From a bacterium (GTDB lineage: Bacteria > Patescibacteriota > Patescibacteriia > Patescibacteriales > UBA12465): a DNA stretch of 64,000 bases. This document shows positions 1 through 64,000 of this stretch, one piece after another (within the stretch, counting starts at the first letter, position 1; the number at the start of each line of letters is the position of its first letter). The DNA lies in contig DAOMZR010000001.1 in assembly GCA_035400585.1 (NCBI GenBank), positions 127,347 to 191,346 on the forward strand, in the 5' to 3' direction. A program made the translations under genes and the position numbers. Under the pieces are notes generated by a model. It was not told the DNA's origin, ran no database searches, and saw nothing but the letters and a program-made list of their open reading frames with translations.

Positions 1-2
1 TA

Positions 3-497
3 GATAAAAACAGAATTAACTTTGCTTTTTATTCAGAAAATCGAGTTGACTTTAGAAATTTAGTTAAAGATTTGAGTTCTCATTTTAAGGGTGTCATTCG
101 TCTTACTCAAATTGGCAGTCGTGACGAAGCAAAGGCTAGCGGTGATTTTGGCCATTGCGGAAGAGGTCTTTGCTGCCGAGGTTTTATGAAAGATTTTTTT
201 TCTATAGGATCGGAGATGGCCGAAGCTCAACAGGTTTCTCATAGAGGTAGCGAAAGAGTTTCTGGTATGTGTGGTAAGCTTATGTGTTGTTTGTCTTATG
301 AATATGAAGGTTATGTGGAGTTGTCAAAAAAATTACCACCAGTCGGAACTAGGGTAAATGTTGATGGTCGAAGAGGAGAGGTTGTTGGCCATCATATATT
401 AAAACAATCAGTGGACGTTTTGTTTAGAGGAGAAAAGGAAGGTGAAAATGATGTGGTGGTAGAAGTTGACATTAATCGTCACAAAAAGAAAGATTAA
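3..497 (+). CDS. PSP1 C-terminal domain protein (YaaT/RicT-like), 5' end cut by the window edge
   Basis: Frame 3 is open from nt 3 (DKNRINFAFYSENRVDFRNLVKDL...) into the listed ORF. The paired Cys motifs GHCGRGLCC and GMCGKLMCCLSYE are typical of PSP1/RicT. Confidence 0.8.
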   Translation, partial: DKNRINFAFYSENRVDFRNLVKDLSSHFKGVIRLTQIGSRDEAKASGDFGHCGRGLCCRGFMKDFFSIGSEMAEAQQVSHRGSERVSGMCGKLMCCLSYEYEGYVELSKKLPPVGTRVNVDGRRGEVVGHHILKQSVDVLFRGEKEGENDVVVEVDINRHKKKD

Positions 498-500
498 AAT

Positions 501-530
501 AAAAAAACCCGGCTTTAGTCGGGTTTTTTG
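501..530. terminator. bidirectional intrinsic terminator between convergent genes
   Basis: Stem 507-513/518-524 (one G-U pair), loop ttta, A-run upstream and T-run downstream. Confidence 0.7.
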
Positions 531-761
531 CTAGTTTTTTTGAGCCAACATTTTGTTGACTCTTTCAGCTATATTCTCTCTTATATCCTTGATTAATTCT
601 TTGTCACTTAAAGAGAAAAGCTCTAGCAAGAGGTTTTTTATTCCTTTTTTTTCTTCTTCAAAAATTGAATCTTTAGCATTTTCTGCCAAAAAATCTCTAA
701 CCTTAATCATAAAATCTATCGGCCCCAAATTCAAAACATCATCCTCTGTTATATATTCCAT
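531..761 (-). CDS. hypothetical small acidic protein (76 aa)
   Basis: ORF convergent on the shared terminator. No motif recognised. Confidence 0.5.
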   Translation of the reverse strand: MEYITEDDVLNLGPIDFMIKVRDFLAENAKDSIFEEEKKGIKNLLLELFSLSDKELIKDIRENIAERVNKMLAQKN

Positions 762-882
762 AATATCCCTATTATTCAGTTTTGAAAAAAAATAAAAAAA
801 TGTTATAATGTACTAAAATTAACTAGTAATATTTGCATTTTTTTATAAAAAAGTCAATAGTTAATAAAATAATTTAAAAAAT

Positions 883-1395
883 ATGTTTGAAAATATTTTT
901 AATAGAAAAAAAGAGACAAGCTCAGTCTTGGAGGTTGATAATTATAAAGTTCTTTTGAAAGAAAAAAATATTGTAGACAAAAACAAAACAAACGAAAACG
1001 AATTTAAGTCTTTATTGGCCGATGTAATTAATTCTCCTGAATTGCATATTTATGATAAAAAAGGAGATGTTGTTTCTGGCTATGGCTTTGATACTGTCAG
1101 AGATATTGTCAGTAGGGAGATTAATGGTGATGGAGATAAAATTAAAAAAATAAAGGAAGCTTTGAGTCAAAACAGATTTTCTTATACCAGGGTTCATCAA
1201 TTTTTATCTCTTTTAGATTCACTAGACAACTCGACTCTAAAGGATAAATTAAAAAATGATTATTTTTCTTTGGAAAAAAAATATTTACCTAGCGAGAACA
1301 AATCAATTCAATATGTTGAGCTTGATATGAATGAAAAAAAGGAATTTATGGACGGTTTAGATAAAATTGCTATTGAACTTTATAATAAATTATAA
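883..1395 (+). CDS. hypothetical protein (170 aa)
   Basis: Uninterrupted ORF with native AT-rich composition. No motif recognised. Confidence 0.5.
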   Translation: MFENIFNRKKETSSVLEVDNYKVLLKEKNIVDKNKTNENEFKSLLADVINSPELHIYDKKGDVVSGYGFDTVRDIVSREINGDGDKIKKIKEALSQNRFSYTRVHQFLSLLDSLDNSTLKDKLKNDYFSLEKKYLPSENKSIQYVELDMNEKKEFMDGLDKIAIELYNKL

Positions 1396-1437
1396 TTATT
1401 TAATTAATTTTCATTAAAAAATTAAGAGTTAAAAACT

Positions 1438-2451
1438 ATGCCAAAAAATTTAAACATTGCTATTAATGGTTTCGGCCGTATTGGTCGAGCAGTTTGTAAA
1501 ATTATTGTTGATAAACACCCTAACTATAAAATAGTGGCTATCAACGATTTAACTGATACTAAAACTTTAGCTCATCTTTTAAAATATGATTCAGCTTACG
1601 GGGTTTATGATAAAAAAATTTCAGCTGATGAAAAAAATATTATTATTGCTGGTAAAAAAATTCCAGTTTTTTCAGAAAAGGATCCATCTCTTCTTCCTTG
1701 GTCTAAAATGAAAGTAGATGTTGTTTTGGAATGTACTGGAAGATTCACAAACAAAGAAGGTTTGGGATTGCATATTAAAGCTGGTGCTAAAAAAGTTATT
1801 CTTTCAGCTCCGTCTAAGGGAGAGGAAAAGGTCAAAACCATTGTCGTTGGTGTTAATGAGGAAAAAATAAATAAAAATGATAACATCCTTTCTTGTGCTT
1901 CTTGTACCACCAATTGTTTGGCTCCAGTTACTGAGGTTATCAGAAAAAACTTTGGTATTAAAAAAGCCTTAATGACAACTATTCATGCTTATACAGCCGA
2001 TCAAAATTTAGTTGATGGTCCACATAAAGATTTAAGAAGAGCTCGTAGTGCTGCTTTAAATATCGTTCCAACAACAACTGGTGCTGCCAAGGCAATTGCT
2101 TTAACAATACCTTCTTTAGCTGGAACATTTGATGGTTTAGCGGTTAGAGTGCCAGTAGTAGTTGGCTCTTTGTGTGATACTGTTTTTGTTTTAAAGAAAA
2201 AAGTCACTGCTGACGATGTTAACAGAGCGTTTATCAAAGCTTCCCAAACAGCAAGATTTAAAAACATTATCGAGGCCTCAACCGAGCCCTTGGTTTCAAG
2301 CGATATAATTAAAAATGACCACAGCACCATTGTTGATCTTTCTTTGACTAAGGTTATGGACGGGGATTTATTAAAAGTTATCGCTTGGTATGATAACGAA
2401 TGGGGCTATTCTTGTCGTTTGGTTGATTTGATAAAATATCTAAAATGGTAA
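1438..2451 (+). CDS. gap: type I glyceraldehyde-3-phosphate dehydrogenase
   Basis: NGFGRIGR NAD-binding motif, catalytic SCTTNCLAP, C-terminal WYDNEWGYS. Confidence 0.95.
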   Translation: MPKNLNIAINGFGRIGRAVCKIIVDKHPNYKIVAINDLTDTKTLAHLLKYDSAYGVYDKKISADEKNIIIAGKKIPVFSEKDPSLLPWSKMKVDVVLECTGRFTNKEGLGLHIKAGAKKVILSAPSKGEEKVKTIVVGVNEEKINKNDNILSCASCTTNCLAPVTEVIRKNFGIKKALMTTIHAYTADQNLVDGPHKDLRRARSAALNIVPTTTGAAKAIALTIPSLAGTFDGLAVRVPVVVGSLCDTVFVLKKKVTADDVNRAFIKASQTARFKNIIEASTEPLVSSDIIKNDHSTIVDLSLTKVMDGDLLKVIAWYDNEWGYSCRLVDLIKYLKW

Positions 2452-2452
2452 T

Positions 2453-3511
2453 ATGGTTAATATCTTAGATAAAATTAAAAAAGCTGGTTTAGTTGGCCGT
2501 GGAGGAGCCTCTTTTCCAGTTAATTTAAAATGGCAAGCAGTTAAAAACGAAAAAAGATCAGAAAAATATTTAGTAATAAATGGGGCGGAAGGAGAGCCGG
2601 GAATACATAAAGATGCTTATATAATAAATAATTATCCAGAAGAATTAATGTTTGGCATAAAAATTGCTCTTGATTTTATTAAAGCTAAAAAAATTTATTT
2701 TTATTTGAATAAGAATCTTTATAGTTCTAAAAATAAGTTGAATAAAATAGCCAACGCTATTGGCTTGAAGGGAAAAATTATTTTCTTTTTAAAGCCAATA
2801 GATTCTGGTTATATTGCCGGTGAAGAATCAACCATTTTAAATATTATAGAAGGAAAAAATATTGAACCTCGTCTTAGACCACCATTTCCAACTTGTAGTG
2901 GTCTTTATGGCATGCCAACACTAATAAACAATATTGAAACTATTTATAATGTTTATTTGGTGAGTAAAAACAAATATCAAAACAAGAGATTTTACTCTGT
3001 TAATTTTGATAAAAAAAATAAAGGAGTTTATTTTTTGCCAGAGAATTTAACCATTAAACAGATTTTGAAAGAAACCGATAATTATCCAGATTATGATTTT
3101 TTTGTTCAAATTGGTGGAGACGCTTCCGGCGAAGTTTTAAATAGTAAGCAATTAAACAAAAAAGTTGATGGGGCTGGTTCAATTACTGTTTATAATTTAG
3201 AAAAACATATCCCAGAAAAGTTGATTAAATATTGGTTAAGCTTTTTTAGAGATAATTCCTGTGGTCAGTGCACCCCTTGTAGAGAGGGAACTTATCGACT
3301 TTACGAAATGTTTGAAAATTTTGGATTGAAAATGGCCAAAGAAAAAAATTTTACTGATTTGTGTGACAACTTATTTCTGTCTTCTTTTTGTGCCTTGGGA
3401 ACTGCCGTACCGATAGCTATTCTAAGTTATTTTAAAAATGTTTATGAACCTTTAATTGTTTCTCAAAAAAAAATTAAAGGTCTTGAAAAAAATGTCAAAA
3501 GAAAAAAATAA
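2453..3511 (+). CDS. NuoF-like NAD(H)/FMN/4Fe-4S subunit (hydrogenase diaphorase-type, HydB-like), compact at 352 aa
   Basis: GLVGRGGASFPVNLKW, GYIAGEESTILNIIEG (FMN-site pattern), SCGQCTPCREGT and a later SFCALG (N3-type cluster cysteines). Starts 1 nt after the gap stop codon. Confidence 0.85.
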   Translation: MVNILDKIKKAGLVGRGGASFPVNLKWQAVKNEKRSEKYLVINGAEGEPGIHKDAYIINNYPEELMFGIKIALDFIKAKKIYFYLNKNLYSSKNKLNKIANAIGLKGKIIFFLKPIDSGYIAGEESTILNIIEGKNIEPRLRPPFPTCSGLYGMPTLINNIETIYNVYLVSKNKYQNKRFYSVNFDKKNKGVYFLPENLTIKQILKETDNYPDYDFFVQIGGDASGEVLNSKQLNKKVDGAGSITVYNLEKHIPEKLIKYWLSFFRDNSCGQCTPCREGTYRLYEMFENFGLKMAKEKNFTDLCDNLFLSSFCALGTAVPIAILSYFKNVYEPLIVSQKKIKGLEKNVKRKK

Positions 3512-5225
3512 AGAAATTAAAATCAAAATAGACGGTAAATCATATAAGTGCATTGTGGGAGAAAAAATATTAGATGTAGCCAAAAGAAATAATATTTTCA
3601 TTCCATCACTTTGCCATCATCCCGATTTAAATATTAAAGCTAACTGTCGAGTTTGTGTTGTTGAAATTAAGGGTTATAACCGCCTAACAACTTCTTGTTC
3701 AACTACTGTTTGTGAGGGAATGGAAATTTTTACCAATTCTCCCAAGGTTAAATTATCTAGAAACACTAACTTGAAATTAATATTTGCAGCTCATATTGAA
3801 AAATGCGTTGATTGTACAACCAGATTTGATTGTGAACTCTTATCTTTGGCTAAAAGATATGGTTTAAATATTGCTAATTTTAAAGATCGTAAGGGAAAAA
3901 GAAAAACATATAAATTTTCCAACTCAGTTGAAATTGATGGTAGTCAGTGCATAGATTGCAGAAACTGTATAGATGCTTGTTCTAATATTCAAAAAATAAA
4001 TTACTTAAAAAAAGAAGGCAAGGGATATAAACAAGAAATAGTCCCGGTTGAAGATAAAAATATTGACTGTATTTATTGTGGTCAATGTGCTTTACATTGT
4101 CCAGTTGCTTCTGCTCAAGAACAGTACGATTGGGATGATGTTGAAAATATTTTAAAAAACAAAAAAGGAAAAACACTTATAGCAATGATAGCTCCTTCTA
4201 CTAGAATATCTATTGGCGAAGTGTTTGGTTTCCCTTATGGTTATAATGCCGCTGGTCAAATGGTTACGGCTTTAAAAAAACTTGGCTTTGATCAGGTTAT
4301 TGATGTTAATTTAGGAGCAGACATAACAACTTTGGTTGAAGCTGAGGAGTTATTAGAAAGACTGGGAGATAAAAAAGCTAAACTTCCCATGATAACCTCT
4401 TGTTGCCCGGCCTGGGTAAAATATTTAGAATTTTATCGCCCAGATTTAATACCTCATTTAACAACTTCAAGATCACCTCAAATTCATTTAGGCGGAGTTA
4501 TAAAAACTTATTGGGCGAAGAAAAAAAATATTAAACCTAAAGACATAATTACTGTTTCTATAATGCCCTGTACAGCTAAAAAGTTTGAATCTCGAAGATC
4601 GGAGCTTAAAATTAATGGTCTTTATCCAGTGGATGAGGTTATTACTGTTAGGGAGTTGGCCTTTTTAATTAAAAAAAATGGTATTGATTTCAAAAATTTA
4701 AAACCAGAGAAATCTAATGATTTATTCAATGATGGTAGTGGTGCAGCAGTGATTTATGGGGCCTCAGGTGGTGTTATGGAATCAGCCCTTAGGACGGCTA
4801 ATCATTTTATCTGCAAAGACTCAAAAAAGGCTAAAATTTGCCATTCTAGAATAGAATTTAAGGAAGTTAGGGGAATGAAGGGTATAAAGGAGGCAAAGAT
4901 AGATTTAGATGGAAAAAAGCTTAATGTAGCGGTTGTTAATGGAATTGGTAATATAAATGATATTTTGCCAAAATTAAACAAATATCATTACATAGAAGTT
5001 ATGGCTTGCCCTGGAGGTTGCATTGGTGGCGGTGGTCAAATAATTCCGAGTTCCGTGGAAATTGTTCAAAAAAGAATGGAGGGTCTTTATAATAGTGATA
5101 GAAACGAAAAAATTAGGACTGCTCATGACAATAAAGATGCAGTTGAGGCGGTTAATTGGGTAAAAAATAGCAAATTATCACATAAAGTGTTGCACACTAA
5201 GTATATAAATAGAAAAAATAAATAA
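3492..5225 (+). CDS. hydA: [FeFe]-hydrogenase catalytic subunit, M3-type domain order
   Basis: H-cluster motifs TSCCPAW, MPCTAKKFE and EVMACPGGCIGGGGQ. The N-terminus has a 2Fe-2S domain, an H-x3-C-x2-C-x5-C cluster site and two CxxCxxCxxxCP motifs. Start moved to the ATG at 3492 (MSKEKNKEIKIKIDG), overlapping the upstream gene by 20 nt. Confidence 0.95.
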   Translation: MSKEKNKEIKIKIDGKSYKCIVGEKILDVAKRNNIFIPSLCHHPDLNIKANCRVCVVEIKGYNRLTTSCSTTVCEGMEIFTNSPKVKLSRNTNLKLIFAAHIEKCVDCTTRFDCELLSLAKRYGLNIANFKDRKGKRKTYKFSNSVEIDGSQCIDCRNCIDACSNIQKINYLKKEGKGYKQEIVPVEDKNIDCIYCGQCALHCPVASAQEQYDWDDVENILKNKKGKTLIAMIAPSTRISIGEVFGFPYGYNAAGQMVTALKKLGFDQVIDVNLGADITTLVEAEELLERLGDKKAKLPMITSCCPAWVKYLEFYRPDLIPHLTTSRSPQIHLGGVIKTYWAKKKNIKPKDIITVSIMPCTAKKFESRRSELKINGLYPVDEVITVRELAFLIKKNGIDFKNLKPEKSNDLFNDGSGAAVIYGASGGVMESALRTANHFICKDSKKAKICHSRIEFKEVRGMKGIKEAKIDLDGKKLNVAVVNGIGNINDILPKLNKYHYIEVMACPGGCIGGGGQIIPSSVEIVQKRMEGLYNSDRNEKIRTAHDNKDAVEAVNWVKNSKLSHKVLHTKYINRKNK

Positions 5226-5239
5226 TTAATTCTAATTTT

Positions 5240-5497
5240 ATGGAAAAATTAGCTAGTATAACAATTTTAACAACCAATAGACAACAAAACTCTAGTGAAA
5301 TTAATGGTTTGTTAACTGACAGTGGTCATTTGATTATTTCAAGAATGGGAGTCAACGTTCAAAAAAGTTGTACAGAACATTGCCCAGGTATGATTTTATT
5401 AGCTTTAAAGGGGGAGGAATCAAAAATACTAGAATTATTGAATAATTTAAATAAAATAGAAGAAACTAAGGCTGAAATTCATATTTTTGAGGAATAA
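5240..5497 (+). CDS. small ACT/NikR-C-like protein resembling the TM1266-type putative iron-only hydrogenase system regulator
   Basis: 85 aa, lying 14 nt after hydA. The pattern ITILTTNRQ...INGLL...IISRMGV...MILLALKG matches my recollection of the TM1266 family. No search was run. Confidence 0.5.
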   Translation: MEKLASITILTTNRQQNSSEINGLLTDSGHLIISRMGVNVQKSCTEHCPGMILLALKGEESKILELLNNLNKIEETKAEIHIFEE

Positions 5498-5532
5498 TCT
5501 TTAATAAAATATTTATAATTAATTTAAAAAGT

Positions 5533-5748
5533 ATGAACGAATTACAACAATTAGGCAATGGTTTTATAATCTTTATGGCGATTTTAATTATTTGGACTAT
5601 TCCATGGAAGGGGGTTGCTCTTTGGAAGTCTGCCAGAAATAACCATAAATGGTGGTTTATTGCCATGCTTTTAGTTAATTCTTTAGCAATCTTAGAAATT
5701 ATATATATATTTGGATTTAGTAAAAATAAAGAAGTTGCTAAAAAATAG
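5533..5748 (+). CDS. small two-helix membrane protein (DUF5652-like by recollection)
   Basis: 71 aa with two hydrophobic helices. PWKGVALWKSARNNHKWWFIAMLLVNSLAILEIIY resembles that family. Confidence 0.6.
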   Translation: MNELQQLGNGFIIFMAILIIWTIPWKGVALWKSARNNHKWWFIAMLLVNSLAILEIIYIFGFSKNKEVAKK

Positions 5749-5808
5749 GTTATCTGTATAAATTATTTGCACAAGTATATAAAATTTATAATTCTCGAAT
5801 AAAATTAT

Positions 5809-5976
5809 ATGTCTCATGAAATTGAAGCTGATTTTGTTTATGATTATCATAATGAAGATTCTCAATGTCAAAAATGTACAAGTTTTGAAAATCATGGCGA
5901 TCATGGTTTTTGTAGCGAAGCAAAAGCTGATGTGCCTTTAACTGGTCATTGTGATTTTTTTCAATCAATAAGCTAA
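5809..5976 (+). CDS. unlisted 55-aa four-cysteine protein with a HiPIP-like signature
   Basis: My own translation: MSHEIEADFVYDYHNEDSQCQKCTSFENHGDHGFCSEAKADVPLTGHCDFFQSIS*. Cys spacing is C-x2-C-x11-C-x12-C. The stop lies 5 nt before the next gene. It falls below the 60-aa cutoff of the ORF track. Confidence 0.5.
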   Translation: MSHEIEADFVYDYHNEDSQCQKCTSFENHGDHGFCSEAKADVPLTGHCDFFQSIS

Positions 5977-5981
5977 TTAAT

Positions 5982-6770
5982 ATGTCAGAGTTAAAAATAC
6001 TAGGAAAAATAGATTTGAACCAATTTTCTAAAGATAAAAAGCCCCATATAAACATGGAAGAATCTTTTAGATTTTTAAATAAAGAATTGGAAAATATATC
6101 TCTTGAGTTTGGTAAATCTTATGGTGATTTCATTGAAAAGAATGGTAGCATTAAAATGATTGGACAAGACGAAAAATTTCACAAAGACATTGTTTCTACT
6201 AAAAGTGAGATTTATGGGGATAAAAAAGATTTTCCTCAAATGGCAGAATTGGCCATAACTGTTTTTTTAAACAAAATTATAGGCGATCGTTTTATAGTTG
6301 TTAGATCTTCAAAATATGATGATTATGAACATGGTGTAGATAATGTTTTAGTTGATAAAAAAACTGGTTTTGTAGTTTGTGGTTTTGATCAAGTTTTAGG
6401 AATGGGAAACGATGATGGCTCTAGCAAGAAAAGAGAGAAAGTAGAAAAAATAAATCAAAAAGGTGGTGCTAAGCTAGAGTATGGCATAAAATTAGATGAA
6501 AATCAGAAAATACAAATAACTAAAATGAAAAATATACCGGCCTTTTTCCTGGGCTTAACTAAAGATGATTTGATTTCTTTAGTTAAAAATATGACTGAAA
6601 GCAAAGATTCTGCTGGTTTAGATAAAAGTATTTTAAATAAAATTTGGAAATCACTTAAGGAACAAGAAGAAAATATTAAGAATTTATTGAAAAATAGTGA
6701 AAATTTAGATCTTTTGTCTAATATTAAAAAATTTGAAGAATTGTTGTCCTTCTTACAATCTAAAGTTTAG
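5982..6770 (+). CDS. hypothetical protein (262 aa)
   Basis: Long ORF followed by a terminator. No motif recognised. Confidence 0.55.
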   Translation: MSELKILGKIDLNQFSKDKKPHINMEESFRFLNKELENISLEFGKSYGDFIEKNGSIKMIGQDEKFHKDIVSTKSEIYGDKKDFPQMAELAITVFLNKIIGDRFIVVRSSKYDDYEHGVDNVLVDKKTGFVVCGFDQVLGMGNDDGSSKKREKVEKINQKGGAKLEYGIKLDENQKIQITKMKNIPAFFLGLTKDDLISLVKNMTESKDSAGLDKSILNKIWKSLKEQEENIKNLLKNSENLDLLSNIKKFEELLSFLQSKV

Positions 6771-6788
6771 TTTTTTGAATAAATAAAA

Positions 6789-6815
6789 AATATCGGTTTT
6801 GGCCGATATTTTTAT
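6789..6815 (+). terminator. intrinsic terminator
   Basis: 8-bp stem 6789-6796/6803-6810 (aatatcgg/ccgatatt) followed by a T-rich run. Confidence 0.6.
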
Positions 6816-6876
6816 TTGCCAAAGGCTAATAAAAAATATATAATATATTCGCCGTATAAATAAAAAATATATAAAA

Positions 6877-8358
6877 ATGTTTGAAAAATCCATAGAAATA
6901 TTAAGAAAAATTGAAGAAAACGGGTTCGAAGCCTACTTGGTGGGTGGTTGCGTCCGTGATTTGTTAATGGCAAAAGAGCCTAAAGATTTTGATATTACTA
7001 CCAATGCTTTGCCGGATGATGTTTTAAAAATTTTTGATGATGCTCGTTATGAGAATGATTTTGGTACAGTTTTGCTTCCAATTAGAGATGAAAATGGTAA
7101 AGCAATTTCGGTTATCGAAATAACTACTTATCGCAGCGAGAGTGGCTACCAAGATCATCGTCGACCAGATGAGGTTATTTTCGAAAAAGAATTAGATAAA
7201 GATTTGTCTCGGCGTGATTTTACAGTTAATGCTATGGCTTTATGTTTGCCAGGAAAAAATAAAGAAAAGTACAATTCTAAAAAAATAGAAATAAATAAAC
7301 AAGAATTTTATTTAGTTGATTTTTTCGGAGGACTTAAAGATATAAAATTAAAAATTATTAGAGCCGTTGGTGAACCACTAGATCGTTTTAAAGAAGATGC
7401 GCTTCGAATGATGAGGGCGGTTCGTTTTTCTTGTCAACTTGATTTTGAACTAGAGCCAAAAACAGAAAGAGCAATTATCAAAATGGCTGGTAGTATAAAA
7501 TTTATTGCCAAAGAAAGAATTAAAGATGAATTAGTTAAAATTTTATCTTCCAACAAACCAATGGAGGGAATTGAAAGATTAAAAAATTTAAAATTATTAC
7601 AATATATAATTCCTGAAATTCTTTTAGGTGAAAAGATGGAACAAAATCATCATCATGTTTATACGGTTTTAAAGCATAGTTTATTGTCGTTAAAACATTG
7701 TCCTAGCTCAAAATGGCAGGTTAGATTAGCAGCTTTTTTGCATGATGTTGGAAAACCAGCCTCCATGAAAGTAATCGATGGTGGTCGAACTTTTTATAAT
7801 CATGAATATATTGGAGCAAAAATTACTAGAAAAATAATGGACAGACTTAAATTTTCCAGAGAAGACACTGAAACGGTAGTTAATCTGGTAAAAAATCACA
7901 TGTTTTATTATAATGTGGGAGAGGTTACGGCTGCTTCGGTTAGAAGACTTATTGCTAAAACTGGTAGGGAGAATTTGAGCGATCTGATTGATTTAAGGGT
8001 GGCCGATAGATTGGGTTCTGGCACTCCTAAGGCCATGCCTTATAAGCTTCGTCATCTCCAATATATGATGGAAAAAGTGCAGAACGATCCAGTTTCAGTT
8101 AAAATGCTTCAAGTAAATGGTGATATTATGATATCCGAATTAAAAATGGAGCCAGGACCGAAAATGGGAGCGATTCTAGATGTTTTGTTAGCTGAGGTTT
8201 TAGAAAACCCAGAATTGAATGAAAAAAAAGTTCTAATGAAAAGAGTCAAGGAACTTGATAAATTAAATCTAGAAGAATTAAGAGAAAAGGCTAAGGAGGT
8301 TATTGAAGAAAAAAGAAGTGAAGATGATAAAAATATTAAGAAAAAATTTAAAGTTTAA
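6877..8358 (+). CDS. cca: CCA-adding tRNA nucleotidyltransferase with HD domain
   Basis: LVGGCVRDLL...DFDITT polymerase-beta motif, RDFTVNA, and the HD motif FLHDVGK. Confidence 0.9.
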   Translation: MFEKSIEILRKIEENGFEAYLVGGCVRDLLMAKEPKDFDITTNALPDDVLKIFDDARYENDFGTVLLPIRDENGKAISVIEITTYRSESGYQDHRRPDEVIFEKELDKDLSRRDFTVNAMALCLPGKNKEKYNSKKIEINKQEFYLVDFFGGLKDIKLKIIRAVGEPLDRFKEDALRMMRAVRFSCQLDFELEPKTERAIIKMAGSIKFIAKERIKDELVKILSSNKPMEGIERLKNLKLLQYIIPEILLGEKMEQNHHHVYTVLKHSLLSLKHCPSSKWQVRLAAFLHDVGKPASMKVIDGGRTFYNHEYIGAKITRKIMDRLKFSREDTETVVNLVKNHMFYYNVGEVTAASVRRLIAKTGRENLSDLIDLRVADRLGSGTPKAMPYKLRHLQYMMEKVQNDPVSVKMLQVNGDIMISELKMEPGPKMGAILDVLLAEVLENPELNEKKVLMKRVKELDKLNLEELREKAKEVIEEKRSEDDKNIKKKFKV

Positions 8359-8376
8359 AATTAATAATAAAAAAAT

Positions 8377-9072
8377 ATGAACAAAAAAATATTTATTTCG
8401 CTTATTTTGTTTTCATCAATTTTTATTTTCTCGGCTTGTAGTCGTGAACCAAAAAAAATTGAGTATAATCAAAATGATAATTTAAAAACTAATAATTTAA
8501 TAAATAATGATCAAAAAAATATGATTAAATTAAATAAAGAAGAAATGATAAATAGAGATATTTTAAAGAAATATTCTCAAGCTGAATTTCAAACCAGTGA
8601 AGGTAATTTTACGATTGAATTTTTTAATGAACAAATGCCAGAAACCGTAGCTAATTTTTTGAATTTGGCTGAAAGCGGATATTTTGATGGGATTAAATTT
8701 CATAGAGTGATTGCCGATTTTATGATTCAAGGTGGTGACCCTTTAACTAAAGACGATTCTATGGTAGCTATGTGGGGAACTGGTGGCCCTGGTTATGTAA
8801 TTGCTGATGAACATGTTTCTGGTCTTAGTAATTTAAGAGGCACAATTTCTATGGCTAATTCCGGACCAAATTCTGGTGGTTCACAATTTTTTATTAATGT
8901 TAAAGATAATACATTCTTAGATTTTGACAAAGAACCTTTGACTAGCAAGCATCCGGTTTTTGGCAAGGTTATTTCTGGTATAGAAATTGTTGATAAAATT
9001 TCTTTAGTTGACACTGACATGAGTGATAGACCAATGAAGGATGTTGTAATTGAAAAAATCACTTTAAAATAA
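8377..9072 (+). CDS. cyclophilin-type peptidyl-prolyl isomerase, lipoprotein
   Basis: Signal peptide with lipobox FSAC. FHRVIADFMIQGGDP and SMANSGPNSGGSQFFI. Confidence 0.9.
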   Translation: MNKKIFISLILFSSIFIFSACSREPKKIEYNQNDNLKTNNLINNDQKNMIKLNKEEMINRDILKKYSQAEFQTSEGNFTIEFFNEQMPETVANFLNLAESGYFDGIKFHRVIADFMIQGGDPLTKDDSMVAMWGTGGPGYVIADEHVSGLSNLRGTISMANSGPNSGGSQFFINVKDNTFLDFDKEPLTSKHPVFGKVISGIEIVDKISLVDTDMSDRPMKDVVIEKITLK

Positions 9073-9076
9073 ATAT

Positions 9077-10231
9077 ATGGCTAATATTTATTTAGATAAT
9101 GCTGCCACTACCAAAATAGATAAAAGAGTACTAAAAAAAATGATGCCTTATTTTGAAAATAAATATGGTAATGCTTCTTCGATACATTTTATGGGTCAGG
9201 AAAATGATTTAAAAATTGCTGAATGTAAAAAAGAAATAGCTAAAATTATAAATGGAAATCAAAATAATATAGTTTTTACTTCTAGCGCTACTGAAGCCAA
9301 TAATTTGATAATCAAAGGGGTGATGAGGGCTAATCGTGATAAGGGTAATCATTTTTTGATATCAGCCATTGAACACCCTTGTGTTTTGTCTTCAGCTCGA
9401 GAACTTTTAGATGAAGGCTTTAAATTTGACTATATTCCAGTTGATAAGAATGGGGTGGTAATTTTAGATGAATTAAAGAAAAGAATAAAGCCGGAAACAG
9501 TGCTTATTTCTGTTATGGCTGTTAACAATGAAATAGGCTCTATTCAACCAATAATTGAAATCGGTAAAATTGCTAAAGAAAAAAATATTTATTTTCACAC
9601 TGATGCCGTTCAGGCAGTGCCATATTTGAAAATTGACATCAAAAAATGGCAAGCAGATTTTTTAAGTTTGTCAGCTCATAAATTTTATGGACCTCAGGGA
9701 GTTGGTTTAGCTTATGTAAACAAAAACATAAAAATAAGACCAATCATTGTTGGTGGCGGACAAGAAGATGGGCTAAGATCGGGAACTTATAACATGGCCG
9801 GAATTGTTGGTTTAACCGAAGCTTTTAAGTTGGCCTATAAAGAAAGAGATAATTATCTAAAAGAAGTAAGGGAAATTAGAGATTATTTTTGGAAAGAATT
9901 AAAGAAAAATATTAAAAGCATTAGAATAAATGGAGATTTGAAATACAAAACACCTAATAGCTTAAATATTATGTTTGAAGGAATAGAAGGGGAGGCAATT
10001 TTAATTGATTTATCACTCAAAGGAATTCATGTTTCAACCGGTTCAGCTTGTTCTGCTCAAAACTTGAGAGTTTCTTCGGTTATCAAAGCTATTGGAGTAA
10101 GTGATGAATATATGAATAGTAATATTCGTTTTACTTTTGGCAGATATAATAAGAAAAAAGAAGTAGATCAAGTTGTGAAAGAATTAGTGAAAACGGTTGA
10201 GCGCCTTAGACAGTTTAGTTCTATAAAATAA
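9077..10231 (+). CDS. nifS: cysteine desulfurase (NifS/IscS class)
   Basis: PLP lysine motif SAHKFYGPQG and catalytic loop STGSACSA. Confidence 0.9.
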   Translation: MANIYLDNAATTKIDKRVLKKMMPYFENKYGNASSIHFMGQENDLKIAECKKEIAKIINGNQNNIVFTSSATEANNLIIKGVMRANRDKGNHFLISAIEHPCVLSSARELLDEGFKFDYIPVDKNGVVILDELKKRIKPETVLISVMAVNNEIGSIQPIIEIGKIAKEKNIYFHTDAVQAVPYLKIDIKKWQADFLSLSAHKFYGPQGVGLAYVNKNIKIRPIIVGGGQEDGLRSGTYNMAGIVGLTEAFKLAYKERDNYLKEVREIRDYFWKELKKNIKSIRINGDLKYKTPNSLNIMFEGIEGEAILIDLSLKGIHVSTGSACSAQNLRVSSVIKAIGVSDEYMNSNIRFTFGRYNKKKEVDQVVKELVKTVERLRQFSSIK

Positions 10232-10415
10232 AAAAAGGGATTGCTGATGTTTTAGCAATCCCAGTGAGTGGATTTCTTTTTTGTTGAATGAATTTTTGTG
10301 AACCCTAAAATTTGCCTATGAAATGAAATTTGTTGTTGTAAAAATAAAAACCTATATCATGGAACAAACAACGAACCACTTGGTTTAAGAATTTTAAAAC
10401 AAAACCACTCACTTT
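10230..10415 (-). ncRNA. candidate ~185-nt small RNA of unknown family, antisense to the nifS-nifU spacer
   Basis: On the minus strand: -35 TTGACA (10449-10444), 16-nt spacer, extended -10 TGTTAAACT (10430-10422). A 9-bp GC-rich hairpin (10262-10254/10245-10237) is followed by 7 U only in the minus orientation. A 9-bp closing helix pairs 10413-10405 with 10271-10263. Confidence 0.45.
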
Positions 10416-10477
10416 AATCTAAGTTTAACACATAATAATATTTTGTCAAATAAAATTTATAAATTAATTAAAAAAAT

Positions 10478-10930
10478 ATGTCATTGAATTATAGTAAAAA
10501 AACTTTAAAACATTTTCGTCAACCGAAAAATATTGGTGAAATAAAGAATCCGGACGCCGTAGCTGAGGTTGGAAATATGGTTTGTGGCGATCAATTGTTT
10601 TTTAGTTTAAAAGTTAAAGATGAAAAAATAAAAGATATAAAATTTTTATCTTTTGGTTGCGCTTCTAATATTGCTACCGCTTCTGTTATGACCGAGATGG
10701 TGAAGGGGAAAACATTAAAAGAAGCTAAAAACTTTGATTGGAATAAAATTGTTTCCGAGCTTAATGGTTTGCCCAAGCAAAAGATTCATTGCTCCGTTTT
10801 GGCTGTAGAGGGTTTAAAAAAGGTTATTTCTGAATATGAAAAGAAAAGTGAAAAATCTAATAAAATTAAAGAAAAAAATGATAAATCTTTGGCGGGCAAA
10901 GTTAAAAAGGGTAAGATATTAAAAAAATAA
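10478..10930 (+). CDS. nifU: IscU/NifU-type Fe-S scaffold protein
   Basis: Three scaffold cysteines in MVCGD, SFGCASNIATAS and IHCSVLA. Confidence 0.9.
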   Translation: MSLNYSKKTLKHFRQPKNIGEIKNPDAVAEVGNMVCGDQLFFSLKVKDEKIKDIKFLSFGCASNIATASVMTEMVKGKTLKEAKNFDWNKIVSELNGLPKQKIHCSVLAVEGLKKVISEYEKKSEKSNKIKEKNDKSLAGKVKKGKILKK

Positions 10931-10939
10931 AAATCATTT

Positions 10940-11710
10940 ATGGTTAATGTTTATATAATTATTGCTTCATTTATCACCTCCTTGTTTTCTCTGGTTGGTG
11001 TTTTTTTCTTGAGTTTATCTCTCGATAAATTAAAAAAAATTGTCATGTTTTTGGTTAGTTTATCGGCTGGAGCTCTTTTGGGCGATGCTTTTTTGCACTT
11101 ACTTCCCGAAATTATAGAAAAATCCCATCAAGAATCAGGCTACGGACATAATGAGTTTGTTTGGTTCGGGGTTTTGGGGGGTATTATTTTGTTTTTTATA
11201 TTAGAAAAAATAATACATTGGAGACACTGTCATATTCCAACATCAAGCGAGCACATTCATCCCGTTGGTAAAATGAATTTAATTGGTGATGCTTTGCATA
11301 ATTTAATAGATGGAATGGTTATTGCCGGTGCTTTTTTATTGGATGTTAATTTAGGTATAATCACTACCATCGCCGTTATTAGTCATGAAATACCTCAGGA
11401 AATAGGTGATTTTGGAGTTTTAATTCATGCTGGCTATAAAATAAAAAAAGCTTTATTTTTTAATTTTGTTTCAGGATTATTTTCTTTATTGGGCGCACTA
11501 CTAGCAATAGCCTTTAATTTTTATTCGGAAAGTTTTATAGACTTTATAATTCCAATAACTGCCGGAGGATTTATTTATATTGCCTCTTCTGATCTTATTC
11601 CAGAACTGAAAAAAGAATGCTCTATGCGTAAAACTTTAGGACAGTTAGGTGGAATTTTTCTTGGTTTAGGTTTTATGATTTTAATAAAACTTTTATTTCA
11701 TTTTGATTAA
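10940..11710 (+). CDS. ZIP family divalent metal (zinc) transporter
   Basis: Polytopic protein with HEIPQEIGDFGVL and an LHNLIDG motif. Confidence 0.85.
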   Translation: MVNVYIIIASFITSLFSLVGVFFLSLSLDKLKKIVMFLVSLSAGALLGDAFLHLLPEIIEKSHQESGYGHNEFVWFGVLGGIILFFILEKIIHWRHCHIPTSSEHIHPVGKMNLIGDALHNLIDGMVIAGAFLLDVNLGIITTIAVISHEIPQEIGDFGVLIHAGYKIKKALFFNFVSGLFSLLGALLAIAFNFYSESFIDFIIPITAGGFIYIASSDLIPELKKECSMRKTLGQLGGIFLGLGFMILIKLLFHFD

Positions 11711-11720
11711 TTTATTTTAA

Positions 11721-12821
11721 ATGCTGGGAAGAATCAAAGAACATTTTTTGAAATTTGATTGGATTATTTTTTCCGGTGTTTTTTTGTTGTCACTTTTTGG
11801 TTTGATAGAAATTTATAGCATAGCCTTGGGACAGGAAACAGTTAGTCTAATAAATTTTAAAAAGCAAATCTTCTATATTTTTTTTGGTGTTTTTTTGCTT
11901 TTGGCGATGTCTTTTGTTGATTATAGCTTAATTAAAAGTCTTAATAAATATATTTATATTTTTGGTATTTTAATGTTGGTAGCTGTTTTGTTTTTAGGAA
12001 AGACTGTTAGGGGAACAACCGGCTGGTTTGACATTTTTGGTTTCAGTTTGCAGCCAGTAGAATTTGTTAAAATTATTCTCATAATTTTTTTGTCTAGTTT
12101 TTTTTCTAATTCCGCTTTTAAAAGTCGTCCTTTTAAAATACTGGTTGTTTCGTTCTTAGGAACCTTTGGTTTGGTTTTTTTAGTTTTGCTTCAACCAGAC
12201 TTTGGTCCTTCAATGATTATGTTGGCTCTCTGGTTTTTAATGTTGATTTTGGCCGGTATGGATAAGAAATATTTATTATTAATTATTATTCCTTCTTTTT
12301 TATTAGCCTTTTTTTCTTGGAATTTTTATTTAAAAGATTATCAAAAAAATAGAATATTGACACTTCTTAGTCCGACAGCGGATTCTTTGGGTGAGGGCTA
12401 TAATGTTTCTCAGGCCTTAATTGCTGTTGGTTCTGGTGGAATTACTGGTCGTGGTGTTGGCTTTGGTTCTCAATCTCAATTAAAGTTTTTACCAGAAGCT
12501 CAAAATGATTTTATTTTTTCCGTTATTTCGGAAGAATTAGGTTTTTTAGGTGCTGGCTTAGTTCTTCTTATTTATTTTGTTTTATTTGCCAGATTGTTGG
12601 TTTTGACTAGAAAAATGAATGATGATTTTGCCATTTTTTTCATTTTGGGGTCTATGGTCTTGATTTTTATTCAAATGTTTATTAATATTGGTATGAATAT
12701 CGGAATAGTGCCAGTTGTTGGCATCTCACTTCCGTTTGTTAGCTATGGTGGTAGTGCTACTTTAGCTAGTTTTATTTTGATAGGAATGGTACAAAATATT
12801 ATTGTTAGTTCCAAATCATAA
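11721..12821 (+). CDS. FtsW/RodA/SpoVE (SEDS) family protein
   Basis: About 10 TM segments. LQPDFGPSMI, SQLKFLPEAQNDFIFSVISEELGF and GISLPFVSYGGSA. Confidence 0.9.
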   Translation: MLGRIKEHFLKFDWIIFSGVFLLSLFGLIEIYSIALGQETVSLINFKKQIFYIFFGVFLLLAMSFVDYSLIKSLNKYIYIFGILMLVAVLFLGKTVRGTTGWFDIFGFSLQPVEFVKIILIIFLSSFFSNSAFKSRPFKILVVSFLGTFGLVFLVLLQPDFGPSMIMLALWFLMLILAGMDKKYLLLIIIPSFLLAFFSWNFYLKDYQKNRILTLLSPTADSLGEGYNVSQALIAVGSGGITGRGVGFGSQSQLKFLPEAQNDFIFSVISEELGFLGAGLVLLIYFVLFARLLVLTRKMNDDFAIFFILGSMVLIFIQMFINIGMNIGIVPVVGISLPFVSYGGSATLASFILIGMVQNIIVSSKS

Positions 12822-12878
12822 TAATTAATAAAGAAATTAAAAGCTAGTAATTTAAGCTTTTATATTAAATTAAAATAT

Positions 12879-13496
12879 ATGGAAATTAAACTAAACGCAG
12901 AAAAAAGAGAAAAAGGCGAAAAGTTAGGCAAAGATTTTATTGCTGCCGTACTTTATGGCTTGGGTGTTGAAAACAAACTTTTAAAAATTAAAACTAATGA
13001 TTTTATAAAAGTTTATTCTTTGGCTGGTGAATCTAATTTAATAAAATTAGATTTTGATGGTCAAGCAAAAAATGTTTTAGTTAAAGATATTCAAAAAGAT
13101 CCAGTAAAAAATTTTGTTATTCATGTTGATTTTTATCAAGTTGATATGAGTAGAACTGTTACTGCTGAAATTCCATTTGAATTTGTTGGAGAATCAAAAG
13201 CTATTAAAGAATTGGGAGGTATGCTTATTAAGAGTTTGAGTGAATTATCAGTTGAATGTTTGCCTGGTGATTTGGTTGATCACATTGATGTTGATATTTC
13301 TTCCATTCAGGAATTAGGACAAGCAATCCATGTTAAAGACATTCAAGTCCCTAAAGGATTTAAAGTTCTTAATCATTTAGATGATCCAGTCGCAACTGTT
13401 GTTGAGCCAAAAGAAGAAAAAATAGAGACAACTGAAGTTAAGCCAGCTGAAACTGCTGCCGCCCCAGAAAAGAAGGACGAAAAATCAGCTCAATAA
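12879..13496 (+). CDS. rplY: ribosomal protein L25/Ctc form
   Basis: L25 N-domain plus Ctc C-domain pattern (LKIKTNDF..., VIHVDFYQV) and an acidic tail. Confidence 0.9.
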   Translation: MEIKLNAEKREKGEKLGKDFIAAVLYGLGVENKLLKIKTNDFIKVYSLAGESNLIKLDFDGQAKNVLVKDIQKDPVKNFVIHVDFYQVDMSRTVTAEIPFEFVGESKAIKELGGMLIKSLSELSVECLPGDLVDHIDVDISSIQELGQAIHVKDIQVPKGFKVLNHLDDPVATVVEPKEEKIETTEVKPAETAAAPEKKDEKSAQ

Positions 13497-13517
13497 TTTT
13501 AAACTAAAAAACAAAAT

Positions 13518-15596
13518 ATGCTAAGATTTAACGGCAAACAGAAGATGATCGCCTTGTTCTTAGCATTTTTTTTGTTTTTACCTAATTTACGTTTTGTTCA
13601 AGCTCAGGATTTTTCTTTACCAAATGATGATTATTATAATAATCAATGGTATCTAAAAAAAATAGGAGCTAATTATACTTGGGTTTATTCTCTTCGAGGA
13701 GAAAAACCAATAATAGCGGTTATTGATTCTGGCGTGGACATTGATCATCCGGATTTATATAATAATATTTGGGTAAATAAGGGCGAAATTAATAATAATG
13801 GTTTAGACGATGATAAAAATGGTTTTATCGACGATCTTTATGGTTGGAATTTTGTTGAAAATACATCTGATCCTAGACCAAGATTAATTCCAACAGCAAA
13901 TGATGATGGATTAAACCACGGTACAATGATATCTGGCATCATAGCCGCTGAAACTAGTAATGATTTAGGAATAAGTGGCATAGCTAATAAATCAAAAATA
14001 ATGGTACTAAGAGCTTTGGATGAAAAAGGAGAGGGTAAAATTAATGATGTAATTAGGGCTATTGATTATGCCACAAATAATGGAGCTAGTATAATTAATT
14101 TAAGCTTCTCTGGCGAAAATTATAATCAGGGATTTGAAGATGCGATTAGAAGAGCTAATAGGGCCGGAGTTATTATTGTTTCTGCAGTTGGTAATAGTGG
14201 TTTTAATTTAAATAAAAATTCAAGTTATCCGGCTTGTTTTGATTCTTATAATTCGTCTAATTCGTCAAATGCTGTAATTGGTGTAGCTGCTTTAGATACC
14301 ATGGATCAAAAAGCTAGTTTTTCTTCTTATGGGTCGAGATGCGTTGATATTTCTGCTCCTGGAATTAGTTTTTTTTCAACTTCTTTTTATGATTCAGAAA
14401 ATAAAAAATATTCCGAATATCAAGGCTATTGGTCTGGAACATCTATGGCTTCGGCTGTTATAAGCGGAACCTTGGGTTTAATAAAACAAGTTAATCCGAA
14501 ATTAAATCAAAAAGAATTATTGGAAATTTTATTTAAAAGTTCTGACGATATTAATCTTCTTAACCAACCCTACGAAAATCAATTGGGCGTTGGAAGGGTT
14601 AATACTTTTAGTTCTGTTAGATGGGCTGATGAAAAATGGCAGAATTTATCAGGAATGTTTCTAATTTATCCACAAGGAGAGGTTAAAACTTATCAATCAG
14701 AAAAAAATATTTATACTTTAAAATTAAGCGATCGTCGAGGAGTTAGTCTTGGTGGCTTTGATGTTTATGATGATTTATTTCACGGAGGAGTGAATTTGGC
14801 AACTGGCGACATTGATGGCGATGGAATATCTGAAATATTTACTGGAGCAGGAGTTGGTGGAGGGCCACACGTTAGAATTTTTGATATTAAAGGAAATCTT
14901 AAAGGTCAATTTTTTGCTTATTCTCAAAATTTTAGAGGTGGTGTTAACGTTGCAGTTGGCGACATTGATGGCGATGGAATATCTGAAATAGTTACTGGAG
15001 CAGGAGTTGGTGGAGGGCCACACGTTAGAATTTTTGATATTAAAGGAAATCTTAAAGGTCAATTTTTTGCTTATTCTCAAAATTTTAGAGGTGGTGTTAA
15101 CGTTGCAGTTGGCGACATTGATGGCGATGGAATATCTGAAATAGTTACTGGAGCAGGAGTTGGTGGAGGGCCACACGTTAGAATTTTTGACAATCAAGCC
15201 AATCTTAAAGGTCAATTTTTTGCTTATGAAGGAAATTTTTATGGTGGAATAAAAGTAGCTGTAGCTAATATTTATGGGCAAGATACAAAAACAAAAAAAG
15301 AAATTATTATTTCACCTGGAGCTGGTAGATTACCAGAAATAAAAATTTTTGATAGTTTTGGCAAAGAAAGAAAAAAGATAATGGCTTATTCTGATAAGTT
15401 TAAGGGTGGTGTTAATTTATCAATTGGTGATTTAGACAAAGATGGTTTAGATGAGATAATATGTGGAGCTGGTCCAGGTGGCGCTCCACACATTAGAGCT
15501 TTTAATTTTAAAGGTGATTTAGTGGCTTCTTTTTATGCTTTAGATGAAAATTTTTCAGGAGGCGTTTCAGTTTCTTATATCGAAACCTATAATTGA
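13518..15596 (+). CDS. secreted subtilisin-like (S8) serine protease fused to an FG-GAP/VCBS-type repeat propeller
   Basis: Signal peptide. Catalytic triad contexts VIDSGVDIDHPDL, HGTMISGIIAA and GTSMASAVISG. The C-terminus carries at least 5 repeats of GDIDGDG...GGGPHVRIFD. Confidence 0.85.
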   Translation: MLRFNGKQKMIALFLAFFLFLPNLRFVQAQDFSLPNDDYYNNQWYLKKIGANYTWVYSLRGEKPIIAVIDSGVDIDHPDLYNNIWVNKGEINNNGLDDDKNGFIDDLYGWNFVENTSDPRPRLIPTANDDGLNHGTMISGIIAAETSNDLGISGIANKSKIMVLRALDEKGEGKINDVIRAIDYATNNGASIINLSFSGENYNQGFEDAIRRANRAGVIIVSAVGNSGFNLNKNSSYPACFDSYNSSNSSNAVIGVAALDTMDQKASFSSYGSRCVDISAPGISFFSTSFYDSENKKYSEYQGYWSGTSMASAVISGTLGLIKQVNPKLNQKELLEILFKSSDDINLLNQPYENQLGVGRVNTFSSVRWADEKWQNLSGMFLIYPQGEVKTYQSEKNIYTLKLSDRRGVSLGGFDVYDDLFHGGVNLATGDIDGDGISEIFTGAGVGGGPHVRIFDIKGNLKGQFFAYSQNFRGGVNVAVGDIDGDGISEIVTGAGVGGGPHVRIFDIKGNLKGQFFAYSQNFRGGVNVAVGDIDGDGISEIVTGAGVGGGPHVRIFDNQANLKGQFFAYEGNFYGGIKVAVANIYGQDTKTKKEIIISPGAGRLPEIKIFDSFGKERKKIMAYSDKFKGGVNLSIGDLDKDGLDEIICGAGPGGAPHIRAFNFKGDLVASFYALDENFSGGVSVSYIETYN
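14805..15227 (+). repeat. in-frame 153-nt tandem repeat (about 2.8 copies, near-identical) encoding FG-GAP blades
   Basis: ggcgacattgatggcgatgg recurs at 14805, 14958 and 15111. Copies 1 and 2 differ at one base (t/g, giving F/V). Copy 3 is identical for 80 nt and then again for 27 nt. Confidence 0.95.
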
Positions 15597-15649
15597 TTTA
15601 GTCTTTAAAAAGAAGTATAATTAAATTAGATTATAATTAATATTTTTTT

Positions 15650-16666
15650 ATGTCCCCAGTAATTTTTGATAAAAGGAATGTATTAATTTTAGGTGGTGCC
15701 GGATTTATCGGATCGAATCTGTGTGATGAACTTATTAAAGATAATAAGGTTATTTGTGTTGATAATTTTTGTAGTAGTAATGCCAAAAACATTGAACATC
15801 TTTTATCTAATCCAGATTTTGTTTTTATAAATCATGACATGAGTCAGGAGTTAGATTTAGAAAGCAGACCAGAGCTTAATAAGTTTAAAATATCATTTCA
15901 AGGGGTTCAGGAAATTTATAATCTTGCTTGTCCAATGTCTCCCAAAAATTTTTCTCAGAATAAGCAGAGAATATTGTTGTCCAATTCATTGGTTGTTAAA
16001 AATGCCTTAGATATAGCTTTAAAATATAAATCAAGTTTTTTGCAATTTTCTTCTTCGGTTGTTTATGGTCTTAGAGAAAATAATTTAGACAAAAACAAAG
16101 TTAAAGAAGAATATGTTGGCAGTGTTGATTTTTTAAGTGAAAGGGCTTGTTATGATGAAGGCAAAAGATTTGCCGAAACAATGGTAAATACTTATAGAGA
16201 AATGTTTAATCTTGATACAAAAATTATTAGAGTATTTAGAACTTATGGTCCAAGAATGGCCTTAAGAGATGATCAAATGTTGCCAGATTTTGTTAATAAT
16301 GCTTTGAACGGAGATGATATAGTTATTTTTGGTGATCAAAATTTTTCGTCTTCTTTGTGCTATGTTGATGATATTATTGATGGAGCTGTCAAAGTCATGA
16401 GGTCTGATTTTTATGGACCTTATAATGTTGGCTGTGAATCTGATACTAAGTTATATGACGTTGCTAAAGCAATTATTGATATAACTGGATCTAAATCAAA
16501 AATAGTTTTCGAACAGGGAAAATTATTTATGTCTCAATTATTTATTCCAGATACTTATAAAATTAGAAATGATTTAGGTTGGATGCCGGTAGTAACTCTA
16601 GAGAACGGATTGAAAAAAACAGTGCTTGATTTACAGGCTAACAAACAAATGAGAACGATTGGGTAA
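15650..16666 (+). CDS. NAD-dependent sugar-nucleotide epimerase/dehydratase (UDP-glucuronate decarboxylase-like SDR)
   Basis: GGAGFIGSNL Rossmann motif and the YDEGKR catalytic YxxxK. The overall layout resembles UXS. Confidence 0.8.
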   Translation: MSPVIFDKRNVLILGGAGFIGSNLCDELIKDNKVICVDNFCSSNAKNIEHLLSNPDFVFINHDMSQELDLESRPELNKFKISFQGVQEIYNLACPMSPKNFSQNKQRILLSNSLVVKNALDIALKYKSSFLQFSSSVVYGLRENNLDKNKVKEEYVGSVDFLSERACYDEGKRFAETMVNTYREMFNLDTKIIRVFRTYGPRMALRDDQMLPDFVNNALNGDDIVIFGDQNFSSSLCYVDDIIDGAVKVMRSDFYGPYNVGCESDTKLYDVAKAIIDITGSKSKIVFEQGKLFMSQLFIPDTYKIRNDLGWMPVVTLENGLKKTVLDLQANKQMRTIG

Positions 16667-16667
16667 T

Positions 16668-16696
16668 TTGCTTTTTAAATTAAATTGTTATATAAT
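16668..16696 (+). promoter_or_regulatory. sigma70-type promoter for the thrS leader
   Basis: TTGCTT (16668-16673), 17-nt spacer, TATAAT (16691-16696). Confidence 0.55.
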
Positions 16697-16702
16697 AATG
16701 TT

Positions 16703-16887
16703 GTTAGTTAAAACGATTGCCGTGGCTACCAACCACAGTTGTTTCTAGACAATTTTTACTTTAGTAAAAACTAAGTTTTGATTAATAAAAATTAAGTGGC
16801 CTCTATAGAGGAAACTAGATGGAACCGCGGGAGAAATCTCGTTCTAGTGCGTACACTTTGGTGTATTTATTAGAACGAGATTTTTTT
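16703..16887 (+). promoter_or_regulatory. T-box-like leader (Thr) with terminator/antiterminator
   Basis: The core aaacuagaUGGAaccgcgg (16812-16830) matches the T-box consensus AAnnnGGGUGGnACCGCG, apart from one change in the GGUGG part. A 13-bp perfect terminator stem (16834-16846/16871-16883) is followed by a U-run. ucuag within the terminator's 5' arm can instead pair with cuaga at 16815-16819. Thr codons followed by a purine occur at 16728-16731 (ACCA) and 16770-16773 (ACUA). Confidence 0.65.
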
Positions 16888-16904
16888 ATTATTAAACTAA
16901 ATAT

Positions 16905-18668
16905 ATGAAAAATGAAAATGAGAAAAATGAGCTAGAAATGAAAAGACATTCTTTGGCTCATATTATGGCTTTAGCCATCAAACAAATTTATCCAGAAGTT
17001 AAATTTGCTATTGGGCCAGACATTGATAATGGTTTTTATTATGATATTGACCTAGGCGACAAAAAAATAGGGGACAGTGATTTATTGGAAATTGAGAAAA
17101 AAATGAAACATATTGTTAAGCAAAACTTAAAATTTGTTAAGTCAGAAATGGAGATTAATGATGCTATTTCTAAGTTTGAAGAAAGTAATGATGTTTATAA
17201 GGTGGAGATTTTGAAAGAATTAAAATCGGAGAGTGAAAGTGTTGTTAGTTTTTATCAACTTGGTGATTTTACCGATTTATGTCGTGGTCCTCATATTGAA
17301 TCAAGCGGTAAAATCCAATTAGGTTCTTTTAAACTAGATAAATTAGCTGGGGCCTACTGGCGTGGTGATGAAAAAAATAAAATGTTAACCAGAATTTATG
17401 GTTTGGCATTTTCTACTAAAGAAGAGTTGGACGATTATGTAAGAATAATGGAGGAGGCTAAGAAAAGAAATCATCGAAAATTAGGTCAAGAATTAGATTT
17501 ATTTTCAATTAGTGAAAAAGTTGGACCAGGCTTAATATTGTGGCACCCCAAATTGTCAAAGGTGAGAGAAGCAGTTGAATCTTTTTGGAGAGAATTTCAT
17601 CGAAAAAGAGGCTATGATACTGTTTATACTCCCCATATTGGTTTAGCTAAACTATGGCAAACCAGTGGACACTTAGGTTTTTTTAAAGATTCTATGTATT
17701 CACCAATGGATGTTGATGGTGAAAATTATTTTGTTAAACCAATGAATTGTCCTTTTCATGTTGAAATATATAAGTCAAGACCACGTTCTTGGAGAGAATT
17801 TCCTTTGCGTTGGAATGAACTAGGATCTGTTTATCGTTACGAAAAGAGTGGAGAATTAAGTGGAATGCTTAGAGTTCGCGGTTTTACTCAGGATGATGCT
17901 CATATAGTTTGTCGTAAAGATCAATTTGCCGACGAGTATCGTGAAGTTTTAAAACTTAGCTTTGAAATGTTTCAAACTTTTGGTTTTACAGATGTTAAGG
18001 GTTATCTAGCAGTCCGAGATCCTAAAAATATAGATAATTACATGGGTGATAGCGAAATTTGGGACATGGCCGAGAAAACAATTAAAGAGGTTGTCTCTGA
18101 CTTTAATATGCCTTATGAGGTGGAAGAGGGTGGAGCTAAATTTTATGGACCAGCCTTGGATATTAAAGTTAAAGATTCTATTGGTCGTGAATGGCAATTA
18201 ACAACTATTCAGCTGGACTTTAATTTGCCGGAGAAATTTAACATGACTTATAAAGGCCCAGAAAAAGACGAGAGACCTATTATGATTCATAGAGCCTTAC
18301 TTGGTTCTTTGGAAAGATTTTTTGGAGTTTTAATTGAACATTATGGTGGAGCATTTCCTTTGTGGTTGGCGCCTTCTCAAATAAGAATTTTGTCAGTTGG
18401 CGAGAAACATATTGATTATTGTAAAAAACTAAAGCAAGAATTTTTAAATAAAGATATTAGAGCCGAGCTTGATATTAATGACGAAACTGTTTCCAATAAG
18501 ATTAGAAAGGCTGCTAGTGAAAAGGTGCCGTATGTATTAGTGGTTGGAGATAAAGAAATGGATGAAAATATTTTTGCGGTTAGAAAAAGGGGTGAAAACG
18601 AAACTAATGTTTTTTCTCCCGATGATTTTTATAATCTGATATTAAAAGAAATAAAAGAAAAAATATAA
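16905..18668 (+). CDS. thrS: threonyl-tRNA synthetase lacking the N-terminal TGS domain
   Basis: Begins in the N2/editing-type domain (HSLAHIMALA). Class II motifs FRWNELGSVYRYE and RVRGFTQDDAHI, plus a C-terminal anticodon-binding domain. Confidence 0.95.
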   Translation: MKNENEKNELEMKRHSLAHIMALAIKQIYPEVKFAIGPDIDNGFYYDIDLGDKKIGDSDLLEIEKKMKHIVKQNLKFVKSEMEINDAISKFEESNDVYKVEILKELKSESESVVSFYQLGDFTDLCRGPHIESSGKIQLGSFKLDKLAGAYWRGDEKNKMLTRIYGLAFSTKEELDDYVRIMEEAKKRNHRKLGQELDLFSISEKVGPGLILWHPKLSKVREAVESFWREFHRKRGYDTVYTPHIGLAKLWQTSGHLGFFKDSMYSPMDVDGENYFVKPMNCPFHVEIYKSRPRSWREFPLRWNELGSVYRYEKSGELSGMLRVRGFTQDDAHIVCRKDQFADEYREVLKLSFEMFQTFGFTDVKGYLAVRDPKNIDNYMGDSEIWDMAEKTIKEVVSDFNMPYEVEEGGAKFYGPALDIKVKDSIGREWQLTTIQLDFNLPEKFNMTYKGPEKDERPIMIHRALLGSLERFFGVLIEHYGGAFPLWLAPSQIRILSVGEKHIDYCKKLKQEFLNKDIRAELDINDETVSNKIRKAASEKVPYVLVVGDKEMDENIFAVRKRGENETNVFSPDDFYNLILKEIKEKI

Positions 18669-18681
18669 AATAAAAAGGGCA

Positions 18682-18906
18682 CTATTCAGTGTCCCTTTTT
18701 GTAAAACCTTTTCTCGTATAGGCCGACAATCCTTCTGGATTAATCGATTCCATGGTTAAATTTTTGATTTGAACATTAAGCTCTGTATTTCCAACACCTT
18801 TAATACTAATTGTTGTGTTGGGGTAATAATTTTTTGCATAATTGAAATCTTCTTCCGACATTTCAGCTAAATAAGTCTCTCCGTTAAACTTAACATTTAT
18901 TCTCAT
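18682..18906 (-). CDS. hypothetical protein (74 aa)
   Basis: ORF lying behind a perfect consensus promoter. No motif recognised. Confidence 0.5.
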   Translation of the reverse strand: MRINVKFNGETYLAEMSEEDFNYAKNYYPNTTISIKGVGNTELNVQIKNLTMESINPEGLSAYTRKGFTKRDTE

Positions 18907-18936
18907 GATTTTTATATTTTAATTTACGATTTAACC

Positions 18937-18965
18937 ATTATAACATATTTTGTGTTAATTGTCAA
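18937..18965 (-). promoter_or_regulatory. consensus sigma70-type promoter
   Basis: On the minus strand: TTGACA (18965-18960), 17-nt spacer, TATAAT (18942-18937). Confidence 0.6.
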
Positions 18966-19051
18966 TATATAGGCTTTTGTTGAAAAAAATGTTAAAATTA
19001 AATTAATCTTAATAATAAACAATTTTAATATTAAAATTAAAAATTAAAACT

Positions 19052-19282
19052 ATGAAACATTTAAATTGGTTAGATTATTTGACTGCTGTTTTGTTGTTAA
19101 TTGGAGGTTTAAATTGGGGTTTGGTTGGTTTTTTTGATTTTAATTTAGTTTCTTTTCTTTGTTTTGATTATGATGGTTTAAATTGTTTCTCTCGCTTTGT
19201 TTATGGATTGGTTGGCTTGTCAGCTGTATACCTGTTAGTAAGAAGACCATTTTGTTGTTGTCAAAATAAAAAGAAAAAATAA
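19052..19282 (+). CDS. DUF378 family small membrane protein
   Basis: LLLIGGLNWGLVGFFDFNLVSFL and a second helix VYGLVGLSAVYLL. Confidence 0.8.
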   Translation: MKHLNWLDYLTAVLLLIGGLNWGLVGFFDFNLVSFLCFDYDGLNCFSRFVYGLVGLSAVYLLVRRPFCCCQNKKKK

Positions 19283-19324
19283 TTCTCAAAAAATATTTTT
19301 TATTGCATAATTCATTTTTGTTAA

Positions 19325-20851
19325 ATGTTTCCTCTTAATTTTTTTGTTAAACTAAAATTTTATTCTCGTTATCGTCAAATAGAATTCTTCAAAAAAAATC
19401 CAGTTGAAGCACAGCTGGAGGTTTTTTTTGATTTATTAGATAAAGCTAAGACTACTTTTTGGGGAAAGAAATATAATTATGAAACCATAATTCAAAGTAG
19501 TAGTGCTGAAGATGCCCTGAGATTGTTTAAAGAGAATGTTCCCATTTCTTCTTATGATGATTTAAGATCGGAGATAGATCGTATTTGTAATCTAGAAGAG
19601 AATGTTTTGTGGCCAGGGAAAATAAAACATTTGGCCAAATCTTCTGGAACAACCGGGTCAAAAAGTAAAATAATTCCTATTTCCGATGATTCTCTAGAAG
19701 ATTGCCATTACAAGGGAGGTCAAGATGTTTTGGCTTGTTATTATAAAATAAATCCAGAAACTAATATTTTTTTAGGAAAAACAATTTCTGTTGGGGGGTC
19801 TTTTGATGCAAATTTTAACAATGTCAATTGTGGTGATTTATCGGCTATATTGATGAATAATTTACCTTTCTGGGCTAGTCCGTTTAGATCACCTAAGCTT
19901 CCAATTGCCTTATTAAATAATTGGGAAGAAAAATTGGAAGAAATGGCCAAAGAAACTATGAATGAAAATATAGTGGCTTTAGCTGGGGTTCCCTCATGGA
20001 CATTATTAGTTGTTAAAAAAGTTTTGGAAATATCAAAGAAAAACAATATTTTTGATGTTTGGCCCAACTTAGAATTGTTTATGCATGGCGGGGTTAGTTT
20101 TTCTCCGTACAAAGAACAATTCAAAGAATTAATTCCAGGAAATAAAATGAATTATCTTGAGATTTATAATGCTTCCGAGGGGTTTTTTGCTTTTAATGAT
20201 GATTTAAGTCGCGATGATATGCTTTTAATGTTGGATCTTGGTGTTTTCTATGAATTTATTCCTCTTTCAGATTTAGATAAAGATAACCCTAGGGTTTTGA
20301 ATATAAAAGAAGTTGAATTAAATAAAACTTACGCTTTGGTTATTTCTACCAATGGTGGTTTGTGGCGATATCTAATAGGCGATACTATACAAATTACTTC
20401 TTTAAGGCCGATTAAAATAAAAATAGTTGGTCGAACAAAGCACTTCATAAATGTTTTTGGAGAGGAATTAATGGTTGGTAATACCGACAAGGCTCTAGAG
20501 ATAGCTTTAAATAAAAATGAGGCCAGTATTAACGATTATACTGTTTGTCCAATTTTTATGGATGGTAAAAATAAAGGAGGACATGAATGGCTTATTGAAT
20601 TTGATAAACACCCCGCAAATTTGGAAAAATTTGTTATTGATTTGGATGAAGCTCTTAAAAGTCTCAACTCCGACTATGAGGCTAAAAGATATAAAGAGAT
20701 GATTTTGTCTTTGCCTAAATTAAATGTTGCTAGAAAAAATTTATTTTACGACTGGTTAAAGAAGAGAGGGAAGCTAGGGGGACAGAATAAGGTTCCTCGC
20801 TTATCTAATAGTAGGGAGTATTTGGAAGAGTTATTGATGTTAAGTAGTTAG
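19325..20851 (+). CDS. GH3 family (acyl-acid amido synthetase-like, adenylate-forming) protein
   Basis: About 500 aa with SSGTTGSKSKIIP, YNASEGFF and the layout of bacterial GH3 proteins. No search was run. Confidence 0.75.
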   Translation: MFPLNFFVKLKFYSRYRQIEFFKKNPVEAQLEVFFDLLDKAKTTFWGKKYNYETIIQSSSAEDALRLFKENVPISSYDDLRSEIDRICNLEENVLWPGKIKHLAKSSGTTGSKSKIIPISDDSLEDCHYKGGQDVLACYYKINPETNIFLGKTISVGGSFDANFNNVNCGDLSAILMNNLPFWASPFRSPKLPIALLNNWEEKLEEMAKETMNENIVALAGVPSWTLLVVKKVLEISKKNNIFDVWPNLELFMHGGVSFSPYKEQFKELIPGNKMNYLEIYNASEGFFAFNDDLSRDDMLLMLDLGVFYEFIPLSDLDKDNPRVLNIKEVELNKTYALVISTNGGLWRYLIGDTIQITSLRPIKIKIVGRTKHFINVFGEELMVGNTDKALEIALNKNEASINDYTVCPIFMDGKNKGGHEWLIEFDKHPANLEKFVIDLDEALKSLNSDYEAKRYKEMILSLPKLNVARKNLFYDWLKKRGKLGGQNKVPRLSNSREYLEELLMLSS

Positions 20852-20943
20852 TTTTTGTTGCCTTGTTTTGTGTAAAATGTTATTATTTAATTGATAATCA
20901 ATAAATAGTTCTTTTAAAACTTAAAATCAAAAGGAGGTAACAT

Positions 20944-22215
20944 ATGAAAAGTTTAAATTATTTTTTTTGGAGCTTATATGCTTTATGCTATGATGTTCTT
21001 TTGAAGTTTGGTCCTTATCTAAAAATGTTTGATAGAATAATTGAACAATTAGATTTAAACAATGGCCAAAATTTGAAAATACTTGATGTCGCTTGTGGAA
21101 CTGGCAATTTAGAGCTTCTTTTATCTAAAAAAGGTTACAACAATTTGGATATTAAAGCTTTAGACTTTTCTGCTGTAATGTTAAAAAGAGCTAAAAGAAA
21201 AAACAAAGACTGTGTTTTTTGTTTTTCTGATATTTCAAATCCTCTTCCTTTTGATGATGAGTCATTTGATAGAATTGTGGTGGTTAATGTTTTTCATTTA
21301 TTGCCACAACCAGAAAAAACTTTATCTGAAATTACCAGAGTTTTGAAAACAAATGGTAAAATAATTTTGGTTTCGTTAAAAGACCAATATCAGATGTCTT
21401 TTATTTTAAAATCGTGGAAACATGAGCACGAACCATTTAAAAAGTGGGAAGGCAAAAACATGTTTTTTTGGTTTTATTTGGTATTTAAATCTTTTGGCTT
21501 TTCTTTTTCAGCTCTAAAGTTTATTTTTGTGGCTATTTTTAACAAAATTATAGATAAAAATGTCAAAGGTTTCAGCCGCAAACAACTAGATTCAATGTTT
21601 TTAAATGAAGGTCTTAGATGTTGTAATGTAGAAATGGTTTATGGTGATCAGGAATTCTTATTTACTTTAATTAAGCCAGAAACAATAATTAGAGCTATTA
21701 GAAATAACTATGAATTTAGTGAAGTTGTCAGTTTGAGAAAAAAAATTTTTGTTCAAGAATTCAAATTACCAGAGGACAATTTAATGGAAGAACCAGATTT
21801 AATTGGTGAAAAAAAAATAGATTTTTTAGTAATCAATAATCAGGAAATAATCGGTACCGTTAGATTAATAAAAGTTTTTAGTCTGGATAGTTTTGAGTGG
21901 GGCTTTGCCCTACCAAAAAATTTGGATTTTTCATTATTTTTTCCTTGTTTGGAAGTATCAAGATTTGCTTTTTTGAAAAAGAATCGAAATCGTGAAGATG
22001 TGCTTAGGTTAGTTTCTGCCGTTTATGAACATTCTTCTTGTCTTGGTTTTGATTATATTTCTGGTTCTTTGAGGGTTGAGTTTTTTTATTTATTAAGAAG
22101 ATTTGGTATAAAATTTGATTTAATTAGTGAAGAATTTGATTATCATAAAACCTGGAAAATTATTACTTTCTTGAGTCCTGTGAGGGAAAATTTATTAATG
22201 TTAAAAAACAAATAG
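20944..22215 (+). CDS. fusion protein: class I SAM-dependent methyltransferase, a hydrophobic segment, and a LuxI/FeeM-like (GNAT-fold) N-acyl synthase-like domain
   Basis: ILDVACGTGNL (motif I) and RIVVVNVFHLL. Hydrophobic stretch FFWFYLVFKSFGFSFSALKFIFVAIF. The C-terminus has LRKKIFVQEF...EEPD...DFLVI...IIGTVRLI...LEVSRFAF. A strong SD aaggagg sits at 20931-20937. Confidence 0.6.
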   Translation: MKSLNYFFWSLYALCYDVLLKFGPYLKMFDRIIEQLDLNNGQNLKILDVACGTGNLELLLSKKGYNNLDIKALDFSAVMLKRAKRKNKDCVFCFSDISNPLPFDDESFDRIVVVNVFHLLPQPEKTLSEITRVLKTNGKIILVSLKDQYQMSFILKSWKHEHEPFKKWEGKNMFFWFYLVFKSFGFSFSALKFIFVAIFNKIIDKNVKGFSRKQLDSMFLNEGLRCCNVEMVYGDQEFLFTLIKPETIIRAIRNNYEFSEVVSLRKKIFVQEFKLPEDNLMEEPDLIGEKKIDFLVINNQEIIGTVRLIKVFSLDSFEWGFALPKNLDFSLFFPCLEVSRFAFLKKNRNREDVLRLVSAVYEHSSCLGFDYISGSLRVEFFYLLRRFGIKFDLISEEFDYHKTWKIITFLSPVRENLLMLKNK

Positions 22216-22221
22216 AATTAA

Positions 22222-24366
22222 ATGGAGTTTTTTTCTTTAAAAAGATTTAAACTCCATTATTTTAAAATTATGATATCCTTTACTTTTATATTGCCAATAG
22301 TTTCAATCCTGTCTTTGATTTTGGGGTTTTATGTTTTTTTTAATAACTATAAATCTTTTATTAATATAGTTTTTTTATTTTTTTGTTTAAGTGTTTCTGG
22401 TTGGATTTTCTCAGTTTTTTTTCTAATAAATTTTTCTCAAGATGTTGTTTGGGGGGAGCTTCCGTTTTTTTTCGCAGGATGTATGGTTTGTTTTTTGTTG
22501 ATTTTTATTTTAAAAATTGATAACGCCAAAACAAATAATTATCTTTATTTTTTAGTTTTAGCTCCGATTATAATTATATCTTATTTATTGTTTACTGAAA
22601 AAATAATAGAATCTGTCGTTTTGGTTAGCGATAATTTTGTTGTTACTTCTTTTAGCGAATATTATAATTTATTTGTAGTTTATGCATTGGCCTATGTTCT
22701 TTGTATTTTTTTATGTTTAATTTACAAATATATTAAAAGTGCTGGTCTTGAGAGAGCTAGGATAAAATATGTTTTGTTTGGTATTTTAAGTTTTATAGTG
22801 CCCGTGACTTTTACAAATATGATATTACCAACATTTTTTGATATTTGGATTTTTAATGGTATCGGTCCAATTTTTTCACTGTTTATGGTGGTGTTTATTG
22901 CCTATGCTATAGTTCGTTATCGTCTAATGGATATCTATTTTGTTTTTAGATTGGGAACAATTTTTTCTCTTTTGTTGTTTTCAATTATTTTTATTTATAT
23001 TTCTTTGAGCTATTTGTTTTTAAAATTGTTTAATATAAGCTATCCTTTTGATTTGATAATTTCATCATTTGTAATAACTTTGAGTTTTTTACCATTAAAA
23101 AGGTTTATAGAATTTATAACTGATAAAATATTTTTTCGTCGATACTATAAATTTGATGATGTTTTAAGTAAAATAAGAGGGGAGTTGCGCTTGTCTGGTC
23201 TTGATCTGGATAAAAATTTGGCTGGAGTTAATAAAATAGTAAGCTCTGTTTTAAAAGTTGATAGAAGTATTATTGCCATTTTGATTCCTAAAGATCATTT
23301 TATTTCTAAACAAATTATTGGTGTTAATCAAGAAGAAATTAGAATTAGGTATCATAGCCCAATAATTAGCTATTTAATGGATTGTCCAGACGGTGTTTTA
23401 GATAAGGAAAGTATTAAAAAATGTGAATCGTCATCCGATAAACCAATTGACTTAAATACTCAAAAAAGCATATTAAAAGAAATGGATCGTCTAAAGGTTT
23501 CGCTTATCGTTCCTATCAGTCTAAAAAATAAATTAATTGGAGTTTATCTTTTGGGTGATAAAAAGTCTGGTAGCGCTTTTAATTCTAGAGATTTAAAATT
23601 ATTAAAACATATTACTTGGGAATTGGGGTATGTTATTGATAATGCAAGATCTTACGAAGAATTAAAAAGACTTGATGATTCAAAATCAAAATTTATTTCA
23701 GTTGTATCCCATCAATTAAGAACGCCGGCTACCATAAGTAAATATAATTTGGAATTAGCCTTGGATAAAAATATTGGATTAGATGACAGAAGCAAAGCCA
23801 TCCTTGATGCTTATGAGGGGGTTTTGCTTTTTAGTAGACAACTTGATCAACTTTTGTTGGTTTTGGAGATAGAAGATAAAGACATGAAAATTGATAAAAA
23901 GAGTGTTGATTTGGAATTATTTTTTGATGATTTTTTGAAAAGAAATAAATTACTTTTAAAAACCAAAAAACTTAAATTAGAAACAAAATTAGATTTTCCT
24001 AAAAACAAAGTTCGTTTTGATGCCAATAAAATTAATAAAGTTTTGGATATAATATTTTTAAATTCAGTTAACTATAGTAACTTAAAAGGAAAAATTATTA
24101 TCTCTTCTTGGATTAAAAAGTTTAATAAGAAAAATAATTTAATTTTTGCTTTTTCTGATTTTGGTATCGGAATAAAGGAAGATGACAAGCCCAATATTTT
24201 TAAGAAATTTTATAGAGGTTCAGATGCTGGAATAATGTCTCCCAGTGGTTTTGGTTTAGGCTTGTTTATTGCTAAAAAAATTATTAAATCTCATGGTGGC
24301 GATCTTTGGTTTGAAGATAATAATGATTCTAGAGGGGCTATTTTTTACTTTTCTTTACCTCTTTAA
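22222..24366 (+). CDS. polytopic sensor histidine kinase (7TM-type N-domain, GAF-like, HisKA, HATPase)
   Basis: About 9 hydrophobic helices by eye with VRYRLMDI. H-box VVSHQLRTP, N-box region LDIIFLNSVNYS, and G-boxes DFGIGI and GFGLGL. Confidence 0.9.
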   Translation: MEFFSLKRFKLHYFKIMISFTFILPIVSILSLILGFYVFFNNYKSFINIVFLFFCLSVSGWIFSVFFLINFSQDVVWGELPFFFAGCMVCFLLIFILKIDNAKTNNYLYFLVLAPIIIISYLLFTEKIIESVVLVSDNFVVTSFSEYYNLFVVYALAYVLCIFLCLIYKYIKSAGLERARIKYVLFGILSFIVPVTFTNMILPTFFDIWIFNGIGPIFSLFMVVFIAYAIVRYRLMDIYFVFRLGTIFSLLLFSIIFIYISLSYLFLKLFNISYPFDLIISSFVITLSFLPLKRFIEFITDKIFFRRYYKFDDVLSKIRGELRLSGLDLDKNLAGVNKIVSSVLKVDRSIIAILIPKDHFISKQIIGVNQEEIRIRYHSPIISYLMDCPDGVLDKESIKKCESSSDKPIDLNTQKSILKEMDRLKVSLIVPISLKNKLIGVYLLGDKKSGSAFNSRDLKLLKHITWELGYVIDNARSYEELKRLDDSKSKFISVVSHQLRTPATISKYNLELALDKNIGLDDRSKAILDAYEGVLLFSRQLDQLLLVLEIEDKDMKIDKKSVDLELFFDDFLKRNKLLLKTKKLKLETKLDFPKNKVRFDANKINKVLDIIFLNSVNYSNLKGKIIISSWIKKFNKKNNLIFAFSDFGIGIKEDDKPNIFKKFYRGSDAGIMSPSGFGLGLFIAKKIIKSHGGDLWFEDNNDSRGAIFYFSLPL

Positions 24367-24374
24367 TTCGCCTA

Positions 24375-24403
24375 TTGCTATTTTTATTTAATTAGAGTAG
24401 AAT
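24375..24403 (+). promoter_or_regulatory. sigma70-type promoter for the RRM-protein gene
   Basis: TTGCTA (24375-24380), 17-nt spacer, TAGAAT (24398-24403). This implies a 5' UTR of about 115 nt. Confidence 0.55.
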
Positions 24404-24522
24404 GAAGACATGCTAAACAAGGCTTTTCTAATATTCTTACACAAGTAAAATGTTCGTGAGAGTTAGAGATAATTTAAAAAAGGTCGGCTTGTTTATTAAT
24501 TTATTTGTATAAGAATATTGTT

Positions 24523-24819
24523 ATGAAAAAATTATTTGTAGGTAGTTTACCTTTCTCCACTAAAGAAGAAGAATTAAAAGATTTCTTTTCTCAAGTTGGT
24601 ACAGTTGAATCTTCTGCTGTTATTATTGATAAAATGACTGGCAGATCAAAAGGTTTTGGTTTTGTTGAAATGTCATCTGATGAAGAAGCTCAAAAGGCCG
24701 TTGATACTTTAAACGGAGCTGATTTGGGTGGAAGAAACATCGTTGTTAACATTGCTAGACCAAAAGAAGACCGTCCTCGCACTGGTTTTGGTGGTGGAAG
24801 AGGTGGATATAGAAACTAG
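24523..24819 (+). CDS. RRM-type RNA-binding protein with a Gly/Arg tail
   Basis: RNP2 KLFVGSL and RNP1 KGFGFVEM, with tail GFGGGRGGYRN. Start moved to the ATG at 24523; the track start at 24505 is a TTG. Confidence 0.9.
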   Translation: MKKLFVGSLPFSTKEEELKDFFSQVGTVESSAVIIDKMTGRSKGFGFVEMSSDEEAQKAVDTLNGADLGGRNIVVNIARPKEDRPRTGFGGGRGGYRN

Positions 24820-24837
24820 TTTTCTTAAAATATAAAA

Positions 24838-24863
24838 ATAGCCCCAAAAGGGCTATTTTTTTT
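24838..24863 (+). terminator. intrinsic terminator
   Basis: atagccc caaaa gggctat followed by T8. Confidence 0.75.
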
Positions 24864-24914
24864 ATAAATACAGAAAGAATTGTATAATAATTATTAAAAT
24901 GATAAAATTGTTTT

Positions 24915-25919
24915 ATGACTATAGAAAAATTAAAACAAGCTCTAGCAGATAAACCAAATTTTAGACTTAAACAAGCCATAAGATTGGTTTTTGTTGATTT
25001 AATTGATGATTGGTCTAAAGCATCTGTTTTCCCATTGGAATTACGAGAGGAGTTAAACAAAAAAATACCCCTAGAAATAAAAGCTGATTTGTTTTTGTCG
25101 AAAGATCAAAATTCTGGGAAAGCCATGATTACTTTAATTGATGGATTAAAGGTAGAAACGGCTTTAATGTCTCATGATGATGATCGAAATACCGCTTGTC
25201 TTTCTTCTCAAATTGGTTGTCCTTTGGCTTGTAAATTTTGTGCTACCGGACAAATGGGTTTTAGTAGAAATTTAGATTACAGTGAAATATTAATCCAAGC
25301 ACTTTTTTGGGCCAGATTTTTGAAACAAAAAGGGAAGAGACTAACCAATGTTGTCTTTATGGGGATGGGTGAACCTTTTTTGAATTATGATAATGTTTTT
25401 AAATCCATTAAATTTTTAAACGATGCAGATTTGTTTAATATTTCTTCTAGAAAAATAGCTATTTCGACCATTGGACTTGTTAATGAGATTAAAAAAATGG
25501 CAGAGGAAAGAATAAAGATTGATTTGGCCATATCCCTTCATTCTCCGGACGATACATTGAGGGCTAAACTAATGCCTTATACTAAAAATTATTCTATCAA
25601 AAAATTATTTGAAGCAACCGATTTTTATATTAAAAAAACAAACAGAAAAGTTATGTTAGAATATCTTTTAATAAAAGATATTAATGATACCAAAAAAGAA
25701 GCAGAAAAACTAGTAGATTTGCTTGATAATAAAAAATTATATTTATTAAATCTTATAAAATATAACGAGACTGGAAATTTTAAGGCCTCAGACAAAAAGG
25801 CAATTATTGATTTTAAAAATATATTAAAAAGAGGTGGTGTTAATGTGGTAGAACGTTATCGCTTTAATCAAGATGTTTTTGGCGCTTGTGGCCAACTAGC
25901 CTTAAAATCAAGCACTTGA
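24915..25919 (+). CDS. rlmN: 23S rRNA/tRNA adenine-C2 methyltransferase, radical SAM (RlmN/Cfr family)
   Basis: CPLACKFCATG radical-SAM motif, MGMGEP, and a C-terminal catalytic Cys context GACGQL. Confidence 0.9.
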   Translation: MTIEKLKQALADKPNFRLKQAIRLVFVDLIDDWSKASVFPLELREELNKKIPLEIKADLFLSKDQNSGKAMITLIDGLKVETALMSHDDDRNTACLSSQIGCPLACKFCATGQMGFSRNLDYSEILIQALFWARFLKQKGKRLTNVVFMGMGEPFLNYDNVFKSIKFLNDADLFNISSRKIAISTIGLVNEIKKMAEERIKIDLAISLHSPDDTLRAKLMPYTKNYSIKKLFEATDFYIKKTNRKVMLEYLLIKDINDTKKEAEKLVDLLDNKKLYLLNLIKYNETGNFKASDKKAIIDFKNILKRGGVNVVERYRFNQDVFGACGQLALKSST

Positions 25920-25943
25920 CATAATTATTCCTTTTGTTATAAT
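25916..25943 (+). promoter_or_regulatory. promoter with extended -10 for the rplJL operon
   Basis: TTGACA (25916-25921, overlapping the rlmN stop), 16-nt spacer, TGtTATAAT (25935-25943). Confidence 0.65.
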
Positions 25944-25949
25944 AAGAGC

Positions 25950-26074
25950 GTTAAACTGTAGACAGTAAGCTTTTTGCTTTTTATAGTAAATTTAAGACTT
26001 ACCGAGGTTTTGAGACTAATATTTTTATATTTGTCCGAAATACACGATTCTGCGGTTTAAAACGCAGTTTTTTT
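25950..26074 (+). promoter_or_regulatory. rplJ leader with a terminator-like attenuator hairpin (possible L10 autoregulatory leader)
   Basis: A leader of about 160 nt. Hairpin ctgcg-gtttaaaa-cgcag (26050-26067) is followed by T7, 34 nt before the rplJ ATG. Family assignment could not be verified. Confidence 0.45.
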
Positions 26075-26108
26075 ATTTATAGTTACTATTAATAATTAAT
26101 ATAATAAT

Positions 26109-26636
26109 ATGCCAAAAAACAAGGAGCAAAAAAGAGACATTTTGGTTGACTTAAAAGATAAAATAAGTCGATCAAAATCTATTGTTTTTACAACTTTTGA
26201 TGCTTTAGGTGTAAAAGATAATGAAGAGCTAAGAAAAAGCTTAAAAAAGGAAAATGGAGAATATTATGTTTCCAAAAAGACTTTAATGAGCATTGCTTTC
26301 TGGGATAGTAGTTTTTCCGGATTGGATATTAAAGGCTTACCTGGAAAGGTGGCAGCTATTTTTGCCTACGAAGATGAAGTTTCTCCAGCTAAAGTTGTTT
26401 TTAATTTTAAGAAAAATAAAGAAGGTAAACTTTCTTTTGTTGGTGGTATTTTGGATGGAAAATTTATCGGAGCCCAAGAAGTTGAAAGTTTGGCTCAATT
26501 ACCAAGCAAGCAAGAATTATATGCTAAAGTTGTTGGTTCATTGAACGCTCCAGTTTCTGGGTTCGTTAATGTTTTAGCTGGCAATATTAGAGGCTTGGTA
26601 AATGTTTTAAAAGCTATTAGTGAAAAAAATAATTAA
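26109..26636 (+). CDS. rplJ: ribosomal protein L10
   Basis: L10 pattern (KEQKRDILVDLKDKISRSKSIVFTTF...), located upstream of rplL. Confidence 0.9.
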   Translation: MPKNKEQKRDILVDLKDKISRSKSIVFTTFDALGVKDNEELRKSLKKENGEYYVSKKTLMSIAFWDSSFSGLDIKGLPGKVAAIFAYEDEVSPAKVVFNFKKNKEGKLSFVGGILDGKFIGAQEVESLAQLPSKQELYAKVVGSLNAPVSGFVNVLAGNIRGLVNVLKAISEKNN

Positions 26637-26707
26637 TAATTAATAAATATAAATTAAAATTTAGAAATTTTATTTTATCAATCTAATTTTTCTAAATTAA
26701 CAAAATT

Positions 26708-27109
26708 ATGTCAGAAGAAAAAAAGGTAGTTGAAGTTCCTGCTAAATTCCAATCATTGGTTAGCGAAATCGAAAAGATGAGTGTTTTGGACTTAGCTGAA
26801 CTTGTAAAAATTTTAGAAGAAAAATTTGGTGTTTCAGCTGCTGCTCCAGCAATGATGATTGGTGCTGCACCAGCTGCTGCTGCCGCTGCTGAGGAGAAAT
26901 CAAGCTTTGATGTTGAATTAACTGATGGTGGTGCTAACAAAATTGCTGTTATTAAAGTTGTTCGTGAAGTTACAGAAATGGGATTAAAAGAAGCTAAAGA
27001 TTTAGTTGATGGTGCTCCAAAAATGGTTAAAGAAGGTCTTAAAAAAGAAGATGCTGAAGCATTGAAAAAGAAATTAGAAGAGGCTGGAGCAAAAGTTACT
27101 TTAAAGTAA
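26708..27109 (+). CDS. rplL: ribosomal protein L7/L12
   Basis: Ala-rich hinge and C-terminal domain [28 protein letters not shown]. Confidence 0.95.
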
Positions 27110-27116
27110 TTATAAT

Positions 27117-27147
27117 AAAAAAAAGAGGGCATAAGCCCTCTTTTTTT
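27117..27147. terminator. bidirectional intrinsic terminator
   Basis: agagggc ataa gccctct flanked by A8 and T7, between convergent genes. Confidence 0.8.
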
Positions 27148-27162
27148 ATTTGTCCAAACATT

Positions 27163-29247
27163 TTAAATATCTAAATTAATCTTATAGATTGTGGTTCCAT
27201 TTAAAATATAGACAATACCATCTTCGACAGCAAAATCTTTTATATTATCAAAGACGGGGGAATAATATTGTTTTACAAAAGAGCCGTTGTTTCTGTCGAA
27301 TATTATCACTCGTTTTTCCGATGTTTCTGAAATATAAATATATTTTTTATCCAATCTGATTGTTTTAGGACTGTCTATTTTTGGATCTATTTCTTTTGTT
27401 TCGAATTGTTCTTTGTTACCACTGAGATATCTGTTTATTTTACCACTTTTTTCTAATAAGTATATATTATAATCAATTTCAATGGAAACTGGGTTTTCAG
27501 GGGTGATGTCTTTTATCCAGGCAGTTGGAGATTTATATTCTCCGCCTTCTAGATTGTAGCGAAATATTTGTTTTTTTTCTGTGTCTAGTAAATAAACTCG
27601 ATTATTATAAAAACCAAATGAAGATAAATTAGAGAAATTTTCGGTATTTATCTTGGTATATGTTATTTTTTTATTTTTATCAACTCTTATAAATTGTTTG
27701 TTATTTACAAAAATAGCATCTCCGTTTGAATCTCGATTTGAAAGTATTTTTTCCGATTTTAGTAATTCTGATTCCGCTAGAACTGAACTCAATCCATCAT
27801 CTTGATTAATTGTGTATATTTTGCCATTTTGAGCATCACTTACATAAATATTTTTTCCAGAAATAGACAAAGAATAAGGCACTGCTTGATTGTTTAAAAC
27901 TGACAAATTAGCTAATTCGACTGGATTATCTATTCTATTCATTTTTCTAATTTGGTCAAGATATGTCTGTAGTTTTTGTTCTATTTCCGGTAAATTGGTA
28001 ACTTTTTCTCTTTCCTTATCGCTTAATCCAGAAATTTCATCTCTTAAGGAATTTATGGCCTCTAGAGCTTGATCTTCGTTGTATAATAAAAATGATTCTA
28101 TTTGTTTTTGTTTTTGATTTAAAGATTCTTCGATATTACTTATATTTTCCTGTTGCTCTACTTTTTTTTCTTTATTGTTTTTTAAATATATATTAACTGC
28201 CAAAAAAACAATCAAAATGGCTATAAGAGGTATGAAAATTTTTCTTTTTTTCTTTTCGCCAGCATCCTTCTTTGTTTCAAGTTGTATTGCTAGCTGGGGT
28301 TCTTTTTTGTTCTTATTATTGATTTGGTTGTTTTTTATTTTTAAATAAATTTTTGCTGGGATAGCAAAGATATTTATTTTTGATAGCATTCTTTTGATTG
28401 ACGTACCGACTCTTTTTTTATCAATACTACCAGTGTTGTTTAAAAGTTTTTCCGTTTGACTTTCTGATTGGTATAAATGATTATTTTCTGGTCTAAAATC
28501 TTTTTTTGTTTCTAATATGCAATTATTTTTCATTTTTTCTTCCAATAAACAATTTTTGATTATTAATCCGGAAAAATTAGAATAAGTATTTATTTTAGCT
28601 AAACTATTTTTTATTTGTTCTTTGGCCCCTTCTAAATTTAATTTGTCCATTATTTCAATGAATTCTTTGTTTAAAAGATATTCTGAAAGGGAGGGGTTGC
28701 TTATTATTATATACGAATTATTTGGAATATCACCACTAATAATTGAGGAAAATATCTTATTTTCTTGATCATTATTTTCAATATCATCTTCTGGGTTAAT
28801 ATCACTTATTTCGTAGCTTTCTTTTATTTTTCTAATTAGGAATGATTTGTTTTTTCCTCGATTGGACAAATAGATTTCTCCCTCATATATTAAGCCAGCC
28901 GTAACATTTAAATCTCTAAAATCGATATTTATTTTTTCTCTATCAATATGCTCCAATAGGGTTTTACTGGTTTTAACCAGGGCTGCTTCAAAAAAAGATT
29001 CTATTTTTAAACTGGTTAGCTGTTCACTTAAAATCATTCTATCGTTTTGATAGTAGGCGTTGTTTAAAGAATCTATTATTGTTTTTGCTATAGTGTTTGA
29101 ATGTCCACTTGGTTTGTTTATTTCCACTAAAACAAAAAGATGACCAAACTTTAACCTTCCGTCACAATGGTTTTCTATTTTTTGGGCTTGTACTAAACTT
29201 TTGTCTGGGTTGTTGTTAATATTTATACTAGATATCTTGATAAACAT
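27163..29247 (-). CDS. hypothetical single-pass membrane protein: N-terminal cytoplasmic domain, one TM, a coiled coil, and a C-terminal beta-propeller-like region
   Basis: 694-aa ORF with TM helix IFIPLIAILIVFLAVNIYL. A repetitive Y/N/I-rich C-terminal half suggests beta repeats. No catalytic motif recognised. Confidence 0.6.
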   Translation of the reverse strand: MFIKISSININNNPDKSLVQAQKIENHCDGRLKFGHLFVLVEINKPSGHSNTIAKTIIDSLNNAYYQNDRMILSEQLTSLKIESFFEAALVKTSKTLLEHIDREKINIDFRDLNVTAGLIYEGEIYLSNRGKNKSFLIRKIKESYEISDINPEDDIENNDQENKIFSSIISGDIPNNSYIIISNPSLSEYLLNKEFIEIMDKLNLEGAKEQIKNSLAKINTYSNFSGLIIKNCLLEEKMKNNCILETKKDFRPENNHLYQSESQTEKLLNNTGSIDKKRVGTSIKRMLSKINIFAIPAKIYLKIKNNQINNKNKKEPQLAIQLETKKDAGEKKKRKIFIPLIAILIVFLAVNIYLKNNKEKKVEQQENISNIEESLNQKQKQIESFLLYNEDQALEAINSLRDEISGLSDKEREKVTNLPEIEQKLQTYLDQIRKMNRIDNPVELANLSVLNNQAVPYSLSISGKNIYVSDAQNGKIYTINQDDGLSSVLAESELLKSEKILSNRDSNGDAIFVNNKQFIRVDKNKKITYTKINTENFSNLSSFGFYNNRVYLLDTEKKQIFRYNLEGGEYKSPTAWIKDITPENPVSIEIDYNIYLLEKSGKINRYLSGNKEQFETKEIDPKIDSPKTIRLDKKYIYISETSEKRVIIFDRNNGSFVKQYYSPVFDNIKDFAVEDGIVYILNGTTIYKINLDI

Positions 29248-29326
29248 ATGCTATTGACAAAATTTTGTAATTATTATATTATTTTATTAGATATTTATAA
29301 AATCTCTTAAAAATTAATAGTTTTAT

Positions 29327-30016
29327 ATGTTAGAAAAAATATTTGGCTCAAAGGCTAGGGTTAAAATTCTTAAGGCCTTTTTAATGAAGCCTGACGAAAA
29401 ATTTTATATTAGGCAATTAGCCAGAGATCTTAAGCTTCAAGTAAACTCAGTTCGGAGAGAATTGACTAATTTGGAGGATTTTGGCCTTTTATATTATGAT
29501 GGTAACATAAAAAATACTGGTTTGTCTAGTGTTTTTGATAAAGACGAGAAAAAAACACTTTCCTTGGATGACGTCAAAAAAGAGGATAATCAGCCGGAAA
29601 AAGAAGATAAAAAAGCAGTCCAAAGCATAAGAGAAAAAAAGTATTATCAAGTAAACAAAAATTTTATTTTATTTTCAGAAATAAAGTCTTTAATAGTTAA
29701 ATCTCAAATTTTATCAGGTGAAAGTTTCATTAAAAAATTGAAAATGATTTGTGATCCTAAATTTATACTTTTAGGAGGTATGTTTCTAAATAATGATGGA
29801 GCTCCGACCGATGTTTTGATAGTGGCTGACGTTGAGAAGGAAAAGTTGGTAAAAATAATACAAGATTTAGAATTTGAATTAAATAGAGAGGTTAATTTTA
29901 CTGCTATGGATGAAAAAGAATTTAAATATAGACAAGAAGTAGCTGATGTTTTCTTGCACAGCGTTTTAAATTCTAAAAAAATAATTTTATTAGATAAAAT
30001 TCTTAATAGTAATTAA
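29327..30016 (+). CDS. winged-helix (ArsR-like) DNA-binding protein with a C-terminal nucleotidyltransferase-like fold
   Basis: The N-terminus SKARVKILKAFLMKPDEKFYIRQLARDLKLQVNSVRRELTNLEDFGLL is wHTH-like. The C-terminal PTDVLIVAD pattern is weak evidence. Confidence 0.6.
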   Translation: MLEKIFGSKARVKILKAFLMKPDEKFYIRQLARDLKLQVNSVRRELTNLEDFGLLYYDGNIKNTGLSSVFDKDEKKTLSLDDVKKEDNQPEKEDKKAVQSIREKKYYQVNKNFILFSEIKSLIVKSQILSGESFIKKLKMICDPKFILLGGMFLNNDGAPTDVLIVADVEKEKLVKIIQDLEFELNREVNFTAMDEKEFKYRQEVADVFLHSVLNSKKIILLDKILNSN

Positions 30017-30045
30017 TATTTTTTAATTTTTTGATTATAAATAAA

Positions 30046-32019
30046 ATGAATAATTTTAATAAAATAGATGACAATCATGATCAAGATAAAAAAATTAATT
30101 ATTTTAGGGGAATAATTAATGTTTTTTTGTTTGTATTAATTGTTTTTGCGATTTTTTTATTGTCTTATTTTTTATTTTTTACTTTTAAAGCCAAACGAGT
30201 ATATTCCAGTGCCAATTTGGGACAGGAAAAAATTAACAAATCTTTAGAGGCCTTTAGAGAGGGTAATTTTTCTAATGCTACTTTATTGGCCAGAGAAGCT
30301 AATGATAATTTCTCCAAGGCATCAATTGAATTAAATCGTCTTTCTAATTTTTTATTGGTTAATAAAATTTCTTTTCTCCGAGAAAATTTAGAAGATTTTA
30401 AGTATTTAGCCAAAACAGCCGAAATACTAAGTGATTCTGCTGAAAAATCTTTTTTTATAGCTCAGGAAATTGAAGACATTGTTGCTGGTAAAAAATTTGA
30501 TAATTTTTTAGAGTTCAATGAACAGGAAAAAACTAGACTTCTCAAACTTCTTTACGAAAATTCACCAGAATTAAATGGTATTAAGGCCAACATTGATTTG
30601 TCTTTGCTTTATTTAGAAAAAGCCGAAAATAACAAATTTTTAGCTAGATATGATTCTAGGGTTGGTGAATTAAAAAAATATTTAGATTTTTCTTCTAAAT
30701 TTTTATCAAATATAATTTCTTTTTCAGCGGTTATTCCTAGTCTAACTGGTTATCCGGATTCAGCTTATTATTTAATTTTATTACAAAACAATAACGAACT
30801 AAGACCAACCGGTGGTTTTATTGGCAGTTATGGAATAATGGAAATAAAGTTAGGAGATATAGTTAGACTGGAAACAAACGACATCTATCATTTAGACATG
30901 CCGGCTAGTTTAAATAATGATTTTAACGTTTCTCCACCAGAGCCAATAAAAAAATACTTAGGCGTTAATCGCTGGTTTATGCGCGATTCAAATTGGTCGC
31001 CGGATTTTCCAACTAGTGCCAAAAATATTAAATGGTTTTTTGAACAAGAAATGATTGCCTCTGGTCGTAAGTCAGAATTAGTAAACCTTTCTGGTGTTAT
31101 CGCTATTACTCCTAGACTGATAACTGATCTTCTTTATATTACTGGCCCGATAGAGGTTAATGGCAATATTTATAATAAAGATAATTTTACCGATGTTTTG
31201 CAACATGAAGTCGAAATGGCTTTCAGGGAAGATAATATTTCCGAGTGGGACAGAAAGAATGTAATTGGTGATATAGTTAAAGAAATAAAAATAAAACTTT
31301 TTGATTTACCGTCAGACAGGTGGCAAGAGTTGTTAGATTTATTTAATCAAAATATTAACCGTAAAAATTTTTTGGTTTATTTGTTTGATGATTACAAAAG
31401 AGAAATTTCTAAGTCTTTTTCTTGGGATGGTGAAATAAGTCAAACCGATGTTGATTTTTTAATGGTAGTCGATACCAATTTAGCGGCCTTCAAAACTGAC
31501 AGAGTTATGGACAAAAGAATTGTTTATAGTTTAAATGAATCTGAAAAAGAAATTATTTCCGAAGTTAATGTTTATTATAAAAATAATGGTTGGTTTGATT
31601 GGCAAACAACTAGATATCGAACTTATACTAGGGTCTATGTTCCGACCGGTGGTCAGTTGATTGAAGCTAGTGGAATAAGTTCCGGAGAGGCTTATTCTTC
31701 TATTGATCAAGAAATAAAAAACCCAAAAAGTTTTTTTGGTGGTTTTATTTCTATTGAGCCGGGAAAAGATGGGGTTTTATCTTTTAAATATAAATTACCG
31801 ACAGACATAAAAGAAATAATAAATCAAAAAGGTTATTATTCTCTTAAAGTTCAAAAACAACCAGGAAACGAAATTAAAGAATTTAAGGCCAGCTTGAGGT
31901 TTGAAAAGGATGTAGCTGGTTTTGAGGGGGAGGGGAATATAGAGCTAAAAGGTCAGAGAGAGATTGTTTGGACGACTCAACTCGACCAAGATTATGAACT
32001 TAAAGTTTATTTTAAATAA
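30046..32019 (+). CDS. DUF4012 domain membrane-anchored protein
   Basis: N-terminal TM and the signature LLQNNNELRPTGGFIGSYG. Start moved to the ATG at 30046. Confidence 0.8.
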   Translation: MNNFNKIDDNHDQDKKINYFRGIINVFLFVLIVFAIFLLSYFLFFTFKAKRVYSSANLGQEKINKSLEAFREGNFSNATLLAREANDNFSKASIELNRLSNFLLVNKISFLRENLEDFKYLAKTAEILSDSAEKSFFIAQEIEDIVAGKKFDNFLEFNEQEKTRLLKLLYENSPELNGIKANIDLSLLYLEKAENNKFLARYDSRVGELKKYLDFSSKFLSNIISFSAVIPSLTGYPDSAYYLILLQNNNELRPTGGFIGSYGIMEIKLGDIVRLETNDIYHLDMPASLNNDFNVSPPEPIKKYLGVNRWFMRDSNWSPDFPTSAKNIKWFFEQEMIASGRKSELVNLSGVIAITPRLITDLLYITGPIEVNGNIYNKDNFTDVLQHEVEMAFREDNISEWDRKNVIGDIVKEIKIKLFDLPSDRWQELLDLFNQNINRKNFLVYLFDDYKREISKSFSWDGEISQTDVDFLMVVDTNLAAFKTDRVMDKRIVYSLNESEKEIISEVNVYYKNNGWFDWQTTRYRTYTRVYVPTGGQLIEASGISSGEAYSSIDQEIKNPKSFFGGFISIEPGKDGVLSFKYKLPTDIKEIINQKGYYSLKVQKQPGNEIKEFKASLRFEKDVAGFEGEGNIELKGQREIVWTTQLDQDYELKVYFK

Positions 32020-32023
32020 AAAA

Positions 32024-33409
32024 ATGTCTAGACTATCTAATCAAAAATATTATTGGCTTCTTATCTTTGTTCCAATTTTTCTTTTTTTGGTGTATTTGGC
32101 TGAATTTAATTATTTAATCTCGGTTCTCGTTCTTTCTTCTTTGGTTTTTTTGTTTATTTTGTTTTTAAAGATTGAGATTGGTCTTTATTTAATAGCTATT
32201 TCCTTGCCATTGATTGGCATAGCTTTTAAAATTAGTTTTTTAGAGTTACCATTAGTTGATTTATTGGGTTTATTTGCTTTATTATCTTTTATTCTTCGTG
32301 AAGTGTATTTATATTTTTATGATAAATCAAAAAGCAAACTAATTTATCCTTTTTTTTCTTATTTTTTGTTATTTTTTTCCGTTTGTCTGCTATCGTCGGT
32401 GCTAAGTGAAAATATTATTAGTTCTTTATGGTATTCTTTCCGTTGGATTTTGTTTTTCTATTTAGCTTTTATTTTAATGCCTATTAATGTCATTAAAAAT
32501 GAGAAAATTTTAAAAAACATTTTGATATTAATTTCAATCTCCTCGTTGTTAATGTCCTTTTCTGGTTTATATTCTCTTTATTTACAAGATTGGTATGATT
32601 CTTTTTTTAGGGTACAACCAATAGCAATTTTTAATTATTGGATTTTCGGAACTAACTACAATCTGTTGTCAGAAATATTATTATGTTCTGGTTTTCTGAT
32701 TTTATCATTGAAATATTGGTTTAAATCCGAAAGGACATCTAAATTAATAAATATTCTTTCAATTGTTTTGCTTTTAACGGCTTGGTTAACTTTTGGCAGG
32801 ACAGCTTGGATTACTATTGTTTTGCAAACAATTATTTATTTTTCAATTTATTTTTTGATTATTAAAAGAAAAAAAATAGACCCAAAGTCAATAGCTTTAC
32901 TTTTGGCTGTTTTTCTAGTTATAGCCTCTCCTTTTATTTTTAAAATGTTTTCCTTGCAGGAAGCCAACATTAGCTCGACTCAAAATAGATTGTTGTTGAG
33001 CGAAATTTCTGTTGATGCTTTTAAAAACAAACCCTTGTTTGGTTATGGAAGCGGTAATTTTGTTAATTTGGTGGCTGATAATATTAGATTTGTGGCTAAG
33101 TACGGAGATCCACTTGACTCTCATGGAGTTTGGCAAAAAATTTTGGCTGAAAATGGTGTTTTGGGTGTAATTACTTTTGTTCTTTTTTCTTTTTTTATAT
33201 TCAAAAAACTTTATTTTGGTATTTTAAATAATAAAAAAGATTTTGAACTTCTTTTACCTCTTTTTGTGGCTTCTTTTGGAGTTTACTTTTATCAATTTTT
33301 TAATACATCCTATTATAAAGGCAGGGTTTGGTTGCCGATATCATTGGCTTTGGTGGCTTTAATTTTAGTAGAGAGAAAAAAAATAAATATTAACAAAGAA
33401 AATGTTTAA
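32024..33409 (+). CDS. O-antigen ligase/polymerase-like (Wzy_C-type) polytopic membrane protein
   Basis: More than 10 hydrophobic helices. FGRTAWITIVLQ, and a loop with GYGSGNF...DSHGVWQKILAENG. Start moved to the ATG at 32024, 4 nt after the upstream stop. Confidence 0.6.
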   Translation: MSRLSNQKYYWLLIFVPIFLFLVYLAEFNYLISVLVLSSLVFLFILFLKIEIGLYLIAISLPLIGIAFKISFLELPLVDLLGLFALLSFILREVYLYFYDKSKSKLIYPFFSYFLLFFSVCLLSSVLSENIISSLWYSFRWILFFYLAFILMPINVIKNEKILKNILILISISSLLMSFSGLYSLYLQDWYDSFFRVQPIAIFNYWIFGTNYNLLSEILLCSGFLILSLKYWFKSERTSKLINILSIVLLLTAWLTFGRTAWITIVLQTIIYFSIYFLIIKRKKIDPKSIALLLAVFLVIASPFIFKMFSLQEANISSTQNRLLLSEISVDAFKNKPLFGYGSGNFVNLVADNIRFVAKYGDPLDSHGVWQKILAENGVLGVITFVLFSFFIFKKLYFGILNNKKDFELLLPLFVASFGVYFYQFFNTSYYKGRVWLPISLALVALILVERKKININKENV

Positions 33410-34493
33410 GACAAAAATAAAAATTTTATATATAATTCCATCTTTTGCCTCTGGTGGAGCTGAAAAATTTCTTTTAGATTTGATTACTAATTTGAATCAA
33501 GAGATTTTTGAAATTAAAGTTTTAACTTTTAATGGTGGTGGTTTTTTTGAAAAAGAATTTTTAAAAAGAAAAATTAATTTTGTTGTTTTAAATAAAAAGC
33601 TAAAAATTGACCCATTTAATTTTTATTTAATTTATAAAAACATTAGAAAATTTTCTCCTGATATAGTTCACACTCAACTAGGTGGTGATATTTATGGTAA
33701 ATTAGCCGCTAAGTTGGCTGGAGTTAAAAAAATAGTATCAACCGAACAAAATGTTTTAAATAATGATGCTATATTTGTTAGCTTTTTAAAAAAAATGACA
33801 GCTAGTTTTTCTGATAAAATAATAGCCATCTCTACTTCGGTAAAAGAAGATATTGTAAATAGATATAAAATTTCTGAAGATAAGGCAATTTTAATCCCTA
33901 ATGGAGTTAATCTGTCTAGCTTTGGCAGCCAAAACAAAAAAGAAGATCAAGGAGAAAAAGTTTTTGGTTCTATTGGAAGATTGGATGAGCAAAAAAATTT
34001 TTCTTTATTAATTGAAGCTTTGGCTAATTTTAAAGATAAAAATTTTTCTTGTTTGATTGCTGGAGAAGGAAAACTGAGAAATGAATTACAGCAAAAAATT
34101 AATGATTTAAATTTGGGTCAAAAAATAAAATTAATAGGTAACATTGAAGATGTTTCTGGTTTTTTAAATTCTTTAGATTTTTTTGTTTTACCTTCAAAAT
34201 GGGAAGGTTTAGGAATTGTTTTGCTTGAAGCCGGTTCAAGTAATTTACCGGTGTTGGCTTCGGCAACCGGGGGAATATTAGATATTATTAAAGACAAACA
34301 AACTGGTATTTTGTTTAAAAACAACGATCTAAATGATTTAATTTTGAAATTAGATTATTTTTTGGACGAAAAAAATAAAGAAAATTTAGCTATTATAGCT
34401 AAAAATTTAAATGAATTTGTTAAAAAAGAATTTGATATTAAAGTTGTGTCATTAAAATATCAGGATGTCTATTTAGGTTTATTAAAAGAATAA
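33402..34493 (+). CDS. glycosyltransferase family 4 (GT-B)
   Basis: PSFASGGAEKF at the N-terminus and the E-x7-E region PSKWEGLGIVLLEAGS. Overlaps the upstream gene by 8 nt. Confidence 0.85.
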   Translation: MFKTKIKILYIIPSFASGGAEKFLLDLITNLNQEIFEIKVLTFNGGGFFEKEFLKRKINFVVLNKKLKIDPFNFYLIYKNIRKFSPDIVHTQLGGDIYGKLAAKLAGVKKIVSTEQNVLNNDAIFVSFLKKMTASFSDKIIAISTSVKEDIVNRYKISEDKAILIPNGVNLSSFGSQNKKEDQGEKVFGSIGRLDEQKNFSLLIEALANFKDKNFSCLIAGEGKLRNELQQKINDLNLGQKIKLIGNIEDVSGFLNSLDFFVLPSKWEGLGIVLLEAGSSNLPVLASATGGILDIIKDKQTGILFKNNDLNDLILKLDYFLDEKNKENLAIIAKNLNEFVKKEFDIKVVSLKYQDVYLGLLKE

Positions 34494-34499
34494 TAATTT

Positions 34500-35720
34500 A
34501 TGCGTATTTTACAGGTCAATAAATTTAATTATGTTAGAGGTGGTGCTGAAAAATATTTTATTGAAATTTCCCACAAGTTAAAAGAGGCTGGTCATGAAGT
34601 AGCTATTTTTTCTATGCATCATCCCAAAAATTTGCCGTCAAGTTGGGATAAATATTTTGTATCCAGAATAAGTTTTGAAAAAACAACTTTTAGAAATATT
34701 TTTTTAGCACCATTTAGGATTTTGTATAGCTTTGAGGCTAGAAGAAAATTTAAAAAAATAGTTAAAGATTTTAAACCAGACATTATTCATGTTCACAATA
34801 TTTATCATCAAATATCACCGTCTATTTTGCCTGTTGCTAAAAAATTTAAAATTCCTGTAATTATGCATCTCCATGATTATAAATTAATTTGCCCTAATTA
34901 TCAGTTATTTGTTGATGGAAAGATATGCACTAGATGTAAGGGGCAAAAATATTATAATTGTTTAAAGCATAAATGTTTTAAAAAATCTTTTTGGCAAAGT
35001 TTTTTAGCGACAATTGAGATGTATTTTCATCATAAAATATTAAACATTTATTTAAATAACATTAATTATTTTATTGCTCCTAGCAATTTTATGAAAAAAA
35101 CCGTTATTGATTTTGGTGTTTCAGAAAATAAGGTGGGGGTTGTTTATAATTTTATTGATGATATTAAAAAAAATGATGATATAAATACGACTGAAGATGA
35201 TTACGTGCTTTATTTTGGTCGTTTATCAATGGAAAAGGGAATTGATGTTTTACTTAGAGCTTTAAGCATCACTGACAAAAAAATAAAAGCAAAAATTGTT
35301 GGTTCTGGTCCGGAGGAGTTAAAATTAAAAAATATAAGCCAAGAGCTTTCTCTGAATGGTAGGGTTGAGTTTTTGGGTTATAAATCTGGTATTGAATTAA
35401 ATCAAATTGTAAATAAGGCCAAGGCAATAATTATTCCTTCTATTTGGGCAGAAAATATGCCATTTTCTTTACTAGAATCCTTGTCGGTTGGTAAAATTGT
35501 TATCGCTTCTAGAGTCGGGGGAATGGTTGAGTTGATAGAAGATGGAAAAAGTGGTTTTTTGTTTGAAAATGGAAACTATCATCAGTTGGCAGAAAAAATT
35601 GATAATTTAAATAAGTATGATTTATTGTCTATAAAAAAAATGGCTCAAAAAAGCGTTTTTGATTTGAATGTTGATAATCATTTAAAGAATATTTTAGATA
35701 TTTATAAAAAATATGTTTAA
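34500..35720 (+). CDS. glycosyltransferase family 4 (GT-B)
   Basis: RGGAEKYF at the N-terminus, YFGRLSMEKG, and PSIWAENMPFSLLESLS. Confidence 0.85.
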   Translation: MRILQVNKFNYVRGGAEKYFIEISHKLKEAGHEVAIFSMHHPKNLPSSWDKYFVSRISFEKTTFRNIFLAPFRILYSFEARRKFKKIVKDFKPDIIHVHNIYHQISPSILPVAKKFKIPVIMHLHDYKLICPNYQLFVDGKICTRCKGQKYYNCLKHKCFKKSFWQSFLATIEMYFHHKILNIYLNNINYFIAPSNFMKKTVIDFGVSENKVGVVYNFIDDIKKNDDINTTEDDYVLYFGRLSMEKGIDVLLRALSITDKKIKAKIVGSGPEELKLKNISQELSLNGRVEFLGYKSGIELNQIVNKAKAIIIPSIWAENMPFSLLESLSVGKIVIASRVGGMVELIEDGKSGFLFENGNYHQLAEKIDNLNKYDLLSIKKMAQKSVFDLNVDNHLKNILDIYKKYV

Positions 35721-44716: not shown

Positions 44717-45535
44717 ATGGATATTATTTTTCAAATAAAAGCTTTGATACTTGGAATCGTTCAAGGTTTTACTGAATTTTTGCCAATATCATCAACAGCT
44801 CACTTATTAATTTTTACAAAAATTTTAAGAATAGAGCTCGATGATTTTACTAAGAGCTTTATAATCATCATTCAATTCGCTTCTATCTTGGCGGTTGTTT
44901 TTTTATATTGGAAAAAAATAATAGATAATTTTTTTCCTTATTTTAAAAAAATCATTGTAGCTTTTTTGCCGACAGCCGTTTTGGGTTTAATCTTCTATAA
45001 AATTGTTAAAAATTTTTTGCAGGAAAGCTCTTTAATTATTTCTTTAGCTTTATTTTTTGGCGGGGTATTGATAATAGTATTGGAAAATTATTATTATCAA
45101 AAAAATTTAGCATCAACTTCTGTTTTTTCCGAAGAAGATCCCTTAAAAGAAATTAGTTATAAAAAATGTTTTTACATTGGCTTGTTTCAATCTATAGCCA
45201 TGATTCCTGGTGTTTCCAGGTCGGCGGCTACTATTTTTGGTGGTTTGTTTTTAGGAATTAGTCGTCGAGCAATTGTCGAATTTTCCTTTTTATTAGCCAT
45301 ACCAACAATGGCAGCTGCCACTGGCTTAGATCTATTAAAAACAGAGATAAATTTTAACCAAAGCCAGATATTGTTTCTTTTTTTAGGTTTCTTGAGTTCT
45401 TTTTTAGTGGCCATGTTTTCCATTAAATTTTTATTAGCTTTTGTTAAGAAGAGCAATTTTAAACCTTTTGCTTGGTATAGAATATTAATTGGATTATTGA
45501 CTTTTTTGTTTTTTTGTATTAATATCTGGAGTTAA
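44717..45535 (+). CDS. uppP: undecaprenyl-diphosphate phosphatase
   Basis: GIVQGFTEFLPISSTAHL and PGVSRSAATI. Confidence 0.9.
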   Translation: MDIIFQIKALILGIVQGFTEFLPISSTAHLLIFTKILRIELDDFTKSFIIIIQFASILAVVFLYWKKIIDNFFPYFKKIIVAFLPTAVLGLIFYKIVKNFLQESSLIISLALFFGGVLIIVLENYYYQKNLASTSVFSEEDPLKEISYKKCFYIGLFQSIAMIPGVSRSAATIFGGLFLGISRRAIVEFSFLLAIPTMAAATGLDLLKTEINFNQSQILFLFLGFLSSFLVAMFSIKFLLAFVKKSNFKPFAWYRILIGLLTFLFFCINIWS

Positions 45536-45571
45536 GTATAAGAGTAAATTAACAATAAAATAATAATAACG

Positions 45572-46303
45572 ATGATTAAAAAAGAGAAAATTATTGATTT
45601 TTCGGAATGGACCGTCGCTTTTGATTTTGATGGTACACTAGTAAAAACAACAGAAATTGGGGTTAATAGAATTAAAACTGTTTGTTCAGAGATTGGTTTG
45701 CCGTCAAATAAAATGCCTGACAACCAAATTCTCAGATCTTTGTGGGGAATGCCTTATCACGACTTAATACAGGTTATTTCAGATGAACTTCTTTGGAATC
45801 AAAGTGAACTTAAGTCTTTTTGGGAGGAAGATACTATTTATGAGCTTCATAAAAATCCAAAACCAAAAAGAAATATTTTTATCAATTCCGGATTAAGATA
45901 TCTTCATGAGGTTGGGATAGATTTAATGATAATATCTAGCAGGGAAAAGAAATCAATAATTGAAGTGGCAACTGATGCCAAACTGAATTTAGATTTTTTT
46001 AAGTTTATTCAGGGAAATGGTTGCCATGATTTTATAAAGCCTGATCCTCGTGTTTTTGATCCAATAAAAAAAAGTTTGAATGATTCAGGTAGAGATATTG
46101 GTAAGTTGATATATGTAGGCGACACTGTTAAAGCTGATTTTGAAGCAGCTAAGAAAGCAAATCTCAAATTTGCAGCTATTGCATCTTCATTTATTTCTAC
46201 TCCAGCTGATTTTATGGCCGCTGGCTTAGATAAAAAGCTTATTTTTACCAACCCGGCTGATTTTTGCATTGATATTGATTTGGTTATAAAATCATATTCT
46301 TGA
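45572..46303 (+). CDS. HAD superfamily hydrolase
   Basis: Motif I FDFDGTLV and motif IV GDTVKAD. Confidence 0.8.
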   Translation: MIKKEKIIDFSEWTVAFDFDGTLVKTTEIGVNRIKTVCSEIGLPSNKMPDNQILRSLWGMPYHDLIQVISDELLWNQSELKSFWEEDTIYELHKNPKPKRNIFINSGLRYLHEVGIDLMIISSREKKSIIEVATDAKLNLDFFKFIQGNGCHDFIKPDPRVFDPIKKSLNDSGRDIGKLIYVGDTVKADFEAAKKANLKFAAIASSFISTPADFMAAGLDKKLIFTNPADFCIDIDLVIKSYS

Positions 46304-46314
46304 TTTTTTAAATC

Positions 46315-46344
46315 AAAAAACCGCTCTTTAAAGCGGTTTTTTTT
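46315..46344. terminator. bidirectional intrinsic terminator
   Basis: ccgct ctttaa agcgg flanked by A6 and T8, between convergent genes. Confidence 0.75.
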
Positions 46345-46371
46345 ATATTATTTTCTGAGCTGTAGTTTTTT

Positions 46372-47058
46372 TTAAGAAGCAACCTTAATTCCTTTTCCCA
46401 TGGTCGAATTTAAACTAACATTCTTGATATAAACTCCTTTAGAAGAAGCTGGTTTAGCTCTTTTTATGGCCTCTAAAAGAGTATTGAAGTTCTCCTCTAA
46501 AGCTTTATTTTCAAAGCTAACCTTGCCAATTATAGCATGAACATTTCCAGTATCGTCATTTTTAAAGCTTACCTTACCCTTTTTTAATTCAGCCACTGTT
46601 TTAGCTGGATTGTTGGTAACAGTTTCGTTTTTAGGAGAAGGCATTAAACCTCTTGTTCCTAATATTTTAGCGATCTTGGCTAAATTTTTCATCATGTCTA
46701 CTTCGGCAATGGCAATATCAAAATTGGTTTTCTCTGTTTTTTTAATTTCTTCAATCAAATCATCACCACCAACCAAATCAGCACCAGCCTCTTTTACTTC
46801 TTTTTCTTTAGCAGAAGAAACAAAAGCAGCTATTCTGACGGTTTTTCCGGTTCCATTTGGTAGACTCACGGCTGATCTTACTTGTTGATCTCCTTTCTTG
46901 TTGTCTATACCTAGGCGAAAATGAACTTCGATTGAAGCATCAAATTTGGCTTTATGATTTTTTTTACATATTTCAATTGCTTCAGCAATAGAATAAGTTT
47001 TTTCTTTGTCAAAATTTTCCATAGTTTTTTGTGGTGGTAACGAATTAAATTCTCCCAC
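46372..47058 (-). CDS. rplA: ribosomal protein L1
   Basis: L1 pattern (FDASIEVHFRLGID, GTGKTVRIAAF, LMPSPKNETVT). The start is uncertain: GTG at 47058 or ATG at 47022. Confidence 0.9.
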   Translation of the reverse strand: MGEFNSLPPQKTMENFDKEKTYSIAEAIEICKKNHKAKFDASIEVHFRLGIDNKKGDQQVRSAVSLPNGTGKTVRIAAFVSSAKEKEVKEAGADLVGGDDLIEEIKKTEKTNFDIAIAEVDMMKNLAKIAKILGTRGLMPSPKNETVTNNPAKTVAELKKGKVSFKNDDTGNVHAIIGKVSFENKALEENFNTLLEAIKRAKPASSKGVYIKNVSLNSTMGKGIKVAS

Positions 47059-47071
47059 ATTAATTATATTA

Positions 47072-47494
47072 TTATTTTATCTCTACGCCCATTTGTCTAG
47101 CGGTACCAGCAATAATATTCATGGCAGCTTCTAAATTGTCGGTATTTAAATCAGACATTTTTATTTTAGCTATTTCAGCTAATTGTTCCTTAGTGATAGA
47201 ACCAACCTTTTGACTTAATGGTTTTCCGGATCCTTTTTGAATTTTAGCAAATTTTTTAATTAATTCAGAAGCCGGAGGGGACTTCATTATAAAGTCAAAA
47301 GTTCTATCTTCGTAAACACTAATTTCAACCGGGGTTATTTCTCCCATTCTGTCGCGACTAGCTTCATTGAATTTTGAACAAAAGTCCTGAATGTTTAATC
47401 CATGTTGACCTAAGGCTGGACCAACAGGGGAGGCTGGATTAGCTTGTCCGGCTGGTATTTGTAATTTTATTTTGGTTAATAATTTTTTTGCCAT
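47072..47494 (-). CDS. rplK: ribosomal protein L11
   Basis: [23 protein letters not shown]. Confidence 0.95.
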
Positions 47495-47545
47495 ATTTTT
47501 GTTTTTATATGATTTGAGAAGCGAACTCTAAAGAGTTCCAAATCT

Positions 47546-48091
47546 TTATACTTTTTTAATTTGTAAAAAATCCAATTCAACTGGAGTCTCTCTGCCAAAC
47601 ATTGATACATTAACTTTAATTTTGCCCTTAGCTTCATCAATATTGGTTATTTTTCCTTCAAAGTTTTTGAATGGTCCATCGGTTATTTTTACAACCTCTC
47701 CTTCAACAACGTCTATTTTAAACTTTGGTTCTTCAACCCCCATTCTTTTCATTAATCCTTGTACCTCTTTTTCACTGATTGGGGTTGGAACAGTTCCGAC
47801 ACCTATAAAACCAGTAACATTGGGAGTGTTTCTAACTATATACCATGACTCATCAGTAACAATCATTTCAACTAAGACATAGCCAGGAAATATTTTTTCC
47901 TCAATAACTTTTCTTTTTCCGTTTTTTATTTTTATTTTCTTTTCTGTTGGAACTAAAACGTTAAAAATTTTATCTCCAGCATCTAGAGTTTCTATCCTTT
48001 GTTTTAAATTGTGGGCAACATTTTCTTCGTAACCAGAATAAGTATGAAGAACATACCATCTTTTGCCCTGGTCTAGATTTTGTTTAGCCAT
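47546..48091 (-). CDS. nusG: transcription antitermination factor NusG
   Basis: KRWYVLHTYSGYE NGN domain and a C-terminal KOW (GEVVKITDGPFKNFEG). Confidence 0.95.
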   Translation of the reverse strand: MAKQNLDQGKRWYVLHTYSGYEENVAHNLKQRIETLDAGDKIFNVLVPTEKKIKIKNGKRKVIEEKIFPGYVLVEMIVTDESWYIVRNTPNVTGFIGVGTVPTPISEKEVQGLMKRMGVEEPKFKIDVVEGEVVKITDGPFKNFEGKITNIDEAKGKIKVNVSMFGRETPVELDFLQIKKV

Positions 48092-48096
48092 ATTTA

Positions 48097-48279
48097 TTAT
48101 TTAATTAAAAATTCTAAACCTAAATTGAAGATGAAATCAAGACCACCCAAAAACACAGCCGTTGCCAAGCTAACTCCAACTACTAACAATGTGTAGTTGT
48201 AGGTTTCTTTTTTTGTTGGCCAGCTTACTTTTTTCAACTCAATTATAGAATTTTTTATATAATTACTGAATTTGCTCAT
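48097..48279 (-). CDS. secE: preprotein translocase subunit SecE
   Basis: 60 aa. ELKKVSWPTKKET followed by a single TM. Lies immediately upstream of nusG. Confidence 0.8.
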   Translation of the reverse strand: MSKFSNYIKNSIIELKKVSWPTKKETYNYTLLVVGVSLATAVFLGGLDFIFNLGLEFLIK

Positions 48280-48420
48280 ATTTTTTAAATTAAAAAAGCC
48301 TTATTTGGCTACGAGTACATAATAATAAAGAAAAAAATAAAAGTCAACACCTTTTATTGATTTTTTTATATTAATATAGTATTATAATTTTAGTTAAAAT
48401 AATAAAAAACATTAAATATT

Positions 48421-50127
48421 ATGGTTAGTCCTAATTTGACAAAAAAGCAGGAAAGTAGTTTTGATGTGGATTTAGATATAAAAAGGCTTTTTCAAATAGT
48501 TTATACCGAAAAGAACAATTTAAACAAATCTAAAAACAAAGAAGCTAATATTAGTGTTTCTACAATGGGATCAAAGTTGGCTTTTTTTTATGAAAAATTA
48601 AGAAATGCCGTTGATTATGATGATGATTATTTGCTTCGAAAAAATGCCATTAAAAGAATATTGAAAAGACAAATATTAATTGAGGGTGTTATTAAAAAAT
48701 CAGAAAGTGAAGACATTTCTTCTCATTTGTTGACTGAACTAATCCAAGCTGGTTATTTACCTAACAACTCAATTCCAGAAAAAAAGATTTATGAAATCGG
48801 AGAGATAATAGATAAGTATATAAAACTTAAATATTATAGTTTTCAAAAGGAAAGTTTTTTTTCTATTTTGTCTGAGTCTTTCGGGTTTAGAAATAAAAGG
48901 AAGAGAACTAGTAAGGCTAAAAAGATTTTAATTAATTGGGTCATATCTTTAGCTGCCGCTGAAATTGAAGAAAATTTATCAGAAGATTCTGTTAAAAAAG
49001 AAATGGTTAGTAAGATGTTTGAAATTTTAAAGGATAATATAAAAATTCCTAGAGATTTGCCATTTGAAAATGATTTGGATGTTCAAATATATTTAAGCAT
49101 CTGTCGCAATTTTCTTCGTTATGACAATGATCTTTTAAATTTAATTGCTTTTAAATATTACAATAAAAATTGGAAAAAAGCCGATGATGATAAAATAATT
49201 AAAATTTCTGAAAAAATTGATAAGCTATACTTGGCTGTTTCTAACCAATTAAAGCATCCCCTAATTAAACAAGTTGATAAAATAGTTAAATCTTATTCTT
49301 TATATTTTTCCATTTTGCGAGAGGCTATAGATGAAAATCCTTTGAAAGTTTATGAGTTTGCTGTTAGCAACTATAAGGCTTTCATGAGTTTTATTAAAGA
49401 AATTAGTCAAAGAAGATATAAAAAAATAAGAAAAAAACTATGGTCTTCTGGTTGGCGAAGTATAATTTATATATTTTTAACAAAATCGATTTTTGTTTTT
49501 GCTCTAGAGATTCCAGCTATTAAATTTTTTGGAGAACAATTAAATCCAATATCTTTAAGCATCAATGTAGCTTTTCCGGCCGTGCTTTTGTTTGCCATGA
49601 TACTTTTCACTTGGAGTCCTGCCAAAGAAAACGAAAAAAAGATACTCGAAGGAATAGAGGAGATTGTTTTTACCGAAAAAAGACAAAAATATTCCATGAT
49701 TTTAAGAAAACCAGCCAAAAGAAGTTTTTTTATGGACTTTGTTTTTAATCTTCTTTACATCACTGGATTTTCAATAACTATATATTTTATTATAAAGGGC
49801 TTAACTTTAATCGATTTTAATTGGGTTAATATTACTATTTTCTTATTCTTTTTAACTTTTGTTAGTTTTTTCAGTTTTAGAATAAAAAGAGAAACAAAAA
49901 GATTCATAATAGTAGAGCATAAAGATGGTTTTATTAGTTTTTTGTTTGATTTCTTTTATATGCCGATAGTTGCTACTGGAAAATTTTTATCAGACAACGT
50001 TTCTAGAATTAATATTTTTATTTTCATTTTAGACTTTATTATTGAAGCGCCATTTAAGGTGTTTGTAGAAATATTTGATGATTGGGTTAAATATGTAAAA
50101 GAAAGAAAGGAAGATTTAATCAATTAA
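48421..50127 (+). CDS. hypothetical membrane protein (568 aa; soluble N-half, about 4-5 TM in the C-half)
   Basis: Long ORF with native composition. No motif recognised. Confidence 0.6.
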   Translation: MVSPNLTKKQESSFDVDLDIKRLFQIVYTEKNNLNKSKNKEANISVSTMGSKLAFFYEKLRNAVDYDDDYLLRKNAIKRILKRQILIEGVIKKSESEDISSHLLTELIQAGYLPNNSIPEKKIYEIGEIIDKYIKLKYYSFQKESFFSILSESFGFRNKRKRTSKAKKILINWVISLAAAEIEENLSEDSVKKEMVSKMFEILKDNIKIPRDLPFENDLDVQIYLSICRNFLRYDNDLLNLIAFKYYNKNWKKADDDKIIKISEKIDKLYLAVSNQLKHPLIKQVDKIVKSYSLYFSILREAIDENPLKVYEFAVSNYKAFMSFIKEISQRRYKKIRKKLWSSGWRSIIYIFLTKSIFVFALEIPAIKFFGEQLNPISLSINVAFPAVLLFAMILFTWSPAKENEKKILEGIEEIVFTEKRQKYSMILRKPAKRSFFMDFVFNLLYITGFSITIYFIIKGLTLIDFNWVNITIFLFFLTFVSFFSFRIKRETKRFIIVEHKDGFISFLFDFFYMPIVATGKFLSDNVSRINIFIFILDFIIEAPFKVFVEIFDDWVKYVKERKEDLIN

Positions 50128-50133
50128 TTTTTT

Positions 50134-50802
50134 ATGAGTTTATATTTAGTAGCAACTCCTATTGGTAATTTAGAGGATATAACTTTAAGAGCTTTAAGGA
50201 CTTTAAAAGAGTCCGATTATATTTTAAGTGAAGATACTAGGGTGGCAAAAAAACTTTTAGATCATTATCAAATAAAAAAACCTTTAATATCTTTTCATCA
50301 TCATACTTCGGAAAGTAAATATAAAGAAGTTTTGTCTTATTTGCAAAAAGGTTTAAATATATCTTTTGTTAGCGATGCTGGCACGCCAGCCATCTCTGAC
50401 CCAGGTGGTCTTTTGATTGATTTTATTAGAAGAAATGATCCAGAAATTTTTATTGAACCAATACCAGGAGCTTCGGCCTTAACAGCGGCTATTTCTGTTT
50501 CTGGTATTAAAATTGATAAGTTTTTATTTTTTGGTTTTTTACCACATAAAAAAGGAAGAAATAAAATGATAGATGAGATTTTATCTAGTAAATATCCAGT
50601 TGTTTTGTTCGAGTCAAAACATCGAATTCTAAAGTTGTTAGAAGAAATCTCCTCAACTTCTTCGAGTAAAAAAATTATGATATTTAGAGAACTTAGCAAA
50701 ATGCACTATAGTTTTTATGATGGTAGCGCCAAGGAATTACTAGCCAGATTTAAAGAGGGCAAGGATTCTTTAAAGGGAGAGTTTACCGCTATTATTTATT
50801 AA
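50134..50802 (+). CDS. rsmI: 16S rRNA (cytidine1402-2'-O)-methyltransferase
   Basis: LYLVATPIGNLEDITLRAL, SDAGTPAISDPG. Confidence 0.9.
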   Translation: MSLYLVATPIGNLEDITLRALRTLKESDYILSEDTRVAKKLLDHYQIKKPLISFHHHTSESKYKEVLSYLQKGLNISFVSDAGTPAISDPGGLLIDFIRRNDPEIFIEPIPGASALTAAISVSGIKIDKFLFFGFLPHKKGRNKMIDEILSSKYPVVLFESKHRILKLLEEISSTSSSKKIMIFRELSKMHYSFYDGSAKELLARFKEGKDSLKGEFTAIIY

Positions 50803-50818
50803 TTTTAAATATTTTTTT

Positions 50819-51331
50819 ATGATTGACATTATTCTTTTGATTTTTTTATCACTTTTTGTTATTTATGGTTTTTATGTTGGTCTAGTTCGAATGGCCTTGA
50901 ATTTATTAGCTTCAATACTGGGTATAATTTTATCTATAAAATTTTATGATGCTTTTTATGAATTATTTCCATTTATTGGCTTTGGTTCAGATTCGCTTGG
51001 TAAAGTTATATCTTTTATCGTTGTTTTAAGTATAATTTCTTTTATTTTGAGCTTTGGTTTTAAATTATTAGGAAAAATTTTAAAAATAATAACCTCTTTA
51101 CCGGTTATTTCATTGGCCAATAGATTGGCTGGTGGTGCTTTCGGATTAATTCAGGGATTGTTTATAATCGGCGCTATTCTTTTTGTTTTATCTTACTATG
51201 CAGTCTTAAATGGTTTATTAAATTTTGTTATTTCAAACTCAGAAATATCACCTGTTTTTATTAAAGCTGTTTATTGGTTAAAACCTTTTATACCAGAGGC
51301 TCTGAAAGTTTTGCAATCAGCGATTATCTAA
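50819..51331 (+). CDS. cvpA: CvpA family membrane protein
   Basis: 170 aa with four hydrophobic helices. N-terminus DIILLIFLSLFVIYGFYVGLV. Confidence 0.7.
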   Translation: MIDIILLIFLSLFVIYGFYVGLVRMALNLLASILGIILSIKFYDAFYELFPFIGFGSDSLGKVISFIVVLSIISFILSFGFKLLGKILKIITSLPVISLANRLAGGAFGLIQGLFIIGAILFVLSYYAVLNGLLNFVISNSEISPVFIKAVYWLKPFIPEALKVLQSAII

Positions 51332-51500
51332 ATTTTTATTTAAATAATTTTTGTTTGCCAAAAATAAATTTTTTGATTAAAATAATAAAGTTAGTTGTTA
51401 GCTTTTTTTTGTTGATTTTAACATAACTGGAAATTGCCAGTTTATTTTTAAAGTCTTTAAAGAAGGAGTAGTATAAGATTAATAATAATTGTAAATAATT

Positions 51501-52769
51501 ATGACTGATAAAGGTAATAAAAAAAACAAAATTAAGAATATTATTAAAAATATTTTGTTTGTTTTTCTAGGCGTTTTTATTTTATTAGTGGCTTTTTTAA
51601 GTGGAGCTAGTTTGGCGGTTGAAAACAATGTAGTTAAAAAAGTCGCCGAAAAAAATGTTATTTTTTTAGGGCGTTTGTCTGGGAAATATAGCAAAGTTGA
51701 TAATCAAATAGCTCAAAATATAGATTTTGGTTTGTATTGGGATGTTTGGGATGCAATGAAAGAACTTTACGTTGATAAAGATCAGATTTCTGACAAACAG
51801 CTTTTTTATGGCTCACTAAAGGGTTTGGTTAACTCCTTAGAAGACCCTTATTCTGAGTTTATGGACCCCCAACTCACAAAAGAGTTTGAAGAAGACATGT
51901 CGGGCTCTTTTGAGGGTATTGGCGCCGAAATTGGTATTAGAGACGGTATTTTGACCGTAATTGCTCCTTTAGAGGGAACACCGGCTCAAAAGGCTGGATT
52001 AATGTCTGGTGACAAAATACTAGAAATAAATGGCGAAAGCACCAAAGACATGAATATTGATCAAGCGGTTAGTAAAATAAGAGGACCGAAGGGAACAGAA
52101 GTAGTTTTAAATATTTTTCGAACTGGTTTAGAGGATTTTAAGGACATTAATATTATTAGAGATACTATTGTTATTAAAAGTGTTTCTCTTGAAATTTTAG
52201 ATAATAATATTTTTTTAATTAAAATAAATGCCTTTAATGATGATACGGAATATCTTTTTTCTGATTTTGCTAAACAAGCTTTTGACAATAAGGCCAAGGG
52301 TGTTATTCTTGATTTAAGGAATAATCCCGGTGGTTATTTAGAAACTTCAGTTAATGTTTTAGGTGAATGGATAAATGGTGAAGTGGCTTTAGCAGAGAGA
52401 TTTACTGATGGTCATGAAATGGAATACATTGCCAAAGGCAATAATTATTTAAAAGATATACCAACCGTTGTTTTAATTAATTATGGAAGCGCTTCAGCCT
52501 CGGAGATAGTTTCTGGAGCTTTGCAGGATTATGGTAAAGCTAAAATAATTGGAGAAAAGAGTTATGGCAAAGGTTCGGTTCAAATGGTAAAAAATATAAA
52601 AGATGGATCTTCTTTAAAAATAACCATAGCTAAATGGTTAACCCCCAAAGGTCAAGACATAAATAAAGAAGGAATAAAGCCAGACGAGGAAGTAAAATTA
52701 AGTTTAGAGGATTTTGAAAATGACATCGACAATCAATTAAACAGAGCCTTAGAAATATTAAATCAATAA
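51501..52769 (+). CDS. S41 family C-terminal processing peptidase with PDZ domain
   Basis: PDZ region PAQKAGLMSGDKILEINGES, DLRNNPGG, catalytic GSASASEI and a downstream K in GEKSYGKGS. Confidence 0.9.
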   Translation: MTDKGNKKNKIKNIIKNILFVFLGVFILLVAFLSGASLAVENNVVKKVAEKNVIFLGRLSGKYSKVDNQIAQNIDFGLYWDVWDAMKELYVDKDQISDKQLFYGSLKGLVNSLEDPYSEFMDPQLTKEFEEDMSGSFEGIGAEIGIRDGILTVIAPLEGTPAQKAGLMSGDKILEINGESTKDMNIDQAVSKIRGPKGTEVVLNIFRTGLEDFKDINIIRDTIVIKSVSLEILDNNIFLIKINAFNDDTEYLFSDFAKQAFDNKAKGVILDLRNNPGGYLETSVNVLGEWINGEVALAERFTDGHEMEYIAKGNNYLKDIPTVVLINYGSASASEIVSGALQDYGKAKIIGEKSYGKGSVQMVKNIKDGSSLKITIAKWLTPKGQDINKEGIKPDEEVKLSLEDFENDIDNQLNRALEILNQ

Positions 52770-52791
52770 TTAAAATATATAAGTTAATGTT

Positions 52792-54447
52792 ATGAAAAAA
52801 GCGAAAACTAAGTTTATATTTGTGGTTGGTGGGGTGATGTCTGGGGTCGGTAAGGGCATAACCACTGCTTCAATTGCTCAAATTTTATCAAACAAGGGGT
52901 ATAATGTTAGCGCTATTAAAATTGATCCTTATATTAACGTTGACGCTGGAACCATGAACCCAGTTGAACATGGTGAGGTGTTTGTTACTGATGATGGTGA
53001 TGAAACCGATCAAGATATTGGAAATTATGAAAGATTTTTAAATAAAAATATTAATAAGGAAAATTACATGACCACTGGTCGTGTTTATCAGTCAGTTATT
53101 TCAAGAGAGAGAAATCTTGAATATGAAGGAAAGTGTGTTCAAGTTATTCCACACATTCCAATGGAAGTTAGGGATAGAATTAAAAAAGCAGCTGAAAAAA
53201 CAAAGGCCGAAATAGTAGTTATTGAAATTGGTGGAACCGTCGGTGAATATGAGAACCTTTTATTTTTAGAAGCAGCTAGAGTAATGAAATTAAAAAATCC
53301 TGAGGATGTTTTATTTGTAATGGTTTCTTATTTACCCATACCAAATAAAATAGGGGAAATGAAAACTAAACCCACACAGCATGCTGTTAGAAGCCTGAAT
53401 ACAGCTGGAATACAGCCAAATTTTATAGTTGCTAGATCGGAAAGGGATATTGATGATGTTCGTAGGGGAAAAATAGCTATCCATTGTAATGTTTCTAAGG
53501 AAGATGTTATTGCTGCTCCAGACATAGATTCAATTTATGAAGTTCCTGTTAATTTTGAAAAAAATAATTTTGGTAATAAAATATTAAAAAAATTAAATTT
53601 AAAATCCAGAAATACATCAAAAGGTAAAGAAAATTCAAAGAAATGGTTAGAAATGATTGATAATATAAAAAATACCAAAAAAGAGGTTAAGGTAGCAATT
53701 GTTGGTAAATACTTTGCTACCGGAGATTTTTCTCTGGGTGATTCTTATATCTCGGTTATTGAAGCTATCAAACATGCCGCTGCTTATAATAAAATAAAAG
53801 TTAGTTTAGAGTGGATTGGAACTGAGGATATCGAAAAAAATGGTTTAAAAAGTTTAAAGAATTTTGCTGGAGTCATCGTTCCTCAAGGATGGGGAAGTAG
53901 GGGTTCAGAAGGAAAAATAGAAACCATTAGATATTGTCGTGAAAATAAAATACCTTATCTTGGTTTATGTTATGGTATGCAAATGGCTGTAATTGAATTT
54001 GCCAGAAATGTCTGTAATTTGAAAGATGCTACTTCTGAAGAAATAAATTCAAAGAGTAAAAATAAGGTTATTCATATCATGCCAGAACAAGCAGAATTAA
54101 TTAAAAAGAGAGGTTATGGTGGAACTATTCGCTTGGGCTCTTGGCCATGTAAAATGGTTAAAAATACTAGATTAGAGAAGGCATACGACAAAATGGGATT
54201 TAAAGATGTGATAAACGAGAGACATCGTCATCGCTATGAATTTAATAATGATTTTAGAGAATTATTTGAAAAAAATGGTTTAACAATATCTGGCACATCT
54301 CCTGACGGTAAAATTGTCGAAGCCATAGAAATAAAAGATCATCCTTTTTTTGTTGGAGTTCAATTTCATCCAGAATATATTTCTAGGCCACTAAATCCGC
54401 ATCCTTTGTTCGTGGAGTTTGTAAGAGTTCTTAAAGGATTAAAATAA
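52792..54447 (+). CDS. pyrG: CTP synthase
   Basis: GGVMSGVGKGI, GLCYGMQ glutaminase Cys, HRHRYEFN. Confidence 0.95.
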   Translation: MKKAKTKFIFVVGGVMSGVGKGITTASIAQILSNKGYNVSAIKIDPYINVDAGTMNPVEHGEVFVTDDGDETDQDIGNYERFLNKNINKENYMTTGRVYQSVISRERNLEYEGKCVQVIPHIPMEVRDRIKKAAEKTKAEIVVIEIGGTVGEYENLLFLEAARVMKLKNPEDVLFVMVSYLPIPNKIGEMKTKPTQHAVRSLNTAGIQPNFIVARSERDIDDVRRGKIAIHCNVSKEDVIAAPDIDSIYEVPVNFEKNNFGNKILKKLNLKSRNTSKGKENSKKWLEMIDNIKNTKKEVKVAIVGKYFATGDFSLGDSYISVIEAIKHAAAYNKIKVSLEWIGTEDIEKNGLKSLKNFAGVIVPQGWGSRGSEGKIETIRYCRENKIPYLGLCYGMQMAVIEFARNVCNLKDATSEEINSKSKNKVIHIMPEQAELIKKRGYGGTIRLGSWPCKMVKNTRLEKAYDKMGFKDVINERHRHRYEFNNDFRELFEKNGLTISGTSPDGKIVEAIEIKDHPFFVGVQFHPEYISRPLNPHPLFVEFVRVLKGLK

Positions 54448-54477
54448 AAAATAGATAAGAACTTTATAAAAAAAAGA

Positions 54478-54506
54478 GGGAAGGCTTCAAAGCTTTCCCT
54501 TTTTGT
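54478..54506. terminator. intrinsic terminator between convergent pyrG and the lipoprotein gene
   Basis: gggaaggct tcaa agctttccc (one G-U pair on the plus strand) followed by a T-run, with an A-run upstream. Confidence 0.7.
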
Positions 54507-54524
54507 TTTTTTGTTTGGAAACGA

Positions 54525-55019
54525 TTAATTGGTTGTAAAGGTAACCATGTTGTCGATACCGTTATCAACTGTTAAACCGTAACGTAGAAACCAGGTCCAA
54601 GTAGAGCCAGTTCTTTTTGCTAAATTATACTTCAATGTATGCCCGATTTGTGATCGTATCGTATAATGTATATACCCATTTTCTATTTTTGTAATAGTGT
54701 AGGTAGCATCATTAGAGACGTTGGTGTAAATAGTTACACCTCCGGGACCAACATGAGGTATGGCAAATGAACTAATATCGAGTGGGTTGGGATCGGTTTG
54801 ACTCCCATCCAAATGCATTCTGAATGTGTAATCATAAACATTTGTAAAACCACTGACAGCAGCTCTTCCCAGGCTTTCAACTTGTTTAGGGGCTGGATAA
54901 CCGGGCCAAGTATATGAACTAGTCCCATTTCCATCATCTTCTAAATACTTCCATTCTTCTTTTTCACAGCCGCTAGAAAGGGCTGCCAACACCAGAAGTA
55001 GTGCAAACATTTTTCTCAT
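54525..55019 (-). CDS. lipoprotein of unknown function (164 aa), compositional outlier
   Basis: Signal peptide plus lipobox LSSGC. A K-poor, T/G/Y/W-rich sequence. 25/60 GC in the sample 54541-54600. GGAGG lies 10 nt upstream of the ATG. Confidence 0.7.
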   Translation of the reverse strand: MRKMFALLLVLAALSSGCEKEEWKYLEDDGNGTSSYTWPGYPAPKQVESLGRAAVSGFTNVYDYTFRMHLDGSQTDPNPLDISSFAIPHVGPGGVTIYTNVSNDATYTITKIENGYIHYTIRSQIGHTLKYNLAKRTGSTWTWFLRYGLTVDNGIDNMVTFTTN

Positions 55020-55062
55020 TTTTTAGGCCCCTCCACGGCCTTATTTTATTATTAAAAAACTA

Positions 55063-56157
55063 TTATTTGTATAAATTAATTATATTTTCGGTTATTTTTT
55101 CCCAATTATACTCAACTAATAGATCATTATAACTATTTTCTATCATTTTGTCAATACCTAAATCATTTTTGTGATTTAAAAATATTTCCAATTTATTCTT
55201 TAAATCTTCTACATTTTTATTTTCAAAAATTAAGGCATTATTTTCGACAACCTCCTTGTTAGCATCTATACTACTAACTAACAATGGCAATTTAGCTGAT
55301 ATTGCCTCTAGCAAAGATATAGAAAGACCTTCAGCTTCTGAAGCCTGAACAAATAGGGCAGCGTTAGAAAATAATTCAGCTAGAGTGTCACCAACCTGTG
55401 TTCCTGCAAATATTATATTTTTATTGTTTTCAGCCTTTTCTTTTAGTTGTTCCAGAAAATCACCATCACCAACTATAACTAATTTTTTATTAGTTTCTAT
55501 TTTTTTATAAGCCTCAACTAGATATTCCAAGCCTTTGTTTTTTACAATTCTAGAAACAGATAAAATGTAGGAGTCTTTTTCTAGATCCCAAAGTTCTTTA
55601 ATTTTACTAACCGGTTTATTATCTATTTGTCTGACTCCATTTGGAATGTATTCTACTAATCTTTGATATTTATTTTCAACATATTTTTTTAAACTTTTAG
55701 AAACAACAATCACTTTATCAGCCAAACGACAGCCGATTCTTTCGCCAAGCATTAAATATAATTTAGCTATTTTACCCCATTTAGTGTTGTAATAACATTG
55801 ACTATGAAAAGTAAAAATAACCCTTGTTTTTGGTTTAAATAACTTAATTAACCAAATTAGAGATGCTGGTCCAATAGAATGAAAATGAATAACATCAGCT
55901 TTTCTTTTAAATATAAAATCAAGACAAGCTAAAAAAGTATGGCTAATAGCATCTAAGTTTTTTGAATTTAAACTTGGTAGTGGTATAAGTTTAATACCTT
56001 TATATTCTTTTACATTCTTATCACTATAATTATGTCTGGTGTAAGCAAAAACCCCATGTCCTTTTTTAACTAACTCAATAGCTAAATTTTCAACATGATT
56101 TTCTACGCCACCAGAAGTGGCTGGTATTCCTTTTTGTCCAATTATATATATTTTCAT
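55063..56157 (-). CDS. glycosyltransferase family 4 (GT-B)
   Basis: GIPATSGGVENHV at the N-terminus and the E-x7-E region ASEAEGLSISLLEA. Confidence 0.85.
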   Translation of the reverse strand: MKIYIIGQKGIPATSGGVENHVENLAIELVKKGHGVFAYTRHNYSDKNVKEYKGIKLIPLPSLNSKNLDAISHTFLACLDFIFKRKADVIHFHSIGPASLIWLIKLFKPKTRVIFTFHSQCYYNTKWGKIAKLYLMLGERIGCRLADKVIVVSKSLKKYVENKYQRLVEYIPNGVRQIDNKPVSKIKELWDLEKDSYILSVSRIVKNKGLEYLVEAYKKIETNKKLVIVGDGDFLEQLKEKAENNKNIIFAGTQVGDTLAELFSNAALFVQASEAEGLSISLLEAISAKLPLLVSSIDANKEVVENNALIFENKNVEDLKNKLEIFLNHKNDLGIDKMIENSYNDLLVEYNWEKITENIINLYK

Positions 56158-56177
56158 ACCATTATTTTAACCTCAAA

Positions 56178-56206
56178 TTCTAGCATATTTATAAAAAAAT
56201 GTCAAT
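56178..56206 (-). promoter_or_regulatory. sigma70-type promoter for the GT4 gene
   Basis: On the minus strand: TTGACA (56206-56201), 17-nt spacer, TAGAAT (56183-56178). Confidence 0.6.
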
Positions 56207-56221
56207 AGGTTATTTTGGCAA

Positions 56222-56251
56222 CAAAAAAGGGCTTTTTCAGCCCTTTTTTTT
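56222..56251. terminator. intrinsic terminator after corA
   Basis: agggct ttttc agccct flanked by an A-run and a T-run. Confidence 0.75.
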
Positions 56252-56263
56252 ATTATTTTAGCT

Positions 56264-57229
56264 CTATAACCATTTCTTTTTTTTGAAAAAAACCAACATT
56301 AACAAACCGGACAGGGAACTCCACATTATAATTCTTAAAAATAACTGAATGTTTTCTTCTGGTGGAGATGGATTAAAATTCATTCCGAAAAGATTAATAA
56401 ATAAATTTAAAGGCATAACAATAACCGAAACTATAGTTAAAGTTTTCATGATATTGTTTATTCTATAGCTACTAACCGATTCGCTGGTGTCGTGCAGTGA
56501 TTCAATGATTTCTTTTTGTATATCAGAAAATTCCCAAATTCTTTGACTGTGTTCGGCTAAGATATCATAATAATTTTTTATTTGTTCTTGAGGAACTAGA
56601 CTGCTTTCCATTTCTGTTAATTTCTTCATGATATTTTTGTGATTCTGAATTATTCTTCTGATGTTAATAATATTTCTTTTTAATGTTAACAACTGAGATG
56701 TTGTTTCTTGCAATCTATTTTCAAAGATACTTTTTTCTACTCGACTAATTTCAATATTATTTTCATCTAAAAGGGAATAGGAGTCTTGAATTAATTTTTC
56801 TAAAATTTCATAGAGTAAAATAGCAGATGATTCTAGCTTATAACTTTCAGAAAAAATTTGTTCATCTTGGCAATATTTAAAGAATTCTTTTAAAGCTTTT
56901 GTCTTTCCATCGTGAAGAGTTATTAAAAAACCGTGACCAATAAAAAATTCTATTTCTCCTGGCAGAACTTTTCCATTATCCATTACGGGGAAGTGTAGAG
57001 TTATAAAAAGATAATTTTTACCACCATAAATCATCGGTCTTTGAGTGGTTATGTTAACTAAGGACAACTCTAAATGTTTGTCATCAAAACCAAATTTCTT
57101 TTTGAGATAAGTTATCTCTTTTTTTTCTGGATCTAAAATATTATACCATTCAACCTTCCTTGGTAGAGAGGGATTATCGATGGTTATTTTACTTATTTTT
57201 TTTGATATTTTTTCAAAATTTTCAGACAT
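56264..57229 (-). CDS. corA: CorA family magnesium/cobalt transporter
   Basis: C-terminal two TM helices with the FGMNF (GMN) motif. Confidence 0.9.
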   Translation of the reverse strand: MSENFEKISKKISKITIDNPSLPRKVEWYNILDPEKKEITYLKKKFGFDDKHLELSLVNITTQRPMIYGGKNYLFITLHFPVMDNGKVLPGEIEFFIGHGFLITLHDGKTKALKEFFKYCQDEQIFSESYKLESSAILLYEILEKLIQDSYSLLDENNIEISRVEKSIFENRLQETTSQLLTLKRNIINIRRIIQNHKNIMKKLTEMESSLVPQEQIKNYYDILAEHSQRIWEFSDIQKEIIESLHDTSESVSSYRINNIMKTLTIVSVIVMPLNLFINLFGMNFNPSPPEENIQLFLRIIMWSSLSGLLMLVFFKKKKWL

Positions 57230-57293
57230 ATTTTTTTTCTTATTTATATTCTAATTTTAACAAATAACGATTTTTTTGTCTAATTTTCAAAAT

Positions 57294-57320
57294 AAAAAAA
57301 CCCTTTTGGAAAAGGGTTTT
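57294..57320 (-). terminator. intrinsic terminator after the 399-aa lipoprotein gene
   Basis: cccttt tgga aaaggg. On the minus strand it is followed by U7. Confidence 0.75.
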
Positions 57321-57339
57321 GTAAAGTTTTGTAAACAAG

Positions 57340-58539
57340 CTAATAAGCAAAAGAAAATCCTTGAACCGCTACATTATACATACCACTCAAAGACATGTAT
57401 GGATCGGGAACAAAATTTATTCCATCCATATATCCATACTGTACAATTCTTTGATTAAAGGTTGTATGAGCTGGTAAAACGGGGTGGATTCTGCCATCCG
57501 TTTGAGTTATTGGTAATTCCGTCCAAGTAGTGTCTGTTATTAGTTTGTGTCTCCACATGTTTGTTTGTGGCGATGCTAATATATAAAGTGGTATTTCGCC
57601 AAAAACTAATGTTCCCATTAAAACAACAGGGATTGGTCTGCCATAATCTCCAGCTCCAGTTTGAATTCCGGTTAGTGGAGTAAAAACTGTTCCAACTTGA
57701 TAAACTCGACCATTGTCATAGATGAACTCAGCAACATTGTTGTCTGTTGGATCCTGACACCTCCAAACACTAGATGTGTCAATTTCTGTCCAAATTTCTG
57801 AAACACCATCTAGATAACCAATATTTGTTTTTCCCCTGCCAGGTATCATTCCATTTGGAGCAATATCAAAATACCATTCTATTGAATCAGTCCCATAAAA
57901 GTAAACTTGATTGTAAAAAGCAGGAAATGGGTTATAAACTATTCCACTAAAACCAAATAACCTAAAAAGTGTTTCTGTTCCATCAAAAATTACTGGCCTA
58001 TTAACTCTCCAGTAATATCTAAAAACATTACTAGAGTCAATGTATTCCGATCTAACGGGTTCTGGTTGCACAATCAAGGCTTCATCCAGTGAACTAACAA
58101 CTGATACAGTCATAAACCATTCAAAACCGTAGGGAGGAGGATTAAAAGCTCTGATAGTGTATGTGCCTAATTGTTGAAAGGTAAAGCTTATCATTTCCTT
58201 CCCAATTATAGTAGTGTCGAGGCCGATAGCGGGATTGGTTATTTGCCAATTAATAGCCGTTAACGGTTCTGTTCCCCAAACACCAGTAACTCCGGTGCCA
58301 TATATTGTATAGTTTGCACCGTTTTCGATTACCGAATTTGTAGCCTTAGCAGAATTTGAAGCTTTTTGATTTTTACTTAGCGGTTCTATTATGCCAGTTT
58401 TTAATTTTTGACTTTGCTGGGTATTGAAGTGTATTTTTAACATCAAAGGTGTTTCAAACTCTTCTTTACCACAAGCAAAAACAATTAAAGCAATAGCAAC
58501 TGCCAACAAAACGCTTGTTGTTAATGTTCTTTTTTTCAT
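57340..58539 (-). CDS. lipoprotein of unknown function (399 aa), compositional outlier
   Basis: Signal peptide plus lipobox VFACG. Aromatic/Gly/Thr/Pro-rich and Lys-poor, ending in ...GFSFAY. 24-25/60 GC in two samples. GGAGG lies 9 nt upstream of the ATG. Confidence 0.7.
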   Translation of the reverse strand: MKKRTLTTSVLLAVAIALIVFACGKEEFETPLMLKIHFNTQQSQKLKTGIIEPLSKNQKASNSAKATNSVIENGANYTIYGTGVTGVWGTEPLTAINWQITNPAIGLDTTIIGKEMISFTFQQLGTYTIRAFNPPPYGFEWFMTVSVVSSLDEALIVQPEPVRSEYIDSSNVFRYYWRVNRPVIFDGTETLFRLFGFSGIVYNPFPAFYNQVYFYGTDSIEWYFDIAPNGMIPGRGKTNIGYLDGVSEIWTEIDTSSVWRCQDPTDNNVAEFIYDNGRVYQVGTVFTPLTGIQTGAGDYGRPIPVVLMGTLVFGEIPLYILASPQTNMWRHKLITDTTWTELPITQTDGRIHPVLPAHTTFNQRIVQYGYMDGINFVPDPYMSLSGMYNVAVQGFSFAY

Positions 58540-58747
58540 TTTGCGGTTCCTCCATATTTGATTTAGTTAAACAAAAAGTTCTCATTAATGATATAATACC
58601 TTTTTAGGCATCATTACATTTAATAATAAATAAAATAAAATGTCAATAGTAGACAATATTTTTAGTCTATAGTCAAGTCAATTATTTACTTGAAAATATA
58701 AATAATATATAATAAAATCGTAAATCTAAAAATATAATTAATTTTTT

Positions 58748-60082
58748 ATGATTAATGTTTTAGGGGTGGATATAGAAAACGACTTAACAAAAAACAGTGT
58801 TTTGGACAAATTTTTATTTTTTTTAGATTCAAATGAACAACATTATATAGTTACGCCAAACCCAGAAATAGTTTTGCAAGCTCAAATAGATGAAGAGCTT
58901 TTTTATATTTTAAATAAAGCTGATTTAGCCCTGGCTGACGGCTTTGGTCTTAAAATTGCCGCTTTTTTGAATGGGAAAAAATTAATAAGAACTAGTGGTT
59001 CCGATATTTTGCCAGATTTATTGAAACTGGCCGAAGAAAAAAATAAAAAAGTTTTAATTGTAAATAGAGAAGATGGTCTTTCTAGCGAAAATGATATTAA
59101 ATTATTTTTAGAAAATAATTATCCTAATTTAAATTTTTTAATAAAAAGCACTGACATTCGATTTATTATACCGCCCAGACGTCATCTTTTAAATATAAAA
59201 CACAATAAAAAATATAACTTTTTAGAAAATTTAGTAAATAATTTTAAAGAAAAAATAAACAAAGGTTTTGATACTCTAACTAATTTAAATAAGAATGATC
59301 TATTTAATTTTGAAGCTGACATTTTAATTTGTAATTTTGGTGCTCCTTATCAAGAAAAATTCATTTTTCATAATATAAAAAAAATACCAACTGTAAAATT
59401 AGCAATAGGTCTTGGTGGTTCTTTTGATTTTTTAACTGGAAAAATAAAGAGAGCCCCAAAAATAATGAGACTTGTTGGATTAGAGTGGTTATGGCGATTA
59501 TTTAAACAACCCAAAAGATTAAAAAGAATTTTTAGAGCGGTTATTATTTTTCCTTTAAAACTTTTACATTGGAAATTTATTAGTCCTTTTGTTTATAGAA
59601 AAAATGTTGCTTGTTTGTTGTATAAAAAAGAAAATTTAAATTACACCGCCCTAGAAAATAAAAACAGAAATCACTTAGATTTTTATCAAATATTATTAGT
59701 AGAAAGAAGTGAGGAGCCTGGGCACTGGCAAATTCCTCAGGGCGGATTAGATAATCAGGAAATTAAAATAGCAGGAACTCGAGAGCTTTATGAAGAATTA
59801 GGAATCAGTGATTTTACTCCCAAAAAAATATATAAAAATGTATTCAAATATAGAGTTAATCGTAAAGGACGTTATGGTTTTAAGGGACAAAAACAAGGTC
59901 TGTTAATAGCCGAATTTCATGGGAAAGACACTGATATTGACCTTAATTTTTGGGATCATCGAGATTTTAAATGGGTTAGAGCTAGTGAGTTCGTAAATAG
60001 TGTTCATCCAGTAAGACGTAAAGCTTCGGAAGTATTTTTAGAAAAATTTATTGATTATATTAAAACATCAGAATTAAATTAA
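58748..60082 (+). CDS. fusion of a WecG/TagA/CpsF-family glycosyltransferase with a C-terminal NUDIX hydrolase domain
   Basis: The N-part has HYIVTPNPEIV, LALADGFG, NFGAPYQEKFI, GLGGSFDFLTGKIKRAP and GLEWLWRL. The C-part has a Nudix-box-like GGLDNQEIKIAGTRELYEELGI, one residue shorter than the canonical spacing. Confidence 0.7.
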   Translation: MINVLGVDIENDLTKNSVLDKFLFFLDSNEQHYIVTPNPEIVLQAQIDEELFYILNKADLALADGFGLKIAAFLNGKKLIRTSGSDILPDLLKLAEEKNKKVLIVNREDGLSSENDIKLFLENNYPNLNFLIKSTDIRFIIPPRRHLLNIKHNKKYNFLENLVNNFKEKINKGFDTLTNLNKNDLFNFEADILICNFGAPYQEKFIFHNIKKIPTVKLAIGLGGSFDFLTGKIKRAPKIMRLVGLEWLWRLFKQPKRLKRIFRAVIIFPLKLLHWKFISPFVYRKNVACLLYKKENLNYTALENKNRNHLDFYQILLVERSEEPGHWQIPQGGLDNQEIKIAGTRELYEELGISDFTPKKIYKNVFKYRVNRKGRYGFKGQKQGLLIAEFHGKDTDIDLNFWDHRDFKWVRASEFVNSVHPVRRKASEVFLEKFIDYIKTSELN

Positions 60083-60094
60083 TTAAAAAAATAT

Positions 60095-61549
60095 ATGAAT
60101 AAAATTAGATTAAGATTTGCTCCATCACCAACTGGTTTTTTACATATTGGTAATCTACGATCAGCTTTGTTTGGCTATTTTTTAGCTAAAAGTTTGGGGG
60201 GTGATTTTATTTTAAGAATTGAAGATACCGACCAAAAAAGAGAAGTGGAGGGAGCTACTAAGAGTTTACTGGATATTTTATCTTGGGTTGGAATAGAGTT
60301 TAGCGAAGGTCCACATGTCGGCGGTAGTTACGGTCCTTATATTCAAACTCAAAGAATAGAAATTTATCAAAAATACATCAAAGAGCTTTTGGATAGGGGC
60401 GAAGCTTATCATTGTTTTTGCAGTGCTGAAAGATTAGAAGAAATGAGACAAAAACAGCAAGAAAATAAAGAAGCACCAAAATATGATGGTCGTTGTCGAA
60501 ATTTAAGCAAAGAAGAAGTTGAACAAAAAATAAAAAACGGGGAAAGCTATGTGATTAGACAAAAAATTCCACAAAGTTGCTGTGTAGAAGTTCACGATGA
60601 ACTTAGAGGTAAAATAGTTTTCAAATCAAACGACTTAGATGATCATGTTTTGATCAAGTCCAATGGTATTCCAACTTACCAATTTGCTAATATAGTCGAT
60701 GACCATTTAATGGAAATAAGCCATGTAACTCGTGGTGATGAATGGTTATCTAGTTTCCCGAAGAATGCCTTGCTTTATAAATCTTTTGGCTGGCAGATGC
60801 CAAAATATGTTCATTTACCTTTAATTTTAAACAAAAGCGGTGGCAAACTTAGCAAAAGACAAGGGGATGTTTTCGTAGAAGATTATCGTGCCAAGGGTTA
60901 TTTGCCAGAAGCAATTGTTAATTTTTGTGCACTTCTTGGTTGGCATCCAAAAAATGATCAGGAAATTTTATCAATGGATGAAATTATTAAAAACTTTTCT
61001 CTTGATGGAATGGGAATAAGCCCGGCTGTTTTTGATTTAGAAAAATTAGATTATTTAAATGGTTATTATATTAGACAAAAATCGGTTAAGGAATTAAGTG
61101 AAATGTGCAAACCTTATCTTTTTAAAGATGGCCTTATAACTGAAAAAACTAAGGATGATGATATCTATAAAATAGTTGAGATAAGTCAAGAAAGACTAAA
61201 AAAAATAGAAGATATTAATTCTATGACTCACTATTTATTTATGGATGAAATAGTTTATGAAGAAAATCTATTAATTTGGAAAAATTTAAGTCTGGAAGAG
61301 GTAAAGAATAATTTAAGCGAAGTTTATAATATTTTAGAAGAAATTAAAGAAGATGAATGGAAAAAGAATGTATTAGAAGAAAAAGTTTTTAATTGGATTA
61401 AAGAAAATGATAAAAAAAATGGTGATTATTTATGGCCACTAAGAGTTTCACTTTCGGGACAAAAAAATAGCCCAAATCCATTTGAATTGGCTTGGGCGCT
61501 TGGTAAAGAAAAAAGTTTAGAAAGAATTAAGAGGGCTACAAAAAAATAA
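60095..61549 (+). CDS. gltX: glutamyl-tRNA synthetase
   Basis: RFAPSPTGFLHIGN (HIGH-type motif) and KLSKR (KMSKS-type motif). Confidence 0.95.
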   Translation: MNKIRLRFAPSPTGFLHIGNLRSALFGYFLAKSLGGDFILRIEDTDQKREVEGATKSLLDILSWVGIEFSEGPHVGGSYGPYIQTQRIEIYQKYIKELLDRGEAYHCFCSAERLEEMRQKQQENKEAPKYDGRCRNLSKEEVEQKIKNGESYVIRQKIPQSCCVEVHDELRGKIVFKSNDLDDHVLIKSNGIPTYQFANIVDDHLMEISHVTRGDEWLSSFPKNALLYKSFGWQMPKYVHLPLILNKSGGKLSKRQGDVFVEDYRAKGYLPEAIVNFCALLGWHPKNDQEILSMDEIIKNFSLDGMGISPAVFDLEKLDYLNGYYIRQKSVKELSEMCKPYLFKDGLITEKTKDDDIYKIVEISQERLKKIEDINSMTHYLFMDEIVYEENLLIWKNLSLEEVKNNLSEVYNILEEIKEDEWKKNVLEEKVFNWIKENDKKNGDYLWPLRVSLSGQKNSPNPFELAWALGKEKSLERIKRATKK

Positions 61550-61555
61550 AACAAA

Positions 61556-62170
61556 CTATTTCGATAAAGGAGCAAAGCTTAAACGATGAATGGGGCAGGG
61601 TCCTAATTTATTGATCATGTCTAAATGAAGTTTAGTTCCATATCCTTTGTGTTTGGAAAAAAAATATTCAGGATATTTTTTGTCTAATTCTTCCATCATG
61701 AAATCTCGACTAACTTTGGCTATAATTGACGCCATAGCAATACTAAAAACTAAATCATCGCCAGAAACAATAGCTTCTTGCTTTATTTTTATTTTAGGAA
61801 TTGTTAATTTTCCATCTACTAAAATAATATCCGGACTTATTTTAGTATTATCTAAAGCTTTCTTCATTGACAGAAAAGTTGCTTGTAAGATGTTTATCTT
61901 ATCGATTATTCTATTATCACAGACCCCGATTTGAACAGCCTTAACACTTTGTTTAATAATAGGGAATAATTCTAACCTTTTTTTGTGATTTAGTTTTTTA
62001 GAGTCTTTGACTTTTTCTAGTTCTGGTGTTATCTTAAAATGTTCATCAATTATAACACAAGCACTTACTACTGGGCCGGCCAAAGGACCCCTTCCGGCTT
62101 CATCAATAGCAGCTATTAAATTATAACCTTGTTTAAACAACCCTTCTTCTTTTTGCAAATTCATAATCAA
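61556..62170 (-). CDS. rnhB: ribonuclease HII
   Basis: IDEAGRGPLAGPVV and the DSKKL motif. Confidence 0.9.
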   Translation of the reverse strand: MIMNLQKEEGLFKQGYNLIAAIDEAGRGPLAGPVVSACVIIDEHFKITPELEKVKDSKKLNHKKRLELFPIIKQSVKAVQIGVCDNRIIDKINILQATFLSMKKALDNTKISPDIILVDGKLTIPKIKIKQEAIVSGDDLVFSIAMASIIAKVSRDFMMEELDKKYPEYFFSKHKGYGTKLHLDMINKLGPCPIHRLSFAPLSK

Positions 62171-62216
62171 TTGATTATAATAATTATATTAATATTATAA
62201 CATAATTTATAAAAAT

Positions 62217-62555
62217 ATGAACCAATTTGAAAACGTCACTTTTAAAAAAGAAAGTATTAGTGGAGCTGATAAAGCTATTTTTCAAAAAATAAAAAGTCTA
62301 ATTGATTCTAAGAGTGATTTTAGAATTTTTACCAAAGAAAATAAAATTGATTTTGATAAAATTGATATGGATCTAATTGGAACTTTCGAGAGTTGTCAAT
62401 ATCCAGTTTTAAGCAATTTAGCTTATAAATTAGAAGACTATCTTGAAGAAATAGAGGATAAAAAAGATAAAGTTTTAAGCGAAGAAGAGAAAAAAATGGT
62501 TTTGAATGGTCTTTATAATGTAATTAAAGAGGGGTTTGATCAAATTCTTAACTAA
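62217..62555 (+). CDS. hypothetical acidic protein (112 aa)
   Basis: ORF abutting the helicase start codon. No motif recognised. Confidence 0.5.
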   Translation: MNQFENVTFKKESISGADKAIFQKIKSLIDSKSDFRIFTKENKIDFDKIDMDLIGTFESCQYPVLSNLAYKLEDYLEEIEDKKDKVLSEEEKKMVLNGLYNVIKEGFDQILN

Positions 62556-64000
62556 ATGGAATTAAATTCAGAACAACGAAATATAGTTAATAATATTTTT
62601 GGAGCATATTTAATTAATGCTTCTGTTGGAACTGGAAAAACGACTGTTTTAACCGAAAGAATTTTAGAGGCAATAAACCAAGGTGTTAAACCAGACGAAA
62701 TCTTGGCCCTAACCTTCACAAACAGGGCGGCCGATGAAATGAAGTCCAGGATTAAAGAGAAAATTGATGATAAAAATATTTTTGATGCTTTAACAGTTTC
62801 AACTTTTCACTCTTTTTGCGTTTATTTTATTAAAATGGAATCTAAAAAAATCGGGATATCAACCGATTTTTTAATTTTTGACGAAGAAGAGCAGGTTGAG
62901 TTGGCTAAAAATATTTTAAATGAAAAAAATAAAATTTTTGTTGATAAATCAAGAGATGTTTTAAATATATTAGATGATTTTTATAAATATCGTTTATCGT
63001 CTTTTCAAGTTGATATCGGTCACAATATTCCTTTAAAAAAGATAAACCCAGAGATACTTCTTTTTGGTGAAGAATATTTAAAAAAATTAAAAGAACTTAA
63101 TGCTCTTGATTTTAATGAATTAGTTTTGGTCGTTTTGAAATTATTATTTCAAGACAAAGAAGTTAATGATCGCTGGTCTAACCGTTTTCGCTTTATTCAA
63201 CTCGATGAATTTCAAGATACGCATATTTCAGAGTATCTAGTTATTAAAGAATTGGCCAAAAAACATAAAAACGCAGCCCTAATTGGCGATATAGATCAAA
63301 CCATATATAGCTTTCGTGATTCACGTCCTGTTTTTATTTCCGAATTATTTAGAAATCATTTTAAGCCGGTTAAAGAATTTTCTTTGAACATCAACTATCG
63401 TTCCGACCCTAAATTAATTGGAGCTTTTATTTCCGTTTTAAATAAAATGGAAGAAGCTAAAACCAAAGAATTAAATAGTGAGTTTAACAAAAAAAAGAGT
63501 GAAGAGGATAGACCAATAAAAATTTTTGATGGTTATAGTTTTAAAGAAGAGGTTTTGTGGACAATTGAAAATATTAAAAAAATAAAAGCTACTGACAATA
63601 AATCAAAAATAGCAGTTTTAACTAGATCAAACTTTCTAATTGGTAAAGTGTCAGAAATTTTTTCGGAAAATAATATTTCCTTTTTAACGGTTGATCAATA
63701 TGATTTTTTTAGACGCCAAGAAATTAAAGATATTTTTGCTTATTTAAAAATTTTATTAAATAAATCAGATTTATTATCAGCTAAAAGAGTTATTGAGAGA
63801 CCAGCTAAAAATATTGGGGATGAAACCTTAAAGAAAATAAAAGACGAGGGTCAAGATTGCGGCATTAATTTATCTGATTTTTTGAATTTTAAAAATTATA
63901 ATTTCAAAGAACCATTTTCTGAATTGATAAAAGAAAAAAATAACGGTCGAATAATTGTTTTTGATACAGAAACAACTGGAATTAACCCGGCCAAAGATAA
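62556..64000 (+). CDS. UvrD/PcrA-like superfamily 1 helicase, 3' end beyond the window; a DEDD-type exonuclease motif begins at the window edge
   Basis: My own translation from the ATG at 62556: MELNSEQRNIVNN...NASVGTGKTTV (motif I), TFTNRAADEM (Ia), QLDEFQDT (II). The last codons read GRIIVFDTETTGINPAKD (Exo I-like). Absent from the ORF track because no stop occurs within the window. Confidence 0.85.
   Translation, partial: MELNSEQRNIVNNIFGAYLINASVGTGKTTVLTERILEAINQGVKPDEILALTFTNRAADEMKSRIKEKIDDKNIFDALTVSTFHSFCVYFIKMESKKIGISTDFLIFDEEEQVELAKNILNEKNKIFVDKSRDVLNILDDFYKYRLSSFQVDIGHNIPLKKINPEILLFGEEYLKKLKELNALDFNELVLVVLKLLFQDKEVNDRWSNRFRFIQLDEFQDTHISEYLVIKELAKKHKNAALIGDIDQTIYSFRDSRPVFISELFRNHFKPVKEFSLNINYRSDPKLIGAFISVLNKMEEAKTKELNSEFNKKKSEEDRPIKIFDGYSFKEEVLWTIENIKKIKATDNKSKIAVLTRSNFLIGKVSEIFSENNISFLTVDQYDFFRRQEIKDIFAYLKILLNKSDLLSAKRVIERPAKNIGDETLKKIKDEGQDCGINLSDFLNFKNYNFKEPFSELIKEKNNGRIIVFDTETTGINPAKD

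Follow-up and report, generated by a model that had tools for sequence, protein, structure and literature searches.

The 246-nt spacer that separates nifS from nifU in this Patescibacterium probably contains a small RNA gene of its own, predicted from its sequence to be read from the minus strand, and this gene would be specific to one clade and dispensable. Taken as a whole, the locus is on balance best explained by an independently transcribed minus-strand non-coding RNA that may act in cis-antisense. Among the particular roles that such an RNA might have, cis-antisense to a read-through nifS-nifU transcript appears to be the most probable, and we propose it tentatively.

A long spacer between two co-directional genes

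The two flanking genes are encoded on the plus strand of the stretch that we analysed (64,000 nucleotides, hereafter the window, or W where it is compared with related loci). nifS ends a tightly spaced cca-ppi-nifS run and nifU opens a tightly spaced nifU-zip-ftsW run, so that the spacer (10232-10477) is embedded among genes that lie 4-18 nt apart. The original prediction had called this spacer unusually long, and it is: intergenic gaps across the window have a median of 42 nt by a crude gene call. Likewise, each sequence feature named in that prediction lies at the coordinates it gave and far exceeds chance. Scanning the spacer revealed neither a plus-strand terminator after nifS nor an acceptable or convincing plus-strand promoter before nifU. 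Given this and the 4-18-nt gene spacing, read-through from nifS to nifU is plausible and the flanking genes look co-transcribed. The features of the locus are as follows.

9077-10231, plus strand: nifS, class V aminotransferase/cysteine desulfurase (Aminotran_5), upstream flank
10230-10262, minus strand: intrinsic terminator, stem-loop 10262-10237 and U7 10236-10230
10263-10280, minus strand: closing-helix 3' arm, with CCACUCACU as its core (10271-10263) and an extension as far as 10280
10281-10395, minus strand: A/U-rich body
10396-10413, minus strand: closing-helix 5' arm, with AGUGAGUGG as its core (10413-10405) and an extension as far as 10396
10414-10416, minus strand: predicted transcription start, ~7 nt downstream of the -10
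10422-10430, minus strand: extended -10 TGTTAAACT, hexamer TAAACT at 10427-10422 and TG at 10430-10429
10444-10449, minus strand: -35 hexamer TTGACA, from the promoter scan
10478-10930, plus strand: nifU (NifU_N scaffold), downstream flank

The candidate unit (10449-10230) thus lies between the two genes, with the U7 running over the final two bases of the nifS stop codon. The predicted RNA lies 63 nt from the nifU start region and does not overlap it, which makes direct translational control of nifU unlikely.

Distribution and loss among relatives

Comparison with about 125 related nifS-nifU loci (handles beginning with L) places the element in time. The ancestral spacer was 4-40 nt long and still is so in most relatives; the long spacer is restricted to one small Falkowbacteria-like clade, in which all databases searched yielded three independent lineage types.

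Type A, element present: W, L003, L119 and L124
Type B, element present: L013 (= L039)
Type C, element present: L016 (Falkowbacteria HGW-1; NifS 82% identical)

These sequence-divergent lineages share the same minus-strand layout, namely a promoter, a start-proximal arm, a terminator-proximal arm and a minus-only terminator. Even within type A the divergence is considerable, 4-fold sites of W and L003 being 74-80% identical, and promoter, helix and terminator survive it. All carriers fall into one clade of the NifS tree, which fits a single gain. The sister lineages show the reverse process: in L011 the body and the right arm (numbered along the plus strand) are deleted and the -10 is lost, leaving the left arm and an intact hairpin; in L012 nothing is left but a decaying hairpin; in L125 the element is absent. 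The conservation in relatives that the original prediction looked for is therefore partial, with spacer, promoter and helix kept in three lineage types, lacking from most relatives and lost or being lost in three sisters, and from this distribution we conclude that the element is neither ancient nor essential.

A predicted promoter and a predicted terminator on the minus strand

The predicted promoter could be confirmed as a sequence match: on the minus strand, TTGACA (10449-10444) is followed after 16 nt by TAAACT preceded by TG, a site that scores 10/12 and is the best on the minus strand between 6000 and 14000. Within that interval promoter-like sites, taken as a class, show no enrichment (32 found against 37.8 expected), and the promoter, like the terminator, was called by consensus match only, in A/T-rich DNA. 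The relatives add weight to the match. At the equivalent place L003 has TTGACA and a -10 element, TGCTAGACT, that keeps TG and TA...T, while L013 and L016 have TTGACT, a 17-nt spacer and the -10 TAACAT, the layout common to the three lineages being TTGAC(A/T)-16/17-TA..(C)T. In fact, the spacers of W, L003, L013 and L016 have their best, or their only, promoter-like site on the minus strand. All three lineage types have an ATTAA motif directly before the 5' arm, so that the path from the -10 to the arm is nearly fixed (-10, 2 nt, ATTAA, arm), whereas the distance to the nifU ATG varies (~14, 35 and 70 nt). Because of this difference, we assign the promoter motif to the minus-strand unit and not to nifU.

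At the other end of the spacer, the hairpin GGGATTGCT/AGCAATCCC (10237-10262) is preceded on the plus strand by an A7 run (10230-10236). Read from the minus strand, it has a 9-bp stem with 5 G-C pairs, an 8-nt loop and the tail TTTTTTT, and it was scored as a terminator on that strand only; on the plus strand the hairpin is directly followed by AGTGAGTGG, with no T run. The claim that this is a canonical terminator for a minus-strand transcript alone thus holds, and it sets 10230-10262 apart from several other terminators in the window, which score on both strands. The homologous stem in L016, GGGGTTGC/GCAACCCC, carries a compensatory A:T to G:C change relative to W, and the only strong terminator in each of the three lineage types is the minus-strand one abutting the nifS stop. 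Rfam found no known plus-strand element that would explain the hairpin otherwise. Another minus-only terminator in the window, at 40950-40978, was considered as a second unit of this kind and set aside: it most likely ends a minus-strand gene whose 3' end, judged by eye, resembles ribosomal protein L27.

The ends of the predicted RNA would pair with each other

Two 9-mers, AGTGAGTGG (10263-10271) and CCACTCACT (10405-10413), form an inverted repeat that is perfect over 9 bp, extends imperfectly over ~18 bp and encloses ~130 bp; the window has no further copy of that 9-mer when one mismatch is allowed. In the minimum-free-energy fold of 10415->10230 (-43 kcal/mol, z = -4.9) the arms pair in successive runs of 9, 3 and 4 bp, which bears out the earlier claim that the 5' end of the RNA would pair with the segment just before the terminator. 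This fold is multibranched, and the centroid retains the closing helix alone. The pairing exceeds expectation: the two terminal 22-nt segments of the predicted body give a duplex of -19.1 kcal/mol, a value reached by none of 3000 dinucleotide shuffles and lying at the 1.6e-4 quantile among 18,242 equally spaced pairs from the whole window, both strands. Across the compared lineages the end duplexes reach -19.1, -16.4, -11.7 and -15.3 kcal/mol (shuffle P <= 0.0023), with genome-wide quantiles of 0.0096 for L013 and 0.001 for L016.

What is conserved here is an architecture, by which the helix was matched across the three lineage types without alignable sequence. The arms read UGAGUGG/CCACUCA in W and UGAGAUU/AAUCUCA in L013, different sequences that nevertheless pair; those of L016, AACGAAGGA/UCUUUCGUU, pair with one G.U that holds for the minus strand alone and would be C.A on the plus strand. 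The terminal pair of L003 is A.C on the minus strand and would be G.U on the plus strand.

Folding alone cannot identify the transcribed strand, because the plus strand folds about as well or better (z = -4.5) and end-pairing likewise does not favour the minus strand; neither folding energy nor G.U counts yielded a strand call. The functional molecule could instead be the nifS-nifU mRNA, in which the spacer would form an intercistronic structure, be it a stabiliser of the nifS 3' end, a processing site or a way to loop out inserted DNA; the match to a minus-strand promoter would then be incidental. Equal folding of the plus strand, the terminal pair of L003 and the hairpin that stays intact in L011 after loss of the body all fit such a structure, and promoter-like hexamers are common in DNA of 30% G+C. 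Against it, the conserved A5-7 run before the hairpin makes sense only as a minus-strand U tract, the right arm keeps its near-fixed distance from the minus-strand -10 in three lineages while that from nifU varies, and the G.U of the L016 helix turns into C.A. Moreover, most relatives probably co-express nifS and nifU across a spacer of 4-40 nt that has no such structure. We thus hold a function on the plus strand to be unlikely.

Inverted repeats around ~130 bp are also what a miniature inverted-repeat transposable element (MITE) would show, the closing helix (AGTGAGTGG/CCACTCACT) being its terminal repeats. Correia- or ERIC-like elements can contain promoters and become substrates of RNase III, and the candidate resembles them as an insert of ~150 bp, bounded by inverted repeats, inside an operon and with promoter-like sequence near it. 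However, it is single-copy as far as 64 kb of genome shows, it occurs among 127 related loci in orthologous spacers only, and none was found in IMG/VR; its promoter lies outside the repeats and a dedicated terminator is attached. The presence of different arm sequences in different lineages at the same locus indicates compensatory evolution in situ, and because the left arm persists at the 'empty' site of L011, the indel there does not have the boundaries of an excision between inverted repeats. A mobile element of this type is highly improbable.

A body with no sequence conserved across lineage types, no conserved reading frame and no supported fold

Between the arms, little is shared. The bodies of the three lineage types measure 77, 153 and 210 nt and cannot be aligned, which gives total RNA lengths of about 105 to 237 nt, and the three types have no body motif of at least 7 nt and no trans seed in common. 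Short complementarity matches to the body within the window are low-complexity only. RNAalifold on four type A variants gave 0 compensatory pairs and several broken pairs, so the idea of a structured small RNA with paired ends stands for the end geometry and the compensated arms in three lineages, not for the internal fold.

No conserved ORF exists in the spacer on either strand. The 35-aa GTG ORF of W (10412->10305) stops after 8 codons in L003, and the candidate minus-strand ORFs (35 aa in W, 8 aa in L003, 15 aa in L013, 6 aa in L016) are unrelated; we discarded a small-protein reading since ORFs on both strands fail to be conserved even in the closest variant. Type I toxin mRNAs such as hok and aapA1 fold back 5' to 3', and the candidate shares with them a small transcript whose 5' end would pair with the terminator-adjacent 3' region and a GUG/AUG within the 5' arm. 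It differs from them in having no conserved ORF, small hydrophobic ones included, and no evident overlapping antitoxin RNA.

Family searches were negative. At gathering score, Rfam gave no match in the window or in six related loci; at E<=10 on 10150-10550 and the L016 spacer it returned neither 6S nor any other family, and E-value scans of three spacers produced chance-level miRNA or snoRNA matches only. ARAGORN found 0 tRNA or tmRNA genes in the window, from which the T-arm motif is absent. The likeness to 6S RNA (RF00013) raised in the original prediction is real at the level of size (~185 nt), paired 5' and 3' ends and little conserved primary sequence. It fails beyond that: besides the missing covariance-model match, the length varies between lineages, the element is dispensable in sisters, and in place of a rod with a central bubble, which is unsupported, the fold of W is multibranched with 0 compensatory pairs.

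These results also bear on whether the RNA, if real, might act in trans, as a 6S-like, Y-RNA-like or conventional regulatory RNA whose position between nifS and nifU is incidental. Stable housekeeping and regulatory RNAs typically have paired ends with a terminator after them, the unit is confined to the spacer and clear of the nifU start region, and in distant relatives the same slot holds other self-contained minus-strand genes, including a tRNA-like RNA pair. The variable length, the want of any common body sequence or Rfam match, the unsupported internal fold and the loss of the element in sisters all speak against a trans-acting RNA, which we consider improbable.

A further possibility is that promoter and terminator are what remains of a gene inserted on the minus strand, or of the end of an island, decaying and functionless now that its cargo is lost. 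The nifS/nifU junction is in fact an insertion hot spot, with varied genes in relatives, and decay is progressive in the sister lineages. A remnant would leave unexplained, however, why a closing helix that reaches from start to terminator shows compensatory changes in three lineages, and why promoter and terminator were retained once the body had become unrecognisable. In the nearest outgroups the spacer is short and holds no membrane-protein gene. A pseudogene of a minus-strand membrane protein found no backing, as tblastn with seven such proteins against the spacers of W, L003, L013 and L016 gave E>0.2 throughout, and the remnant of an integrase promoter was likewise dropped, the region upstream of the L126 integrase being unrelated. 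We therefore regard decay of a former insert as a doubtful account of the spacer.

A proposed cis-antisense mechanism

To explain the minus-strand layout we propose that a sigma-70-type promoter, TTGACA-16-TGnTAAACT, would start a minus-strand RNA of ~185 nt near 10415, the first nucleotides of which would pair with those just before the intrinsic terminator (10262-10230), giving a closed molecule whose ends are probably shielded from exonucleases. Promoter, closing helix and terminator alone are conserved between lineages, leaving the 77-210-nt body free to vary, and on this ground we infer an action that does not depend on the RNA's own sequence. This would be possible because the candidate RNA is perfectly complementary to the intercistronic RNA. 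Its most probable partner would be the read-through cca-ppi-nifS -> nifU-zip-ftsW transcript, met in cis-antisense: a perfect duplex over the intercistronic region could offer an RNase III-type substrate, convergent transcription could interfere, or both, and expression of the downstream genes would be uncoupled from that of the upstream genes. Since the flanking genes look co-transcribed and the spacer has no plus-strand terminator or convincing promoter, the earlier suggestion that the RNA might control nifU or mRNA processing is plausible.

The closest precedent is GadY of E. coli, a cis-encoded antisense small RNA opposite the gadX-gadW intergenic region that directs the processing of gadXW mRNA by RNase III. 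As there, a small RNA gene with its own predicted promoter and intrinsic terminator would lie on the opposite strand between two co-directional, probably co-transcribed genes, complementary to the RNA that joins them. The two have no sequence or Rfam relationship, the host here is a Patescibacterium, and the predicted RNA of W has a closing helix that reaches from start to terminator. The proposed outcome recalls RyhB of E. coli, which brings about discoordinate expression of iscRSUA: in both, an RNA at an intercistronic region of an Fe-S assembly operon would uncouple cistrons. RyhB is trans-encoded, Hfq-dependent and Fur-regulated, in contrast to the cis-encoded candidate.

Patescibacteria (candidate phyla radiation, CPR) have tiny genomes and are uncultured, and to our knowledge almost nothing is known of their regulatory RNAs; our literature search on small RNAs in Patescibacteria and tRNA-like RNAs in CPR returned nothing relevant. 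A non-coding unit of ~185 nt that survives in compact genomes, with compensatory evolution of the parts that are kept, is a concrete regulatory-RNA candidate. If it is cis-antisense, minimal cells would use RNA-level uncoupling inside an operon, here one that links the assembly of Fe-S clusters with a ZIP-family metal-ion transporter and with cell division (ftsW). Beyond this, the finding is modest: the element is clade-restricted and dispensable. Natural variants with the element (W, L003, L013, L016) and without it (L011, L012, L125) offer a ready comparison.

Other occupants of the nifS/nifU slot

Several relatives carry something else at this junction. Minus-strand membrane-protein genes, each having a TTGAC(A/T) promoter of its own and a terminator that adjoins nifS, occupy it in seven loci (L022, L086, L088, L095, L097, L099 and L116), tyrosine integrases in L015 and L126, and plus-strand NUDIX-like and hydrolase genes in L051 and L127.

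One could go further and see the junction as a dedicated slot for self-contained minus-strand RNA genes, and the RNA of W as a new 'architecture-only' antisense class, in which selection would act on promoter, closing helix and terminator but leave the body free, and which would split a six-gene operon at the RNA level, cca-ppi-nifS from nifU-zip-ftsW. We offer this as speculation that is rather unlikely to hold in full.

In more distant relatives (L065, L075, L076 and L118) the slot holds a tRNA-like RNA that is unannotated and has G3:U70, together with a complementary partner small RNA. Within the same speculation, this tRNA-like RNA would have alanine identity (G3:U70) and pair in trans with its partner, which would hint at a wider small-RNA biology tied to Fe-S genes in CPR.

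A predicted minus-strand RNA in the nifS-nifU spacer

In this 30% G+C window, nifS and nifU are separated by 246 nt, against a crude window-wide median intergenic gap of 42 nt. The spacer lies between densely packed gene runs, cca-ppi-nifS upstream and nifU-zip-ftsW downstream. No plus-strand promoter of acceptable quality was found within it, and it holds just two ORFs of at least 20 aa, one of 35 aa (GTG start, minus strand) and one of 21 aa (plus strand), both truncated in L003, the closest variant among 127 related loci that we compared. The features considered are:

9077-10231, plus strand: nifS (Aminotran_5)
10237-10262, minus strand only: intrinsic terminator hairpin, preceded by A7 on the plus strand
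10263-10271: core of the closing-helix 3' arm, AGTGAGTGG, partner of CCACTCACT
10405-10413: core of the closing-helix 5' arm, CCACTCACT, partner of AGTGAGTGG
10449-10422, minus strand: promoter TTGACA-16-TAAACT with TG upstream, score 10/12
10478-10930, plus strand: nifU (NifU_N)

On the simplest reading, the spacer probably carries a genuine sRNA gene on the minus strand, specific to one clade; the 5' and 3' ends of its RNA would be locked together beside an intrinsic terminator. The original prediction had proposed the unusual spacer length, the extended -10 promoter, the minus-only terminator and the paired ends, and all four were recovered. The closing helix comprises 9 + 3 + 4 bp in the fold, with the terminator directly after it, and the AGTGAGTGG/CCACTCACT 9-mer has no further copies in the window. 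The fold of the 186-nt minus-strand RNA has an energy of -43 kcal/mol (z = -4.9). None of 3000 dinucleotide shuffles reached the duplex of the RNA's two ends (-19.1 kcal/mol), which ranks at the 1.6e-4 quantile among 18,242 equally spaced pairs drawn from across the window. Alternatively, the spacer structure may work in the plus strand, which folds as well as the minus strand; folding therefore cannot pick the transcribed strand.

The hairpin is reported on the minus strand alone, whereas several other intrinsic terminators of the window score on both strands, with A run, hairpin and T run (503-528, 6786-6813, 24835-24859, 27120-27145, 46316-46341 and 56223-56249). The spacer promoter has the same -35 sequence as window 41346-41396, where overlapping, opposed promoter-like sites, TTGTCA-17-TATAAT (plus strand, 11/12) and TTGACA-17-TATCCT with TG (minus strand, 10/12), have a common -35 sequence, TTGTCAA/TTGACAA.

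Conserved layout, free body

Long non-coding spacers come in three types. Type A comprises the window and variants L003, L119 and L124 (variant spacers 254-256 nt), type B is L013 (= L039; 146 nt) and type C is L016, Falkowbacteria HGW-1 (336 nt). In all three, the minus strand holds the best or sole promoter-like site of the spacer, which reads TTGACA-16-TAGACT with TG in L003 and TTGACT-17-TAACAT in L013 and L016. The sole strong terminator is also a minus-strand one in each, adjoining the nifS stop, with A5-7 ahead on the plus strand. The promoter motif keeps a nearly constant distance to the arm and a varying one to the nifU ATG (~14, 35 and 70 nt, depending on the type), and thus belongs to the minus-strand unit.

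A conserved ATTAA precedes the predicted RNA of every type, whose opening segment, the 5' arm, pairs with the stretch directly upstream of the terminator. End-duplex energies are -16.4 (L003), -11.7 (L013) and -15.3 kcal/mol (L016), with shuffle P <=0.0023 and genome-wide quantiles of 0.0096 for L013 and 0.001 for L016. The arms differ in sequence between types yet stay complementary: pairing at positions 3-7 after ATTAA is common to all types, position 8 changes from G-C to U-A and position 7 flips from U-A to A-U. The L016 arms include one G.U, valid on the minus strand only. The terminator stem also shows a compensatory A:T to G:C change (GGGATTGC/GCAATCCC in the window, GGGGTTGC/GCAACCCC in L016). 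That the element is a non-functional relic is a weakened alternative, since the helix is maintained through compensatory changes, no protein remnant was found in the spacer and spacers are short in the nearest outgroups of the NifS tree.

Between the arms, the body is 153 nt long in type A, 77 nt in type B and 210 nt in type C. The three bodies showed no mutual match by blastn or nhmmer and no common motif of at least 7 nt. The internal fold lacks covariation in type A (0 compensatory pairs, several pairs broken). The original proposal of a structured RNA is partly supported: an sRNA on the minus strand whose ends pair is likely.

Between the window and L003, the locus is a recombination mosaic with a breakpoint near 10433 (L006 was also compared). 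The strains show ~8% divergence to its left (ppi, nifS and most of the spacer), nifS being 92% identical (74-80% at 4-fold sites); to its right (nifU, zip, ftsW, L25) they are 99-100% identical. The mosaic is one between co-occurring populations. By our own count from the alignment the body is ~89% identical; the 8-bp helix core, hairpin and -35 element are identical, and the -10 element retains TG and TA...T. This pattern fits constraint on the layout, although the numbers are small.

Distribution and possible action

The spacer, promoter and closing helix turned out not to be general among relatives. Most (NifS 51-65% identical) have only 4-40 nt between nifS and nifU, so the ancestral arrangement is a short spacer, implying an operon. 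In the NifS tree, every carrier of a long non-coding spacer falls in one small clade, to which the layout is confined. Within this clade, L011 has a deletion of the equivalent of 10271-10413 (body and right arm) and has also lost the -10 element, L012 retains only a decaying hairpin and L125 is without the unit. This distribution fits a single gain of an element that can be dispensed with. The closest relatives of the window, and the nearest named ones, are MAGs of Patescibacteria and Falkowbacteria. Several records among L012, L013, L015 and L017-L022 are MAGs that bear the title 'uncultured Gammaproteobacteria bacterium' and have NifS 59-93% identical to the window's; these taxon labels look wrong.

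Known families offered no match. Rfam found nothing in the window at gathering score, and at E<=10 only chance-level matches in the spacer; 6S was not among them, and the suggested 6S likeness is not supported. ARAGORN found no tRNA or tmRNA genes in the window. A repeat element was rejected: neither the inverted repeat nor the body has a second copy in the window, the 127 related loci or IMG/VR. Elsewhere, 14757-15592 holds at least four tandem copies of a 153-nt unit, apparently within a coding region (215-nt match, 60-90% identity).

The element is likely a cis-encoded intergenic or antisense sRNA; to our knowledge, no sRNA has been characterised so far in Patescibacteria. At the nifS stop codon, the minus-only hairpin would terminate the antisense RNA, and plus-strand polymerase would pass it and continue into nifU. 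The sRNA might act in cis, as an antisense partner of the intercistronic RNA and/or by convergent-transcription interference. A less probable alternative is that it acts in trans; because the layout is conserved and the sequence is not, we favour sequence-independent action of the cis-antisense or interference kind. The closest known analogue is GadY, from the E. coli gadX-gadW region.

Other occupants of the nifS/nifU junction

Across the window's Patescibacteria group, the junction is a hot spot for insertions (L015, L022, L045, L051, L082, L086, L088, L095, L097, L099, L113, L115, L116, L126 and L127). In L022, L086, L088, L095, L097, L099 and L116 it is occupied by genes for small membrane proteins (112-146 aa) on the minus strand, all of which have a promoter and a terminator of their own. 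Tyrosine integrases in L015 and L126 directly adjoin or overlap the nifS 3' end, and L051 and L127 carry plus-strand NUDIX-like and hydrolase genes. The contigs of L018, L020 and L021 break off within the 3' end of nifS.

A pair of unannotated minus-strand small RNA genes occurs in the nifS-nifU spacers of L065 (171-411), L075 (291-592) and L076 (1764-2001), and downstream of nifU in L118 (~2460-2650). Neither RNA was recognised by ARAGORN or Rfam; the window has no such tRNA-like motif, and we found no sequence link to its predicted RNA. The first gene encodes a 68-70-nt tRNA-like RNA. In its 7-bp acceptor stem (GGGCCNG/CNGGTCC), G3.U70 is invariant and pair 6 occurs in three types; its 5-bp T stem has two compensatory pairs beside a canonical T loop, and an unpaired linker replaces the anticodon arm. 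The second gene has its own promoter, and its product is a 45-55-nt RNA; two blocks of this RNA are complementary to that linker, in sequences that differ at each locus.
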